Source: Acidobacteriota bacterium (GTDB lineage Bacteria; Acidobacteriota; Thermoanaerobaculia; Multivoradales; UBA5704). Taken from it: 64,000 bases of DNA. Location of the stretch: assembly GCA_046765915.1 (NCBI GenBank), contig JBKPTH010000002.1:28552-92551 (forward strand), given 5' to 3'. A program made the position numbers and the translations under genes. The notes beneath the pieces are model-generated. The model was not told the DNA's origin, made no database searches, and saw nothing but the letters and a program-made list of their open reading frames with translations. Position 1 is the first letter of the stretch, and each line of letters starts with the position of its first letter. Shown piece after piece: positions 1 to 64,000 of the stretch.

Positions 1-1460
1 CGGACGGCCGGCTGCTGGTGACGACGCAGGGAGGCACCCTGCGCGTCATCCAGAACGACGCGCTGCTGGCGACGCCGGCGCTCACCTTCTCGACGAGCAG
101 CATCTGCACCGATTCCGAGCGCGGCCTGCTCGGGGTGGCCGTCCATCCGTCGTTCGCGGCGAACCATTTCATCTATCTTTTCTATACCTTCAAGACGGGC
201 GGCTCGCCGGCCTGCGTCAACCGCGTCTCCCGCTTCACGCTCCCCGATTCCAACGTCATCGATCCCGCCAGCGAGCTGGTGCTGATCGACAACATGCCGT
301 CGCCGGCCGGCAATCACAACGCCGGCGACGTCCATTTCGGCAACGACGGCTTCCTCTACGTGACGATCGGCGACGGCGGCTGCGACTACGCGGGCGGCGG
401 CTGCGCCGGCGCCAACGACGCGTCGCGCGATCAGCACACGTTGACCGGCAAGCTCCTGCGCATCACCGACACCGGCGGCATCCCCGCAGGCAATCCGTTC
501 CAGGGAGCGGGCACGGCCCGTTGCAACGTCACCGGCACCACCACCCCTGGCAACAAGTGCCAGGAGACCTTCGCCTGGGGATTCCGCAACCCGTTCCGCA
601 TGGCCTTCGATCCCAACACCACCGGCACCAGCCTCCGCGTCAACGACGTGGGGCAGGGGGCCTGGGAGGAGGTCGACGTCATTCAGTCAGGCGCCGACTA
701 TGGCTGGAACTGCCGCGAAGGGGCGCACGTCAACAGCACCACCGGCCCCTGCTCGCCGACGCCGCCGGGGATGGTGGACCCGTTCTTCGAGTACGCGCAC
801 GGCGCCACGATCCCCGGCACCACCAGCCCCGCGAGCTGCAATTGCATCAGCGGCGGCGCTTTCGTGCCCAACGGGCTGTGGCCGGGGTTCGACGGCGCCT
901 ACCTGTTCGGCGACTGCGTCTGCGGCGGCATCTTCCGGCTCACCGGCACGGCCGCGAGCGACTTCGGCATCGGCCTCGGCACGGTGGTGCACCTGGCCTT
1001 CGGTCCGTTCGGCGGCCGGCAGGCGCTCTACTACACGACCTTGGCCGGCGGCGGCCAGGTGCGGCGGATCGTGGGGCCGGACCACCCGTCCGATTACCAC
1101 ACCGTGGCGCCCTGCCGGCTCGCGGACACCCGCATGCCGCCGGGGCCCACGGGCGGGCCGGCGCTCGCCAGCGGCGCGCCGCGCACGTTCGCCTTCGCCG
1201 GGGCCTGCGGCGTGCCGGCCACCGCGTTGGCGGTGGCGCTCAACCTCACCGCCGTCTCGCCCTCCGCCGCCGGCAATTTGACGGTGTTCCCGGCCGGCAC
1301 GTTCCAGCCGGCCACCAGCAACCTCAACTTCACGGCCGGGCAGACGCGCTCCAACAACGCCGTCGTCCAGCTCCAGGCCGGCAGCGTGACGATCTCCTAC
1401 ACCGCGGCGGGGGGGGCCACGGTGCAGGTCGTCGTGGATGTCGTCGGCTACTTCGAATGA
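1..1460 (+). CDS. 5'-partial secreted PQQ-dependent soluble sugar (glucose/sorbosone) dehydrogenase-like beta-propeller protein carrying the recurrent ~120 aa C-terminal domain
   Basis: The reading frame is open from the window edge (DGRLLVTTQGGTLRVI matches the sGDH family), and the NHNAGDVHFGNDGFLYVTIGDGG motif is present. The C-terminal 120 aa has the PCRLADTR...CGVP...NLTAV...SNLNFT...VVDVVGYFE motif shared with 1464-3257 and 26696-27178. Confidence 0.6.
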   Translation, partial: DGRLLVTTQGGTLRVIQNDALLATPALTFSTSSICTDSERGLLGVAVHPSFAANHFIYLFYTFKTGGSPACVNRVSRFTLPDSNVIDPASELVLIDNMPSPAGNHNAGDVHFGNDGFLYVTIGDGGCDYAGGGCAGANDASRDQHTLTGKLLRITDTGGIPAGNPFQGAGTARCNVTGTTTPGNKCQETFAWGFRNPFRMAFDPNTTGTSLRVNDVGQGAWEEVDVIQSGADYGWNCREGAHVNSTTGPCSPTPPGMVDPFFEYAHGATIPGTTSPASCNCISGGAFVPNGLWPGFDGAYLFGDCVCGGIFRLTGTAASDFGIGLGTVVHLAFGPFGGRQALYYTTLAGGGQVRRIVGPDHPSDYHTVAPCRLADTRMPPGPTGGPALASGAPRTFAFAGACGVPATALAVALNLTAVSPSAAGNLTVFPAGTFQPATSNLNFTAGQTRSNNAVVQLQAGSVTISYTAAGGATVQVVVDVVGYFE

Positions 1461-1463
1461 GGT

Positions 1464-3257
1464 CTATTGGAAGTAGCCGTTGACGTCGATGATCACCTGG
1501 CTGGTGCCGAGGGAGGAGTTCAGCACGCCGATCGTCCCCGCGCCGTTGGTCGCCAGCTCGAGCATCGAGTTGCTGGCGCGGGTCGCTCCCGCCGGGAAGC
1601 CGACCGTGATGATGCCCATCGGGGCGGTGTTGCCCGGATAGATGCCGACGGAGCCGGAGGCGCCGCCGGCGATCACGGTGACGTTGGCGGAGACGGCCTT
1701 GGCGGTCGCCGGGATGCCGCAGGCTCCGGTGACGGTGAAGAGGCGGGTCCCGTTGGGAGCCAGGGCCGGGCCGCCGAGCGGGCCGTTGGGGTTGCGGGTA
1801 TCCAGCACGCGGCAAGGAGCCAGCGTATAGAAGTCCGTCGGCGCCGGAGGCGTGGGGGCGACCGGAGCCAGGCAGGCCGGATTGGCGTTGGCCGTCGTCG
1901 TCACGTAGCCGCTCATCCGCGCCGCCTCGCGCCCGGGCTGCACGCCGTAGGGGTGGCCGGTGCCGAAGTCGAGGCTGATGTCGCTGTAGCTGCCGCGCAC
2001 CAGGTGGCAGTAGCTCATGATCGTGCCGCTGCCGGCGCCCGCCGGGCCCGGCAGGGAGGTGGCGCCGGAGTAGCAGCCGCCCTCGCCGGAGTAGCACTGG
2101 TCGATGGGGCTGGCGCTGCCGCCGATGCCGTTGTAGCAGTGGGCGTGGGGCGAGTTGAAGTTGTGGCCGATCTCGTGCGCCACGGCCATGATGTCCCACA
2201 TCACGGTCGGCGCGTTGATGTTGAAGGTGCCGGTGATGCTGGCGGTGAAACCATAGCCGCCGCCCCAGTTAGCGTCCGTCGGCAGGCCCGGACAACTGGC
2301 GCTGGCGCCGAAACCGCCCGAGCACAGCACGCCCAGCCAGGCGATGCCGCCGCCCAGGTTCTTGCCGCTCAGGAAGTGGGCGATGGTCCGTGAGACGCCC
2401 GTCTTGTTGAGGTTCCAGTAGCGGCCGAACTCCATCAGGCCGCACAGGGTGCTGCCGGTCTGCGTCCAGGGATCGCTGGGCGTGGTCCACAGGCTGACGG
2501 ACTGGACGAGGAGCGACGTGCTGATCTCGTTGACGTAGATGGTGGAGGCGTAGCCGATCAGGTTGCCGGCGTAGGTGGTGGCGGTGGCGGCGTTGTTGAA
2601 CTTGGCGTAGTACTCGTAATCGGTCTCGACCGCCACCCGCGCCGTGTGCAGCACGCTGCCCGTCGCGGCCGGGTCGGCTGCCGCCGCCGGCTCGGCGTTG
2701 AGCACCAGGTCCTCCAGGGGATGTTGATTCTGCGGCAGCGCGGTGTTGCCGCAGGCGAAGCCCTCGCCGCGCGCCGCCTTCATCATCACCGGCTCCACCC
2801 GCCGCATCTCCAGCGGCGCGCCCACGGCCTTGGCGGCAACCTCGTCGCCGCCGATCATGTAGGTGTCTTCCCCGCGGGTGACGATCCCCTCCGTCCTGCC
2901 GTCGGGGAGCACGCTGAGGAACACCCGCGAGCCCGGCTCGCCGTCGACGGTGCCGCGGAAGTAGGTGTTGGCCGGTGCCGGCAGCACCTTGGTGGCGCCG
3001 CCCTTGCCGTGAACGGTGATCTTGGCGTCGTCGGCGAACACCTGGAAGCGCTGCAGCACGAACGCCGCGGCCTCTCCCGTGTCCGCCACCTGCACGTTCT
3101 CCAGCCGCAACTCTGCGCCGATCGGCGCCCCGGCGGCCACCTGCGGGAAGTCTCTGCTCTCGATGGACGTGGTGTGCGGCTCTGCCGCGGCGGCCGGCGC
3201 TGCGGCGACCAACAACGCGCAGACGGCCAGGAGCGTTCGGTTCAGGGTCCAGCGCAT
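1464..3257 (-). CDS. secreted metzincin-like zinc metalloprotease with the same recurrent C-terminal domain
   Basis: There is an N-terminal signal peptide (MRWTLNRTLLAVCALLVAAAPAAAA). The zinc motif HEIGHNFNSPH has His at positions 1, 5 and 11. The C-terminus carries PCRVLDTR...CGIP...NVTV...VIIDVNGYFQ. Confidence 0.6.
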   Translation of the reverse strand: MRWTLNRTLLAVCALLVAAAPAAAAEPHTTSIESRDFPQVAAGAPIGAELRLENVQVADTGEAAAFVLQRFQVFADDAKITVHGKGGATKVLPAPANTYFRGTVDGEPGSRVFLSVLPDGRTEGIVTRGEDTYMIGGDEVAAKAVGAPLEMRRVEPVMMKAARGEGFACGNTALPQNQHPLEDLVLNAEPAAAADPAATGSVLHTARVAVETDYEYYAKFNNAATATTYAGNLIGYASTIYVNEISTSLLVQSVSLWTTPSDPWTQTGSTLCGLMEFGRYWNLNKTGVSRTIAHFLSGKNLGGGIAWLGVLCSGGFGASASCPGLPTDANWGGGYGFTASITGTFNINAPTVMWDIMAVAHEIGHNFNSPHAHCYNGIGGSASPIDQCYSGEGGCYSGATSLPGPAGAGSGTIMSYCHLVRGSYSDISLDFGTGHPYGVQPGREAARMSGYVTTTANANPACLAPVAPTPPAPTDFYTLAPCRVLDTRNPNGPLGGPALAPNGTRLFTVTGACGIPATAKAVSANVTVIAGGASGSVGIYPGNTAPMGIITVGFPAGATRASNSMLELATNGAGTIGVLNSSLGTSQVIIDVNGYFQ

Positions 3258-3559
3258 CGGTACCTCTCTCACCAGGGCAGACGCCCGTCGTTGTTCTTCT
3301 TCGAGACGGGAGGATTGTGCGGGACGCAGGCGCCTATGTCAATCCGCGCATGCCTGTGTGTCCCAATTTTTGTCAGCGGGACTGTCACTCCGCGTCCCGT
3401 CGCGTTCTGTGGCCATCCTCGCAAGATGCCTGGAATCAACGTTTTCTCTCCTGGGAACAGCCAACGACGAGAGAGATAAACGCAAACTCCAGGCCCGGTA
3501 AGACGGCCGTCCGCCGGCCCTGAATTTCCCGCCGGGAGCCCGCCGGCGCTCGTGATACT

Positions 3560-5734
3560 GTGCCCGTCTCCATGCGACCCGTGCCTCTCCCGCTGTACGG
3601 AGATCCGGCTCGAGTTCCGCCCGACCGCCCTCCCGGGGCCGTGGACGTCGTCGTACCGGTAGCCGGCGCGCCGGAGGCTTTCTCCCGCTGCCTCGACAGC
3701 CTCCTCGTTCATACCGACCTCGCGCGGGACCGGCTGGTGGTGGTGCTCGACGGGCCGCAGCCGGCGGCGACGGCAGAGCGCGTCGAGCGCCTGCGCCGGG
3801 AGCGGCCCGAAGGAGTCCTCGTCCTGGAAAACCCGCGGCGGCAGGGATTCGTCGCCGCCGTCAACCGCGGGCTGGCGGTTTCCGGCCGCGACGTCATCCT
3901 GCTCAACAGCGATACGCGGGTCACCGCGGGCTGGGTGCGCAAGCTCCAGGCGGCCGCCTATTCGGCGCCGGAGATCGCCACCGTGACGCCGTTCTCCAAC
4001 AGCGCCACCATCTGCTCGCTGCCGCGCTTCCTGGAGGCCAACGCCCTGCCCGCCGGCTGGGACGCCGACGCCTTCGGGCGTCTCGTCGAGGAGCGTTCGC
4101 GGCGGGCCTACCCGCGCCTGCCCACCGGCGTCGGCGTGTGCCTCTACGTCAAGCGCAAGGTCCTCGACGACGTCGGTCCCCTCGACGTCAAGAGCTTCGG
4201 CGAGGGCTACGGCGAGGAGAGCGAGCTCTGCATGCGGGCGCTCAAGGCGGGCTACGCGCATGCGCTGGACGACGCGACCTTCATCTTCCACGAGGGGCAG
4301 CGGAGCTTCGGCCCCAGCCGCCGGAAGAGGACGAAGGCCGCTCACCGGGCGATGCGGCGGCTGCATCCGGAGTATCTCGCCACGGTGGCGAGCTTCCTGC
4401 GCGAGGACCCGATCCGCCCCTTGCGCGAGCGCGTGGTCTCGGCGCTGATCCCCAAGCGGAGCTCACCCGACCTGCGCCGCCCGGTCAGGATCCTGCACCT
4501 GGTGCACGGCTGGCCGCCCTGGAACTCCGCGGGCACCGAGCTCTATGCCGCCTGGCTCGCCCGGCGGCAGGTTTGCCGGCGCGAAGTCACGGTCTACGCG
4601 CGCCTCGCCGACCCGCAGCAGCCCAACGGCGAGGCCGTGGAGCTCCTCGATCGCGGCGTCCGCGTACGGCTGATCGTCAACAATTTCACCCAGCGCGATC
4701 CGCTGGCGCGCAATGCCTTGCGGGACCGGGCGATCGAGGCGGACTTCGCGCGCCTGCTGGCGGAGACGGCGCCGGGGCTCCTCCACGTGCACCACCTGGC
4801 GGGGCACACCGCTTCCCTCGTCGGCGCGGCGGCGCGGCGGGGCATTCCGGTGGTCTTTCAGCTCCAGGACTGGTGGCAGGCCTGCGCCCGTGTCAATCTG
4901 CTGGACGCGTGGGGCCGCCTCTGCAGCGGCCCGGGGATCGGCAAGTGCGCGGCCTGCCGGCCGCTCACCGGCCTGCCGCCGGCCGCGGTGCTCAACCGGG
5001 CGCTCTACGCCTGGCGCGCCTCCCGGATGAAGCGCGCGCTACGCCAGGCGGACGCCTTCGTCATGGGCTCGCGCTGCATCCATGAGAGCTACCTGGAGCT
5101 CGGCTACCTGCGGCCGGAGGACCCGGCTTTCGTGATTCCGTACGGCGTGGATCTGCCGCCGCGGCTGGAACGGCGGCCTCGGCGGCCGGGCGAGCCCCTG
5201 CGCTTCGGAGTGATCGGCTCGCTCCTGCCGCACAAGGGGATTCACGTCGCGGCGGCCGCCTTCGCGGGGATGGATCCGGGCCGGGCGCGGCTGGCGATCT
5301 GGGGCGATCCGTCCGTCGATCCCTCCTATGCGGAAGCGCTGCTCGGATCGGCCGCCGTGGAGCTGCGCGGGCGCTTCGAGGAGCAGCGGAAGCCGGAGGT
5401 CTTCGCCGAGCTCGACGCCTTGATCGTGCCCTCGCTCGGCCTCGAGTCGTTCGGCCTGGTGGCGCGCGAAGCCCTCTACCACGGCGTGCCCGTGCTGGCG
5501 AGCGACCGTGGCGCGCTGCCGGAGCTCTTCGCGGGTCCGGGGGCGTACGGCGCGCTCTTCGATCCGGAGGATCCGGCGTCGCTGCGCGCCTGGATCGAGC
5601 GGTTGATCGCGGAGCCGGAGATCCTGGACCGTTGGACGGCCGCGCTGCCGGCCGTCAAGGGGATGGACGAGCACGCAGAGGAGATCGAGGGGGTCTACGA
5701 GCGGGTGCTGAGCCGGCGGAGGCCCTCGCGATGA
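3560..5734 (+). CDS. bifunctional glycosyltransferase: N-terminal GT2 domain fused to C-terminal GT4 (GT-B) domain
   Basis: The N-terminal Rossmann GT2 signature is present (VVPVAG...VVLDGPQP...LLNSDTRV). The C-terminal GT4 has the E-x7-E motif region (LIVPSLGLESFGLVAREALYHGVPVLASDRGALPELF). Start is GTG 3560 or ATG 3572. Confidence 0.7.
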   Translation: MPVSMRPVPLPLYGDPARVPPDRPPGAVDVVVPVAGAPEAFSRCLDSLLVHTDLARDRLVVVLDGPQPAATAERVERLRRERPEGVLVLENPRRQGFVAAVNRGLAVSGRDVILLNSDTRVTAGWVRKLQAAAYSAPEIATVTPFSNSATICSLPRFLEANALPAGWDADAFGRLVEERSRRAYPRLPTGVGVCLYVKRKVLDDVGPLDVKSFGEGYGEESELCMRALKAGYAHALDDATFIFHEGQRSFGPSRRKRTKAAHRAMRRLHPEYLATVASFLREDPIRPLRERVVSALIPKRSSPDLRRPVRILHLVHGWPPWNSAGTELYAAWLARRQVCRREVTVYARLADPQQPNGEAVELLDRGVRVRLIVNNFTQRDPLARNALRDRAIEADFARLLAETAPGLLHVHHLAGHTASLVGAAARRGIPVVFQLQDWWQACARVNLLDAWGRLCSGPGIGKCAACRPLTGLPPAAVLNRALYAWRASRMKRALRQADAFVMGSRCIHESYLELGYLRPEDPAFVIPYGVDLPPRLERRPRRPGEPLRFGVIGSLLPHKGIHVAAAAFAGMDPGRARLAIWGDPSVDPSYAEALLGSAAVELRGRFEEQRKPEVFAELDALIVPSLGLESFGLVAREALYHGVPVLASDRGALPELFAGPGAYGALFDPEDPASLRAWIERLIAEPEILDRWTAALPAVKGMDEHAEEIEGVYERVLSRRRPSR

Positions 5735-6960
5735 AACGCCTTGCCGTTTCCTGGCGGGTGCTGCGGACGGAGGGGATCCTTGCCTTTCGTGACCGTGCCC
5801 TCGACCGGATGAGCGAGAATCGAAGACGGCGATCGTTCTCCTCCGCGTCATCGGATTGGCGCCCACCTCAGCCCATTCCCGTCCTCAACCTGTCGGCGAC
5901 GCCTCCGGCCCCGCAACTGGGGGGCGTGCAATCGCAGCTCCTGCGCAGGATCGAGGCCGAGCGGCGGCCGGTCGCTCTCCTTTATTCACGACCAGACGGG
6001 TGGCGCCTGGAGATCGCGGCGGCGGGGGAACGGCGATCCCTGCGTTTTCCGGGATCTCCTCCCACCCCCATCGCGCTGGAGGACTCCGCGTTCGAAGATG
6101 CGGTCCGCTCGGCCGCCGAGATCCTGGGCGCCCGGATTCTGCACGTCGAGGGGCTTTACGGTCTGCCGCCGGGCTCGCTGCTGCGGCTTCAACGCGAAGG
6201 CCTGGAGCTGAGCCTCGCGCTCCACGACTTCGCCGTCTTCTGTCCGCGGCCGCACCTGCTGGAGCGTCCGCAGCTTCAGTTCTGCTGGTACTCGCGGGAC
6301 CTCGGCCGCTGCGGGCGCTGCCTGCGCCAGGACTGGCCCGTCGAGGACGTCTTTCAGCAGGCGCGGCGGGAGATCGCAGCCGAGCTCCTGGCCGGCGCCC
6401 CCTCGCTCGTCTTTCCCTCGGAGTTCCTACGGCGCACCTATCAGGATCTCTTTCCGGGGCTTGCGCCGGAGCGCCTGCGCGTCGTCGCGCCGGCGGGAGA
6501 GCCGATCGCGTCCCCGCCAGCCCCTGGTCCGGTTCGGCACGTTGCGCTGGTCGGAGGGGTCCAGGCGCACAAGGGAGCCCTCGTCTTCGAGGAAGTGGTG
6601 AGGCGGATGGCGGGGGAGGGCTTGCGCTGGACCGCCTACGGAGGAGGGGAGGCGGAGCTGCTGGCCAGGCTTCGCCGGCTGCCGCGGGTGCGCATCCGCG
6701 GCTACTACCGGAGCGGTACCCTGCCGCGCCTGCTGCGGCGCGACCACGTCGACGAGGCGCTCCTCCTCTCGATCGTCCCCGAGTCGTACAGCCTGGTCCT
6801 CGACGAATGCGTGAGCGCCGGTGTACCGGTCCTGGCGTTCGATCTGGGCGCCGTGGGGGAACGCCTGCCGCGGCTCGGAGCGGGTCGACTGGTTCCCCTG
6901 GAGGAGGGCGCCGAAGGAATGGTTCGGGCGTTGAAACGCGCTACACTACCGCCCCCGTGA
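5731..6960 (+). CDS. GT4-family (GT-B) glycosyltransferase
   Basis: ATGA overlap with the upstream stop indicates translational coupling. The C-terminal region ALVGGVQAHKG...SIVPESYSLVLDECVSAGVPVLAFDLGA is typical of group-1 glycosyltransferases. Confidence 0.55.
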   Translation: MKRLAVSWRVLRTEGILAFRDRALDRMSENRRRRSFSSASSDWRPPQPIPVLNLSATPPAPQLGGVQSQLLRRIEAERRPVALLYSRPDGWRLEIAAAGERRSLRFPGSPPTPIALEDSAFEDAVRSAAEILGARILHVEGLYGLPPGSLLRLQREGLELSLALHDFAVFCPRPHLLERPQLQFCWYSRDLGRCGRCLRQDWPVEDVFQQARREIAAELLAGAPSLVFPSEFLRRTYQDLFPGLAPERLRVVAPAGEPIASPPAPGPVRHVALVGGVQAHKGALVFEEVVRRMAGEGLRWTAYGGGEAELLARLRRLPRVRIRGYYRSGTLPRLLRRDHVDEALLLSIVPESYSLVLDECVSAGVPVLAFDLGAVGERLPRLGAGRLVPLEEGAEGMVRALKRATLPPP

Positions 6961-7227
6961 GCAGCCCGCCTATCCGCGCATGGCTGGCATGCCGGGTCCG
7001 GGCTTCGCCGCCGGTCCCTGTCTGGTCAAGGACACGATGCAGCTCGCCGCCTTCAGCCACAACCATTTCATGCTCGGGCACGCCGCCATGCTGGTGAACG
7101 AGGGCCTGCCCGGCCGGTCATGAGGTCGTGGGAATCGACGCCTCCCCCGCGGCGGCCGTCGTCCGCGACACCGCCCGGCGTGGCTGGCGCTCTACCGGGA
7201 GCTGGGACTGTTTCCCTAGGCTCTTGC

Positions 7228-8724
7228 TCAGCCGGCAACGCCAGCCTCGGCGACGGCCGGGGCGGCCTCGGCGCGCTCGGCCGGGGCGTCGACGCGCCGG
7301 GCAACGGCGATGATGCCCAGGCCTGGACCGGGGAGGTGGGGATCGAGCCTGCGGATCAGCGGCACCAGCACGTTGAACACCTTGAGCTGCACACGGCTGA
7401 AATAGCGCCGCTTGAGGAGCTTGCCGTTGAGCCACCAGCCCGGGACCGAGAGGTGGTTGAAGTCGCGGAAGCTCTCCACCTCGAAGCCGGTGGCGCGCAG
7501 CTCGCGGGCGAGCTGCGCTTTCGAGTAGCGGCAGCGGTGCCCCAGCACCTCGTCGAGCGTCGAATACAGCTCCTGGCCCTGCGGCACGTAGAGCAGCAGC
7601 CGGCCCCCGGGCTCGAGGGCGCTCGCCATGTTGCGCAGCGCCACCAGGGGATCGCGCACATGCTCCAGCACGTTCAGGCAGACGACCGTGTCGAACCGCC
7701 CGCGCCACGGCTCGAAGCAGCGCGGGTCTTCGAGGTCGATGCGGTCGACCTGCAGATAGGGCTTGCCCAGGGCAAGGTTGCGCAGGTACTGGAGATAGTG
7801 CGGATTGATGTCGCTCGCCACGTAAAGGTCGCGGGGCAGGAGCCAGGCGGTGATGTTGCCGATGCCGGCGCCGATCTCGAGCACCCGCGCGCCGCCGTAG
7901 GGCAGGATGGCTTCGGCCATCCAGCGGTTGAAGCGCTGCGCCCGCTCGAGACTGTGGAGGATGTGGGAACCGTACTCGTCTTCGGTGTAGACATCGTCGA
8001 GGATCCAGTAGCGCAGGACGGCGCGCAGGGCCTTGAAGGCGTCCTTCCAGCCGATCTTCTTGCCCTCGCGATAGGTGCGGCCGAGGTAGCTGATCGGCAC
8101 CTCGAAGACGCGGCACTCGCGCTTGGCGACCTTGGCGGTGATCTCCGGCTCCAGGGCGAAGTCGTTCGAGCGGATCGGGATCGACTTCAGAAGCGGCGCC
8201 CGGAACATTTTGTAGCAGGTCTCCATGTCCGTCAGGTTCAGGTCGGTGAACCAGTTGCTCAAGGTGGTCAGGAGACGGTTGCCGAGCGTGTGGCGGTAGT
8301 AGAGGACGCGGCGGCGCTCGCTGGGCAGGAAGCGCGAGCCGTAGACCACGTCCGCGCCGTCCTCGAGGAACGGCTTGGCGAGCCGGGCGTAGTCGCGCGG
8401 GTCGTACTCCAGGTCGGCGTCCTGGAAGACGATGAGGTCGCCGGTGGCCGCGGCGATGCCGGTGCGGATGGCCGCCCCTTTGCCCTGGTTGCGCTCGTGC
8501 TCGATGTAGCGGATCATCTCGGGGTGCCCGGCGGCCAGCCGGCGTAGGATGTCGCGGGTGCCGTCCTTCGAGCCGTCGTCGACAACGATGACCTCCAAGC
8601 CCTGGATGCCGGGCACCTCGACGGCGAGCACGCGGTGCAGCAGCTCTGCAACGAGAAACCGCTCGTTGTAGACGGGGACGACGACGGAGAGCTTGAGTTC
8701 TTGGCTGTTGGCCTGTCCGAGCAT
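7228..8724 (-). CDS. GT2 polyprenyl-phosphate sugar synthase-like (Dpm1/GtrB-type) fused to C-terminal class I SAM-dependent methyltransferase
   Basis: The N-terminus (LSVVVPVYNE...VIVVDDGSKDGT...VVYGSRF) is Dpm1-like. The C-terminus (VLEIGAGIGNITAWLL...VVCLNVLEHVRDP...EPGGRLLLYVPQ) is a class I methyltransferase fold. Confidence 0.7.
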   Translation of the reverse strand: MLGQANSQELKLSVVVPVYNERFLVAELLHRVLAVEVPGIQGLEVIVVDDGSKDGTRDILRRLAAGHPEMIRYIEHERNQGKGAAIRTGIAAATGDLIVFQDADLEYDPRDYARLAKPFLEDGADVVYGSRFLPSERRRVLYYRHTLGNRLLTTLSNWFTDLNLTDMETCYKMFRAPLLKSIPIRSNDFALEPEITAKVAKRECRVFEVPISYLGRTYREGKKIGWKDAFKALRAVLRYWILDDVYTEDEYGSHILHSLERAQRFNRWMAEAILPYGGARVLEIGAGIGNITAWLLPRDLYVASDINPHYLQYLRNLALGKPYLQVDRIDLEDPRCFEPWRGRFDTVVCLNVLEHVRDPLVALRNMASALEPGGRLLLYVPQGQELYSTLDEVLGHRCRYSKAQLARELRATGFEVESFRDFNHLSVPGWWLNGKLLKRRYFSRVQLKVFNVLVPLIRRLDPHLPGPGLGIIAVARRVDAPAERAEAAPAVAEAGVAG

Positions 8725-8758
8725 GGGATCTCTCGAGCAGCGTACGATAACACGCTGG
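8600..8758. repeat. copy 1 of a ~155 bp imperfect direct repeat (5' coding end plus leader of the GT2-methyltransferase gene)
   Basis: It is ~85% identical to 10195-10348 and includes the ATG, ~35 bp of leader and an inverted repeat CAGCGT-N8-ACGCTG. Confidence 0.8.
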
Positions 8759-8776
8759 CCGCGGAGCTAGGTGGAC

Positions 8777-8830
8777 ATGCCGAGCGGGCAATTGCAGGTC
8801 ATCCTGGACGTCAACGGCTACTTCCAATAA
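8777..8830 (+). pseudogene. relic C-terminal fragment of the recurrent VNGYFQ domain (MPSGQLQVILDVNGYFQ*)
   Basis: The 17-codon ORF ends with the same ...VI.DVNGYFQ-stop tail as 1464-3257. It lies between two minus-strand genes with no upstream body. Confidence 0.4.
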
Positions 8831-10313
8831 CGCGCCGCTCGCCTCCATCGAGCCAGGCCCCTGGATACGTTTTTTCCTTGGGCACCCCCATGAGCTCCAG
8901 GAGCCGCATGGGGGCGAAGCCCCCCTGAAGCTCCAGCACGTACGGCGTGTTGTGCAGCCGCCAGAGGTTGTCGAAGTTCGCATTCAGGATCGGCTCACTA
9001 CCGCCCTGATAGATGAAGGCGCCGACCGCCTGCACCCAAACCGAAAACACACAGGCGGCGACGAACAGCAGCTTCGGCAGCGGGCGCAGCGCCGCCACGA
9101 TGGGCGCAAGCATCCAGATCAAGATCGGCAGCACGTCGGTGAGGAAACGTGGGCCGTAAGAAAACCCGCCGCGCCAATCCGAGCGCGCGTAGAGCAGGAG
9201 TTGGAGCACCACGCCCGTGGCGAGGCACAGGGTGAGCTGGCGCCAACGCGGATCCTCCGAGCTGACACGAAAACGGAGCGGCAGAAACAGCAAGAACGGC
9301 GCGAAGGTGAAAAGGCCTTTGCCGGGACTGAAGAGCAGTCCCACAATTCCTACGGGGATTGGCTGGGAGAAGAACTGGGACCCGGCTAGAATGATGCCGT
9401 AGCCGCCGCTCACATTCCCGAACATCCAAAGGTTATAGGCCAGCGTCAACGCAGCCGGGATCGCAGCGGCGGCGAAAAAGGCGACCGCCCGCCTGCGGGC
9501 CCAGGGGAGAGCATAGGCGGCGAAGCCGACCGCCAACAGAGCATTCGCGGGGCGGTTCGCGGGTAGGAGGCCGGTGGCCAGCCCGGCCGCGATCACGTTG
9601 CCCCATCGCGGCTGCCGGGACATCAGCAAGAGGCTCGCCGTCACGAACAGCTCGGTGGCGCCGTGCTGCCAGAGGGCTTGGCTGCTGCTCATCCAGTGGT
9701 TGGTGCCGAAGGCATAGGCGCCAGTCACGAGCAGGGCCTCCTGCACGGCGACGCGGCGCCTGAGCAGCAGGAACATGAGGCCCACCGTCAGGGCGGCGAC
9801 GGTCGATGCCGCCACCTTTTCCATGATCTCGCCGACCACAGCGAGGCGTTGATCGGACCTTCCGCTCTGGTGCAGGTAGAGGACGGCGGGTAAGTACAGC
9901 GGGGTGACCAGCAGCGGCGTCACCACCGGGTAGGTCGAGGCCGTCCGGCCGTCGCGCGAGGTGAGAATCCAATAGATGATGGAATGGGGATACCCTCCGC
10001 GGGTCGCCTCGAGGACGGAGTCGAGGTGCAGGCTTCCCTCCTCCCAGATCGCGAACGGCAGGAAACGGGCCGGCAGCGAGTCGCCGGTCGCAATGGTGCG
10101 GAAATTGGCGTTGTAGACGAGCAAGGACAGAAAAGCCAGCAGGACCGCCAGATAGAGGTCCCGGCGCCCCGCCGGCGCCAGAGCGAGCGGGCGACCCTGG
10201 ATGCCGGGCACCTCAACGGCGAGCACGCGGCAGCTCTGCGACGAGGAATCGCTCGTTGTAGACGGGGATGACGACAGGAGCTTGAGCTCTCTGCTGTTGA
10301 CCTGATCGAGCAT
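8811..10313 (-). CDS. polytopic GT-C-like membrane protein (putative lipid-linked-sugar-dependent glycosyltransferase); start supplied by a duplicated GT2 leader and 5' segment
   Basis: About 12 predicted TM helices with a large C-terminal soluble region. The only in-frame start codons (ATG 10313, GTG ~10210) lie inside the duplicated segment. Confidence 0.5.
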   Translation of the reverse strand: MLDQVNSRELKLLSSSPSTTSDSSSQSCRVLAVEVPGIQGRPLALAPAGRRDLYLAVLLAFLSLLVYNANFRTIATGDSLPARFLPFAIWEEGSLHLDSVLEATRGGYPHSIIYWILTSRDGRTASTYPVVTPLLVTPLYLPAVLYLHQSGRSDQRLAVVGEIMEKVAASTVAALTVGLMFLLLRRRVAVQEALLVTGAYAFGTNHWMSSSQALWQHGATELFVTASLLLMSRQPRWGNVIAAGLATGLLPANRPANALLAVGFAAYALPWARRRAVAFFAAAAIPAALTLAYNLWMFGNVSGGYGIILAGSQFFSQPIPVGIVGLLFSPGKGLFTFAPFLLFLPLRFRVSSEDPRWRQLTLCLATGVVLQLLLYARSDWRGGFSYGPRFLTDVLPILIWMLAPIVAALRPLPKLLFVAACVFSVWVQAVGAFIYQGGSEPILNANFDNLWRLHNTPYVLELQGGFAPMRLLELMGVPKEKTYPGAWLDGGERRVIGSSR

Positions 10314-10348
10314 CGGACCTCTCGAACAGCGTATGTTAACACGCTGGC
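10195..10348. repeat. copy 2 of the ~155 bp direct repeat (diverged, with small indels)
   Basis: It aligns to 8600-8758. Its translation (MLDQVNSRELKL...RVLAVEVPGIQG) matches MLGQANSQELKL...RVLAVEVPGIQG, with a frameshifted middle part. Confidence 0.8.
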
Positions 10349-10397
10349 TGCTCTGGTGGCGAAGGGCGAACTCGAGCTGATATAAGATAACAACTTC

Positions 10398-12452
10398 ATG
10401 GAACCGCTCGGCCGATCTTCGCCGCCGGTCACCGGCGTGCCCGACGCCCTGCGCATGCCGCACCCAGTATCCGCGGCGGCCACGGCCCGCCGCTTCACCC
10501 TGGCCCTCGCCCTGGTGGTGCTGGCGGTCGAGCTGGTCCTATATTTCCCGACGCTCGGCGCTTCCTGGGCCTACGACGACATGGACTACCTCAACTTGGC
10601 CGGGGACGTGCTGGCGGGTAAGCGACCGTTCTGGAACATGGTGTTCTTCCCCCAGGGCGAGCACCTAGTGATGATCCAACGCCTGGTCGTCTTCGCCAGC
10701 TTGAAGCTTTTCGGCGTCGACGTGCTCGCCTTCCGCCTGCTGAATCTGGCCGCTCATGCCGCAGCGGCGGTCTTCCTCGGTCTCATGGCGAGACGCGCCA
10801 GCGGGTCGGATGCCGCGGGCCTCGCCACCGGCGTCACCTATGTGGGGGCCGCGGGCCTGTCTTCGATGTGGGTCTGGTTCCCGACCGGCGCCGGCCTGAC
10901 CTTCGGGATCGCCTTCCTGACCGGCGCGGCGGCCGCCCTGGCCCATCGCGCGCGGCTCGGTGTCCGCCGCGCCCGCGTCCTGGCGGGATTGGGGGTCGTG
11001 CTCGGCCTCGCCTCGGAGAGCACGCTCTTCCCGCTGGTGGCGCTCCCCGTACTGCTCGACGAGGCCGAGCGGCGGCGTGAGGGGGCGCGGCGGCCGATCG
11101 GCGCCTTTGCGGTCTTCTGCGCCGTGGCGGTCGTGGCCTGCGTCGGCCTGGCTTCTTTCTTCTACCGCGGGAACTACGGGGGCTCGGGCTTTTCCATCAG
11201 CCTCCGCCACGGCATCCCGCGCGCCGTCTTCCTGATGCTGGTCGCCCCGTTCCGCCTGCTCTTCCCTGGCATTTGGACCGGCGCCTCCGATCCCGGCTTG
11301 AAGACGGCCGTTCTCGGCAGCGCCCTGGGCCTCGCGGTGGCGCTGCCGGCCGTCGCCCTCCTCCTCGCGCTCTGGCGGCGCGGCGCTCCCCGGCTCGCCG
11401 CCATTGCGGCGTTCGCCGCGGTCGGTCCTTTGGGTATAGTGGGACTGGTCGGGCTGGGGCGCTGGCGCACCAGCTACTGGGAGATCTTCGACGCCGACCG
11501 CTACTTCTTCACCTTGCTGATCCCCCTGTCGCTGCTCGCGGGAGCGGTGGCGGCCACCGCCTCCGAGCGCCTGCGGTCCTGGCCCTGGCGTCCCCGGATC
11601 GCTCTGTTGCTGCTGCTGTTCCTCGCTTTCGGCACCGAGCTGGCGCTCCACCGGCGGGCGATGCTCAACCGCATCCCGTTCCATGTCTATGACGACCACG
11701 AGAGGCGGCTGGATCAGCTCTCCCGGCTTGCCGACCGGCTCGAGACCGCGGCGCGGACCCTGCCCCCGGCTGCGCCGCCGCTCGAGTTTCCCGACACCGA
11801 CTTCTGGTTTCCCGAGGTGCACAACGGCCGGATCTCGGCGAGGCTCTTCGTCTACGCCATCTCCGACCGTGCCGACGGCCGCCTGCGCCTCGGCGGTCTG
11901 CGCGTCAGCGAGCGGGATTCCCGAATCCTCAATGCGGTCCTGGCAGCCTGGGCGCAGGAGATCGGCGAGCCGGGTCCCTTCTTGTCGATCGTCGACGGCC
12001 GTCTAGTCGACGCTCGTATTGCCCCCTTCGTCGATTTCCGAACCGATGCGCACGACGCGGTGGTGGTGAGCGGCTTCTACCGCTGGGAAGAGGCCAGCCG
12101 CTGGATGAGCAGGCGCGGCGAGCTGCGCCTGTCCCTGAGGTCGCGGCACCTCGCCTTCCTCCTGGCTGTGCCGCGGGAGGCCCTTGCCGGGCCGCAGGAG
12201 ATCGCGGTGACGGTGACGGCCGTCGACGAGGAGAGCGGCGGCTCGGCCGGGCTCGGCACGATCCACGTCCGGCAGGAAGGGATCCAGCGTTATCCGCTCG
12301 ACGCCAAGCCTTTCCTGGGCCGCATGGGGGCCGGCCGCATCGTCCGCCTCGTGCTGGAGAGCGACCGCACGTGGCGGCCGGACGCCACGATTCCGGGCTC
12401 GCTCGACCCCCGGCCTCTTTCCGTCCAGGTCTTTGCCGCGGGCTGCGAGTAG
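10398..12452 (+). CDS. polytopic membrane protein with C-terminal soluble domain, GT-C-like (possible glycosyltransferase)
   Basis: About 11 TM helices. The first loop carries the acidic motif WAYDDMDY, reminiscent of GT-C catalytic loops. It is divergent from the neighbouring membrane-protein gene. Confidence 0.45.
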   Translation: MEPLGRSSPPVTGVPDALRMPHPVSAAATARRFTLALALVVLAVELVLYFPTLGASWAYDDMDYLNLAGDVLAGKRPFWNMVFFPQGEHLVMIQRLVVFASLKLFGVDVLAFRLLNLAAHAAAAVFLGLMARRASGSDAAGLATGVTYVGAAGLSSMWVWFPTGAGLTFGIAFLTGAAAALAHRARLGVRRARVLAGLGVVLGLASESTLFPLVALPVLLDEAERRREGARRPIGAFAVFCAVAVVACVGLASFFYRGNYGGSGFSISLRHGIPRAVFLMLVAPFRLLFPGIWTGASDPGLKTAVLGSALGLAVALPAVALLLALWRRGAPRLAAIAAFAAVGPLGIVGLVGLGRWRTSYWEIFDADRYFFTLLIPLSLLAGAVAATASERLRSWPWRPRIALLLLLFLAFGTELALHRRAMLNRIPFHVYDDHERRLDQLSRLADRLETAARTLPPAAPPLEFPDTDFWFPEVHNGRISARLFVYAISDRADGRLRLGGLRVSERDSRILNAVLAAWAQEIGEPGPFLSIVDGRLVDARIAPFVDFRTDAHDAVVVSGFYRWEEASRWMSRRGELRLSLRSRHLAFLLAVPREALAGPQEIAVTVTAVDEESGGSAGLGTIHVRQEGIQRYPLDAKPFLGRMGAGRIVRLVLESDRTWRPDATIPGSLDPRPLSVQVFAAGCE

Positions 12453-12459
12453 CCGCTTG

Positions 12460-14991
12460 CTACCGCCCTGATTTCCGGAGCTCCCAATCGCTTGCGCTCT
12501 GCACGCTTGGCCCGGCTCCTGGGGTCCGTTTCCTGTCACGCCACAGAGCCGTGCCGATCAGCGCGAGGACGATCAACGCCGCTGCGAGAGACGCCACCAG
12601 TCCTGGCAGCAGACCCGGCGGAAAGTAGCTCAGCTCGACGACCAAGTCCCCGGCCGGCACCCGCACTGCGCGGAAGGCGTAGTTCGCCGCCAGGATCGGT
12701 GCAGGCCGCCCGTTGACGGTCGCCCGCCAGCCGGGGAAGAAAGACTCCGAGCAGTAGACCAGGCCGGGCCGCGGCGCATGGACCCGCAGCGTCACGCGGT
12801 TGCGCGAGAGCTCTTCCACCACGACCGGCGGCTCTCTCCCATCGTTCGGCACCGACGGAAACGCTGGCGGTTGCTCGACCAGGACCTCACGGTCAGCGCG
12901 GACCTCTGCCAGAGCCGGTAGGATCTTCTCGCGCGGCAGCCGGCGGTAGCGCGAAGTGAAGTAGTACCGGGGCGGCGTCGCTCTCTCGAACAGCCGCACG
13001 TAGCCGTCCGCGAAGAACTCTCTGTATCCCCTCTTAGCAGCTTCGACCGCTAGCGCGGAGCGGTCGACTTCGCGGATCGCCAGTAGCCCTACGTTGGCCG
13101 CATCGAGGACACCGTCGGGGGGCAACAGCGAAGCCTCACTGAGGAACAGGTAGGCACCCGGGGCCGCGTAGCTCTTGTACAGCTCGAGCATGCGCGGCGG
13201 GTTGAAAGTCATCATCGAATCGACCTGGAACAGCTCGAAAACCGACGCCGCGTTCGGGTGGAAGGCACCCGCGCCGTAGATGCGCCCCGCGTCCCGCCTT
13301 GCCAGCAGCTTCTGGACGTACGGCACGGGGTGCTTCCAGATGTTCCAGCGATCCTGCCGCGGATAGTAGGTGTTGATCACTCCCTCGACGGCCAGAAGCG
13401 CCACGATCGCGGCGGCGCACAGCCGCCGGCGCTTGACGCTCGGCTCGCGGGCTCCGGCGAGCGTCAGCAGGACCGCCGACGTCACCACGAGCAGGGCCAT
13501 GGCCAGGTACCACCGCGTGAGCCAAGCCGCGGCCTGCGAGTGAGCGAACGTGCCACGAACCAGGGCCACCGTCAGCATACCCAAGAGCACGATTCCCATG
13601 CCCAGGATGACGACCCAGACCCTGGTCCTCGACACCTTGCCACGCAGGAGACGCTCGAGGCCGATCCCCGCCGCGAACCCGAGCAGGATGTTGAGCGGAA
13701 TGCCGAAGTAATGCGCGAAGTGGATGGTCCTCAAGACCGGCAGCCGGGTCAGCGATTGCACGGGCTCGATGCCGGCCAGTTTGAGGACGATGAGCGCCGC
13801 AGCGGTCGCGACCACCACGAAAAACAGCCGGGTGTGCCGGGGCCCGACCCGTCCGGCCAGGCCTGCGATGAGCATGGCGACGACGCCGAGATACGGGAGG
13901 GTGATGCCGAGGCCGCCGATGTCAGGCATCGGCGGGCTCACGAAGACCTTGCCTCCGCCCATGAGAACCGGGGAGAGGAGTTGGGAAAACTGGTACCAAG
14001 GGAGGAAAGTGACCGATGCACCCTGGTAGTGCGCCGTGACCTGAGGGGTTGCTCGCATGACGGCGAAGGCGGGTAGGTAGTAGAAGCCCACCAGCCCCAA
14101 GGAGAGCGCGACGGCCGCCAGATACCGGCCTGCCTGCCGCGCTCTGTCTTCACCCGCCGCGATCAGGACGGTCGCGTACAGCCCTGACAGGCCGAAGGCG
14201 GCGAAGAGCAGCGGCGGAAAACTCGCCAGCGCCATCGCCGCGTAGCCGGCGGCGAGGAGCGCGGCGCGGCACCAGCTCGGCCGATCGAGGAACCACCGGG
14301 TCAGCAGGAGCGCCGGTGGCAGGCAGGCCGCGGTCTGTCCCATGAATGAGCCGACGTTCTGGTTGAGGCCGCCGCAGAAGAGGACTGCCACAGCGGCCGC
14401 AAATGACGCTTCCCGCGACAGGTGATGGCGGCGTAGGAGGAGGTACGAGAAAAAGGCCGCCGACAAAAGGACAGTCAGGAAGTACACGTTCTTGAGCGCC
14501 ACACCGTTGCCCAGCGCCACGAGTACGAGAGAGGGCGGAAAGAAGAACGCGGGGGTGAGATTCGCCATGGCAGGCACGCCCCCTCCCACGTAGGGATCCC
14601 ACCAGGGCAGCTCGCCGCGCCGCAGCCCTCGGCGCAGGAACTCGCCGCCCGGCTCCCATTGCCACCAGGTCGCACCGGCATCGTGGAAGTTTGCATAAGT
14701 CGACAAATTCCTGCTCGTCCAGACCTCGGCGGGCAAGAAGTCGGGTCCCTGGGTCTGCTCGAACATCCGGTAGTCCAGCGGGTTGTAATTGTCGCTGTAG
14801 ACCAGCGAGCGGCCGCCAAACACGACGTTGCAGTATGCCGCCGCAAGGAGCAGCAGGAGCAGGCCGCAGACCGCAGCTGCCTCCCGCAGTGGAATCGCCA
14901 TCCGGGGCTCCCCGGCAGGGGGTTGGACGAGCTTCTCTCCCGCCGGTTGCGCGAGCTCCTCGCCGGCCGCTACGGGACGCTCGTGCGTCAT
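12460..14991 (-). CDS. YfhO-like large polytopic membrane protein (GT-C superfamily-like)
   Basis: An 843 aa protein with many TM helices and a C-terminal extracytoplasmic domain. Its start overlaps the stop of the upstream dehydrogenase gene (ATGA), indicating the same operon. Confidence 0.5.
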   Translation of the reverse strand: MTHERPVAAGEELAQPAGEKLVQPPAGEPRMAIPLREAAAVCGLLLLLLAAAYCNVVFGGRSLVYSDNYNPLDYRMFEQTQGPDFLPAEVWTSRNLSTYANFHDAGATWWQWEPGGEFLRRGLRRGELPWWDPYVGGGVPAMANLTPAFFFPPSLVLVALGNGVALKNVYFLTVLLSAAFFSYLLLRRHHLSREASFAAAVAVLFCGGLNQNVGSFMGQTAACLPPALLLTRWFLDRPSWCRAALLAAGYAAMALASFPPLLFAAFGLSGLYATVLIAAGEDRARQAGRYLAAVALSLGLVGFYYLPAFAVMRATPQVTAHYQGASVTFLPWYQFSQLLSPVLMGGGKVFVSPPMPDIGGLGITLPYLGVVAMLIAGLAGRVGPRHTRLFFVVVATAAALIVLKLAGIEPVQSLTRLPVLRTIHFAHYFGIPLNILLGFAAGIGLERLLRGKVSRTRVWVVILGMGIVLLGMLTVALVRGTFAHSQAAAWLTRWYLAMALLVVTSAVLLTLAGAREPSVKRRRLCAAAIVALLAVEGVINTYYPRQDRWNIWKHPVPYVQKLLARRDAGRIYGAGAFHPNAASVFELFQVDSMMTFNPPRMLELYKSYAAPGAYLFLSEASLLPPDGVLDAANVGLLAIREVDRSALAVEAAKRGYREFFADGYVRLFERATPPRYYFTSRYRRLPREKILPALAEVRADREVLVEQPPAFPSVPNDGREPPVVVEELSRNRVTLRVHAPRPGLVYCSESFFPGWRATVNGRPAPILAANYAFRAVRVPAGDLVVELSYFPPGLLPGLVASLAAALIVLALIGTALWRDRKRTPGAGPSVQSASDWELRKSGR

Positions 14992-16229
14992 AGGACCCCC
15001 GGGGTGAATGCCAGCAGGTTCGGCTGCCGCATGGCGCGCAGGATCTCGTGTTTGCGATAGCGGATCTCGGTGACGATCAGGTCGTGCGGCACCAGGATCG
15101 CCAGCGCATCCGCGCCGCGCGCCACCGCCAGGACCGAGTCGCAGGCCATGCCGGAGACGAGGGGATCGTAGAGCGCGACGTCGAGCCCTCGCGACTGGAG
15201 GATTCCGAACACTTCCATCGCCGGGCTCTCGCGCAGGTCGCGCACGTTCGGCTTGTAGGTGGCTCCGAGGCAGACGACTCTCGGCCTCTCCACGCCGTCG
15301 ACCGCGGCGCAGATCTTGTCCGCCGTGCGCGCCGGCATCGCGTCATTGAGCTGGCGTGCGGCGCACAGCAGCCCGCTGAGGTCGGGGCAGGCGGCGACCA
15401 GGAACCACGGGTCCACCGGGATGCAGTGGCCGCCGACGCCGATGCCGGGCTTCAAGATGTCCACCCGCGGATGGTGGTTGGCGAGCTCGATCGCCTCCCC
15501 CGCGTCGATGCCCAGCCGCTCGCAGAGCACGGCCACCTGGTTCGCAAACGCGACGTTGACGTCGCGATAGGAGTTCTCGATCAGCTTGACGAACTCGGCG
15601 GTCCTCGCGTCGGTGAGCAGCAGCCTGCCCTTGACGAAACTGTTCAGCAGCTCGGCCGCCCGCCGGCTGGAGCGCTGGTCCACGCCGCCCACGATCCGCG
15701 CGTTGAACACCGCCTCGGCCATGATGTTGCCCGGCAGCACCCGCTCCGGGCAGTGGGCGAGCAGCAGGTCCGTCCCGACGCGCAGGCCGCCGCGCTCGAG
15801 GATCGGCCGCACGATGTTCTCGGTCGTAAGCGGCGGAATCGTCGACTCCACCACCACCAGATTGCCGCGGCGCAAGAAGGGCAGAATCGACTCGGTCGCC
15901 GCCACGACCGCTTCCAGATCTGGCGCCTTGGTCGCGTGGTCGACCGGCGTGGGCACGGCGATGACGAACGCATCGGCCTCCACCGGCGTGGTCTGCGCCC
16001 GCAGGTTGGCCTGGACGTCCGGGTCCTCGAAGAAGCTCTCGAAGTCCTCCTTCTCCTCGATCTTGGCGCGGCGCTCGTTGATCTCGCGCACCACCTGATC
16101 GTCGATGTCGACGGCGGTAACCTCGAGCCCCGTCTTGGCGAGGTGGAGACAGAGAGGAAGGCCGACGTAGCCGGCACCGACGACGGCCACCGACCGCAAG
16201 GGGGGCAGGCTCAGTGGCTCAGACACCAT
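14988..16229 (-). CDS. UDP-sugar 6-dehydrogenase (UDP-N-acetyl-D-mannosamine / UDP-glucose dehydrogenase family)
   Basis: The N-terminal Rossmann motif VAVVGAGYVGLP is present. The catalytic region is GGHCIPVDPWFL and the C-terminal UDP-binding domain includes LGATYKPNVRDLRESPA. The six-frame ORF is over-extended; the real start is ATG 16229. Confidence 0.8.
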   Translation of the reverse strand: MVSEPLSLPPLRSVAVVGAGYVGLPLCLHLAKTGLEVTAVDIDDQVVREINERRAKIEEKEDFESFFEDPDVQANLRAQTTPVEADAFVIAVPTPVDHATKAPDLEAVVAATESILPFLRRGNLVVVESTIPPLTTENIVRPILERGGLRVGTDLLLAHCPERVLPGNIMAEAVFNARIVGGVDQRSSRRAAELLNSFVKGRLLLTDARTAEFVKLIENSYRDVNVAFANQVAVLCERLGIDAGEAIELANHHPRVDILKPGIGVGGHCIPVDPWFLVAACPDLSGLLCAARQLNDAMPARTADKICAAVDGVERPRVVCLGATYKPNVRDLRESPAMEVFGILQSRGLDVALYDPLVSGMACDSVLAVARGADALAILVPHDLIVTEIRYRKHEILRAMRQPNLLAFTPGVL

Positions 16230-17139
16230 AGTACTCCCGCTGCCAGGCGATGGTGCGCGCGATGCCCTCCTCGAGGCCCACCGTCTCGCGATGATCGAGC
16301 TCGCGGCGGGCGCGCTCGTTGGAGGATTGCTTGTCGCGCGTGTTGTGCGCCTCGGCCGCCAGATAGCGCACCCAGCGATCGTCTTTGCCGAGCTGGGCCA
16401 GAGCGAGGTCCGAGATCGTCTTGATATCGTGCAGGGTATCGCCCGCGATATTGTAGACCGCCCCCGGCCGGAAGCGCTCGCAGATCGTCGCCAGGGTGCG
16501 CGCCGTGTCGTCGATGTAGGTCGAGGTCCGCCGGTGATCGAGGTAGACCGTGTACGGCAGGTCGTGCAGGGCGCAGTAGACGAACTTGCAGATGACGCTC
16601 CGGTACTCGCTGTAGGGCTCTCCCGGGCCATAGGTGTTGAACAGGCGCACGGTGACGGTCTCGGTGCCGTGCAAGGCGGCGGAGTTGCGCACCTGCAGCT
16701 CATTGACCCACTTGGACACGGCGTAGTCGTTGAGCTGTTGGATCGGATTCTGGTCCGGCACGTCCTCGTGCATTACGCCCGCGTAGTCGCCGTAGATCTC
16801 CGAGCTGGAGAAGACGACCATGCGGAAGCGGCGCTTCTCCTGCAGCCGGATCAGGTTCTTGGTGCCCACGGCGTTGGTGCGCCACAACGACTCGTAAAAG
16901 TCCTCGCCGTTGATGCGTCCGAACTCCGCCGCGGCATGATAGACGAGCTCGAACGGCACTTCGTCGAAGACCCGCTCGAGCTGCCGGTGCTCGCCGACGT
17001 CGCAGCGGTAGTAGAAGCTGCCCCGCACGCCGTGGTGGTGTGCGCGATCGAGAACCCAGACCTCGTGTCCCGCCTGGCGCAGCCGCTCGGACAGCGGCGC
17101 GCCGACGGCGCCCAGACCGCCCGTCACCAGAATCTTCAT
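16219..17139 (-). CDS. NAD-dependent epimerase/dehydratase (SDR family)
   Basis: Begins MKILVTGGLGAVG. The motif YAVSK supplies the catalytic Tyr-x3-Lys. Confidence 0.7.
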   Translation of the reverse strand: MKILVTGGLGAVGAPLSERLRQAGHEVWVLDRAHHHGVRGSFYYRCDVGEHRQLERVFDEVPFELVYHAAAEFGRINGEDFYESLWRTNAVGTKNLIRLQEKRRFRMVVFSSSEIYGDYAGVMHEDVPDQNPIQQLNDYAVSKWVNELQVRNSAALHGTETVTVRLFNTYGPGEPYSEYRSVICKFVYCALHDLPYTVYLDHRRTSTYIDDTARTLATICERFRPGAVYNIAGDTLHDIKTISDLALAQLGKDDRWVRYLAAEAHNTRDKQSSNERARRELDHRETVGLEEGIARTIAWQREYYGV

Positions 17140-17180
17140 GCTCGTCTGCTCTCCTTTTCTATCCAAGCTCGCCGTCCAGC

Positions 17181-18434
17181 TCACCAGTCGAGGATGACCC
17201 ACCTTCCGGTCAGCCGATTGATCAATGCCTTGATCAGGATCTTGCCATAACCGGGCCCTGCCCGCAGAAACGAAAAGTTGCTCTGCCCCGAGGCGCGCTT
17301 AAGGTGGCAGACGTCGACCTCGGCCACGCGGCGGGTGGCGAACCACGCCTTGAACGTGATCTCGGGCGAGATCTCGAAGCCGCCGCTCTCCGGGCCGGAG
17401 CGGTCGAAGATGCCGCGGTCGAAGACGCGAAAGGCGTTGGTGTAATCGGATAGCCGCAGTCCGATCATCAGGCGCGTGGTCAGCCGGAAGCAGAAGCTCC
17501 AGAAGCGGTAGATCCGCGGCACGGTCTGGTAGTTGCGACGGTATCGGTAGCGCGAGCCGATGGCCAGCGCAAACCCCTGATCGCGCACCTTCGCGAACAT
17601 CTCCGGGATGCGGTCGATCTCGTCGGAGCCGTCGCCCATGGTGACCGCCACGATCCGCGCCCGTGCGTGCCGCAGACCATAGCGGATGCCGTTGCCCATG
17701 CCGCGCGGCAGCGGCTTGGTAAAGGCCCGGACGCGTGGCGACCGCCACATCTGGGAAAGCGCCACCGCGTAGGTCGCATCCGGGCTCGCGTCGTCGACCA
17801 GCAGGATCTCGGCGTTGAGCCCGCTGCGGTCGAGCATCGCCAGCAGCCGGTCGCAGACGAGATCCAGATTGCCCTCCTCTTTGTAGGCGGGGACGACGAT
17901 GCTGAGCTCCGGCGGCACCACAGCCAGGGTCCCGGCGAGCCAGCGCGCCACGGTTGCCACGATCCTCTCTCCCGCTCGTGCGTCCTGGCCGGGATGCCCG
18001 GAGGGCAGCAGCGTCGAGCCGTAGCGGGGGTCGTTCAGCGCCGCCGGGAAGAGATCCTCGTGGGCGAGAAAGAAGAGGTCGGGACGCTGCTTGGTGCGAT
18101 CGCTGAGGTTGTGCAGCTCCTCCAGCGTTGCCATCAGGTAGAAGACCGGGAGGCCCAGCAGGTCGGCGGCCACCGCGACCAGCCGGGCCAGCGGCCCGCT
18201 CTCGGCCACGAAGCAGGCCACCGGCCGCTCGGCCTCCAGGCCGGCGACGATCTGCACGAAGTCCGGCAGGGCCACTCCGGCCGCCACCGAGCTTCCGACC
18301 TCGCGCGCCGGCGCCGCCGCCGGCTGCAGCCCGCTCAGACAGAAGTAGACGGGCGCGATGCCCGCGCGCGGGAAGTCGATGGCCGGCAGCCAACGCCGCT
18401 GGGACTCGCTCTCGACCGCCGCCACGAGCCGCAT
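17181..18434 (-). CDS. GT2 polyprenyl-phosphate sugar synthase-like glycosyltransferase with ~170 aa N-terminal domain of unknown function
   Basis: The C-terminal part (LSIVVPAYKEEGNLD...LLVDDASPDAT...AIGSRY) is Dpm1-like. The start is ATG 18434, overlapping the upstream stop by 1 nt. Confidence 0.65.
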   Translation of the reverse strand: MRLVAAVESESQRRWLPAIDFPRAGIAPVYFCLSGLQPAAAPAREVGSSVAAGVALPDFVQIVAGLEAERPVACFVAESGPLARLVAVAADLLGLPVFYLMATLEELHNLSDRTKQRPDLFFLAHEDLFPAALNDPRYGSTLLPSGHPGQDARAGERIVATVARWLAGTLAVVPPELSIVVPAYKEEGNLDLVCDRLLAMLDRSGLNAEILLVDDASPDATYAVALSQMWRSPRVRAFTKPLPRGMGNGIRYGLRHARARIVAVTMGDGSDEIDRIPEMFAKVRDQGFALAIGSRYRYRRNYQTVPRIYRFWSFCFRLTTRLMIGLRLSDYTNAFRVFDRGIFDRSGPESGGFEISPEITFKAWFATRRVAEVDVCHLKRASGQSNFSFLRAGPGYGKILIKALINRLTGRWVILDW

Positions 18435-19402
18435 CAGTCGAGGCTCCGCCACATTTCGGCCAGCCCGCGCCGGAGGTCGAAGCGCGGCCGGTATCCCAGC
18501 TCGCCGCTCGCCCGCGAGATGTCGGCCAGGCTGCGGCGCACCTCGCCGGCCCGCGGCTCGCGATGCACGATCTCCGCGCGCCGGCCGGTGATCTCGATCA
18601 TCGCCTCGGCGAGCTGCCGGATGTTGGTGGACACGCCGGTGCCGATGTTGTAGACGCCCCCGGGCCGGCCGCGGAGGGCCGCGAGCAGGTTTGCCTGGAC
18701 GACGTCGCCGACATGCACGAAATCGCGGACCTGCCCGCCGTCGCCATAGACGATCAGCGGCTGCCCGGCCCGCAACCGATTGAAGAAGATCGAGATGACG
18801 CCCGTGTACTCGCTGTCCTCCATGGGCAGGCCGAAGACATTGAAGTACCGCAAGCTCACCGCCGGCACCCCCCACAACCCGGCCGCCAGGCAGGCGTAGC
18901 GCTCGGCGGTGAGCTTGCTCAAGGCGTAGAAGCTGGCCGGCGACTGAGGGTGCGCCTCGTCGATCGGCAGGCGCTCCGCCTCGCCGAAGGTTGCCGAGGA
19001 ACTCGAATAGACGAGCTTGCGCAACCCCGCCCCCGCGTCCCGGCAAGCGCAGAGCAGCCGGACCGCGCCGAGGACGTTGGTGGTCGCGTCGCGCTCGGTC
19101 TCGTTGAGCGAGCGCACGTTGCCCACCTGCGCCGCCAGGTGGAAGACGTAGTCCGAGGTCGCCACCAGCGCGGGCAGCTCGGCCAGCGTGCAGACGTCGC
19201 CTGCGACCACGGTCAACCGCTCGGCGGCGGGCAGATGCTCGCGCCGGCCCGTCGAGAAGTCGTCGACCACGGTGACCTCGCAGCCCGCCGCGAGCAGGAT
19301 GCGCGTCAGGTTGCTCCCGATGAAGCCTGCCCCGCCGGTGACCAGGCACCGCGCGGCCGGGAAAGCCCGCACTATGTTCTCGAGGTCTCTTGGCTCCAGC
19401 AT
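18434..19402 (-). CDS. NAD-dependent UDP-sugar epimerase/dehydratase (SDR)
   Basis: Contains CLVTGGAGFIGSNL, the catalytic motif YALSK, and LRYFNVFG. Confidence 0.75.
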   Translation of the reverse strand: MLEPRDLENIVRAFPAARCLVTGGAGFIGSNLTRILLAAGCEVTVVDDFSTGRREHLPAAERLTVVAGDVCTLAELPALVATSDYVFHLAAQVGNVRSLNETERDATTNVLGAVRLLCACRDAGAGLRKLVYSSSSATFGEAERLPIDEAHPQSPASFYALSKLTAERYACLAAGLWGVPAVSLRYFNVFGLPMEDSEYTGVISIFFNRLRAGQPLIVYGDGGQVRDFVHVGDVVQANLLAALRGRPGGVYNIGTGVSTNIRQLAEAMIEITGRRAEIVHREPRAGEVRRSLADISRASGELGYRPRFDLRRGLAEMWRSLD

Positions 19403-19431
19403 TCTTTAGGGCTCCGCTGTGGCATGCAATG

Positions 19432-20550
19432 CTATCGCATGGCCCCTGGGGCCCATTCGGCAAGGATGGCGCCGATCCGCTCGGCCGCCCGTCCGTCGCC
19501 ATAGGGATTCACGGCGGTGGCCATGGAGGCGTAGGCTTCGGCGTCGGCGAGCAGCCGGGTCGCCGCGGCGACGATCCGGCCATGGTCGCTCCCCACCAGC
19601 ATCGCCACCCCTGCCTCCACGCCTTCGGGCCGCTCGGTCCTCTCGCGCAGCACCAGCACCGGCTTGCCGAAGGTCGGAGCCTCTTCCTGGATGCCGCCGC
19701 TGTCGGTGAGCACGAGACGCGACGTGCGCAGCCGGCGGACGAGCTCGAGATAATCGAAGGGCTCGTGGAGCTCTACGTTGGGCAGGCACGCCAGGATCTC
19801 GTGCGCCGGCCGCCAGACGTTGGGGTTGCGGTGGACCGGATAGACCCAGCGGATATTCGGAAAGGCGCCGGCGAGTTCCCGCACCGCCGCGAAGATCTCG
19901 CGCAGCGGCGCGCCGAAGCTCTCGCGCCGGTGCACCGTGATCAGCACCTCGTCGCGCACCGGCTCCGCGGGCAGCAGCGACGAAATCCAATACAGGGCGT
20001 CCACCACCGTGTTGCCGGTGACAAAGACCCGGCTGTCGGGAATCCCCTCCGCCGAGAGCACCTGCCCGGCCCGTTGGGTGGGCGCGAAATGGAGGTTCGA
20101 CACCAGGTCGATGATGCGTCGGTTGGCTTCCTCCGGGAAGGGCCGGCCGAGGTCGCCGGTCCGCAGTCCCGCCTCGATATGGCCCACCGGCAGCCGCCGG
20201 TGGAAGGCGGCGAGGGCGCCGACCATGGCGGTCGTGGTGTCCCCCTGGACGAGGAGCAGATCGGGCCTCACCTCTTCCAGGGCCCGATCCAGCTCGGCGA
20301 AGGCCCGCGAAGACAGGTCGTTGAGCTCCTGGTTCGCCCGCATGAGGTTGAGGTCGAGGTCCGGCCGCAGGTCGAAGACCTGGTGCATCTGGTCGAGCAT
20401 CTCCCGGTGCTGAGCGGTGGTGCAGAGGATGGGCGTGAAAGAGGCGGGAGATCGTCGGAGCTCCCGCACCACGGGCGCCATCTTGATGAGCTCGGGCCGG
20501 GTGCCGTAGAGCACCATGATCCGCAACGGCCGGGTAGCGTCGGTAAGCAT
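19432..20550 (-). CDS. wecB: UDP-N-acetylglucosamine 2-epimerase (non-hydrolysing)
   Basis: A full-length match to the WecB/MnaA family: IMVLYGTRPELIKMAPV, HIEAGLRTGD, VFVTGNTVVDAL, and VLTDSGGIQEEAPTFGKPVLVLRERTERPEG. Confidence 0.85.
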   Translation of the reverse strand: MLTDATRPLRIMVLYGTRPELIKMAPVVRELRRSPASFTPILCTTAQHREMLDQMHQVFDLRPDLDLNLMRANQELNDLSSRAFAELDRALEEVRPDLLLVQGDTTTAMVGALAAFHRRLPVGHIEAGLRTGDLGRPFPEEANRRIIDLVSNLHFAPTQRAGQVLSAEGIPDSRVFVTGNTVVDALYWISSLLPAEPVRDEVLITVHRRESFGAPLREIFAAVRELAGAFPNIRWVYPVHRNPNVWRPAHEILACLPNVELHEPFDYLELVRRLRTSRLVLTDSGGIQEEAPTFGKPVLVLRERTERPEGVEAGVAMLVGSDHGRIVAAATRLLADAEAYASMATAVNPYGDGRAAERIGAILAEWAPGAMR

Positions 20551-20640
20551 TCCGTGAATGTCCGGTCATGTCGAGCGGCGCATTGTACATCAGGGCGCGC
20601 GGGGGGCCGCGCCGGCAGCGCTCGCGTTTGGCGGCAGGAG

Positions 20641-21636
20641 TTATCGGGGCTTCTCCGCGATCATCGACAAAGGCAGGCTCCAGTGCCGGTAGACCCAACC
20701 TCCCGCGGCCCGGCTGCGCAGCAGCCGGTAGATCAGCCCGCGGCCCCAGGACCTACCGGCGAGGCGCCGCAGGAGCCCGGGGGCACCGGCCAGGAAGTCC
20801 TTGTCCGGATACAAGAGGCGGTAGCGCACGGTGCGCGGGGCGAGGCGGCGGCAGCGGAAGCCGTGCCGGCGCAGCGCCGCCCGGTACTCCGCGAGGCTGT
20901 AGAAGTTCTCGTTGATCCCCGCCTCCGTCTCGACGTTGTGCGGCTTGTTGCCCGGGATCGACTCCTTCTTGCAGGCCTCCGAGACGAAGACCAGCCGCCC
21001 TCCCGGCCGCAGCACGCGCCACACCTCGGCGAAGAGGCGGTCGATATCCGAGGAGTGGTGGATCGCCGCGCAACTGAACACGGCGTGCGCCCAGCCGTCG
21101 GCGAGCGGCAGCCGGTGGGCGTCCCCCCGCAGCCGCTCGAAGTAGATGCCGTCCATCTCCAGGAAGATATCAGCGGTCTCCAAGCCGAGAAAGCGGGTGG
21201 TGAGCACGTCGACCGCGACGACCTCGGCGGCCCGGCCGAGGGTCTTGAGGAAGCGCGACGACCAGGTGCGGCCCGCGCCCAGGTCCACGACCCGCTGGCC
21301 CGAGAAGTCGACGTGCTCGAAGATCTGGAAAAAATCGGGAGCCACGTGGGGCCAGGGCTCGTGCGGGAAGCAGGGCAGCGCCGTCATCACCGGGACCAAC
21401 CCTTCGTGCAGTGGCCCGGCGAGCTGGATCCACCCCTTCACCTCGCTGGCCAGGGTCGCGTCGTTGGCATCGAGGAAGTCCGGGATCCCCCGGTGGATGG
21501 GGAAGCCGCGGCCGCACGAACCGCAGCTCAGCTCGCCTTCGCGCACCTCCCGGGCGTCCTCCTCGGCCACGGAGAGGGAGAGGCCCCCGCCGCGGCAGAA
21601 GGGACACCGGATGGAGTTGAGGAATTTCCGCTTCAT
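20641..21636 (-). CDS. class I SAM-dependent methyltransferase with N-terminal Trm112-like zinc ribbon
   Basis: CPFC...CGSC forms a zinc ribbon. The methyltransferase motifs VVDLGAGRTW and VLRPGGRLVF follow. The real start is ATG 21636 (MKRKFLNS). Confidence 0.6.
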   Translation of the reverse strand: MKRKFLNSIRCPFCRGGGLSLSVAEEDAREVREGELSCGSCGRGFPIHRGIPDFLDANDATLASEVKGWIQLAGPLHEGLVPVMTALPCFPHEPWPHVAPDFFQIFEHVDFSGQRVVDLGAGRTWSSRFLKTLGRAAEVVAVDVLTTRFLGLETADIFLEMDGIYFERLRGDAHRLPLADGWAHAVFSCAAIHHSSDIDRLFAEVWRVLRPGGRLVFVSEACKKESIPGNKPHNVETEAGINENFYSLAEYRAALRRHGFRCRRLAPRTVRYRLLYPDKDFLAGAPGLLRRLAGRSWGRGLIYRLLRSRAAGGWVYRHWSLPLSMIAEKPR

Positions 21637-21866
21637 GCTCTGCTCCTCTGCAGAATCGCGGCTTTCTATCACGTTGGCGGCCCGCGCTGAAGCACCGCCT
21701 CCACCCCCAGCGCTCACCGCTCCCCTGTAACGGTTGCGCCTGCCCACACGCCTATCCTCTTGACGCCGAGCTGGGTTGGACATATAATTGAAATTGAGGA
21801 ACCTTCCTTCTGATCGGGCACTATCGACATATCTTCTACAATTTAATCTCTCGAAAGGAGAAAGTT

Positions 21867-22793
21867 GTGAACAAGCTATCCCTCCGTATCCTGTTGCTGG
21901 CATTCCTCGTCCTCCTCACCTTGAGCGCCGCCGCTCAGGCGCAGGCGACCCGCACCTGGGTTTCGGGAGTCGGCGACGACGCCAACCCCTGCAGCCGCAC
22001 GGCGCCCTGCAAGACCTTCGCAGGCGCGATCTCGAAGACAGCGACCGGCGGTGAGATCAACGTCCTCGATCCCGGCGGCTTCGGCGGGGTGACGATCACC
22101 AAGTCGATCACCATCTCCAGCGAGGGGTTCGAGGCTGGCGTGCTGGTCTCCGGCACCAACGCCATCATCATCAACGCGACGACGACCAGCGCCGTGGTGC
22201 TGCGCGGCCTCGACATCGAGGGGTTGGGCACGGGCTTGGTCGGCATCAAAGTGCTCGGCGGCCTGGGCTCTCTCCACGTCGAGAAGTGCACCATCAACAA
22301 CTTCCGTGGGACTAACGGCTCGGGCATCGAGGTCTCGCCGACCACGGCGGGCACGATGAAGTTTTTCGTCAAGGACACGATCGTGCGCAATAACGGCCAG
22401 GGCACGGGGGCGGGCGTCCTCCTGAGTCCCGGCGCGGGCGTCACCGTGAATGCGTCGCTCGACAACGTCCGGGTGGAGAACAACCTCATCGGCTTCAGGA
22501 GTCAAGGCGCCGGCACTTCCAACACCGCGGTGAACCACAGCGTCGCCGCAGGCAACACGAACGCCGGCTTCCAGGCCGCCACCGCCACGGCGACGCTGAA
22601 CGTTGAGGATAGCGTTGCCGCCAGCAACGGGACGGGGGTCGCCTGCGCCAACGGTGTCGTCCGTGTCGGCAACACCGTCTTCTCGTCCAACGGGGCCGCC
22701 GTGTCTGCGGTCGGCACGCTTTGCTTCACGTTCGGGAACAACGACTCCGACGTCGACATCTCGCCGCCGTTCACGCCGATCAACCCCTCGTAG
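21867..22793 (+). CDS. secreted right-handed parallel beta-helix repeat protein
   Basis: There is a signal peptide. Short Gly/Asn/Thr/Val-rich repeats (NN..G....GV) are typical of pectate-lyase-fold beta-helices. Confidence 0.55.
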   Translation: MNKLSLRILLLAFLVLLTLSAAAQAQATRTWVSGVGDDANPCSRTAPCKTFAGAISKTATGGEINVLDPGGFGGVTITKSITISSEGFEAGVLVSGTNAIIINATTTSAVVLRGLDIEGLGTGLVGIKVLGGLGSLHVEKCTINNFRGTNGSGIEVSPTTAGTMKFFVKDTIVRNNGQGTGAGVLLSPGAGVTVNASLDNVRVENNLIGFRSQGAGTSNTAVNHSVAAGNTNAGFQAATATATLNVEDSVAASNGTGVACANGVVRVGNTVFSSNGAAVSAVGTLCFTFGNNDSDVDISPPFTPINPS

Positions 22794-22933
22794 CGTCCTT
22801 CGCGGGCTTCCCCTCCCGGTTGGCCCGAAGCCAATCCGGGAGGGGACTCGCCGAAGATGTTCCAGCGGTAGAGGTAAGGGCGGGCCCGGCGCGCGCTCGA
22901 CGCGAGGCGGCGCACCCGGTAAGATGCGAAACG

Positions 22934-24283
22934 GTGCACGAAGCTCGATCGAAGAACGAAACTGCGCTTCGCTTCTGGGAGGAGCGCTACGCGAAGGACC
23001 CCGAGCTGGGTTCGGGCGCGGGATCGAAGGGCGTGTGGCGACTGCGCAAGCTGGATGCGATCGAGCGCGCGCTCAAGCGTCACCCGATCCGTCGAGTGGT
23101 CGACCTCGGATGCGGCGACCTGCAGGTGCTGCGCGAGCTACCGGCGCTCGCCGAGCTCGATTACGTCGGCGTCGACTTCGCGGCGGAGGTCGTGGCCAGG
23201 AACCGCGTCGCGTTTCCGCATCTTCGTTTCGTGCACGCCGATCTCGCGAATCTCGACACGCTGGACCTCGCGCCGGCCGACTTGGTGCTCTGCCTCGACG
23301 TCCTCTTTCACATTCCCGACGACGAGACGTATCGCGGCGTCTGCCGCTATCTCTTCAATTCGGGTGCGCGCGCCGTGATCCTGACCGGCACGGTCGGGCA
23401 TCGGGAATCGAACGGAGTCAACCTCTGGTACCGCGACTTTTGGGAGGAGGCGCGGCACGCCGGAGTTGGACATGTGGGATTCAGCGAGCGGACGTTCCGC
23501 CTGCCGTTCGAACGCCTGTTCAGCTTCGATCTCGTCGAGCCGGGAAGAGACCAGCCGACCGAGATCATCTACGCCTGCACGCCTGATCGGAGCCGACAGC
23601 TACGCGCATCGATCGCGACGCTGCTTCGATCGGGATCGTCGTTCGATCGGATCGTCGTCTTCTGGATCGGCGAAGAGCCCTGCCCACGCTTCGCCGATTC
23701 CCGCGTCACGATTCTCCCGAGCCGCCGGCTCTTCGGCGACTATGTGTTCGGCAACAAGAGCTATCTTTGCACGCGTCGCGCGGAGCGCGTGGTCTTCCTC
23801 GACACGGACACGTTCGTCCTGCGGCCGATCGAGCTGTCGTGGAACGAGCACGACGCCGAGTTCCTTGCTCGCGTTGGCAGCGCTTACAGAGACGAGCGCT
23901 GGAATCCAGCCGCGTGGCGGCAGGGTCTGGCTTCGGTCGGCGTCAAAGACGAAGTGCCGATGTACAACTGCGGGCTGGTCGTATTCCAGAATGGTGCCCA
24001 TCGGCGCTTGACCACCGATTGGGAGGCGCAGATATGGCGGTACCTTCGCGGCGAGCTGCCCCCACCCTGTCCGGACACGCGCATGCCGGAGCAGTGGGCG
24101 TTGGCGCAAGCCCTGGCGAAGCACGCCATTGGGCAGTCTCGCCTCGGCGCGCGCGAACATACCTTCGGGTGGTGCGAAGACCCGACGGAAGAAACGATCG
24201 TGCTGCACACGGGCGCCGACCGCTACGATCACTACTACGGCACGCTCGAGGCGGATCTGTCGGTGGCGAACCTTGACGCTTGA
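22934..24283 (+). CDS. fusion: N-terminal class I SAM methyltransferase and C-terminal nucleotide-diphospho-sugar transferase (GT8-like) domain
   Basis: The methyltransferase motifs VVDLGCGD and LVLCLDVLFHIPD are present. The C-terminal DxD motif FLDTDTFV plus NCGLVVF is GT-A/GT8-like. The GTG start is uncertain. Confidence 0.5.
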   Translation: MHEARSKNETALRFWEERYAKDPELGSGAGSKGVWRLRKLDAIERALKRHPIRRVVDLGCGDLQVLRELPALAELDYVGVDFAAEVVARNRVAFPHLRFVHADLANLDTLDLAPADLVLCLDVLFHIPDDETYRGVCRYLFNSGARAVILTGTVGHRESNGVNLWYRDFWEEARHAGVGHVGFSERTFRLPFERLFSFDLVEPGRDQPTEIIYACTPDRSRQLRASIATLLRSGSSFDRIVVFWIGEEPCPRFADSRVTILPSRRLFGDYVFGNKSYLCTRRAERVVFLDTDTFVLRPIELSWNEHDAEFLARVGSAYRDERWNPAAWRQGLASVGVKDEVPMYNCGLVVFQNGAHRRLTTDWEAQIWRYLRGELPPPCPDTRMPEQWALAQALAKHAIGQSRLGAREHTFGWCEDPTEETIVLHTGADRYDHYYGTLEADLSVANLDA

Positions 24284-24710
24284 GCTTCGCCCCCGCCTCC
24301 TCCGGCGCACGCTCGCCTTGGCTGGACGCGGACTCAAGATCGTCGGCCGCTCGGTGATGTCCACTGCCCTGGCTGAGACGGTGTGCGCGATCGTCGGAGC
24401 TCCTCGTGTCACCTTCGTAGACCTCGCCGACCATGTTGGAAACCGCGACGGCGAGATCCTGCCGGAGCTCGCCGTCTGTGACGGCAGGCTACTGTCGAGC
24501 TTCGCGCCTCCGGACTTCGAGCTTCTCTTGCGACGGGCAACCTTGTCATGGGATCGCTAGACCCTCGGCGCCGACCCGGCGCATGACGTGCGCGGGAGCA
24601 GCCAGAATGCCGAGGTTGAAGTACGGCGGGCAGTAGCGTAAGGCCGCGTCGTCGAACATGCAGCCCACCCCGTGTGCCGCAAGGCGCTCTTCGGTTCGAC
24701 GATTCAACCT

Positions 24711-26576
24711 TTACCTGAAGCCGAGGAATGCCCCCTTCAGCGTACGCTTGAGGCCGATGACCCATTGACGCATGCGCCAGCTCCGGGTACCCGCCATGAC
24801 GTCGACGCGTTCCCGCCAGGATGCCAGCTCCTGATAAAGCCGATCACGTTCAGCGTCTAGACGGGTTCGATCCAGGAGCAACCGGTCGCGCTCGGCGGCC
24901 AGTGACTCCCGCTCGCAAACGGCCGCGGCGAGGCGGCTGGCGGCAAGGTCCCGCTCGTTGGCAAGCGCCTTCAGCTCCTTTCGGAGACTCTCGCTCTCGC
25001 GCCTGGAGGACTGAACCATAATCAGGAGCTGCGGCAGGCGCTGCAAGTAGAGGTCCCGATACTTCTCAACGATGTAGCCTTGCAGAGGCCTTCCGACCTC
25101 GGGGCTCGCCAGGCCCCAATGCATCGATCCGGGACGTACCCTGTACTCGAAGGCGGCCCCGGGCAGGTAATGGAAAAGCCAGCCGCGCTCTGCCACCGAG
25201 ATCCAGAGCTCCCAGTCCTCCCAACCCTGAGAGGGCATGGCGCCGTCGAAGCCGCCACAATCGGACCACGTCTGCTTGCGAATCACGGTGCAGGCGTCGA
25301 TGAAGTTGCCTGTGAGGAGCGTGTCGAGGTCGAACTCCGGGACCTGGACCGCTCCCGAGCGCAGACCGAGCTCACGGCGGTCGCCGTAGACCACCCCCAC
25401 GCGCGGATCCTCATCGAGGACGCGCATCGCCGCCTCTGGGAACCCGGGAAGGAGCCGGTTATCGGAGTCGAGCGGAAGGATGTAGGAGCCGGTCGCCAGC
25501 TCGATTCCCCGGTTGCGCGCTGCGGCGAGCCCCTGGTTTTCCTGGTGCACAACGAAGTAGCCGGCGGCCTCGAGCGCGGCGAGCACCTCCAGGGTCCGCG
25601 GTTGCCGCGAGCCGTCATCGACCACGATCAGTTCATAGAACTCGGGGATGCTGCGCTCGGCGCTGGCCACCGCCTCGACCAGGAGCTCGCCGTGATCGAA
25701 GCAGGGAATGACGACGGAGAGGCGGACCGGCGCCGCGCCGGGGGAGGGGAGCGCCCGGTGATCCTCGGTATGAGGGATCTCCCAGAGCCCGGTGGATGGC
25801 AGGTCGGCCTCCGCGTCGAGCTCGCTCAGCAGCCGCACGGCTTCCGGGGAGGTCGCCGCCACCAGCCCGATGAGGGGATCGGCGCCACCCAGGCTCCGTA
25901 GCCGGCTGCCATCGACGATCTCGCGCAGCCGCTCCTCCGGCAGGTCGAGGCGGAAGCGTTCCGCGAGGAGAGCCCGGAAACTCTCGGGGTGGTGCTGCAG
26001 GGCGTTGACGCCGACCAGAAGCGAGCGCTCCCGGTGGCGCCGATGGAAGTCCAGGAGGTGGCGGTTGTAGAAGGCCCAGATCCGGTATGCGTACTCGGGG
26101 TTGCGGAGGAAGACCTCGGCGCCCAGCCGCTGCATCGAATCGGCGACGTCCCAAGGGTAACGGTAGACACAGAGATAGCGGGCATCCGGCAGGTTCTCGT
26201 CCCAGAAATCCAGCGCCAGCGTCGTGCGCGGGTCTTTCCACCCCCACGGCCGGCCGGTGCCGCGGCGGCTCTCGACCAGGGACCGCGCCTCCTCCCGATA
26301 GAGCGAGAACCGCTGCCGGTCCAGCCGTTCGTTCTCGGTCCACCCCCAGTCGCGGTGGCCGCCGTCGTCCGCGGGCGTGCAGTCCGTGAGCATCCGCTGC
26401 TGGAGGGAGAGGAAGCCGACGTCCTCGAAATAGCCCAGCGGGTTGGCCCGGTCCGCCTCCAGCAGCCGGTCGCCCATGTCCACGCCGGCCGCGGCGGCCA
26501 GGGAGGCGAGCAGCGAGGTGCCGGAGCGGTGCATTCCAGCCACCACCAACGGCCGAGGGATCGCCTGGCGGGACAT
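24711..26576 (-). CDS. fusion: N-terminal sulfotransferase domain, central GT2 domain and C-terminal coiled coil
   Basis: The 5'-PSB-like P-loop is VVAGMHRSGTSLLASL. The GT2 region is VVIPCFDHG...LIVVDDGS...LPLDSDN. The C-terminus has heptad repeats. Confidence 0.65.
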   Translation of the reverse strand: MSRQAIPRPLVVAGMHRSGTSLLASLAAAAGVDMGDRLLEADRANPLGYFEDVGFLSLQQRMLTDCTPADDGGHRDWGWTENERLDRQRFSLYREEARSLVESRRGTGRPWGWKDPRTTLALDFWDENLPDARYLCVYRYPWDVADSMQRLGAEVFLRNPEYAYRIWAFYNRHLLDFHRRHRERSLLVGVNALQHHPESFRALLAERFRLDLPEERLREIVDGSRLRSLGGADPLIGLVAATSPEAVRLLSELDAEADLPSTGLWEIPHTEDHRALPSPGAAPVRLSVVIPCFDHGELLVEAVASAERSIPEFYELIVVDDGSRQPRTLEVLAALEAAGYFVVHQENQGLAAARNRGIELATGSYILPLDSDNRLLPGFPEAAMRVLDEDPRVGVVYGDRRELGLRSGAVQVPEFDLDTLLTGNFIDACTVIRKQTWSDCGGFDGAMPSQGWEDWELWISVAERGWLFHYLPGAAFEYRVRPGSMHWGLASPEVGRPLQGYIVEKYRDLYLQRLPQLLIMVQSSRRESESLRKELKALANERDLAASRLAAAVCERESLAAERDRLLLDRTRLDAERDRLYQELASWRERVDVMAGTRSWRMRQWVIGLKRTLKGAFLGFR

Positions 26577-26695
26577 CGGGCCAGAAGACTAAGGCCAAAC
26601 CGGCAGGGTCGCAACAGCGGAGGGAAGGGATGAATCCAGCGGCCGATTTGTGTTATCCTGTGGTATCCTTATTGGACAGGAGGAGGACCTACACC

Positions 26696-27178
26696 GTGAA
26701 AAGAATCTATGCCTTTAGCGCAGTCGTGCTGACCCTCGCCGCCGTTGCGACGGCATTACCGGATGTCGCCTCGGCCGACGGTCCTTTTCGGTTCTTCGCC
26801 ATCACTCCTTGCCGGATCTTCGATTCGCGGGCTGATGGGGACGGCATCACGCCCTTGGCCAACGGCTTGCACTCGATCCGGGTCCAGGGCATCTGCGGCG
26901 TCCCTGTGGGCGCCAAGGCCGCGGCCCTCAACGTGACGGTTGTCACGCCGACCAAGCCCGGGCACATCACCATCTGGCCGGTCGGCGTATCAGAGCCCAC
27001 GGTGTCGACCCTGAACTTCCTGGCCAACGAGTCGGCGCTGGCGAACGGCGCTATCGTGCCGCTGGGTCCGGACAGCGGGGGCGCGGACGACGTGAGCTTC
27101 CGCTATTCGATGAACCCGGCTCCCGGCACCGGACACATCATCTTCGACGTGACGGGCTACTTCGCCACGGTGCCGTGA
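26696..27178 (+). CDS. small secreted protein consisting of signal peptide plus stand-alone copy of the recurrent domain
   Basis: GTG start preceded by the AGGAGGAGG ribosome-binding site. The signal peptide is followed by PCRIFDSR...CGVP...NVTVV...STLNF...IFDVTGYF. Confidence 0.55.
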   Translation: MKRIYAFSAVVLTLAAVATALPDVASADGPFRFFAITPCRIFDSRADGDGITPLANGLHSIRVQGICGVPVGAKAAALNVTVVTPTKPGHITIWPVGVSEPTVSTLNFLANESALANGAIVPLGPDSGGADDVSFRYSMNPAPGTGHIIFDVTGYFATVP

Positions 27179-27202
27179 CGCGGAGCGCCGGCGCGAGCGG
27201 AA

Positions 27203-27234
27203 AAAGGCGGCCTTCGGGCCGCCTTTTCGTGTTG
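27203..27234 (+). terminator. rho-independent terminator
   Basis: AAAAAGGCGGCC-TTCG-GGCCGCCTTTTCGTGTT is a GC stem followed by a U-run. Confidence 0.55.
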
Positions 27235-27268
27235 TATTCCCTGAATCGAGGAGCGTAGCTTCGCTTCC

Positions 27269-29299
27269 ATGGAGCTCCGGATCCGGCCCCAGATCCTCCT
27301 CCTGTTCCTCCTTGCCGCGAGCCTTCTGCCTCGCCTGCCGTTGCTGGTCAATGCGGAGGCGGCGTTCACCTCGGACGAGGCCGTCAACGCTCTGGCCGTC
27401 CAGCACCTCCTGGCGGGCCGGGAGCTTTCAGCCTTCAGTTGGGACGCTACCTACTACGGGATGGTCGAAGGTCTCCTGGCGGTCCCTTTCGTTGCGATCC
27501 TGGGCCCGACCGCGCTGGCCTTCAAGCTTGCGGCCGTCCTCGGCTTCCTGGCGCTCGTCGTGGCCGTGTTCTGCCTCGGCCGTGCTCTCTATGGTGAGAC
27601 GGAAGGGCTGGTGGCGGCAGGTCTCCTCGTCATCTTCTCCCCGCAGCTCCTGCGCTGGAGCACGCTGGCCGCCAGCGGTTTCTGCCTGATCGTCGCTTGG
27701 GGGACGCTGACGCTGCTCTGCCTGTACTACACGCTGCGAGAGCCGTCCCGCCGGCGTTTCGCGGCGCTCGGTTTCCTCGCTGGCTTCGGCCTCTACATCT
27801 TCGAGATGTACGTCCCTTATCTCGTGCTCCTCCTCCTAGCGGGGGGATTCACTTTTGTGGCGGCTGTCAGGAATCCGTCCATCTTTCGGCGATGGCTCAG
27901 CAGCGCGGCGGTCACGGCAGCGGGGTTCGCCTTAGGCGCAGCTCCCAAGCTCGCGCTAATCCTGTCGGGCGGGCGGGGAGCGAAGCGACCGGAATACACC
28001 CTGGCCGGGGGCGAGCAGATCCTCTCCAACCTCCGCCTGCTGGTGCGCGCCTGCATCCCCGCCCTGTTCGGCGTGAATCTCCATCCCAGATCGCCGCTCG
28101 AGCCCGAGAACGGGCCCGGGCTGGGGCCGCTCGCCTCCGGGCTCGGCGCCCTGCTCCTCCTCGGGTATGCCGCGGCCTGGGCGTGGGCGCTCGTTCGCTT
28201 CCTGCGGTCCCCGGCGCGAGATGCCGCGCGGAGATGGACTGAGGGGCTGCTCGTCGCGCTCGTCCCGCTCGTGACCCTGCTCTTCGTGCTCAGCCCCAAC
28301 CCCCAGGACGCGGGCTCCAACCGCTATCTCCTGCCCTGGCTGAGCGCGCTGCCGCTGGTGGGAGCCGCCTTGGTGGGGTGGGGACGCCGGAATCTTCCCA
28401 CCGCCCTTGCGGCGGGCCTCCTCGCGGTAGCTCTGCCTGCACTTCAGTCAGCCCTGTGGCTCGTCGACCGCGGCTTTCTCACTCCCTCGCTGGAGGTAGC
28501 GGAGAAACGGGAGCCGCTCCGCGGGGTTCTCCCAGTGCTCGCGGGCCGCGGGCTGATCGGAGGCTACGCCCGTTACTGGGACGCCTACAAGGCCACCTTC
28601 CTTGCCGGCGAGAAGCTCGTTTTCGTTCCCTACATGGGCTGGGACCGCTATCCACCCTACTCGCGGCGGCTGGGCGAGACGGAGCGGGTCGCCTGGATCT
28701 TCCCCGGGGAGCTTGTGGAGCTTATGCCCGCCGGGCGTGCGGAGGTGAACCTGCTGGAGGGGTGGCTGCAGAATCAGCTCGCCAGCTCAGGGCGTCCCTA
28801 TCGGGTACTCCACGCAGCCGGGTATCGCATCTATACGGGTTCAGACGGGCGGCGCCTCCTGCCGCCGCCGCTGCCTCTACAGCCGGTAGTGCTCGCCCGT
28901 CCGCGGACCGAGTTCCTATCCGCCGCCGTGCCGGCACGGGTTGCGGCCGGCTCGGAGATCGCCGTTCCGGTGAAGGTGCTCAACCGGAGCGATGCATTCT
29001 GGTCGGCGTCCGGCCTTCCCTTGCAGGCGGGCGCTCTGCGAGTCTCGGCCTCGTATCGATGGCTGGCGCCGGACGGCCGCGCTCTCGTGGCTGAGGGTGA
29101 GCGCTCGCTTCTGCCGGGAGACGTTCCGCCTGGCGGCATGCTCGATATGCTCGTCCGGGTGCCGGTCCCCGTCGCTACGGGTCCCCATCTCCTCCGCCTC
29201 ACCTTCGTTCAGGAGGGGGTGGCCTGGTTCGACCAAGTCTCTGGAGGCTTCTCCGACCAACCCGTCGAGATTTTCGCTATCCTCAAGGGGAGCCTTTGA
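27269..29299 (+). CDS. GT-C fold membrane glycosyltransferase (ArnT/PMT family-like)
   Basis: About 12 TM helices. The first periplasmic loop has an acidic DE motif (FTSDEAVN). A large C-terminal periplasmic domain follows. Confidence 0.55.
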   Translation: MELRIRPQILLLFLLAASLLPRLPLLVNAEAAFTSDEAVNALAVQHLLAGRELSAFSWDATYYGMVEGLLAVPFVAILGPTALAFKLAAVLGFLALVVAVFCLGRALYGETEGLVAAGLLVIFSPQLLRWSTLAASGFCLIVAWGTLTLLCLYYTLREPSRRRFAALGFLAGFGLYIFEMYVPYLVLLLLAGGFTFVAAVRNPSIFRRWLSSAAVTAAGFALGAAPKLALILSGGRGAKRPEYTLAGGEQILSNLRLLVRACIPALFGVNLHPRSPLEPENGPGLGPLASGLGALLLLGYAAAWAWALVRFLRSPARDAARRWTEGLLVALVPLVTLLFVLSPNPQDAGSNRYLLPWLSALPLVGAALVGWGRRNLPTALAAGLLAVALPALQSALWLVDRGFLTPSLEVAEKREPLRGVLPVLAGRGLIGGYARYWDAYKATFLAGEKLVFVPYMGWDRYPPYSRRLGETERVAWIFPGELVELMPAGRAEVNLLEGWLQNQLASSGRPYRVLHAAGYRIYTGSDGRRLLPPPLPLQPVVLARPRTEFLSAAVPARVAAGSEIAVPVKVLNRSDAFWSASGLPLQAGALRVSASYRWLAPDGRALVAEGERSLLPGDVPPGGMLDMLVRVPVPVATGPHLLRLTFVQEGVAWFDQVSGGFSDQPVEIFAILKGSL

Positions 29300-29470
29300 A
29301 GGCATCGCAGGCCGGTACTTGCAGCGAGTTCCCGGTTGCGTTTCTGAGTTCGCGTAAGTAGAGTCAGATCGTTATATGACCTCAAGTCAGGCTTCTTGGT
29401 GAGTTTGACGCTAGGACGGGTGGTGCGCCGTCGATTCTGACGGCGTCTCAGACGGAGAGACCCCGCGGAT

Positions 29471-29773
29471 ATGGAAAGACCCGAGGAGAGGCTGGAAGAG
29501 GCCCAGGTGAGTGGCCGCTCCGCAGCCGAGACGTTCGACCGCAAGCTGCGCGAACGCGAGCTCGCCGAGCGGGAGGCCCGCTTGACCCGCATGGCCTGGG
29601 GAGCCGAGGACGAGCCGCTCGCCCCATGGTCGAACGGACGCGAGCCCAACGACGAGGTCTGGCGCCTGCAACAAGACGTCGAGCGGCTGGCCGCTTTCCA
29701 TCGCGCGGTGCTCCAATCCAAGGGGTGGCGGGTGCTGCAAGCCTTGCGCCGTCCCTTTGGACGGAACTGGTGA
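29471..29773 (+). CDS. small coiled-coil protein
   Basis: GC3 is high. The stop is 2 nt before the next start. The C-terminus has the motif WRVLQALRRP. Confidence 0.35.
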   Translation: MERPEERLEEAQVSGRSAAETFDRKLRERELAEREARLTRMAWGAEDEPLAPWSNGREPNDEVWRLQQDVERLAAFHRAVLQSKGWRVLQALRRPFGRNW

Positions 29774-29775
29774 TG

Positions 29776-30069
29776 GCGAGCGAAGAGCAGTCGGAGATCG
29801 CCCGTCTGCAGGCCCAGGTGGCGGCTCTGGAGGCGGTGCTCGCTCGTCGCTCCCGGGAGCTGCGGCTGATCCAGAAATACATATGCCGGCGCGATCTCAT
29901 CCTCGTCTCGCGGTTGCTGTCGGGTTTTCCTCCTCTCCCGTTCGGCGCTTACGAGCCGGCCTTCTGGCAGGAGACGACCGCGCTCACCGGAGCTCATGTC
30001 GAGGAGACGCTGATCGACCTCTGGCGCTCGCTCGCGCCACTCCCCGAAAACCTCGATGAGCCGGCGTAA
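29776..30069 (+). CDS. small coiled-coil protein
   Basis: Heptad-like repeats (EIARLQAQVAALEAVL). Its stop overlaps the start of the downstream glycosyltransferase. Confidence 0.35.
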   Translation, partial: ASEEQSEIARLQAQVAALEAVLARRSRELRLIQKYICRRDLILVSRLLSGFPPLPFGAYEPAFWQETTALTGAHVEETLIDLWRSLAPLPENLDEPA

Positions 30070-31906
30070 AACCACGCTGATCATCCTGGCGTGGAATCGC
30101 TGGGACCTGACCGAGCACTGCCTCGAGACCTTGAGCAAGACCGATCTCGATGGCGCTGAGGTCCTGGTCGTCGACAACGGCTCTACGGACGAGACCCCGA
30201 AGCGCCTGGCCGTGCTCGACTGGGTGCGCGTGCTCACCCTCCCCAGGAATCTCGGCTTCGTCCGCGGCAACAACGCCGGCATCGAGGCGGCCGATCCCGG
30301 ATCGGACATCGTACTGCTCAACAACGACATGGAGCTCACGCAGCACGACTGGCTCCAGCGCCTGCAAGAGTGCGCCCACTCCGCGCCCGACGTCGGCGTC
30401 GTCGGCTGCCGTCTGGTGCTGCCCGACGGCTGTCTGCTTCATGCCGGCACCTATATCCTGCCCGATACCGTCTGGGGCCAGCAGATCGGCTCCCTCGAGA
30501 GGGACATCGGCCAATACCCGGGTGTACGCGAGGTCGAGGGGATCGTCTTCGCCTGCGCCTATATCCGGCGCGAAGTCCTCGACGCCATCGGCGGTCTGGC
30601 TCTCGACTTCGAGTCCTACTTCGAGGACACCGACTATTGCCTGCGCGCGCGGCAGGCCGGCTGGAAGACGGTCGTCTGCGGCGACGTGACCCTGGTCCAC
30701 AACGAGCACGGCTCGACGCAGAAGGACCCCCAGGCGTGGAAGAAGCTTTTCCAGACGAGCCGCAAGACCTTTCAACGCAAGTGGAATGCGGTGCTCAAGG
30801 GACGCTACCGGCGCCAGCTCTTCTGGCAGTCGATCATGAACTTCCCGACCGGCTATGCCATGAGCTGCCGTGAGATGCTGCATGCCTTGGAGGAGGAGGG
30901 GGTCAAGACCGCCTACCGCTACGTCTACGGTCCGGGGACGGTTTTTCCCGTCGCCGAGCCCGATTCGAGCGGCGACTATTGCCTGAACGTCATCCGCTCG
31001 CGTCCGGTGCCCTTCAGGCCGCCGGTGGCCGTGGTCTATGGGCAGGGTGATGTCTTCGAGCGCAACCGGGGAAAGTACAAGATCGGTTACACCATGCTCG
31101 AGGTTGACGGTTTTCCTGCGGAGTGGGTGCGCCAAGCCAACCGCATGGACGAGGTCTGGGTGCCCAGCGAGTTCAACCGGCAGGGGTTCCTGCGCTCGGG
31201 GCTCAAACGCCCGGTCCACGTCGTGCCCCTGGGCGTCGATATCAACTACTTCCACCCGGCCATGAAGGCCGAGCCCAACCCGATGGGCGACTTCATCTTT
31301 CTGTCCTTGTTCGAGTGGGGGGAGCGCAAGGAGCCCTGGCTGCTGCTCAAGGCCTTCAACGACGTGTTCTCGGCGCGCGAGCCGGTGCGCTTGCTTTGCA
31401 AGATCATGAACCGGGATCCGAGCGTGCGCATCAAGGAGGAGATCCAACGCCTGCGGCTCAAGCCCTCGGGCGGCAGGATCTCTTACCTTTTCAACCTGGA
31501 GTTCCCCCACTATGAGCTCGCCTCGCTCTACCGCTCGGCAGACTGCCTCGTTGCGGCCAGCCGCGGCGAGGGCTGGAACATGCCGCTTATCGAGGCCATG
31601 GCATGCGGCCTGCCGGCGATCGCCACGGACTGGGGCGCCCAGACCGATTTCTTCCACGCCGGGGTCGGTTATCCACTGCGCAGCCGCTGGACGGTGCCGG
31701 CAATCGCCAAGTGCCCCTATTATGCCGGTTTTTCCTGGGCCGATCCGGATCCCGACCATCTTCGCCATCTGTTGCGCGAAGTCTATGAGAATCGCGACGA
31801 GGCGGGGCGGCGCGGCCAGGCGGCGGCGGCCGAGGTGGCATCCCGCTGGACTTGGCAGAACACCGCGCGCAAAATCATGGCGCGGTTGGAAGCGATCGGG
31901 GGGTAA
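30056..31906 (+). CDS. bifunctional GT2 (rhamnosyltransferase-like) and GT4 glycosyltransferase
   Basis: The N-terminal GT2 has LIILAWNR...VVDNGSTD...EDTDYCLRARQAG. The C-terminal GT4 region is EGWNMPLIEAMACGLPAIATDWG. Confidence 0.7.
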   Translation: MSRRKTTLIILAWNRWDLTEHCLETLSKTDLDGAEVLVVDNGSTDETPKRLAVLDWVRVLTLPRNLGFVRGNNAGIEAADPGSDIVLLNNDMELTQHDWLQRLQECAHSAPDVGVVGCRLVLPDGCLLHAGTYILPDTVWGQQIGSLERDIGQYPGVREVEGIVFACAYIRREVLDAIGGLALDFESYFEDTDYCLRARQAGWKTVVCGDVTLVHNEHGSTQKDPQAWKKLFQTSRKTFQRKWNAVLKGRYRRQLFWQSIMNFPTGYAMSCREMLHALEEEGVKTAYRYVYGPGTVFPVAEPDSSGDYCLNVIRSRPVPFRPPVAVVYGQGDVFERNRGKYKIGYTMLEVDGFPAEWVRQANRMDEVWVPSEFNRQGFLRSGLKRPVHVVPLGVDINYFHPAMKAEPNPMGDFIFLSLFEWGERKEPWLLLKAFNDVFSAREPVRLLCKIMNRDPSVRIKEEIQRLRLKPSGGRISYLFNLEFPHYELASLYRSADCLVAASRGEGWNMPLIEAMACGLPAIATDWGAQTDFFHAGVGYPLRSRWTVPAIAKCPYYAGFSWADPDPDHLRHLLREVYENRDEAGRRGQAAAAEVASRWTWQNTARKIMARLEAIGG

Positions 31907-31921
31907 GGTTCGTAAACGGCT

Positions 31922-32863
31922 GTGAAATCCGCGACTTCCCTGGGCCTGCGGATCCTGACGGGCGTTCTCCTGCTCGCGGTGCTCCTGGTGGCGAACCCCG
32001 CCCCGCTCCTCACCGCCCTTCGCGGTGGGGACTTAGCCCGCTTAGCAGCCGCCGTAGTGCCATTTGTCGCCGTGCTCCTTCTGGATGCTCTACGATTTGC
32101 GCTGCTCTTCGAGCCCTACCACCTGCGATACCGAACAGCGGTGCGCGTCTCCCTGGCGAGTATGTTCGTCGGAAGCTTTACGCCAGGCTCCCTGGGAGGG
32201 GAAGCTTACAGGGTCTACTTCCTGCACCGCCGCGCACCGGGGCTGGTCCGTCCGATCGCGCTCACGGTGCTGCTCCGGCTAACCGGAATCGGTGCCAGCC
32301 TCTCACTCGCTGGACTCTATTTCGCCGTCTATCCCGGGCGGATTGCAAGGGGGAAAGATCTTCTACAGATCCGCTGGAGCGAGACCGCGCAGTCCGCTGT
32401 GGGATGGATTGGGCTCTTGCTCGCGGCCGGTTTGGGTGTCGTGATGGCGAGCCCCGGTGGGCGTGCCCTCTGCCGGCGCGCCGGAGTAGCCCTGGCCGAG
32501 GCAAGCAAAGGTGCGCGCCGCCCGCTACAGCTCGTCGGCCTGGCGCTGGCCAGTCTGCTGGTCGCTGCTGGGAGAATCGCATATCTCTTTCTTCTGGCGC
32601 GGGCCTTTTCACCGCACCTCTTCCTCCCAGACCTGGCACCGGTAGCAGCGGCGACGGCCGTTGCCGGAGCTCTCCCGATCACGATCGGCGGCCTGGGCAC
32701 ACAGGAGGGAGCGCTCGCGGCCGGACTCGTCCTCATCGGCCTGCCGTATCCCGAAGCGGTGGCAATCTCCCTCCTTAACCGAGGATTCCTGTGGAGTGCT
32801 GCGGCGGCCGGCTGGCTGTCCATGGGCAGCTCCTGGCGCGAAGGGATGCGGCCGGCCACCTGA
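31922..32863 (+). CDS. flippase-like membrane protein (lysylphosphatidylglycerol-synthase TM-region / UPF0104 family)
   Basis: About 8 TM helices. The TIGGLGTQEGALAAGL motif is typical of this family, which is often found next to polyprenyl-P-sugar GT2s. Confidence 0.5.
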   Translation: MKSATSLGLRILTGVLLLAVLLVANPAPLLTALRGGDLARLAAAVVPFVAVLLLDALRFALLFEPYHLRYRTAVRVSLASMFVGSFTPGSLGGEAYRVYFLHRRAPGLVRPIALTVLLRLTGIGASLSLAGLYFAVYPGRIARGKDLLQIRWSETAQSAVGWIGLLLAAGLGVVMASPGGRALCRRAGVALAEASKGARRPLQLVGLALASLLVAAGRIAYLFLLARAFSPHLFLPDLAPVAAATAVAGALPITIGGLGTQEGALAAGLVLIGLPYPEAVAISLLNRGFLWSAAAAGWLSMGSSWREGMRPAT

Positions 32864-32922
32864 GCGTCGGAAAACAAGTTGCGGCGAAGCCATGAGTCCA
32901 CTATGCTGCGCAAAGACTTCCG

Positions 32923-34716
32923 ATGGATACCCAAGCCCTCGATGATGCCGAGGCGGTCTCCGCTGACTATGGCGTAGAGACAACTGCGGCGAACCAGCAC
33001 GCCGAAACGCTGCTATCACGGCGGCGGTTCCGGGATCCAGGCCTCGCAGGGTTGGCGCTGTTGCCCCTCGTCTTGCTCGCGCTCGATTCGAACTGGATCT
33101 ACAGCGGCCCCCACCGTGACGCCTGGATCTACTTCGGCTACTTCCAGAACGCCATTTTCTATCTGAGGCATTTCCAGGACCTCTACTACTCATCTCGCCT
33201 CGCGGTCATACTTCCCGGATTCGTGGTCTATCACTTGCTCCCGCCGGTGGTCGCTAACTTTGTGCTCCATCTCGCCCTCTACTGGGCCGCCGTCCTGTCC
33301 TTCTACTACGTCACGAAAGAGCTTTTCGGGGCCCGGGTGGCGTTGCTCGCCGGGCTCGCCTTGGGCTGCCATCCGTACTTCCTCCAGGCGATCGGGTGGA
33401 ATCACCCCGACGCGTTCGGAATCACCTACTTCCTGTTGGCGCTACTCTTCCTGACCCAGGCCAGCATTTCTCCTGCATGGCGATTCCTGCTTCTGGCCGC
33501 GGGGGCCATGGCAACGGCCATCCTCTCGTCCAACCTCTTCTATGGGATTTACTTGCCTCTGCTGGCAGGACACTTCCTAGTGCTCAACCGGCAGCGCGGG
33601 CGTATCCCTCTGCTCCCGGCTGTAGCTTGTGTGGCGTCAGGAGCAGTCGGCATGCTCCTCCTTTTCGGGTCGCTGACCTGGATGCTCGGCGGCGAGTTCT
33701 TTTATTTTCGTTCGTCCCTGAAATTCGTCTCGGGCTCCATAGGAACCCCGAATATCTTTCGCGATCCCACCTACTCATGGCTGCTGTTGGCGGTCTGGCT
33801 CGTGTTTCCGGCGGTGGTTCTCTTCGGCGCAGCCATCCTTCTGGGGCGGTCACGGACCCGCGCCTCCTTGCGCCAGGACCGCCTGCTGCTATGGTCGCAG
33901 ATCCAGTTCCTCATTCTGCTCGCGGCCATGCTCTTCTTTCAGGTCTTCGGCGATACCGCGGTGCTGGAGCACTTCTACTATGCGAGCCTGTTGATCCCTT
34001 CCGCCTTCCTGGCCTTTGCAGGCCAGCTCCGGCAGTTGATGGACGGCCTTCCCGACCGACTGTTCACCGGGCTGGCAGCGGTCGTGGCATTGCTCCAGAT
34101 CGTGCCCCTGTGCGTGCCGATAGTCCATTCCCTCACGAAGGACGGGATGCCTTTCAAAGCCCCAGTCCCTCTGGCCCTCTTCGCCGGGCTCGGCGTCGCG
34201 GTCGCCATGTGGCGGAAGACGACCGGGATGCGGGCGATCCTGAATCTCTTCCTGTGCCTTGCGCTCTCGCAATTCCTGGTGCGGCAGGGGGGCACGATCT
34301 TCGAGCAATTCGAGCACCACGACGGCGACGGACGCGGCCTCTTTCGGCAGCTCAGCCACGCCGTGACGGCGATCGAGAGATTCGATCCTTCTCAGAATGC
34401 GCGCCTCTGGTATGACCTCGATGAGCACGATGGGAGGATCTACGATGCCGTGGCTTCCGCATTTCTGCTCTGCCCACGGATGATCGGGCTCGACTTTCCA
34501 GACATTCAAGCCGGCAGGATGTGCGACGGCGTCCAGCTCGGACCAGGCGTCCCGATCGCCATTCTCTCGGCGGACCCGGCCGCGTTCAAGAAAGCCGCTA
34601 CGGCGCTCCACAGCATCGGTCTCTCCGCCCAGTTTCTCGGGTGGGAAGAGATCGACGGTCCTTCGCGCGGATTCGCCCTCACGTACCTGCGGACCGAAAA
34701 AGGGCCTTCACCGTGA
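32923..34716 (+). CDS. large polytopic membrane protein of unknown function (possible GT-C-like glycosyltransferase or polymerase)
   Basis: About 13 TM helices with a C-terminal soluble domain. No recognisable motif. Confidence 0.45.
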   Translation: MDTQALDDAEAVSADYGVETTAANQHAETLLSRRRFRDPGLAGLALLPLVLLALDSNWIYSGPHRDAWIYFGYFQNAIFYLRHFQDLYYSSRLAVILPGFVVYHLLPPVVANFVLHLALYWAAVLSFYYVTKELFGARVALLAGLALGCHPYFLQAIGWNHPDAFGITYFLLALLFLTQASISPAWRFLLLAAGAMATAILSSNLFYGIYLPLLAGHFLVLNRQRGRIPLLPAVACVASGAVGMLLLFGSLTWMLGGEFFYFRSSLKFVSGSIGTPNIFRDPTYSWLLLAVWLVFPAVVLFGAAILLGRSRTRASLRQDRLLLWSQIQFLILLAAMLFFQVFGDTAVLEHFYYASLLIPSAFLAFAGQLRQLMDGLPDRLFTGLAAVVALLQIVPLCVPIVHSLTKDGMPFKAPVPLALFAGLGVAVAMWRKTTGMRAILNLFLCLALSQFLVRQGGTIFEQFEHHDGDGRGLFRQLSHAVTAIERFDPSQNARLWYDLDEHDGRIYDAVASAFLLCPRMIGLDFPDIQAGRMCDGVQLGPGVPIAILSADPAAFKKAATALHSIGLSAQFLGWEEIDGPSRGFALTYLRTEKGPSP

Positions 34717-34736
34717 CCGTGCGGTCCACGCGCGCC

Positions 34737-35891
34737 ATGGCCCGTCCTATGGTCGGGCTGGCGGAGGCCCCGATCCCGTTCAACCGCCCGGAACTCGCCG
34801 GTCGCGAGCTCGACTACGTGCGCGATGCTGTGGACCGGGGGCAACTGTCGGGAGACGGCTGCTACACCCGTCAGTGCCAGGAGCTCCTCTCCGAAATCCT
34901 GGGAGGGGCCCGCGTCTTGCTGACGACCTCGTGCACTCACGCCTTGGAGATGGCGGCGCTGCTGCTCGACATTGGTCCCGGGGACGATTTCATCGCCCCG
35001 TCCTTCACGTTCGTCTCTACCGTCAACGCTTTCGTCCTGCGCGGCGCCCGCCCGGTCTTCGCCGACATCCGGCCGGACACGCTTAACCTCGACGAGGAGC
35101 AGCTTTCTTCCGTCATCACGCCGCGGACCCGGGCGATCCTCCCGGTCCACTACGCCGGGATGGGCTGCGAGATGGACCGGATCCTCGAGGCGGCACACGC
35201 AGCGGGGGCCGCTGTGGTGGAAGACAACGCCCATGGGCTCTTCGGCGCCTGGCGCGGCCGCCCGCTGGGGACCTTCGGCGCCCTGAGCACGCTCAGCTTC
35301 CATGAGACCAAGAACGTCTTCTGCGGGGAAGGGGGCGCCCTGGTGATCAACGACCGCGCCCTCACCGCTCGGGCCGAGATCCTGCGCGAGAAGGGCACCG
35401 ACCGGAGCCGCTTCTTCCGCGGCGAGGTCGACCGCTACACCTGGGTCGATATGGGATCGAGCTACGTCCCCTCCGATCTCCTGGCCGCGTTTCTTCTGGC
35501 ACAGCTCGAAGCGCGGGAAACAATCCAGGCGAGGCGCTGCCGGATCTGGCAACGCTACCGAGAGGAGCTCGCTGACTGGGCTCTGGCGCATGGCACCCGC
35601 TTGCCGGTGGTCCCTAATGAATGCGGGCCGCCTTGGCATCTCTTCTATCTCCTACTCCCGTCGCTGGAGGAGCGCCAGGCGCTGATCGCTCATCTCAAGA
35701 GCCGCGGCATCCAGGCGGTTTTCCACTACCTCCCTCTCCACCTCTCCGAAATGGGGCGTCGGTTCGGAGGACGGCCAGGCGACTGCCCCGTGACGGAGAG
35801 CGTCAGCGATCGGCTCCTCCGCCTGCCCTTCTTTTCAGGGTTGACCGATTCCGAACAGACGCGGGTCATCGAGGCGATCCGCGCCTTCTAA
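34737..35891 (+). CDS. DegT/DnrJ/EryC1/StrS-family PLP-dependent sugar aminotransferase (WecE/ArnB-like)
   Basis: Contains DFIAPSFTFVSTVNA, VEDNAHG, and the lysine motif LSFHETKNVFCGEGG. Confidence 0.8.
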   Translation: MARPMVGLAEAPIPFNRPELAGRELDYVRDAVDRGQLSGDGCYTRQCQELLSEILGGARVLLTTSCTHALEMAALLLDIGPGDDFIAPSFTFVSTVNAFVLRGARPVFADIRPDTLNLDEEQLSSVITPRTRAILPVHYAGMGCEMDRILEAAHAAGAAVVEDNAHGLFGAWRGRPLGTFGALSTLSFHETKNVFCGEGGALVINDRALTARAEILREKGTDRSRFFRGEVDRYTWVDMGSSYVPSDLLAAFLLAQLEARETIQARRCRIWQRYREELADWALAHGTRLPVVPNECGPPWHLFYLLLPSLEERQALIAHLKSRGIQAVFHYLPLHLSEMGRRFGGRPGDCPVTESVSDRLLRLPFFSGLTDSEQTRVIEAIRAF

Positions 35892-35892
35892 G

Positions 35893-36510
35893 TCAGCCCT
35901 TCCGCGCCCGCAGGATAAAGTGACTGTAGGGGATAGGTAGCAGGTCCGTGACCAGCCTCTCCTCGATATCGGCGAAACGCGCTGCCACCAGTCTCCGGTA
36001 ACCCTCGGGAGTCCGCACGCGGCGGCCCCGGTCCCGGGAGATGAGAAAACGGGCGATCCACGACTGGTTGGAATGGAAGACTGGGTCTGAGGTGACGAAG
36101 CAGCCCCCCTCCCTCAGATGACCGTGGGCGTCGCGGATCAGGCGGTCAGCATCGGCATCGCTCAGGTGGTGAAGGACCCCCTTGGCCACCACGAGATCAA
36201 AGTCCCCTTCGAGCGGTGGCTCCTCTCCGACCCGGGCGCAGAAAAACCTGCCGCGGCTGCCGTAGCGCCGCTCGGCCTCGGCAACGTACCGGGGGTTCAG
36301 GTCGTAGCCGGTGTACTCCACGTCCGGCAGATCGTCGAGCAGCGAACCCGAACCGCAGCCGATGTCGAGGATCCTGGCGCCGGGAAACGGGAGTAGAAAA
36401 TTCCTCGCGAAGCGTTGCCGGGCTGCCCGAGCCCCGAGCGCCCGCTGAAACCCCTCGTACACGCCCGCCCACTCCAGGAGCCGGTAAATTCCGCTCGAGA
36501 GCTGCTCCAT
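35893..36510 (-). CDS. class I SAM-dependent methyltransferase
   Basis: Contains ILDIGCGSGS and VVAKGVLHHL. It shares an ATGA overlap with the upstream gene. Confidence 0.6.
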   Translation of the reverse strand: MEQLSSGIYRLLEWAGVYEGFQRALGARAARQRFARNFLLPFPGARILDIGCGSGSLLDDLPDVEYTGYDLNPRYVAEAERRYGSRGRFFCARVGEEPPLEGDFDLVVAKGVLHHLSDADADRLIRDAHGHLREGGCFVTSDPVFHSNQSWIARFLISRDRGRRVRTPEGYRRLVAARFADIEERLVTDLLPIPYSHFILRARKG

Positions 36511-37448
36511 CAGCGGGGCTCCTCGGCCTCGGGGAACCCCCCCCGGCGGCGGATGAGGTAGGTAGGCCGGTTTTCGCTGCTCTCGATGATCCGGAGGAGG
36601 TACTCGCCGACTACGCCCAGGCTGACGAGGAGTAGGCCACCAATCAGCATCAGGGCCGCGAAGAGGGAGGCCCAGCCCTGGACGCTGACTCCGTGGACGA
36701 TCCTCCTGTAGACCACCAGGGCCGCCAGGAGGAAGCTGATCGCGGCGAAGGAAATCCCCGCCACGCCCACCAGGCGCAGCACCAGCGAGGAGTTGTTGAT
36801 GAGGAGGTTGCTGAACACGCGGAACAGCTTCCGCAAGGTGTAGCCGCTCCGCCCTCCTTGCCGGGCACCATGGCCCACCGGTACACCGACCACGTCCTTG
36901 CTCACATGGAACATCAACGCTGGGAGAAAGGGATGTGGAGTTCGAATCGAAAGGACCCCGTCCACGACCGTGCGGCCGAGCAAGCGGAACGAGCTGAGCT
37001 GGATGCCTCGGGGCTTGCCGATGAGGATCTGGTCGAAGAAGCCCTTTATGCGGCTGGCGGTCCGCCGGAAGAAGCTGTGCCGTTTGCGTTCGAACTGTCC
37101 GATCGCGATGTCGTGGCTCGCGTGCGCCAGCAGCTTCGGGATGTCTTGCGGGTCGTGCTGCAGGTCGTCGTCCAGAGTGACGACCACCTCGCCTTGAGCC
37201 TCGCGCAAGCCGCACAGCGTGGCCGCCTGCTGACCGAAGTTGCGCGTCAATTGCACCGCTCTCACCTCTTTCCGCTCTCGCGCCAGCCGCTCGAGGGTCA
37301 GCCAGGTCCCGGGATCGGGTGAGCGGTCGTCGACGAAGACGATCTCGTAGGCATCCTCCGTTCGGTCCCGGAACACGGCATCGATGCGGTCAGCCAATTC
37401 CTCCAGGACCGGGCTGTCGTAGACGGGGATTACGATGGAGACGCGCAT
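36510..37448 (-). CDS. GtrB/ArnC-like polyprenyl-phosphate sugar transferase (GT2 with C-terminal TM helices)
   Basis: Begins MRVSIVIPVYD. Contains IVFVDDRSPD, VTLDDDLQHDPQDI and two C-terminal TM helices. Confidence 0.75.
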   Translation of the reverse strand: MRVSIVIPVYDSPVLEELADRIDAVFRDRTEDAYEIVFVDDRSPDPGTWLTLERLARERKEVRAVQLTRNFGQQAATLCGLREAQGEVVVTLDDDLQHDPQDIPKLLAHASHDIAIGQFERKRHSFFRRTASRIKGFFDQILIGKPRGIQLSSFRLLGRTVVDGVLSIRTPHPFLPALMFHVSKDVVGVPVGHGARQGGRSGYTLRKLFRVFSNLLINNSSLVLRLVGVAGISFAAISFLLAALVVYRRIVHGVSVQGWASLFAALMLIGGLLLVSLGVVGEYLLRIIESSENRPTYLIRRRGGFPEAEEPR

Positions 37449-38152
37449 GCCCTCGCTGTGCTTAGAAGGTAGCTCCGAGCCCCATGCGGCCCTTCGTTGA
37501 GCAGCAGGTCCAGGATACTCACCTCGTGAATGAATGGTGGGGAGAAGAGCTGGTGGTACTCCGGGTAGCTGGAGTAATCCATCCAGCGTACGGCGATTCC
37601 CTTTTCGGCGAAACGGCTCTCGTCCAAGTAGACCCGGGCCGCCGGTCCCGAGAGGTACTCTCCGGCTCCTGCCTGCTCGCACAGACCGACGAGCCGCTCC
37701 GTACGATCGCCGCGCAATTCATACTCCGTCGAACGGGTGATGCGGGTCTCGACTCTGAGGAGGTCGCAAATCGCCCGCAAGAACAGCTCGTTGACACAGC
37801 TCAGGAGCCGCTCGCCAGCGGCACGCTCGTACAACCCGGCCAGCCGCGGTGCGATGTCGGCGAACCAGGGTGCACGGGCGTAATGAGTCTGGATCGAAGT
37901 CCAATGCCTGGCCGTCCACCGTGGATCGCCGATCTCGACCTCTCGAATCGGTTGTCCGAAGCGGCCCTTCAGGAGCACCGGAATGGTAATCCAGGCCGTT
38001 CCTTCGCGCGTCTTAATGCGGTTACGGTTCCGCCAGCCGTTCTTGCTGTACTGGACGTCGTCGTAGAGAATGAACTCATCTACGGATCCGATAATGTCGA
38101 AGTACCCCTTCCAGGGAACATAGGACGACTGGATAATGGCGACGCGTTTCAT
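37430..38152 (-). CDS. WbqC-like family protein
   Basis: The N-terminus MKRVAIIQSSYVPWKGYFDII is characteristic of WbqC-like proteins in O-antigen clusters. Confidence 0.55.
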   Translation of the reverse strand: MKRVAIIQSSYVPWKGYFDIIGSVDEFILYDDVQYSKNGWRNRNRIKTREGTAWITIPVLLKGRFGQPIREVEIGDPRWTARHWTSIQTHYARAPWFADIAPRLAGLYERAAGERLLSCVNELFLRAICDLLRVETRITRSTEYELRGDRTERLVGLCEQAGAGEYLSGPAARVYLDESRFAEKGIAVRWMDYSSYPEYHQLFSPPFIHEVSILDLLLNEGPHGARSYLLSTARACASPS

Positions 38153-38204
38153 CCGGCTGGTTCACGGATTCTAGCGCAATCTGCTACCGTCTCGGGCACG
38201 CCTC

Positions 38205-39335
38205 ATGGATGGCTTTACCCTTTTCCTCACTGGCATGCAGCGCTCAGGCACGACACTACTCGAAAGGCTGGTCGGCCTCCATCCCCATGCCTCGATCCTC
38301 GCGCAGCCGTTCCCCCTGATCTTCGTGGAGGCGAAGAGGGATTTTCTGCTTGGGTTCGGCCGGAGCCGCGTCCGCTATCCCCTGGGCCATCTCTTCCTCG
38401 AGGACGAATATCGGCAGGAGGACTTCGATCGATACCTGGCGAAGCTGCAGATCAACGGCGTGCGACTGCGGCAGATCTTCGACGAGATGCGGGACTTCTC
38501 CGGCCAGTATACTCGCTTTGACCGCTCCGCTGTGGAGCGGGCGATCCCGGTACTCCCTGCCGCCGCTGGCTTCGCCGAGCTCCTCGCAGCCCTCTACCGC
38601 AGCCTCTCCCCTGAGCCGGAAGCCCCGATCGTGGGCGGCAAAGAGACGATCTGCGAGGAGTTCCTGCCCCACTTCCTGGACCGCGGTTGGCGGTGCGTGC
38701 TCATCCTCCGCGATCCGCGTGACGTGGTGGCCTCGCTCAACCATGGCCGGGGTCCCGAGTACGGTGGCCCGCTAAAAACGACGCTCTTCAACGTCCGCAA
38801 CTGGCGCAAGAGCGTCGCCTACGCCCTCCACCTTGACGGCCACCCGGGGTTTCTCTGGCTGCGCTATGAAGATCTTGTCGCCGATCCCCGAACGACCCTA
38901 CACCGGATCGCCCACAATTTAGGGCTTGCCGATTTCGTGCCGGGTGAGATCCGCGATGTCGCAGGCCGCTTCTGGACAGGCAACTCCTCCCACGGTGAGC
39001 GCCTGGGCGTGAGCGACGCATCGGTCGGTGCCTACCAGCAGATCCTTCCGGAGGCGGTTGTCCAGTTCGTCGAGGCCGCCTGTCTGCCGGAGTTGCGGTT
39101 CCTCGGTTATCCCACGAGCCTGGACGCGGAAGAGGCGCCCGGCGTCCTCCACGGTTTCGAGGAGCCCTACGAGATCACGCGCGAGGGCATCGAGAACGAC
39201 CTCGCCGGCGATGCCAACGCTGCTCTGGAATCACGACGCCTCGAGCTACTCGGCGAGGCTCCGGCCGCCGCGACCCAACCCTGGTTCCTGTTTGAGCGCG
39301 CCCATGCCAGGCTGCGGGAGGCCCTTTTGGGATGA
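38205..39335 (+). CDS. sulfotransferase
   Basis: The 5'-PSB motif is TGMQRSGTTLL and the 3'-PB region is LILRDPRDVVAS. Confidence 0.65.
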   Translation: MDGFTLFLTGMQRSGTTLLERLVGLHPHASILAQPFPLIFVEAKRDFLLGFGRSRVRYPLGHLFLEDEYRQEDFDRYLAKLQINGVRLRQIFDEMRDFSGQYTRFDRSAVERAIPVLPAAAGFAELLAALYRSLSPEPEAPIVGGKETICEEFLPHFLDRGWRCVLILRDPRDVVASLNHGRGPEYGGPLKTTLFNVRNWRKSVAYALHLDGHPGFLWLRYEDLVADPRTTLHRIAHNLGLADFVPGEIRDVAGRFWTGNSSHGERLGVSDASVGAYQQILPEAVVQFVEAACLPELRFLGYPTSLDAEEAPGVLHGFEEPYEITREGIENDLAGDANAALESRRLELLGEAPAAATQPWFLFERAHARLREALLG

Positions 39336-40312
39336 TTGTCTTCGCGGCCCGGGCCTGCTCGATCCTGCACGACCTCTTGCGCTCATGCGGGGAAGAGCGC
39401 CCCTTCCTGATGCCGGCCAACATCTGCCCTATCGTTCCGGTGACCTTTCTGGAGACGCGGCGCTCCTTCGTACTGGTCGACATCGCCGAATCTACGTTGG
39501 AGATAGATCCCGAAGCCTGCCTCGACCGCCTTCGACAGGAGCCGGGGAGGTTCGGCGGGATCCTGTTCGTCCGCCCTTACGGTAGCGAGCGGGATGTGGA
39601 TACCTTCTTTCGCCGGCTCAAGGAACTGCAGCCGGACCTGCTCCTTATTGATGACAAGTGCCTCTGCCGGCCGGACTGCGAAGGCGCGAGGATCTCACCT
39701 TGGGCGGATGTGACCTTGTTCAGCACGGGCCGGGTAAAGTACGTCGACCTGGGATACGGCGGCTTCGCGCACATGCGGGAGAGCGTCCCGTATCGCCGTA
39801 GCGATGGGCCGACATATCGCGAGACCGCGCTGGAAGAGGTGACCCGCCGTTACGAGAGGGCTGTGGCCGAGAGGTCACCCTTCGAAGGGACTTGCGAAGG
39901 ATGGCTCGATCTCCGGGTGCCGAAGGTCTCCTGGAGAGATCACAGCCAGCGCACGGCCGCGGCGTTGCGCCGGGCCGATCAGCACAAGCGTCGCCTCAAT
40001 GCCCTCTACGCGGATGAGCTGCCACGGGAGATTCAGTTAGCGCCCGAGTTCCAGGCTTGGCGGTTCAACATCCGGGTGCCTGCACCAGAGAGGCTCATCA
40101 AGCGCCTCTTCGCGAAAGGGCTCTACGCCAGCCGCCATTACCCCGGCCTGGGAGGAATCTTCTCTAAAGGTCAGTTTCCCCAGGCGGAGAGGTTCCACCA
40201 GGAGATTGTCAATCTGTTCAATGACAGGTACTTCAACGAGGAGCAGGGGGAGCAGGCTGTCAACCTCGTGCGCGAGCACCTCGCAGAATTGGAAACGGCA
40301 GGTCTGCTATGA
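39332..40312 (+). CDS. divergent DegT-like PLP-fold protein (function uncertain)
   Basis: The order of motifs resembles DegT: ICPIVPVTF, a DDK segment, FSTGRVKYVDLGYGG, and a C-terminal GLYASRHYP. It is translationally coupled on both sides. Confidence 0.35.
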   Translation: MIVFAARACSILHDLLRSCGEERPFLMPANICPIVPVTFLETRRSFVLVDIAESTLEIDPEACLDRLRQEPGRFGGILFVRPYGSERDVDTFFRRLKELQPDLLLIDDKCLCRPDCEGARISPWADVTLFSTGRVKYVDLGYGGFAHMRESVPYRRSDGPTYRETALEEVTRRYERAVAERSPFEGTCEGWLDLRVPKVSWRDHSQRTAAALRRADQHKRRLNALYADELPREIQLAPEFQAWRFNIRVPAPERLIKRLFAKGLYASRHYPGLGGIFSKGQFPQAERFHQEIVNLFNDRYFNEEQGEQAVNLVREHLAELETAGLL

Positions 40313-41229
40313 AGCTGGCGTCACTACCGAGCAGGCGGGTGGAGGCAGCCGACTTGATGGATTGCATCGAATCGTGTCCAGTTTGTCTGTACCGGGGCGA
40401 GCGGCGCCCTGTGCTTCCCCTCCAAGATGCGCCGAGGGTCGACTTTCTCGAATGTCCGGTCTGCCAGGCGTGCTCCGCGTCTCATATGCCCAGCGAAGAG
40501 CTCCTGTCTCGGTTCTACAGCTCGTTTTACGACGGCAAGGAGGAGCACGTGACGTTCGATGGCCCCGAACGCTTTGCCGCACACCTGGTCAAGTACCTGC
40601 GGGTCGCGGCGTCGGTGGAACGCTTTCGCATCCTCGATTTCGGAGGCGGTGACGGCCGTCTGGCGGCAGCGGTTGGCTCCCGACTGCTGAGCAATGGGCC
40701 TTGTCACCATGCCGAGGTCACAGTCGTCGATCCCCACGTAGGTGAGGTGGTCGCTGCGACAGGCATTGCAATACGCCGAGCCGGCGGGCTCGACGAAGAG
40801 CTGGGCGAGTTCGACCTGGTGCTTGCCTCGGGAGTGCTGGAGCATATGCCTCTTTTTCACGACGTGATGAAGCGTCTCGCCGATGCCATAGCTCCCGGAG
40901 GCCACTTCTACGCCAGGACGCCCTGGAACGTTCCCCTGGCCAAGATCCTACCAAGGGCGGACTTGTCCTTTCCGGCGCATGTGCATGATTTCGGTGCACC
41001 TTTCTGGAACCAGGTCGTCCAAACGCTGCAGCTCCCACTCCGCCGCAGACGCTCGCGGCCCTCGATTCGTCAGGTGGGGTTCAGGGAAGCGCCATTACGG
41101 GCTCTGCTGGTGGCCGGGCTCAAGCTGCCCGGCCACATCGAGAGCAGCATCTCGCCAGCAAATCGGCGGAACCGCTTCTACCGGTTTGTTGGTGGCTGGG
41201 AGGTACTCCTGCAACGGCCAGCGAGCTGA
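40309..41229 (+). CDS. class I SAM-dependent methyltransferase with N-terminal CxxC zinc ribbon
   Basis: CPVC...CPVC forms the zinc ribbon. The methyltransferase motifs ILDFGGGDG and LVLASGVLEHMP follow. Confidence 0.55.
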   Translation: MKLASLPSRRVEAADLMDCIESCPVCLYRGERRPVLPLQDAPRVDFLECPVCQACSASHMPSEELLSRFYSSFYDGKEEHVTFDGPERFAAHLVKYLRVAASVERFRILDFGGGDGRLAAAVGSRLLSNGPCHHAEVTVVDPHVGEVVAATGIAIRRAGGLDEELGEFDLVLASGVLEHMPLFHDVMKRLADAIAPGGHFYARTPWNVPLAKILPRADLSFPAHVHDFGAPFWNQVVQTLQLPLRRRRSRPSIRQVGFREAPLRALLVAGLKLPGHIESSISPANRRNRFYRFVGGWEVLLQRPAS

Positions 41230-41291
41230 ATGCTCCAGCATCTGGGTGAACGTGGAGACCCGGCGCGCACCGGGTCTCCACTCAGATCCGG

Positions 41292-43058
41292 TTACTGCTT
41301 CTCCGCCTTCTCCAGGAGGAGCTGCTTGATCTCGCGTAGCTCTTTCTGCAACTCGGCGATCTGCGCGTCCTTCTCCTGCACTACCTGGTAGAGCCCCTGC
41401 ACCGCCAACATGGTAATGCCTTGGACATCCATCGGGACGATGTACTTTCCATCCGTTCCCAGGCCGAAGGCGCTCTGGAAGTCCTCGACGGTCGGGCCGA
41501 CGTGGCGCATCTTGCGCTCGTCGTCCTTGTAGCTCCACTCCTGGACCGGCAGCTCGGCGAACTTTTGCAGCACGGCGCTCGAATCCACCGGCTGGAAGTT
41601 CTCCTTGAACGTGCGCGAGGAGTTGTTGGTGAACACGCCGTTCACGGTCAGGCCGTTGTTGGCCGTCACCAACCCGCTGGTTCCGTTGATCGTCATGCGG
41701 CTGGCGTTGTTGGTGCCAAAGGTGATGTCGTCGGCTTCTGAACCCGTCCCGATGAGGAGTCCATTGCCGCCAGCGGCGAGGATTTCTTGGCGGTTGCCGA
41801 GCGTTATGCCGTACCGTGTGGCCGTCCTGCCGCTCCCGTGCGAGATTAACTGCGCCAGGCCGCCGGCGTTATTCTTGGCGCGAAAGCCAGCGAGTGCGGA
41901 GGTGCCCGCGCTGGTGTTCTCGACCTGGATAAAGGTGTTCGCATCGACGCTATCGAAGACGTGCAGCTTCTCGTCCGGGGCAGCTATGTTGATGCCCACG
42001 TCGCCATCCGAGCTGATGTCGAGGCTGCTCGTCGGCGCGCCGGGGCGGATGCGGAAGGACAGCTTGGAGCCGCCGGTGACGTCGCGGACGAAGAAGTTGG
42101 CCTCGTTGGCGCCGATGTCCCAGGTCTGGGCGGTGAAGCCGCCGGAGTTGTTCTGCTCGAGGCGGATGGCCGGCGTGTTGGACGTGTTGATGTGGAGGTC
42201 GAGCACCGGGGTGGACGTGCGCAGGCCGATGCGGCCGGTGCTGTCGGCGAAGATCGAGTTGGTCGCGGCGCCGGCGGTGATGGTGAAGGGCACCTTGCTG
42301 CCGGTGATGTCCTCGATGGAGAACTTGCTCGAGCCGCCGCTCGCCGAGTCGTTGGCGGTGAGCTGCCAGTCGTTGGCCGGGAAACCCGCGGACGAGCTGG
42401 TGTCGTCGAACTTGATGCGGGTGTTGTTCTCCTTCAACCGGATGGTGTCGAAGCCGAAGCTCTCGTTGTTGACGCAGTCGAGGCCGACGCACGCGCTGCC
42501 CTGGACGATGAGGTCGTCCGGGATGACCTGGTCCGCCGCGGTGGAGGGCGTCAGCGCCTTCGAGGCGGCCGAGCCCTTGCCGCGCCTCGGCTCATTGGCT
42601 TCCTGCACCAGCGTGCCGTGGTCGATGCTGAAAGCGCCGGACTGCACCATCGGCGTGCGCGGCAGCTTGCCGGCCTCCTGCAGCTTGGCGATGGCGGCGT
42701 CGTCGCCGTTCTGCCGCGCCGCGGCGAGGGCCCGCCGGGTCGCCCGGTCGAGCACCGGCGCGGCGACGAGCTCGTAGCGGTAGGCGCCGTCGGGAAGCGG
42801 CTTGCCGTCGTCGCCGACGGCCTCGAAGACGATGGCGGCGCCGGCGGCGAACTCACGGCGTACGATCAGACCCTCGGGGCCGGACACGGTCAAGGTCATC
42901 TTCTGGAACTCGACCGACGGCTGGAACTGGATCCCGAGCGGGCTGACGCTCGCGGCGGCCAGAGCGGCCGGAGCGGCGGTCGCCGGCGCCGCCAGCAGGG
43001 CCGCGGCGAGGGCCAGGACCGCGATCGCCCCCCAACTGGATTGCGTGCTCCTCATCAT
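41292..43058 (-). CDS. secreted beta-helix/tail-fibre-like protein with C-terminal peptidase-S74 intramolecular chaperone domain
   Basis: A strong GGAGG ribosome-binding site and a signal peptide. The Gly/Ser/Thr/Asn-rich beta repeats are followed by a C-terminal SSRTFKENFQPV...YKDDERKMRHVGPTVEDF...MLAVQGLYQVVQEK-coiled coil matching the endosialidase chaperone domain. Confidence 0.65.
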   Translation of the reverse strand: MMRSTQSSWGAIAVLALAAALLAAPATAAPAALAAASVSPLGIQFQPSVEFQKMTLTVSGPEGLIVRREFAAGAAIVFEAVGDDGKPLPDGAYRYELVAAPVLDRATRRALAAARQNGDDAAIAKLQEAGKLPRTPMVQSGAFSIDHGTLVQEANEPRRGKGSAASKALTPSTAADQVIPDDLIVQGSACVGLDCVNNESFGFDTIRLKENNTRIKFDDTSSSAGFPANDWQLTANDSASGGSSKFSIEDITGSKVPFTITAGAATNSIFADSTGRIGLRTSTPVLDLHINTSNTPAIRLEQNNSGGFTAQTWDIGANEANFFVRDVTGGSKLSFRIRPGAPTSSLDISSDGDVGINIAAPDEKLHVFDSVDANTFIQVENTSAGTSALAGFRAKNNAGGLAQLISHGSGRTATRYGITLGNRQEILAAGGNGLLIGTGSEADDITFGTNNASRMTINGTSGLVTANNGLTVNGVFTNNSSRTFKENFQPVDSSAVLQKFAELPVQEWSYKDDERKMRHVGPTVEDFQSAFGLGTDGKYIVPMDVQGITMLAVQGLYQVVQEKDAQIAELQKELREIKQLLLEKAEKQ

Positions 43059-43396
43059 TTCCTTCCTCCTTCCATGCATACGGCTGGTGTCAAGGGACCG
43101 GACCCACGCGGTCCGGACCCGGAGAGTCCGTCTCAGGCTGGAGCCCACAAGGTGAAGAACCAGGACTCCAAGATAGTGCGAAAAAAGGAAGAAAGAGAGA
43201 CACCCCGTTCGCCCTCCGGCCGGCCTGGTACCACAGGCGCGTCGAACCGAGATCCGTTACAGGGCAGCGATGAACGCGGCTGGAGGTCGTGCGAGCCCTG
43301 GTGTCAATATAAACGAAATCCACGCGCTTGTCGATTAGCCCTCACTGTTGAATCGAGTGTGCTGTGCAAACGATAAAAGTGATCAATTCAAAGCCC

Positions 43397-45379
43397 TCAA
43401 GGAACCGGCCGCGCGAGGAGCGAGAAGATTTCTCCGTACACCGGATGAAGGTCGGCGGCGATCCCCAGCTCCAGGCGCTCGATGGCGGCCGTCACCCTAC
43501 TCTCGCCATTCTCCTCCGGCAGGGGCCAATGCAGGGTCAGCCGGTTCAGCCCGGGGCGCAGGCCGCCGCGCTCCACCCGCAGCCACGCCCGGGACCAGCG
43601 CTCCTCGGCTGCCGCCCCGCCCACTGCGGCGCCGTTGACGGTCACGCCGATCCGTCCCCGGCGGCTCCCTCCGGCGAGGGGGGAAGGGAGGCGGGCCGTC
43701 AGCTCCAGCTCGACGTCGCACTGGGCGTCGCAGATCAGACAGAAAGAGGACTCCGGCCAGGGGCAGCGGAGAAAAGCCCGCTCGGGAAGGTCGGCGAAGC
43801 GCATGGCGTCGGGATAGAACCTCTCCAGCGGTTCCCAGAGATACGGCGGCTGGGTGAGATCGGTGCCTTCGCCGCGGATCGCGAGGTGGCGGAGCAGGAG
43901 AGCGGCGGTCTGCTGCCGCGCCGGCCGGCCCCGCCGCTCCAGGACCTCGCAGAGGGCCTCGATCAGGTCGGCGTCTAGATGGTCCCAGCGCCACCCGTGC
44001 TGCAGCAGGAGGCGATAGGGCGAGCCGAGGTTGCGCTGCTGGGCCGCCGTCAGCACCGCCGGACAGGGGGCGCAGCGGGCGGCGATCAGATCGAGCATGG
44101 CCCCCTCGATCCCTGGCGAGACATCGAGGGCCGCTTCGCACCAATGCTCCAGCAGCGGGCGCTTGGAGCCCACCGGCAGCAGACGATGGGCGGTGTGGAC
44201 GGCGGCGCCCAGGCGGGCGGTGGCCTCCGCCTCAGGCGAGATCTCCGTGGGAAGAAGGAGCCGATGCCAATCGATCTTCTCCTCGAGCATCCCCGAGAGA
44301 TCCAGCACCTCGGAGGCCACGGCCGCCATGGCGACCTGGATACCTTCGAGGGTGAGATGACAGTAGTCGAGGAAGAGGCGGCGGTCCGGAAGGGGCGAGC
44401 CGGTATGCGCCGCGAAAACCTGCCGCAGGTCGACGCGGGAGAAGCCATGCCGGCGGCCGGCGCCCTCGAGGATGTCCCGCGCGATCGTGGTGGCCTGGGG
44501 AGCGCTCAGGAAGGCGAGGGTGGGGTAGGCGGCGGCGTCGATCTCGGCGAGAGCGGCGCGCCTCGCCTCGTCGTGATTTCCCAGCCCCATCCACGCCCGG
44601 GCGGCCAGACGCCAGGAGGAGGAGCAGGCGCCGCCGTCCAGGTCCCGCATCGCCTGAGCGGCGGCGAGCGCTCCTTTGAAGTCCTGTCGCGCGAGCCGTT
44701 CCCGGGCTTCCTCGTAGAGGCCATGCCAGCGGGCGATGCCATCGCCCGGCAGCCAGACCGGCGGCTGGCGGGTCTCCCAGTCGGCGAGGTTGACCTCGGG
44801 GAGGACGAGGACGACCGGGATGCGGACGGTCCGCGCGATCATGGCGATGAAATCCAGGACCGCCTCCGCCTTCTGCCGCAGCTCCTGCCCGGCGAGCCGC
44901 ACCGGCCCCGCCATCCCTTCCTTCCGCAGCGCGTGGGCGTAGCGCCGGCGGGCCGCGGCCGAGGGAGCGTAGGGAGAGATCTCCGGCGTCTCCAGCAGGT
45001 TCCAGTTGTTGCCGGTGAACAGCACCAGCACGTCCGGATCGATCTGCAGGGAGGTCCGCACCGTCGCGGCGAGGGAGGCGAGGGTCTCGTTGGTGCGCGC
45101 GAGGTCGATCACCTCGAAATGGGCCTCGCCGCCCGCGGCCTGGAGCTGCGCCTCGAGGACCCGCGCCGGCGTCAGGTGGGGCGCATAGAGGTAGCCGGCC
45201 GCCACGGACTCGCCGAAGAAGGCCACCCGCAGCGGCAGCTCTGATTTTTTCGGGCGCAGCACCCTCGCCGCCGCGTAGTGGTCCCCCAGCGGCAGGGGAT
45301 CGGGACGGACGAAGGCGAGCTCGCCGTCGATCTCCCGCGGCTGCCAGATGCTGATCGGCTCGGGCGGCCGCGTCTTCAT
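43397..45379 (-). CDS. SGNH/GDSL-fold hydrolase-like protein with large C-terminal domain
   Basis: Block I is FFGESVAAGY, block III is FTGNNW and block V is DYCHL. It shares an ATGA overlap with the carbamoyltransferase. The 1395 aa track ORF merges two genes. Confidence 0.5.
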   Translation of the reverse strand: MKTRPPEPISIWQPREIDGELAFVRPDPLPLGDHYAAARVLRPKKSELPLRVAFFGESVAAGYLYAPHLTPARVLEAQLQAAGGEAHFEVIDLARTNETLASLAATVRTSLQIDPDVLVLFTGNNWNLLETPEISPYAPSAAARRRYAHALRKEGMAGPVRLAGQELRQKAEAVLDFIAMIARTVRIPVVLVLPEVNLADWETRQPPVWLPGDGIARWHGLYEEARERLARQDFKGALAAAQAMRDLDGGACSSSWRLAARAWMGLGNHDEARRAALAEIDAAAYPTLAFLSAPQATTIARDILEGAGRRHGFSRVDLRQVFAAHTGSPLPDRRLFLDYCHLTLEGIQVAMAAVASEVLDLSGMLEEKIDWHRLLLPTEISPEAEATARLGAAVHTAHRLLPVGSKRPLLEHWCEAALDVSPGIEGAMLDLIAARCAPCPAVLTAAQQRNLGSPYRLLLQHGWRWDHLDADLIEALCEVLERRGRPARQQTAALLLRHLAIRGEGTDLTQPPYLWEPLERFYPDAMRFADLPERAFLRCPWPESSFCLICDAQCDVELELTARLPSPLAGGSRRGRIGVTVNGAAVGGAAAEERWSRAWLRVERGGLRPGLNRLTLHWPLPEENGESRVTAAIERLELGIAADLHPVYGEIFSLLARPVP

Positions 45380-47148
45380 ACGAAGGTGTAGAGATCCTCG
45401 CTGATCGCGGATCTCTCGGTTGCGAAGCCGCTGCGCGCCGGTTCCCGCCAGGCCGGCAGCAGCTCGGCCCAGTTGCCGGGCAGACTCTCGCGATCGATCA
45501 GGAAGTCCTCCAGGACCAGGGCGTCGATGCCCGACACCCCCATGCAGAAGAGAGCATCCACCGGCGAGCGGACGATCGGCTCGCCGCGCACGTTGAACGA
45601 GGTGTTCACCAGCAGGGGACAGCCGGTCCGCCGGTGGAAGGCCTCGAGCAGGGCGGCGAAGCGGGGAGCGGTCTCCGGCTCGACGGTCTGCGGGCGCGCC
45701 GAGCCGTCCACGTGAGTGACCGCGGGCAGGCCGAGCGGCGAGATCACCCGGCAGGTCGCGAGCATGAAGGGCGAGGCCTGGCCGAGATCGAAGTGCTCCC
45801 CGGCGTGGGCGGCCAGGACGCTCGGCGCGAAGGGACGGAACGCCTCCCGCTTCTTGACCAGCCGGTTGAGGCGGTCGCGCATGCCCGGTTCGCGCGCGTC
45901 GGCGAGCAGGCTGCGGGCGCCCAGGGCCCGCGGGCCGAGCTCCATGGCGCCGTGGAACCAGCCGACGACCTGGCCGGCCGCCAGTCGCCCGGCTACGGTT
46001 TCCAGCAGGGCGTCCTCGCGTCCTCGGAAATCCTCGCCCGGCAGGCCCGTGGCCGCGAGCAGATCCGCGATCTCCTCTGCCGTCCAGCTCGGCCCGAGAA
46101 AGACGTGGCGGAGAGGTGCGGTCCCGGGGTGCCGCCCCGTCATCTGGACATGGGCGAGCGCGGCGGCGCCCAGGCAGCCTCCTGAGTCGCCGGCCGCCGG
46201 CTGCACGAACAGGCGCTCGAACGGACCTTCGCGCCGGATGCGGCCGTTGGCCACCACGTTCAAGGCGACGCCTCCCGCCATGCAGAGATCGGGCAGGCCG
46301 GTCCGCGCGTGGAGGTAACGGACCTTCTCGAGCAGGATCTCTTCCAGCACCACCTGGAGGCTGCGCGCCACGTCCTGATGAAACGGGGTGATCTCCTCCT
46401 CCCGGCGTCGCGGCGGCTGGCCGAAGAGACGGGGCAGGGCGTCCGAGTACATGCGCGAGCCGCGGATGAAATCGAAATAGTCCAGATCGAGCCGGAACTG
46501 CCCGTCCGCCGCGGCGGAGACGAGCTGGCGCATCTCGCCGACGTAGCGCGGCTCGCCATAGGGAGCGAGCCCCATCACCTTGTACTCGCCGTCGTTGACC
46601 GCGAAGCCGAGATAGGCGGTGAGGGTGGAGTAGAGGAGGCCGAGCGAATGCGGGAACTCCACCTCCTCGAACGGCTCGATCGCCGTCCCGGCCGCCCGGC
46701 CGTAGGTGGTGGTGGCCCACTCGCCGACGCCGTCCACGGTGAGGACGGCGGCGGCGGGAAAACCGGAGAAGAAGAAGGCGCTGGCGGCGTGGGAGAGGTG
46801 ATGATCGAAGGTGAGGAGCGGCCCCTCGTAGCCCAGGTCTTCGCGGATGGCGCGCTCCGGGCGGCCGGGATCGCGCCAGGCGGAATCGCCCGCCGCGGCC
46901 GCCGGCACGCCCGCCCGGAGCTGGCGGGCCAGCTTCTTCGCCGGCGACTCGTAAAAGGCCACGCAGTCGACGTCGGCGATGCCGAGGCCGCCCCGGCGCA
47001 GACACCAGCGGAAGGCGGCGACGGGCAGCCGCGGATCGTGCTTGACCCGCGAGAACCTCTCCTCCTCCGCCGCGGCCACCAGGCGGCCGTCGCGCATCAG
47101 GCAGCAGGCGGATTCGTGGAAGAAGGCGGAGATGCCGATGACGTTCAC
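45376..47148 (-). CDS. NodU/CmcH-family carbamoyltransferase
   Basis: The N-terminus NVIGISAFFHESACCLMRDGRLVAAAEEERFSRVKHD matches this family. The start is GTG 47148, because the upstream ATG extension has AT-rich atypical codons. Confidence 0.8.
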   Translation of the reverse strand: MNVIGISAFFHESACCLMRDGRLVAAAEEERFSRVKHDPRLPVAAFRWCLRRGGLGIADVDCVAFYESPAKKLARQLRAGVPAAAAGDSAWRDPGRPERAIREDLGYEGPLLTFDHHLSHAASAFFFSGFPAAAVLTVDGVGEWATTTYGRAAGTAIEPFEEVEFPHSLGLLYSTLTAYLGFAVNDGEYKVMGLAPYGEPRYVGEMRQLVSAAADGQFRLDLDYFDFIRGSRMYSDALPRLFGQPPRRREEEITPFHQDVARSLQVVLEEILLEKVRYLHARTGLPDLCMAGGVALNVVANGRIRREGPFERLFVQPAAGDSGGCLGAAALAHVQMTGRHPGTAPLRHVFLGPSWTAEEIADLLAATGLPGEDFRGREDALLETVAGRLAAGQVVGWFHGAMELGPRALGARSLLADAREPGMRDRLNRLVKKREAFRPFAPSVLAAHAGEHFDLGQASPFMLATCRVISPLGLPAVTHVDGSARPQTVEPETAPRFAALLEAFHRRTGCPLLVNTSFNVRGEPIVRSPVDALFCMGVSGIDALVLEDFLIDRESLPGNWAELLPAWREPARSGFATERSAISEDLYTFV

Positions 47149-47336
47149 AGGGATCCATTCTAGAAGCGGTTTGCGACCTGTTGCAGGCTCTGCTATCTTT
47201 ATGGGTCCTGAGACAGGGAGGCGTCCGTCTTTGTCGCGCCGCGGCCAGAGACTCAACCGCCCTCGAACACGGTGACGCCGGCGGCAGTGGGTCGGCTTTT
47301 GGAAACACGGCCTCGCGAGGCCAGGAGCGACAGAGA

Positions 47337-47825
47337 ATGGGCAAGAAGCTTTTCGTCGGCAACCTCAACTTCAAGACCAACGACGACGACCTGAAAGAGC
47401 TGTTCGGCCAGGCCGGCACGGTCGATTCGGCCACGGTGATGATGGACCGCGCCACCGGCCGCTCCCGCGGCTTCGGCTTCGTCGAGATGGGCACGGAAGA
47501 AGAGGCCCAGAAGGCGATCCAGCAGTTCAACGGCCACGAGTTCCAGGGCCGCAACCTGAACGTCAACGAGGCCCGCGAGCGCACGCCCGGCGGTCCGCGC
47601 GGCGGCGGCTATGGCGGCGGCTACAGTGGCGGCCGCGGCGGCTACGGCGGCGGCGACCGCGGCGGCTATGGCGGCGACTTCAACGCCGGTCCCAACTTCG
47701 GCGGCGGCGACGACTTCGGCGGCGGCAGTCCCGGCTTCGGCGGCGGCTTCAACCGCGGCAACTACAAGCCCCGCAAGGAAGGCGGCAGCCGGCGGGGCCT
47801 GCGGGCCAAGAAGCGCAGCCTGTAG
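47337..47825 (+). CDS. RRM-domain RNA-binding protein with glycine-rich (GGY/RGG) tail
   Basis: RNP2 is LFVGNL and RNP1 is RGFGFVEM. A C-terminal GGYGGG low-complexity region follows. Confidence 0.8.
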   Translation: MGKKLFVGNLNFKTNDDDLKELFGQAGTVDSATVMMDRATGRSRGFGFVEMGTEEEAQKAIQQFNGHEFQGRNLNVNEARERTPGGPRGGGYGGGYSGGRGGYGGGDRGGYGGDFNAGPNFGGGDDFGGGSPGFGGGFNRGNYKPRKEGGSRRGLRAKKRSL

Positions 47826-47831
47826 TCCAAC

Positions 47832-48971
47832 TCAATAGAGATCGAAGACGAGGATCCGCGCCTCGAGCGGCCCGTTCATCACGGGGATGCGCCGGCGCGG
47901 GCGCAGGCCGATGTGCTTGCCGCGGTCCTCGCCGCCGGCGAGCACGACCGCTTTCCACCCCTTGAAACGCCGCTTGAGAAGATCCCCCAGCTCCCGCCAG
48001 CGCTCGGCCGCGGTGCCCAGGCGCTCGCCATGCGGCGGATTGACCACCACGAGGCCGGGATCCGCCGGCGGCTGGAAGGTTGCGGCGTCGCCGCGCGAGA
48101 GGGTGGCGCGGTCGAGGAGGTTGGCGCGCTCCAGATTCGCCCGTGCCGCCGCCAGGGCCTCTCCCGAGATGTCGTTGCCGAAGAGGCGTACCGCCGGGTC
48201 GTGGGCCGGCAGGGGCTCCTGGAGGAGCGCGGTGAACGCCGCGGGATCGTAGCCGGGCAGGCGCTCGAAGGCCCAGTGTCGGCGTAGCCGGCCCGGCGGC
48301 CAGCCGAGGGCGAACCAGGCCGCTTCGACGAGCAGCGTGGCGGAGCCGCACATGGGGTCCGCCACGGGGCCGCGGCCGTCCCAGCCGGAAGCGAGGACGC
48401 AGGCGGCGGCGAGCTGCTCGCGCACCGGCGCGCCGGTGCTGACGGCCCGGTAGCCGCGGCGGTCGAGCGGCTCACCGGAGGTGTCGAGCAGCAGGGTCGC
48501 CTGGTCGCCGTGGAGGCGCAGGCGCAGGTGGAGGTCCGGATCCTTCCGGTCCACGTCGGAGCGCCGGCCCCAGCGGTCCCGCTGGCCGTCCACCAGGCCG
48601 TCCTTGAGGGAGAGGGCGGCCCAGCGCGTGTCCCGCACCTCGGAGCCCGCCGAGGTGGCGTGGATGGCGAAGCTGCGGTCCGGGTGGAGCAGAGAGGGAA
48701 GATCGAGACCGTCAGGCGGACCGGGCCTTCCCGCGACCGCCTCGCGGGCGCCGGCGGCGAGAGCGGGCCCGTCCTTCGCCGTCCAGGAGGCCAGCTCGAC
48801 GAGCACGCGGTTGGCCGTGCGCAGCCGCCAGTTGGCCCGCCAGCAATCCCGCCAGTCGCCGCTGAACGAAACGGCGCCCCGCTGGCGCTGGACGTCGCGC
48901 GCTCCCAGGCCGCGCAGCTCCCCCTCCAGGATCTCCTCCAGCCCGAGGGCACAGGTGGCGGCGAGGCGCAT
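47832..48971 (-). CDS. THUMP-domain class I SAM-dependent RNA (guanine-N2) methyltransferase, RlmL-like
   Basis: The NPPHGERLG motif (N-P-P-[YFH]) is present, and N-terminal THUMP-like region. Confidence 0.65.
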   Translation of the reverse strand: MRLAATCALGLEEILEGELRGLGARDVQRQRGAVSFSGDWRDCWRANWRLRTANRVLVELASWTAKDGPALAAGAREAVAGRPGPPDGLDLPSLLHPDRSFAIHATSAGSEVRDTRWAALSLKDGLVDGQRDRWGRRSDVDRKDPDLHLRLRLHGDQATLLLDTSGEPLDRRGYRAVSTGAPVREQLAAACVLASGWDGRGPVADPMCGSATLLVEAAWFALGWPPGRLRRHWAFERLPGYDPAAFTALLQEPLPAHDPAVRLFGNDISGEALAAARANLERANLLDRATLSRGDAATFQPPADPGLVVVNPPHGERLGTAAERWRELGDLLKRRFKGWKAVVLAGGEDRGKHIGLRPRRRIPVMNGPLEARILVFDLY

Positions 48972-49030
48972 TCCCCGAGTGTATATCGCGTGTAGGGGGC
49001 GCCCCGTTGCCGCTGCCGGCGCCCCTCACC

Positions 49031-49225
49031 TCCCCTACCCCTCTCCCCTGGGGTCTGTGAATTTATCGGCGGTCTGCCCTCCGAAGCCCTCACTCCCCTA
49101 ACCCCTCTCTCCCGGGGGGAGAGAGGGGAACAAAGCCAAGAAAAGAAACCCTTTATCGTAGTTTCTCCCTCCTCTCCCTCTGGGAGAGGAGGGCCGGGGA
49201 GGTGAGGGCTTCGGAGGGCAGATCG
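49031..49225. repeat. MITE/REP-like palindromic intergenic element, copy A
   Basis: Nested inverted repeats run from GCCCCTCACCTCCCC to GGGGAGGTGAGGGC, with an inner CCCTCTCTCCCGGGGGAGAGAGGGG. It is related to 52169-52352. Confidence 0.6.
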
Positions 49226-49242
49226 CTGAAAAATCCCTGGCC

Positions 49243-50064
49243 TTACCCTGCCTTGTCCTGCCGGCCCTTGGCCTCGCCGCTCTCCTCGACGGGACGGGGA
49301 ACGGAGACCCCGTGCAGGCGGGAGTCTCCCAGCCGCCGGTAGAGGGCGTTGGCCCGCTCCAGCGTCTCGGCGGCTTTCCGGTACTCTCCGAGGTCGCACA
49401 GCAGGTTGACCAGCGCGCCGAGGAGGCTGGCTTCCTCCAGCAGGTCGCCGGTGCCCATCTCGAGATTGATGCGGGCCTGGCTGATGGCCAGCCGGGCGCC
49501 GGCCAGATCGCCGGCGAGCCGGCGGGCGTCGCCGAGGGCGACGAGGGCGGCGGTCTTGAAGTCCGCCACGCGCGCGGCGCCATAGGCGGGGCCGTCCAGA
49601 CGCTCGGCGACGGCCAGAGCCAGCACGGCCAGGCTCACGGCGGCCACGGGATCGTCCGCCGCGGCGTCACGGCTCTTCTCCAGGAGGAGGTCGTACAGTC
49701 CCCAATGGTGCAGGCGCCCGTCGTTGAGCACCATCACCAGCCGGCGCGCCGGCGGATGGCTCACCAGGGAGGACCACTGCATGCCCGCGAGCTGCCGCTC
49801 CCTCTTCGCCTGCTCCTGGGCTTCCGTCAGGCGTCGCTCGGTGTCGAGAAATGCCTTGTCGTAGCGTGCGGCGTCGCCGTCCGCCGCGGCCCCGGGGCGG
49901 AGCTTGTGCCTGTGGTCCGGCGGGAACGGCCGTCTCGGCGAGCCCGCGAGCATGCGGCGGACGGCTTCGCGAGCCTCCTGGCGGGAAAGCTCCGAGCCGA
50001 GGAGATCCTTCTTCGCCCCTGGCGGGGTCCTCTCATCCACGATCTGACTCCCTTCAAAAAGCAA
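49243..50064 (-). CDS. hypothetical protein with C-terminal TPR-like helical repeats
   Basis: ORF with high GC3. No assignable family. Confidence 0.35.
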   Translation of the reverse strand: MLFEGSQIVDERTPPGAKKDLLGSELSRQEAREAVRRMLAGSPRRPFPPDHRHKLRPGAAADGDAARYDKAFLDTERRLTEAQEQAKRERQLAGMQWSSLVSHPPARRLVMVLNDGRLHHWGLYDLLLEKSRDAAADDPVAAVSLAVLALAVAERLDGPAYGAARVADFKTAALVALGDARRLAGDLAGARLAISQARINLEMGTGDLLEEASLLGALVNLLCDLGEYRKAAETLERANALYRRLGDSRLHGVSVPRPVEESGEAKGRQDKAG

Positions 50065-50138
50065 GTAAGAGAATCGCTCTCAAAGAATAAGTTGCTTCGA
50101 GGCGGCGAAAGGGGACAAAAAACCGAACACGAGTTCCT

Positions 50139-50173
50139 AATCGCGTTCGGAGGTTCCAAGTTCGCGATTTTTT
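50139..50173 (+). promoter_or_regulatory. hairpin plus T-run in cysA leader (possible attenuator/regulatory structure)
   Basis: The sequence AATCGCG...CGCGATT is followed by TTTTTT, about 50 nt upstream of the cysA ATG. Confidence 0.25.
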
Positions 50174-50223
50174 GTCACCGGTCTGCGACTGACGGCGTTA
50201 CCCGCGGCCCCTATGCTCCGGGC

Positions 50224-52104
50224 ATGTCGATCGTCCTGACGGATCTGACCAAGCGCTACGGCGGCCATCCGGTGGTCAACGCCGTGTCCCTGGAGGTGGG
50301 CGACGGCGAGCTGTTCGTGCTGCTGGGGTCCTCGGGGAGCGGCAAGAGCACGCTGCTGCGGATGATCGCCGGTCTATCCGAGGTCGACGCCGGCCGCGTG
50401 CTGCTCCATGGACGCGACGTCACCGATCTGCCGCCGGCCCGGCGCGGGGTCGGGTTCGTCTTCCAGAGCTACGCCCTGTTCCGCGGCATGCCGGTGAAGG
50501 AGAACGTGGAGTTCGCGCTGACGGTGCGCGGCGTTCCGGCGGCCCAGCGGCGGCAACGGCGCGACGAGCTGCTGGAGCTGGTGGGGCTCGCCGGGCTGGG
50601 CGGCCGCATGCCGCGCCAGCTCTCCGGCGGCCAGCAGCAACGGGTCGCGCTGGCCCGGGCGCTCGCCCATCAACCGGAGGTGCTGCTGCTCGACGAGCCG
50701 TTCGGCGCGCTGGACGCCAAGGTGCGCGCCGAGTTGCGGCGGACGATCCGGGAGATCCAGCGCGAGCTGCGCATCACCACCCTGTTCGTCACCCATGACC
50801 AGGAGGAGGCCTTCGAGCTGGCGGACCGCCTGGCGGTGCTCAGCTTCGGGCGCCTGCTGGAGGCGGGACCGCCGGAAGAGCTGTATCTGCGCCCCGAGAC
50901 GGAGTTCGTCGCCACCTTCCTCGGCACCGCCAACCTCATGGTGGGGGAAGCCACGGTGGAAGGGGTGCGGCTGGGGCCGGTGCAGATCCCGTTGTCGACG
51001 CGCGCCGAGCCGCCGGGGGGCGGACGGCGGGTGCAGGTCCTCTTCCGTCCGGAGGACGTCACCCTGCGCGACTCGGCGGCGGACGTCTCCTCGCCCCTGC
51101 TCGGCCAGGCGGTAGTGGAGGAACGCTCCTTCATCGGCTCCTTCGAGCGTCTCCGCCTCCGCCTGCCGCCGCTGCCCGGCGTGCGCACCATCGCTCCGCC
51201 CGTGCCGTTCGGCAGCGACGAGGTCTGGATCGAGGCCACCCGTCCGCAGGACCAGGCGCGCCGCTTCCCGCTGCGGCCGGGCGACTCGACGTGGGTCGGG
51301 GTGCAGCGGGTCCACGCGCTGGTCCATCCCGGACTGAGGTTCCTGCTGCTCGCCGACGGCACGCCGCGTTCGCGCGCCGCGCTGGCGCTCGGCGGCGAGC
51401 TGGCCCGCCGCTCGCAGGCCCGGGTGGCCGTGCTGTCGCCCGGCGCGGCAGGCCAGGCGGGGGAAGCCGCCCTGCAGGAGGCGAAGGAGCTGCTCGGCAG
51501 CGGCATCGCCGCCGTCGAGGCGCGGCTGAGCTGGGGCTCGCCGGCCGAGGCGGTGAGGGACGAGGTCTCCCGCCAGCCCTCCGACCTGGTGATCCTGAGC
51601 CTGCCTCCCCGCGAGGGCGGCGAGCTGGCGGAGGAGGTGCTGGCGGCCGGCCATCATCACCTGCTGCTCGTGCCTGCGGAGGCCCCCGGGCAGGTGCCGG
51701 AGCGGCTGCTCATCTGCGTCGCCGTGGGCGAGCCGGGCAAGGAGGACGTCTCGTTCACCGGCCGGCTCGCCCGCCATCTGGGCGCGGCGGCGACCATCCT
51801 CACCGTCCTGCCGCCGGCCGCGGGCCCGCGGGAAGAGGCCCTGGCCGAGCGTTTCCTCTCCGGCAGCGCCCGCACGTTGAACCGCATGGGCGTCCCCGTG
51901 GCGACGAGCATCCGCCGCGGCGCCGTGCGCGAGCAGATCCTCGCCCAGCTCGCCGAGGGCGGCCACGATCTCCTCGTGCTGGGCGCGCCGCTGCCGGGCA
52001 GAGACCGGCGGATCGAGATCGGCGGCGGCGTCGTCGGGCGGTTGCTGGCGGAGGTGGCGCCGCGGCCGGTGCTCATCGTGCGCTCGCCGGAGGCCGTGTC
52101 GTGA
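50224..52104 (+). CDS. cysA: sulfate/thiosulfate ABC transporter ATP-binding protein fused to two C-terminal universal-stress-protein-like domains
   Basis: Walker A is GSSGSGKST, the signature motif is [15 protein letters not shown], and a TOBE domain is present. The ~300 aa C-terminal extension has two USP-like blocks ending ...VLSPG and ...PVLIVRSP. Confidence 0.75.
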
Positions 52105-52168
52105 GCCCTCACTCTCAGGACCTATTCGCGTTAACCTTACGTCGAGCGTTATCGCCGAGCAGGCGTCG

Positions 52169-52352
52169 CCGCCGCCTCAGGCCCCTCACTCCCCCTTCCC
52201 CCTCTCTCCCACCGCACACCCTGCCCCCGGGAGAGAGGGGGGTAGAAAAAGCAAAAACCAATTTTTTCTTTTGCAGTCTCCCTCCTCTCCCCGGGAGGGT
52301 GGGCGTGAGGTGGGAGAGGAGGGCCGGGGAGGTGAGGGGCCCGGAGCGGCGG
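52169..52352. repeat. MITE/REP-like palindromic intergenic element, copy B
   Basis: Runs from GGCCCCTCACTCCCCC to GGGGAGGTGAGGGGCC. It shares the CTCCCTCCTCTCCC...GGGAGAGGAGGGCCGGGGAGGTGAGGG core with copy A. Confidence 0.6.
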
Positions 52353-52431
52353 ATCGGCCCCTATGATCGGCAGACTCTCGGCGTCAGGTTAACGCGCGTA
52401 GATCGCCTGCTGAAGAAAGGAGATCGACATC

Positions 52432-53436
52432 ATGAGAATACGCTTCGTTCTGCCGCTGCTCTCCCTGCTCCTGGCGCTCGCCGCGGGTCCCGCGGCCGCC
52501 CAGGTCAAGCTGCTCAACGTCTCCTACGATCCGACGCGCGAGCTCTACCAGGACTTCAACGCCGCCTTCGCCAAGGCCTGGAAGGCGAAGACCGGCAAGG
52601 ACGTCACCGTCCAGCAGTCGCACGGCGGCTCGGGCAAACAGGCCCGCTCGGTCGTCGAAGGGCTGGAGGCGGACGTCGTCACCCTCGCCCTCGCCTATGA
52701 CGTCGACGCCATCGCCAAATCCGGACTGATCGCCAGGAACTGGCAGTCCCGCCTGCCCAACAACGCCGCCCCCTACACCTCGACGATCGTCTTCCTGGTG
52801 CGCAAGGGGAACCCGAAGAAGATCCACGACTGGAACGATCTGACGCGGCCGGGCGTGTCGGTGATCACGCCCAATCCCAAGACCTCGGGCGGCGCCCGCT
52901 GGAACTACCTCGCGGCGTGGGGCTTCGCCCTGCGCAAGCTCGGCAACGATCCGGCGAAGGCGAAGGACTTCGTGGGCCGGCTATACAAGAACGTGCCGAT
53001 CCTCGACACCGGCGCGCGCGGCGCCACGGTCACCTTCGCCGAGCGGGGCATCGGCGACGTCCTCATCGCCTGGGAGAACGAGGCGTTGCTGGCCGCCAGG
53101 CAGCTCGGCAAGGGAGAGCTCCAGATCGTCGCTCCCTCGCTCAGCATCCTGGCCGAGCCGCCGGTGGCGGTGGTGGACAAGGTGGCCGCCAGGCACCAGA
53201 CCACCGCGGTGGCGACCGCCTATCTCCAGTATCTCTACACGCCGCAGGGACAGGAGATCGCGGCGCGGCATTACTACCGGCCGCGCAACCAGGCGGTGGC
53301 CGCCAGGTACGCCGCGCAGTTCCCGAAGATCCAGCTCTTCACCGTCGGCCAGGTCTTCGGCGGCTGGGCCAAGGCGCAGAAGACCCACTTCGACGATGGC
53401 GGCGTCTTCGACCAGATCTACGGCGCGGGGCGGTAG
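52432..53436 (+). CDS. sbp: sulfate ABC transporter substrate-binding protein
   Basis: Has a signal peptide and is full-length Sbp/CysP-like ([13 protein letters not shown]...[11 protein letters not shown]...[15 protein letters not shown]). Confidence 0.85.
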
Positions 53437-54309
53437 ATGATTGAAGAAAGGCGGAAAAAACCGGGCAGGCGCTTCCGCGGCGGCAGCGTCCTCCCCGGCT
53501 TCGGTCTCTCCCTGGGCTTCACGCTGCTCTACCTCGGTCTGCTGATCCTCATCCCGCTGTCGACGGTCTTCCTGAAGACGGCGACGATGACGTGGAGCGA
53601 TTTCTGGCAGACCGTCAGCGGCGCGCGGGCGCTCGCCGCCTATCGCCTCAGCCTCGGCGCCGCCTTCGCCGCGGCGTCGATCAACGCCGTCTTCGGCCTG
53701 CTCGTCGCCTGGGTGCTCGAGCGCTACAGCTTCCCCGGCCGGCGGCTCGTCGACGCCTTGGTCGACCTCCCCTTCGCCCTGCCCACGGCGGTCGCCGGCA
53801 TCGCGCTCGCCACGCTGTACGCCAAGAACGGCTGGATCGGCCGCTGGCTCGAGCCGCTGGGGGTGGAGGTGGCCTACACGCGCCTCGGCGTGGTGGTGGC
53901 CCTCACCTTCATCGGCCTGCCGTTCGTCGTGCGCACCGTGCAGCCGGTGCTCGCCGATCTCGATCCGGAGGTGGAGGAGGCCGCCGCCAGCCTCGGCGCC
54001 GGCCGCTGGCAGACCTTCCGGCGGGTGCTCCTGCCGGAGCTGCTGCCGGCCGCCCTCACCGGTTTCGTGCTCGCCTTCGCCCGCGCGCTCGGCGAATACG
54101 GCTCGGTGATCTTCATCGCCGGCAACATGCCGATGAAATCGGAGATCGTACCGCTGCTGATCATGATCAAGCTCGAGCAGTTCGACTACGCGGGCGCCAC
54201 GGCGATCGCCCTCGTCTTCCTGCTCGTCTCGTTCAGCCTGCTGCTGCTGATCAACCTGCTCGCCTGGCGGCGGGGCCGGCGGCTGCGAACCGCCGAGGGT
54301 GGAGAATGA
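53437..54309 (+). CDS. cysT: sulfate ABC transporter permease CysT
   Basis: About 6 TM helices. The ABC permease EAA-like region is LGAGRWQTFRRVLLPE. Confidence 0.85.
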   Translation: MIEERRKKPGRRFRGGSVLPGFGLSLGFTLLYLGLLILIPLSTVFLKTATMTWSDFWQTVSGARALAAYRLSLGAAFAAASINAVFGLLVAWVLERYSFPGRRLVDALVDLPFALPTAVAGIALATLYAKNGWIGRWLEPLGVEVAYTRLGVVVALTFIGLPFVVRTVQPVLADLDPEVEEAAASLGAGRWQTFRRVLLPELLPAALTGFVLAFARALGEYGSVIFIAGNMPMKSEIVPLLIMIKLEQFDYAGATAIALVFLLVSFSLLLLINLLAWRRGRRLRTAEGGE

Positions 54310-54323
54310 AATGAGAGGATCCG

Positions 54324-55157
54324 ATGCGTGAGCGGACGCAAGGGCGGGGAGCCCTCGCCGAGCCGCGCCTCGTGCGCTGGCTCCTCCTTGGGACGGCCCT
54401 GCTGTTCCTGGGCTTCTTTCTTTTCGTCCCTCTGGCGCTGGTCTTCGCCAAGGCGCTGGAGGACGGTTTCGCGACGTATCTGGCGGCGATCCGCGAGCCG
54501 GCGGCGCTGGCGGCCGTGCGCCTGACGCTGACCGCGGCGGCCATCGCGGTGCCGGTGAACCTCCTCTTCGGCCTGGCCGCCGCCTGGGCGATCACCAAGT
54601 TCCGCTTCCCCGGCAAGAACCTGTTGATCACTTTGATCGACCTGCCGTTCAGCGTCTCGCCGGTGATCGCGGGCATGATTTTCGTCCTCCTCTTCGGCGC
54701 CCATGGCTATCTCGGTCCCTGGCTGCAGGCGCACGACGTCAAGATCATCTTCGCCGTGCCCGGCATCGTGCTGGCGACGATGTTCGTCACCTCGCCGATG
54801 GTGGCGCGGGAGCTGATCCCGCTCATGCAGTCGCAGGGCAACGATCAGGAGGAGGCCGCGCTCACCCTCGGCGCCTCGGGATTGCAAACGTTTTTGCGCG
54901 TCAGCCTGCCGAAGATCCGCTGGGGCCTGCTCTACGGCGTGGTGCTCTGCAACGCGCGGGCGATGGGAGAGTTCGGCGCCGTCTCCGTGGTTTCCGGCCA
55001 CATCCGCGGCCTCACCAACACCATGCCTCTCCACATCGAGATCCTCTACAACGAATACCAGTTCTCGGCCGCCTTCGCCGTGGCCTCGCTGCTGGCGCTG
55101 CTCGCCCTGGCGACGCTGGCGATCAAGAGCCTGATCGAGTGGCGGACGAGCCGGTAG
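54324..55157 (+). CDS. cysW: sulfate ABC transporter permease CysW
   Basis: Paralogous to cysT. The EAA region is LGASGLQTFLRVSLPK. Confidence 0.85.
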   Translation: MRERTQGRGALAEPRLVRWLLLGTALLFLGFFLFVPLALVFAKALEDGFATYLAAIREPAALAAVRLTLTAAAIAVPVNLLFGLAAAWAITKFRFPGKNLLITLIDLPFSVSPVIAGMIFVLLFGAHGYLGPWLQAHDVKIIFAVPGIVLATMFVTSPMVARELIPLMQSQGNDQEEAALTLGASGLQTFLRVSLPKIRWGLLYGVVLCNARAMGEFGAVSVVSGHIRGLTNTMPLHIEILYNEYQFSAAFAVASLLALLALATLAIKSLIEWRTSR

Positions 55158-55215
55158 GTGGTGGCCCAGCAGTTGGTCCGAGGACTGCGAGGGGACGTGC
55201 CCTTCGAGACCTCAC

Positions 55216-55250
55216 CCCCCGGCCCCCTCTCCATCGGAGATGGAGAGGGG
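55216..55250. repeat. short palindromic hairpin related to the REP-like elements (possible terminator after cysW)
   Basis: CCCCCTCTCCATC-GGA-GATGGAGAGGGGG forms a 13 bp stem. Confidence 0.4.
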
Positions 55251-55322
55251 GAGAAAAGGGCAGGACCGTCCGAGATCCACAGGCAAACTGAACCCTGACC
55301 GGATGTTAAGCTGCGAGGCGGA

Positions 55323-56659
55323 ATGCCCACGCTGCTGCTCTTCGCGCTCCTCTTGGCGTCTCTCGCCATTCTCGCGGGCTTCCTGATCAGGCGGCGGTTG
55401 AGGCGGCGCATCCAGGCCCTCACCGAGGCGGCGGAGCGCATCGGCCGCGGCGACCTCCGGACGCCGGCGCCGCGTGCGCCGGAAGCCGAGCTCGGCACGC
55501 TCGCCGCCGCCATGGACGACATGCGGCGGCGCCTGCTCCAGCTCACCTCCGAGCTGCGCCGCCGCCAGGCCGAGGGCGAGGCGATCCTCACCGGCATCGT
55601 CGAAGGGGTGTTCAGCGTCGATCGCGACCGCCGCATCCGCTATCTCAACCCCGCCGCGGCGGCGATGCTCGGCGTGCGGCCGGAGGAGGCGCTCGGCCGC
55701 TTCTGCGGCGACGTGCTGAACCCGCAGGGCCGCGAGGGCGTGCGGCCGTGCGAGGAGAGCTGCCCCATCGTGCACGCCCGCTTCCGCGGCGGCGCCGCCG
55801 CCACCGAGCACCTGCTGCGGCCGGACGGCACGCGGCGCGCTGTGGTGATCACCAGCGCGCCGCCGGCCGAGGAGCAGCAGGTGCAGTTGCTGCGCGACGA
55901 GACCGACGTCGAAGCCGCGCGCCGGCAGCGCGACGCCGTGCTCGCCAACATCTCCCACGAGTTCCGCACGCCGCTCTCGGCCCAGCTCGCCTCGCTCGAG
56001 CTGCTGCGCGACCGGCTGCTGCAATCTCCCGAGGGGCTCGATCCCGAGACGCGCGATCTCGTCCTCTCGCTGGAGCGCGGCAGCCTGCGCCTGACGCATC
56101 TCATCGACAACCTGCTGGAGAGCGTGCGCATCGAATCAGGGCAGGACTCGATCCGCGGCCGCCCGGTGGCCCTCGACGAGGTGATCGAGGAGGCCGTCGA
56201 GATGACCGCCCCGCTGCTCGCCCAGCGCGCCCAGTCCATCGAGGTCGAGCTGCCGTATCCGCTGCCAGCGGTCCATGGCGACGCGCCCCGCCTCACCCAG
56301 GTGTTCGTCAATCTGCTTGCCAACGCCAACAAGTTCGCGCCCGCGGGCTCCGCCGTGCGCGTCGGCGGCGCGGTGGAGGAGGAGCGGATCGTGCTATGGG
56401 TGGAGGACGACGGGCCGGGGATTCCGGCGGCGGCCGGGGCCGCGGGCGGGCGGTCCCTCTTCGACCGCTTCGTGCGCCTCGCCGGCGAAGGGGAGGAGCC
56501 GGAGTCGGGAGGCATGGGACTGGGCCTGTTCATCGTGCGCTCCATCGTCGAGCGGCACGGCGGCACGGTCGAGGCGGAGGCAGGGAGCGGTGGCCGCGGC
56601 ACGCGCCTGCGGATCCTCCTGCCGCGGGCCGCTCACGGCGCCGGCGAGGAGACCGCGGC

Positions 56660-56663
<4 letters not shown>
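55323..56663 (+). CDS. sensor histidine kinase (TM, HAMP, PAS-like, HisKA, HATPase_c)
   Basis: The H-box is ISHEFRTPL, the N-box is VNLLANANKFA, and the G-boxes are DDGPGIP and GGMGLGL. Confidence 0.8.
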
Positions 56664-57355
<692 letters not shown>

Positions 57356-57426
57356 GAACCGCTGTGCAGGCTCGGCTCCGGAAACCCACTGGAGGCACCG
57401 ATGGGGTTCAGCTTGGCAATGATCCT

Positions 57427-57456
57427 TGACAAATGGAGTCCATCAATGGCATATTA
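57427..57456 (+). promoter_or_regulatory. putative sigma70-like promoter with embedded palindrome ATGGA-N-TCCAT
   Basis: TTGACA is followed by a 17-18 nt spacer and then CATATT, upstream of ORF 57636. Confidence 0.25.
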
Positions 57457-57635
57457 GGCGCATTCAGCAACGGAGCGCATCATCGGCTCCCATAGAGCAA
57501 CCCAGCGGCGCGGGAATCACTGGATCGGGAACCAGCGAGGCCGCCGGGCGAGATTGAAGCCGGAGTTGGCCCGGCGCCAATCGAGGCGCCGTGGTTGAAC
57601 CGGAGCCCAAGCGGCTCCAAAAAAGGAGAAGGACC

Positions 57636-58052
57636 ATGCCGAAGCGAAAGAACAAGGAGAAGTTGAAGTCCCGCCTGGGGTACCTCCAGCGCCTCAACGC
57701 CCCGCTGACCGCCAACAGCGCCGACCTGGTGCATCTGGAGGCCACGCGCGCGCGGTTCGCGGAGTTTCTGGCGCAGGCCGAGGAAGCGGCTAACCGCCAG
57801 GGCGTCCACACCGCCGCCAAGCAGGAGGCGAGCCTGCAGCTCCGCACGGCTCTCGCCGAGTGCGAGCGGCTGGCGAACATCCTGCGCCTGGGGGTCAAGC
57901 AGCACTACGGCATCCGCTCGGAGAAGCTCGCCGAGTTCGGTCTGCAGCCGTTCCGTGGCCGCAAGACCCCGGATGCCGAGGAGCCGCAGCCTTCCGTTCC
58001 CACGCCGCCGGAGCCGCAAACGCCGCCGCCGGTCAACCCCAAACAGTCCTGA
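57636..58052 (+). CDS. hypothetical protein (basic N-terminus, Pro-rich C-terminus)
   Basis: Strong AAGGAG ribosome-binding site 7 nt upstream of the ATG. GC3 is high. Confidence 0.45.
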   Translation: MPKRKNKEKLKSRLGYLQRLNAPLTANSADLVHLEATRARFAEFLAQAEEAANRQGVHTAAKQEASLQLRTALAECERLANILRLGVKQHYGIRSEKLAEFGLQPFRGRKTPDAEEPQPSVPTPPEPQTPPPVNPKQS

Positions 58053-58149
58053 AGTCCTCGGGAGGCGTGGACCTTCACGCCTCCCTCCCTTTGTCTCCCC
58101 CTCTTCGAAGACCCGATCCGCGGACGCTCCGCCTGGGCCCGTGGACCTC

Positions 58150-58750
58150 TTGACCGACTCTCGGCACCCTGAGAAAAAGTCCGCTTACTCGATGAGCGAG
58201 CAAGCTTATTTTTCCCAAAAGAAGCTCGCTCCTTGAAAGAGTCCCGGGACTTTGCCGGAAATAAGCTCACTCGGCGACTGAGCAAGCTCATCCAATGAAA
58301 GAGCGAGCTTGTTTTTCCGTAGCGGAGCTTGCTCTTTGAAAGAGTCCCGCCAACTTTGCAAAGATCCGCGGACTCGGTGACTGAGCGAGCTCACTCACTG
58401 ACTGAGCGAGCTTGTTTTTCCGCAGCGGAGCTTACCCGATGAAAGAGTCCCGGGACTTTGCCGGAAATAAGCGGCCTCATTGACCGAACGAGCTCGTCCG
58501 GAGAAAGAGCGGGCTTCTTTTCGCGTAGCGGAGCTTCCTCGCTGACTGAGTCCCGGGACTTTGGCAGAAATAAGCGGACTCACTGACTGAGCAAGCTCGC
58601 TCGCTGACTGAGTGAGCTTATTTTCCCGAAAACGGGCCCACTCACCGACAAAGTCCCGGGACTTTGCCAAAAATAAGCCGGCTCATTGACTGAGGAAGCT
58701 CACTCGCTGACTGAGCGAGCTTATCTTTGCAAAGAGGAGCGGGCTCGCCG
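58150..58750. repeat. tandem array of about 5.5 copies of a ~103 bp repeat, each with an 18 bp perfect palindrome CAAAGTCCCGGGACTTTG and a long imperfect hairpin
   Basis: Unit starts are at about 58240, 58344, 58442, 58548 and 58651. Conserved blocks are AGTCCCGGGACTTTGCCGGAAATAAGC and GAGCGAGCTTGTTTTTCC. No ORF is present. Confidence 0.8.
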
Positions 58751-58969
58751 AGGAGCTCCCGGGCCGTCGCGCCCGCACCGAGCCGACAGCTCCCCCCGCG
58801 CGGGGACGGGAAGGCATCCTTCGGGGAGAGTCCTCGCAGGCGCCGTCCTTCCCCGGCCGGCGAGCCGGCGAGGGCTCAAAGAAGAAAGTTGTCAGATGAG
58901 TCGGCGTTTTTCCGTCTTATATAGGTGGCGGACGGAATCGCCCGTCCGGTCCATCGAGAGGGCTGCGCT

Positions 58970-59962
58970 ATGCCTGAGCCGACCCATGCCGTTTCTTCCA
59001 CGAGGGAGCCCAAGCTGCTCGACCGGGTTCGCGCCTCGGCGCGAGTCCGTCACCTGAGCCTCCGCACCGAGAGGACCTACGTCCAGTGGATCCGCCGCTA
59101 CATCCTTTTTCACGGCAAGCGCCATCCCGCGGAGATGGGGGAGGCGGAGATCAACACCTTCCTGACGCACCTGGCCGTCGAGGGAAAGGTCAGCGCCTCG
59201 ACGCAGACTCAGGCCCTGTGCGCGATCCTGTTCCTCTACCGCGCTGTCCTGGGCCGGGAGGTGGGCGAGTTCGAGGGGCTCGTACGGGCCAGACGCAGGC
59301 GCAAGCTGCCGGTGGTGCTGACGGCGGAGGAGGTCAAGCGGATCCTGGTCAACGTCGAAGGAGTCGAGCGGCTCTTCCTTTCTCTCCTCTACGGCACCGG
59401 ACTGCGGCTGACGGAGGCCCTCCGGTTGAGGATCAAGGACGTGGACCTGGTCTACGACCAGATCACCGTACGCGACGGCAAGGGAGGGAAGGATCGCGTG
59501 ACCATGCTGCCGGTCTCCTTGAAGGCCGAGCTGATGGAGCACCTCAAGGGTGTCAAGCGGCTGTACGAGGAGGATCTGCGCGCCGGGTACGGCCGCGTCC
59601 ATCTTCCCCATGCCTTGGCGAGGAAATACCCGCGGGCGGCGGGTGAATGGGGCTGGCAATACGTCTTCCCGGCGCCGCAGATCTCGCGCGACCCGCGTTC
59701 AGGAGAGCACCGGCGCCACCACCTGCACGAGAGGCCGCTCCAACGAGCCTTCCATGATGCGGCACGGAAGGCCGCCGTCACGAAGGCGGCGACCTGCCAT
59801 ACCCTGCGGCACTCCTTCGCCACCCACTTGCTGATGAACGGCTACGACATCCGGACGGTGCAGGAGCTCCTGGGGCACAGCAGCGTGAAGACGACGATGA
59901 TCTACACCCACGTCCTCAACCGCGGCGGCCGGGGCGTGCGGAGCCCGATCGACGTGCTATAG
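58970..59962 (+). CDS. intI: integron integrase
   Basis: Colinear with IntI1, including the IntI-specific patch [21 protein letters not shown]...[14 protein letters not shown]. Box I is [16 protein letters not shown], box II is [12 protein letters not shown]...[22 protein letters not shown], and the C-terminus is GVRSPIDVL. Confidence 0.85.
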
Positions 59963-60354
59963 CCGGGTTTGCGCCGGCGTCTTATACGACCGGTTTCAGC
60001 CGCATAAGCAGCTCGGCTGCCGAGCCAAGGTATCCCCGCAACCGGTTGAAAGGATGGAAGATAGGCGAGGCTTGCCGAGTTGGCGAGAGGAGTGCTTCTT
60101 GCCTCTGAGCCAGCCGGATATCGTTCCCTTGGACGGCATATGGCCTTCGGATAAGGCTCACGCATGCGACGGTCTGCGGCCCCAACCTCAGCCGTTTCAA
60201 CAGGATCGCCCACAGCAAGCCTCCGTGCAGGAAAGCTGCCGATGTCCTCGGCGGCCCGAGAGGCTTATGCGACTGAATCTCCTCAGTTTGACCTGGCGCC
60301 GAAGGCGCTGTAGAATACTATGACGCATAGAATGAATGACATAGACCGCTTTCT

Positions 60355-60419
60355 CGAATTCGAGAACCCCCGTGACGCGAAGCACGCCACGAGGGGCGCA
60401 TAAGCTCAGTGCGAGGTTA
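60355..60419 (+). mobile_element. putative attI / first recombination site ending in canonical GTTAGGC core
   Basis: GTTAGGC is followed by GGCAGGGAGAAG. The same TAGGCGGCAGGAGA junction recurs after attC0 at 60692. Confidence 0.3.
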
Positions 60420-60440
60420 GGCGGCAGGGAGAAGTTGACG

Positions 60441-60647
60441 ATGGCGAAGGCAACAACCTGTCTTCTGAATGGTCGACGCGTTGAGATCGCTGAAGCCCTG
60501 CGTCTCAGGCAGGCCGAACGGATGGCGCCACCGTTTCGATGTATCGAGTGTTGCAAGCAAGTCCGGGCACATAAGAGGGGAACGACTGGCCAAGCAGCGC
60601 ATTTCGAACATCAGGAGCGAAACCCTTCTTGCTCCCTGAGCGGGTAG
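60441..60647 (+). CDS. cassette ORF: small Cys/His zinc-ribbon-like protein
   Basis: Ribosome-binding site GGGAGAAG. The metal-ligand pattern is FRCIECC...HFEH. The 3' end overlaps attC0. Confidence 0.4.
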   Translation: MAKATTCLLNGRRVEIAEALRLRQAERMAPPFRCIECCKQVRAHKRGTTGQAAHFEHQERNPSCSLSG

Positions 60648-60692
60648 CGGTCGGCAAGCATGTGTCGCAGCGCCGCACGCCACTGGTTGGCC
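60616..60692 (+). mobile_element. attC-like site 0 (77 bp)
   Basis: It aligns with attC1 and attC2: AGCGAAACCC...GAGCGG...GTTGGCC. Confidence 0.45.
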
Positions 60693-60716
60693 TGAGCTAG
60701 GCGGCAGGAGATATCG

Positions 60717-61100
60717 ATGAAGCAAGTAGTGCTGTCGATCCTAGTAGCTGTTCTGCTGGGCAACTGCCAGACAGCAGCCAGGCAAGAAGCCGATAGGCAA
60801 GCTTATTGCCTCAACGAGCTCGCGTGGTCGAGTGACCTTAGTAGACCGAAAATTATCGAATCCGAACCACCGTCGGGTTATCACTACGACGGCGGCGTCC
60901 TGCGAGCCTGTCTCGCTGTCCAGATTGACGAAGCTGGCAATGTCACAGGAGTGGAGGTGATCCGTACAGACTCTTCAGATTTCGGCTCAGCCTGTGCATC
61001 TGCGTTGAGGCGCTGGCACTTCGAGCCCGCAAGGAGGGGCTCAACACCGGTCGCTGTCACGTATCGCATATTTATGGTGAGTAGTATGACATATTTATAG
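60717..61100 (+). CDS. cassette ORF: secreted protein with TonB C-terminal-like domain
   Basis: Signal peptide. The C-terminus has the TonB_C-like pattern ACLAVQIDEAGNVTGVEVIRTDSSDFGSACASALRRWHFEPA. Confidence 0.5.
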   Translation: MKQVVLSILVAVLLGNCQTAARQEADRQAYCLNELAWSSDLSRPKIIESEPPSGYHYDGGVLRACLAVQIDEAGNVTGVEVIRTDSSDFGSACASALRRWHFEPARRGSTPVAVTYRIFMVSSMTYL

Positions 61101-61446
61101 GAGTATGGTGCAGTGGTTCGCCGCCTAACCCTCGCTTGGAGCGGACCGGCGGGCGACCGATCCAGCACGCAGGAGCGGCTGTGGCCGCCGGTCGCTCAAG
61201 CGTTGAACGTTCGCCGGCTGGCATGTCGAGGTTACCGCTTCAGGATTCATTGGCGGGGGAATTGAGCAGTGGCTGGTCAAACGGTTGATTCTCTAGAGCA
61301 CGGTGGTATCAGGTTTTCAGCAGACCTCCTTGCTGAGCTAGATCGTGGTCGTCCGGATGGGTTGGATCATTGATGCTCCGTTGTATGAGAAGGCTAGGTA
61401 AGGCAGGCCCTTATGAAGTGGTGAGGTATTGGTCTTGGAGAACGCC

Positions 61447-61521
61447 GGCGAACCCCGCCGATCGAGCGGACGGAAACCGCAAACTGCGCGGTTCCCGCCG
61501 CTCATCGGCATCCCGTTGGCC
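61447..61521 (+). mobile_element. attC site 1 (75 bp)
   Basis: R'' is GGCGAAC and R' is GTTGGCC. The central region GAGCGGACGGAAACCGCAAACTGCGCGGTTCCCGCC is an imperfect palindrome. Confidence 0.6.
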
Positions 61522-61722
61522 GGCCAAAAGTTGAGAAACGCCATTCCGTGAGCTCGATGTGCTGATGCGAGTAGGCTCAGCCGCGCGGAGAAGCTCGCCA
61601 AGTGGGTAGCACCTGTCTGCCCGGGCACGAGTGTTATCTCTGCCGTTCTCTTCTGATATACTGTTATACCCAGGGCACGCCGGATGCGCCGTCGTGCCCG
61701 AAGCTAATCTCAGGAGGACGAT

Positions 61723-62151
61723 ATGAAGAAGACAGCGGCAAGTCTTGGATTGTTCTTTCTGCTCATGGCGCATGTCGCACTGGCTGCGGACGACGGTCAG
61801 ACACAGCCGAAGGTGAACACTACTTTTACCAACTCCACAACGGCAACGGACCTAATCGCTACGACGAATGGCTCCGGTAATGTAAAGGGCGTGACGTGTA
61901 AACTGACCCAGGACGGATCAGGGTTCTTTCCAACAGCGCTCGTGAAGTTTTATGTGAACGGCGGCTCCGCACAATCCGTCACGCTCACTAGCGACTACAT
62001 GCTGCCATCCGGCACCGGACCTTTCGCAGATGGTTATACCGGCTGGGTCCCTTTCAATGTTCGCTTCACGAACAGCATTCGCATTACGATTCAAAAGGCC
62101 ACGTCGAGTGGTCTACAGATAGACTGCGCAGTAAGCTGGGGACTCGACTGA
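61723..62151 (+). CDS. cassette ORF: small secreted hypothetical protein
   Basis: Ribosome-binding site AGGAGGA. Signal peptide is MKKTAASLGLFFLLMAHVALA. GC content is ~50%. Confidence 0.5.
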   Translation: MKKTAASLGLFFLLMAHVALAADDGQTQPKVNTTFTNSTTATDLIATTNGSGNVKGVTCKLTQDGSGFFPTALVKFYVNGGSAQSVTLTSDYMLPSGTGPFADGYTGWVPFNVRFTNSIRITIQKATSSGLQIDCAVSWGLD

Positions 62152-62426
62152 CGTCGCGGCGCAACGCGTTACAGGTGATGTTATGGAAAGCGTTTCACGG
62201 CGGCCCGTAACGAGGCGCAGGATAGGTACCGATGGGCGGGCGCAGGTGCCGATAAGTGCCCCCAAATAGGCTCCGAATTAAAGGTGTCGACCGAGTGGAG
62301 AGGGGCACCAAACTGGCACTTGCATTTAGCGGAGGACTCTAGCCATAGTGTGGCTCTTGGGGTAGAATTGGAGCAGCCACTGCAGAGGAGAAGCTGCATA
62401 CCAATATCGCAATGTACTGGTTGTAC

Positions 62427-62503
62427 GGCCAACCCGAAGCGGTCGAGCGGACGGAAACCGCAAACAGCGCGGTTTCCGCGCGCTCACCGCTAAAGCGTTG
62501 GCC
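62427..62503 (+). mobile_element. attC site 2 (77 bp)
   Basis: R'' is GGCCAAC and R' is GTTGGCC, a perfect inverted pair. The centre is almost identical to attC1. Confidence 0.65.
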
Positions 62504-62537
62504 GACTAGATAGATGAGCTAAGGAGCATAATTTTTT

Positions 62538-63971
62538 GTGACAGCACCACCCGAAGAACCCAAGGGCGGAGAGTTGCGGAAAGGCCCTCTCGAAAGTCTA
62601 AAGGCGCTCGATCTAGTTGCACCCAAGGACCATAAAATCTGGGCCTTCGCGTTCCTTTTGCGGCTCAGTGAAGTGACCGGGATCCGGCAAGTAAAGGCGC
62701 TTTTTAAGTTCATGTTCGTTGAACTGGCGCCTTCGATTCCGGTCTCGCTAAGACGCAGCATCACGGGTGCGGCAGGTCTTCAGTCTGCGATCCTGGGTGC
62801 CGTGATCACGCTGATCTTCTGCCTTCTTGTGCCCATAGGTTGGACTATTGCAATCGGACGCTTCTCCAGCGACAAACCTGGAAATTTGTTTTTGCTGCAG
62901 GACGCCACTAACCTTGTTCTCTACTCGATTGTGTGTCCACTCTACGTAGGCCTGGGGTGTTGGTTGGCAGTCGCAGTCATAAAAGGTTGGGCAGACATTA
63001 AGGAATTCGCATCGACGCTTGGTTCCAAAGTGGAAAAGCCTTCGCGAGCAACGCTTATCAAAAACCTGCTTCTGGTTATTTTAATCCTCTCGATGGGATT
63101 CTTCTCCACCGCAGCCTATATCAACGATATCATGAAGCCAGACAACGTGCCTCAGCGCTACTGGTTTATGGATCTCAGCCGCTCGGGTGAACACATTCTG
63201 GGTGCTTTGGGTGTCTACTATTTTTTGTTGACTTTTGTTCTGCTCATCGTGACGCTTATATCAATCACTTTGTTCATGTCAATCTTTGTTTCGGTTATGG
63301 CAGTTGGGGACGCGTTGGAATCCAGAACACAACCCACTGAAGCCGAGCTGCCGGTTCTCGAGGCCAAGTTATCCACATTTACCGAAGCCTATATTCTTGC
63401 CAAAACACTGACCTTCGTATACATGGTCAATTTCTATCTGTGGCAGAAATCCCCCCTTGGCGCTACTCAGAATATATATGTCGCCGTCATCTTCTTGACC
63501 CTCTTCGGAGTCTTGTTTGTTTCGCTGCCTCGCTACTTCGTTGAGTTGCAATGGTACCGATTTCTGGTGCGCTCAAAACAAGTGCGTATTGATGAGGATG
63601 TATACGAGGATATTCGCCCGTACCGGATCAGAACACTTGCCTCTATTATGGATGACCTCCTGATTGGAGGCTTCGTGATCACAGTACTGACGGGTCTGCT
63701 TTCAGGGGTTCTCTCGAGCTCAGGGCCATACGCGCGTGTCTTTCGCGATTCGCGTGTGCAGAGCACATACACTGTCGCAGTTGACCTTTGTTACTATGAA
63801 CCGCCTGCGCAGCTTGCCTCAGAACTTGGGGTAGCTAATGATCGTGAGGTTATCGCTCGGGCCTATTCAATGCGCTCAACAGAGAGTGCACACCGTGAAG
63901 CGGCGTACATAGGCTGTTTGAAAGGGCTATCCGGGCTTGGCTCTGGCCAGAAAAAGCAATTTGGACATTGA
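62538..63971 (+). CDS. cassette ORF: polytopic membrane protein of unknown function
   Basis: GTG start 11 nt after AAGGAG. About 10 TM helices. Codon usage is low-GC. Confidence 0.5.
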   Translation: MTAPPEEPKGGELRKGPLESLKALDLVAPKDHKIWAFAFLLRLSEVTGIRQVKALFKFMFVELAPSIPVSLRRSITGAAGLQSAILGAVITLIFCLLVPIGWTIAIGRFSSDKPGNLFLLQDATNLVLYSIVCPLYVGLGCWLAVAVIKGWADIKEFASTLGSKVEKPSRATLIKNLLLVILILSMGFFSTAAYINDIMKPDNVPQRYWFMDLSRSGEHILGALGVYYFLLTFVLLIVTLISITLFMSIFVSVMAVGDALESRTQPTEAELPVLEAKLSTFTEAYILAKTLTFVYMVNFYLWQKSPLGATQNIYVAVIFLTLFGVLFVSLPRYFVELQWYRFLVRSKQVRIDEDVYEDIRPYRIRTLASIMDDLLIGGFVITVLTGLLSGVLSSSGPYARVFRDSRVQSTYTVAVDLCYYEPPAQLASELGVANDREVIARAYSMRSTESAHREAAYIGCLKGLSGLGSGQKKQFGH

Positions 63972-64000
63972 GCTGAGTTGGAGACCGAAGTAAACCGTGA

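Follow-up and report, generated by a model that had tools for sequence, protein, structure and literature searches.

The closest described systems are the inverted, or 'reverse', integrons, an established group that includes the type found in Treponema denticola ATCC 35405 and the inverted IntI sub-clade of soil and freshwater IntIs (PMC4909258, PMC4889954, PMC8352920). In these systems, intI is followed by the cassette promoter (Pc), attI and the cassettes, the integrase gene is co-oriented with the array, attC sites adopt the canonical fold, ORF-less cassettes occur, and the integrases cluster with other inverted IntIs. The locus analysed here, located at the end of a 64,000-nt stretch of DNA (the window), is like them in all these respects. 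It differs in its host, which is probably a member of Thermoanaerobaculia rather than a spirochaete; in its clade-specific attC family (~72–77 nt, with a GAGCGGACGG core); and apparently in a long spacer of about 320–450 bp between the intI stop and the putative crossover point, which carries repeated core-like motifs.

Sedentary chromosomal integrons such as the Vibrio cholerae superintegron are similar in their apparently chromosomal location, their highly similar attCs within an array, their cassettes mostly of unknown function and atypical GC content, and an attC family common to related genomes; the present integrase aligns full-length to that of V. cholerae (VchIntIA), but its gene points the same way as the array instead of diverging from it. 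With class 1 mobile integrons, the locus shares the IntI extra domain, 5- and 6-nt attC spacers, the extra L'' base and the GTTRRRY crossover site, and the additional core-like sites in the putative attI recall DR1 and DR2 of class 1. However, class 1 intI diverges from the cassettes and contains Pc, which here is placed 3' of intI, and neither the Tn402/3'-CS context nor resistance cassettes are present.

Integrons are gene-capture systems, and here the integrase and the captured cassettes point the same way. We conclude with high confidence that this high-GC genome carries, in the region examined, a chromosomal integron of inverted type that is complete and probably active (Table 1).

Table 1. 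Features of the integron and their positions in the window
Feature	Position	Strand	Basis or remark
intI, integron integrase, 330 aa	58970–59962	+	TIGR02249, Pfam, VchIntIA alignment
Post-intI platform: putative attI region and cassette promoter	59963–60422	+	Colinear with L166 post-intI region
Core-like repeat CTTATACGAC	59981–59990	+	Just after intI stop
Second core-like repeat CTTATGCGAC	60264–60273	+	Immediately upstream of −35 box
Putative Pc, TTGACC-17-TAGAAT, sigma-70-type, facing array	60288–60316	+	10/12 consensus positions
Putative attI core GTTAGGC, crossover G60416/T60417	60416–60422	+	AGGTTRKGC motif, similarity end-points
Cassette 1 (boundary uncertain)	60417–60686	+	3' junction GTTGGCC 60686–60692
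Cassette 2	60687–61209	+	ORF 60717–61100, attC 61123–61215
attC of cassette 2, 93 nt, R'' GCCTAAC, R' GTTCGCC (61209–61215)	61123–61215	+	R1, R2, fold, homologues
Cassette 3, 306 bp, no credible ORF	61210–61515	+	R' sites at 61209 and 61515
attC of cassette 3, 75 nt, R'' GGCGAAC, R' GTTGGCC	61447–61521	+	R1, R2, fold
Cassette 4	61516–62497	+	ORF 61723–62151, attC 62427–62503
attC of cassette 4, 77 nt, R'' GGCCAAC, R' GTTGGCC	62427–62503	+	R1, R2, fold
Cassette 5 (incomplete)	62498–64000	+	ORF 62538–63971; attC past window end

An intact integron integrase

The original prediction of an IntI with the specific insertion and all catalytic boxes was confirmed. The product of the ORF scored 468.8 bits against TIGR02249 (cutoff 265), contains the Pfam domains Phage_int_SAM_4 and Phage_integrase, and aligned end to end with VchIntIA (2A3V residues 8–318; E 1e-92); the alignment covers the IntI-specific extra domain and contains one gap, of a single residue. 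The catalytic residues R146, K171, H277, R280, H303 and Y312 are all present and are invariant across 26 relatives; the identity and integrity of the integrase are thereby directly established. The ATG at 58970 agrees with the lengths of the relatives' proteins (326–333 aa), while an alternative GTG start at 58925 gives a 345-aa IntI. Metagenomic IntIs are up to 90% identical, and the named relatives, whose names are the basis for the probable host assignment, belong to Thermoanaerobaculia. The class 1 equivalog model NF011946 (PRK15417) scored 365 bits, under its cutoff of 435.

attC sites on the strand of intI

Two covariance models were used: R1, derived from 22 attCs in other phyla whose arrays have the conventional, divergent orientation, and the clade model R2, built from relatives' sites only. 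In the conventional array L016, the attCs on the strand modelled in R1 follow the 3' ends of ORFs. Across both strands of the 64 kb, R1 returned three sites at E<0.01, all on the plus strand and all downstream of intI; the next-best match reached 15.6 bits (E 0.15). The identity and strand of these three attCs are thus direct observations, as is their co-orientation with intI.

The strongest site, that of cassette 4, scored 33.2 bits with R1 (E 1e-5) and 78.8 bits with R2 on the plus strand versus 39.4 on the minus; it folds at −32.8 kcal/mol (z −7.26), with an extrahelical G in L'' on the bottom strand and the canonical attC spacers of 5 and 6 nt. The attC of cassette 3 (R1 22.9 bits, E 0.003; R2 79.6 bits on plus versus 30.0 on minus) has a bottom-strand fold of z −3.95, and its L'' arm likewise carries an extra base. 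Both had been proposed from the sequence at exactly these coordinates, and both model detection and bottom-strand folding bore them out; over their 40-nt core they are 93% identical, and the family is common to the relatives. The attC of cassette 2 had been overlooked. It scored 25.7 bits with R1 (E 7e-4), on the plus strand only, and 18.9 bits with R2 (E 0.006), with bottom-strand fold z-scores of −2.7 to −3.3, and has homologues at L165 4519–4623 and L161 15222–15318. Covariation was strong: across the window and seven relatives, 30 attCs, all on the plus strand, had 91% of cells paired versus 30–46% with slid partners, and both-side changes occurred in 65 cells versus at most 11 in slid controls.

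A third site in the earlier list, ending at 60692, did not hold. As an attC end, its GTTGGCC gave fold z-scores of +0.45 and +0.23, no better than shuffled sequence; it was not among the R1 matches at E≤10, and its R2 score (12.3 bits, E 0.69) is noise. The junction may therefore mark an attC that has decayed, or a fusion of cassettes 1 and 2. The claim that each site directly follows an ORF stood in part: the attC of cassette 2 begins 22 nt past the TonB_C ORF, but that of cassette 3 closes an ORF-less cassette and that of cassette 4 lies 275 nt past a stop codon.

The platform between intI and the array

The platform of ~460 bp is alignable with that of L166 (IntI 89% identical) up to GCGAG|GTT, with similarity decaying beyond, and its organisation recurs in L161, L164, L081, L167 and L168. 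The first core-like repeat resembles the crossover core GGTTATGCG and forms an imperfect inverted repeat with ATAAGC at 60004–60009; the arrangement of the second, beside the −35 box, is also found in L166 (CTTATACGACCATTGACG), L161, L164 and L167. Six of eight independent post-intI regions contain 2–4 copies of CTTA[TC]N(1-2)CGAC or its complement, for an estimated chance expectation of ~0.02 per segment, and the CTTAYNCGAC repeats, as defined, are absent from the L165 and L168 post-intI regions. Within the 64-kb window, the plus-strand form with one N occurs only twice, both times in the platform, and its reverse complement is absent. These repeats are probably IntI-binding sites.

All eight independent relatives with enough sequence contain exactly one TTGACN-17-TAnnnT, 182–329 nt past the intI stop, where an estimated ~0.01 per segment is expected by chance; we predict that the corresponding element in the window acts as Pc. 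The attI placement is putative, being drawn from similarity end-points in three pairwise comparisons and a short shared motif: AGGTTRKGC lies 324–454 nt past the intI stop in the window, L165, L161, L164 and L081, and similarity between L161 and L164 stops exactly at CCAAG|GTT.

Cassette content

At least four cassettes continuing past the window had been proposed; we count four to five up to the window end, beyond which the array runs, and one lacks an ORF. Their ORFs, like the attCs, lie 3' of intI and on its strand, as originally described. In cassette 1, ORF 60441–60647 encodes a 68-aa Cys/His-rich, zinc-ribbon-like protein with only sub-threshold Pfam matches (DUF7830, 22.6 bits versus a cutoff of 27.5; CoiA_N). 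The 127-aa product of cassette 2 combines an N-terminal signal or lipoprotein-like peptide with a TonB_C domain (33.8 bits, cutoff 24.6). A distant TonB_C homologue (32% aa) is the first cassette of L165, with a GTTGGCC start and the same type of attC at its end. The only ORFs of at least 40 aa touching cassette 3 cross an attC or start at TTG. The cassette 4 product, of 142 aa, bears a Sec-type signal peptide read off the sequence (MKKTAASLGLFFLLMAHVALA|AD), and its ORF is followed by 275 nt of non-coding DNA with a promoter-like site; cassette 5 encodes a 477-aa multi-pass membrane protein. Searches of Pfam, NCBIfam and PADLOC gave no match for the former and no significant family match for the latter.

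A fall in GC to ~50% at the intI stop had been suggested. Content is indeed lower downstream (0.548 over 60001–64000 versus 0.64–0.73 elsewhere in the window, the upstream 58 kb being host-like), but it declines gradually without a step, from ~0.58–0.60 to 0.46–0.53 in the last cassette only, the lowest in the window. The upstream context in the window includes a two-component system and a separate family of 103-bp repeats just upstream of the integron.

Relatives and cassette turnover

Relatives with IntIs 73–89% identical keep the co-oriented layout and carry different cassettes. The upstream flank of L165 matches that of the window at 89% nucleotide identity; L165 shows no similarity to window positions 59963–60720, and its cassettes differ. 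In L166, the first cassette is different. Cassette turnover, the variability between related genomes expected at the outset, is therefore observed directly. In L081 and L161–L165, all attC matches at E≤0.1 are downstream of and co-oriented with intI, with minus-strand matches only at E≥0.24. Among the window and seven relatives, 30 of 30 matches at E≤0.01 are on the intI strand, and the sole one not downstream of intI (L167 3604–3669) follows an upstream partial integrase gene. The genes called past intI in the relatives are short; most share its strand and most lack a Pfam match. Housekeeping genes lie directly upstream of intI.

In a quick neighbour-joining tree that had neither an outgroup nor support values, the IntI fell, as anticipated, with inverted integrases, in a clade of 16 members all of which (16/16) have the inverted layout. 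This layout had been called rare. Of the ~44 GTDB loci with a related IntI that could be classified, ~14 had it, including most from Acidobacteriota; at about a third of such loci, it is not rare here.

Alternative interpretations

The platform could instead be decaying or inactive, with an integrase gene and a few attC relics in an effectively fixed genomic island that exchanges no cassettes. The junction without a folding attC, the cassette without an ORF, and the modest score and weak R''/R' complementarity of the attC of cassette 2 point this way. Yet the integrase has its full length and retains every catalytic residue, two of the attCs form nearly perfect hairpins, and the cassette content is neither that of L165, which shares the flank, nor that of L166, whose IntI is the closest and whose attI can be aligned; for a chromosomal integron, it is normal to include cassettes that lack an ORF (PMC4909258). 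We regard decay as unlikely. That a transposon, plasmid or integrative element carries the integron and makes it mobile seems to us decidedly improbable, although closely related IntIs occur in three genomic contexts (the two-component system and 103-bp repeats in the window; ArgR in L166; T6SS genes, AspRS and an acetyltransferase in L161, L162 and L168) and an IS91-family element adjoins the L167 platform. Against mobility stand the host-like GC of the 58 kb upstream and the close similarity of the two best attCs, of a family common to relatives, as in sedentary chromosomal integrons; moreover, among the ORFs listed from ~44 kb onward, none next to intI stood out as a transposase, tni/Tn402-like or conjugation gene, the upstream Pfam scan having covered the two-component genes and ORF 57591–58052 only.

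The near-palindromic attCs, which still score 30–39 bits with R2 on the minus strand, might also suggest a misread orientation, in which a conventional minus-strand array has its attI and intI past 64000 and the intI seen here lies at its far end. Strand scores did not support this: R1 reports the sites on the plus strand only, and R2 favours that strand by 40–50 bits at the 75- and 77-nt attCs. Canonical arrays show the extra L'' base, the GAGCGGAC motif and spacers of 5 and 6 nt on their ORF-coding strand, as seen here on the plus strand, and the four long ORFs are all on the plus strand, each upstream of an attC or reaching the window end. With the same layout in all relatives, housekeeping genes directly upstream of their intI, and intI separated from the first cassette by a conserved promoter and a GTT core, a misread orientation is very improbable. 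High-GC genomes are rich in palindromic repeats, and the 103-bp family lies just upstream; still, there is almost no chance that the hairpins are generic extragenic palindromes unrelated to IntI and only coincidentally near a tyrosine recombinase gene, since R1, trained only on attCs of other phyla, picks exactly these sites and no others in 64 kb, the sites covary strongly and have RYYYAAC/GTTRRRY boxes and an extra base in their L boxes, and the relatives' hairpins occur only downstream of an intI.

Proposed mode of action and significance

For the inverted chromosomal integron that we favour, we propose that intI is transcribed from left to right and that the ~460-bp platform 3' of its stop codon would present, in order, probable IntI-binding repeats, an outward-facing Pc and the attI core GTTAGGC, followed by cassettes co-directional with intI. 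The bottom strand of each closing attC would fold into the canonical hairpin, pairing R'' with R' and L'' with L' and leaving an extra base in L''. Recombination between two attCs would let IntI excise a cassette, and recombination of attI with attC, at G|TT, would let it insert one at attI; such present-day recombination is a prediction. Cassettes nearest attI may be expressed from Pc, possibly aided by read-through from intI.

The core elements of the original prediction are all supported: an intact IntI, 3' attCs on the same strand, cassette ORFs, lower GC and variable content. The co-oriented arrangement of intI and cassettes was already known and is the norm among the acidobacterial relatives of this integrase, so the find is sound but ordinary.

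Integron integrase

The ORF at 58970–59962 (+) encodes an integron integrase. Its product matches NCBIfam TIGR02249 at 468.8 bits (cutoff 265) over 315/315 model positions, and Pfam assigns it Phage_int_SAM_4 and Phage_integrase domains. Residues 19–328 align to Vibrio cholerae IntIA (2A3V; E 1e-92) with a lone gap of one residue, and the alignment is unbroken through the IntI-specific extra domain (query about 200–255), a domain that XerC and XerD do not possess. The catalytic set RKHRHY is complete: R146, K171, H277, R280, H303, and Y312 show no variation among 26 aligned sequences (the window IntI and 25 relatives), and by alignment offset we take them to correspond to VchIntIA R135, K160, H267, R270, H293, and Y302. 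These results bear out the original prediction, made from sequence, of an IntI with its characteristic insertion and catalytic boxes. Translation from the ATG at 58970 yields 330 aa (326–333 aa in relatives). The protein scores below the cutoff of the class 1 IntI1 equivalog NF011946 (365.4 versus 435 bits). Exact-sequence look-ups of the integrase, translated from either possible start, and of the TonB_C cassette protein gave no match. Its nearest matches are metagenomic IntIs of up to 90% identity; those with names belong to Thermoanaerobaculia, a class of Acidobacteriota.

attC sites and cassettes

Two covariance models of attC were used: R1, trained on 22 sites from arrays that lie upstream of intI and diverge from it in other, mostly proteobacterial, genomes, and R2, trained on 18 sites exclusively from close relatives. 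RNAalifold analysis of the R1 training alignment recovered the R and L helices and an unpaired column in L'', with compensatory changes in 12/16 pairs. Strand assignment was calibrated on L016, one of the conventional-array loci used to train R1, where every attC comes after the 3' terminus of a cassette ORF on the strand that R1 models. When the entire 64 kb was searched on both strands with filters off, R1 gave E<0.01 at three sites only, all on the plus strand and 1.2–2.5 kb from intI (see table); the fourth-ranked match (15.6 bits, E 0.15) falls within a histidine-kinase gene. The first of these sites was also matched by R2, at 61125–61213 (18.9 bits, E 0.006). Folding of bottom-strand DNA, which had been proposed as a check for extrahelical bases, gave z-scores of −2.7 to −7.3 with the unpaired base in L''.

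Features of the integron platform and cassette array
Feature	Position	Strand	Content or sequence	Evidence or 3' end
Putative Pc	60288–60316	+	TTGACC-17-TAGAAT	10/12 consensus positions
Putative attI core	60416–60422	+	GTTAGGC	Similarity end points (L161/L164, window/L166) and AGGTTRKGC motif
Cassette 1	60417–60686		68-aa Cys/His-rich protein	3' end GTTGGCC at 60686, without folding attC
Cassette 2	60687–61209		127-aa TonB_C protein (33.8 bits, cutoff 24.6)	attC 61123–61215
attC	61123–61215	+		R1 25.7 bits, E 7e-4; fold z −2.7 to −3.3
Cassette 3	61210–61515		Without credible ORF	attC 61447–61521
attC	61447–61521	+		R1 22.9 bits, E 3e-3; R2 79.6 bits (minus strand 30.0); fold z −3.95
Cassette 4	61516–62497		142-aa protein with signal peptide	attC 62427–62503
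attC	62427–62503	+		R1 33.2 bits, E 1e-5; R2 78.8 bits (minus strand 39.4); fold z −7.26
Cassette 5	62498 to beyond 64000		477-aa membrane protein	3' end outside window

The sites share a layout of an R'' box, a 5-nt spacer, L'' with one additional base, and then a GAGCGGAC motif, with a second half of L', a 6-nt spacer, and R'; this geometry agrees with that of the canonical sites collected. Their R''/R' boxes read RYYYAAC/GTTRRRY, and the unpaired base sits in the L'' arm. At 61123–61215 the top strand carries G instead of C as the additional base, and R''/R' pairing is weak; owing to this weak pairing, a hairpin heuristic based on AAC/GTT ends and fold energy picked up the two strong sites and missed this one. 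When 30 attCs of the window and of seven relatives were aligned, pairing held in 91% of cells versus 30–46% with partners slid, and two-sided changes occurred in 65 cells versus at most 11 in the slid controls. An nhmmer profile of canonical attCs, built on sequence alone, found no match to the window's sites; structure-aware models were therefore required. An Rfam scan of 57000–64000 returned nothing meaningful.

Of three attC-like sites named in the original prediction, the second and third (61447–61521 and 62427–62503) are thus recognized by R1 at E<0.01, by R2, and by folding. The first, ending in GTTGGCC at 60686–60692, was rejected as a folding attC: fold z-scores were +0.45, +0.23, −0.08, and −0.11 with boundaries tried at 60580–60700, 60610–60695, 60617–60692, and 60628–60700; R1 had no match there at E≤10 over the 64 kb; and the R2 score (12.3 bits, E 0.69) ranks amid noise. 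The cassette junction at 60686 is nevertheless probably real, because in L165, a related locus that shares the window's upstream flank, a TonB_C cassette encoding a distant homologue (32% aa identity) starts at GTTGGCC and ends in an attC of the same long type, the R'' of which (GGCCAAC) is the exact complement of GTTGGCC. Apparently, either cassette 1 has lost its attC to decay or it now acts together with cassette 2 as a single unit.

Cassette limits were set at the G|TT crossover of each R' box. The cassette 1 protein has sub-threshold matches only (DUF7830 and CoiA_N), and PADLOC gave zero matches on the window's cassette proteins. GC content is 0.64–0.73 over the first 60 kb and 0.548 in 60001–64000. 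A predicted drop at the intI stop thus holds as lower GC downstream, but the slope is gradual, from about 0.58–0.60 right after intI to 0.46–0.53 in the last cassette.

Several further features of the cassettes were observed. A sigma-70-like site, TAGCCA-17-TAGAAT (9/12; 62340–62368, +), falls within the 275 nt of non-coding sequence at the tail of cassette 4, just 5' of attC 62427–62503 and the 477-aa ORF; it could serve the distal cassette as a promoter internal to cassette 4. Near-identical 13–15-nt stretches, TAGGCGGCAGG(G)AG, lie ahead of the first two cassette ORF starts (60418–60432 and 60699–60712), and the first cassette of the related locus L168 has a similar GTTCGGCGGCAAGGAAAG; these may combine an extended R-box consensus with a ribosome-binding site, or the cassette 5' ends may share an ancestor. 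In relatives, arrays with attCs of the same family include cassettes for defence-like proteins with TIR_2, Abi_C, FRG, and CHAT domains (L161 9494–11830; L165 4651–6830; L167 15366–16838).

Orientation and relatives

In the window, intI, the cassette ORFs, and the top strands of the attCs are all on one strand, and the array lies 3' of intI. The co-orientation originally proposed is upheld by both models, as R1 attCs occur solely on the plus strand downstream of intI and R2 prefers the plus strand. Loci of relatives with IntIs 73–89% identical (L081, L161–L171) were fetched. At E≤0.01, attC matches in the window and seven relatives fall on the intI strand in 30/30 cases and lie downstream of intI, except for L167 3604–3669, which follows an upstream partial integrase gene; minus-strand matches in relatives are weaker (E≥0.24). 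An attC family of about 72 nt, specific to the clade, recurs among relatives, on the plus strand without exception. Upstream of intI, relatives carry housekeeping genes (AspRS, acetyltransferase, T6SS genes, ArgR), and the window carries a PAS-HisKA kinase and an OmpR-type regulator.

The survey was widened to 80 GTDB species loci among the matches listed, with IntIs 56–64% identical to the query; the IntI matches listed from the genome collection and from metagenomes were mostly of 56–65% identity and not the nearest relatives. In about 14 loci the attCs are co-oriented with intI and lie downstream of it (seven Acidobacteriota, two Eisenbacteria, two Coriobacteriia, and one each of Planctomycetaceae, Omnitrophota, and Blastocatellia), and about 30 have the conventional upstream, divergent arrangement. 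In a neighbour-joining tree of 49 IntIs, built without bootstrap or outgroup, the window IntI groups with 15 others in a clade of 16, all inverted, in keeping with the placement that had been anticipated. The claim that the co-oriented layout is rare is overstated in view of this survey, and the group is already in the literature: Cury et al. 2016 named the 'inverted integron-integrase group' and reported it as paraphyletic (PMC4889954); Ghaly et al. 2021 assigned inverted IntIs to a sub-clade within the soil/freshwater clade and constructed an attC model for Acidobacteria (PMC8352920); and Tansirichaiya et al. 2016 described a 'reverse integron' in T. denticola with the order intI-Pc-attI-cassettes (PMC4909258).

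Some loci depart from this layout. In L167 (579–12088), cassette-like ORFs and the attC at 3604–3669 (+) lie upstream of intI, behind a partial integrase gene (579–920), which suggests two integrons in tandem. The same locus carries a second tyrosine recombinase gene and an IS91-family (Y2) transposase about 530 bp past the intI stop, and a tandem duplication (GTTGAACAAAACCGCTACGCGGTA ×2) immediately after CCAAG|GTT; an insertion may have occurred at or near the attI core. In two Blastocatellia loci, L007 (343–3307 and 12371–13515) and L018 (618–710), attC matches on the intI strand lie upstream of intI, and L007 also has downstream matches. This layout, neither conventional nor simple inverted, may reflect two arrays or an ambiguous strand call.

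Cassette turnover and flanking sequence

Comparison of the locus in relatives, suggested earlier as a check on cassette variability, revealed that gene content is not identical. Window 57425–58630, 103-bp repeats included, has 89% nucleotide identity to L165; downstream of intI, L165 carries other genes (a 71-aa ORF, a TonB_C protein, FRG, and TIR_2), and attC sequences alone match. The first cassette of L166, the IntI of which is 89% identical, is also unlike the window's. With regard to a sedentary chromosomal integron, defined by tens of cassettes with highly similar attCs at a fixed chromosomal site, attC similarity is high, the window ends within the array at 64000, and relatives with 79–89% identical IntIs differ in flanks. 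IntIs 79–89% identical to each other adjoin three different neighbour sets: ArgR (L166 79–573); T6SS genes, AspRS, and acetyltransferase (L161 1382–3926, L168 1–9153); and, in the window, a two-component system and a 153-aa ORF (55323–58052). Either the platform relocates or the genomes are heavily rearranged.

Directly 5' of intI lies a 103-bp tandem repeat (58183–58724; 5.3 copies, 76% matching), with a counterpart at 1558–2008 of L165; it was absent from the remaining window and from the other relatives. As 103 is not divisible by 3, the repeat is non-coding. Each unit contains a palindrome, AGTCCCGGGACT, and ATAAGC/GCTTAT motifs, and 7/15 window copies of this hexamer fall within the repeat tract. 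A tie between the repeat and intI regulation is speculation. Short tandem repeats of 21–22-nt period, differing in sequence from one another, occur near intI in intergenic or upstream positions in L161 (3176–3328), L164 (389–447), and L081 (8891–8958). A GGC-rich tandem-repeat tract elsewhere in the window (47599–47747; periods 3, 12, 18, 21, and 33), within a long ORF region, probably encodes a Gly-rich low-complexity segment.

Platform, putative promoter, and candidate attI

For the stretch that separates the intI stop from the first cassette, BLAST detected no similarity of the window to L165 or L166, and a match to L164 over 29 nt only. Shared elements were found within this region: CTTA[TC]N(1-2)CGAC or its complement is present in 2–4 copies in 6/8 independent post-intI regions, and is similar to the crossover core GGTTATGCG. 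The window copies (CTTA[TC]NCGAC) are at 59981 and 60264; the 64 kb contains no further plus-strand copies of this one-N form, nor its reverse complement. TTGACN-17-TAnnnT occurs at exactly one site, 182–329 nt past the intI stop, in 8/8 independent relatives, with a chance expectation of about 0.01 per segment by our base-composition estimate. An AGGTTRKGC motif follows about 100–145 nt beyond this promoter. Similarity between L161 and L164 breaks off exactly at CCAAG|GTT, and the window and L166, when aligned globally, are colinear through the repeats, the promoter, a ATAGAATGAAKGACATA block, and AAGCTCA..GCGAG|GTT, beyond which the alignment decays. These similarity end points, together with AGGTTRKGC downstream of the conserved promoter, point to a candidate attI crossover at G60416|T60417. 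GTTGGCC at 60686 was also tried as the attI core, since L165 carries this sequence right before its TonB_C cassette; it was rejected because the L166 alignment runs to 60416 and the promoter spacing there fits that of relatives.

On every criterion open to test from sequence, the element belongs to the integron family and to its inverted group. Judged from its sequence features, it most likely operates by the standard integron mechanism in reverse layout: IntI would recombine folded attC bottom strands with attI, and Pc, 3' of intI, would transcribe the proximal cassettes. Because the genes are co-oriented, read-through from intI would also be possible. We consider it improbable that the platform of the acidobacterial inverted-IntI clade constitutes an undescribed attI class, namely a region of about 320–450 bp 3' of intI in which 2–4 core-like CTTAYNCGAC sites in both orientations would flank a conserved outward-facing promoter, with binding of IntI or a partner at the repeats coupling attI recombination to control of cassette transcription. 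On that reading, the 103-bp repeats 5' of intI, rich in the ATAAGC/GCTTAT half-motif, might belong to the same control region. The element as a whole is of an ordinary, already described kind, and its detection was correct and is well documented; the platform, with its core-like repeats and a putative Pc that keeps its position 3' of intI, is the sole aspect that might merit more work.

Significance

The current understanding of integrons is unchanged by this find, which adds a well-resolved chromosomal integron of reverse orientation from an acidobacterial lineage that is poorly cultured; its attC sites are mapped, and candidates are proposed for the attI core and for Pc. For IntIs of this neighbourhood, co-orientation is the rule and no curiosity. 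The find is of modest practical value: its attC family and platform motifs could be the starting point of clade-specific models with which to search soil and sediment metagenomes for cassette arrays. The uncharacterised mobile gene pool gains TonB_C lipoprotein-like, secreted, and membrane proteins from the window, and TIR, Abi_C, FRG, and CHAT proteins from its relatives.
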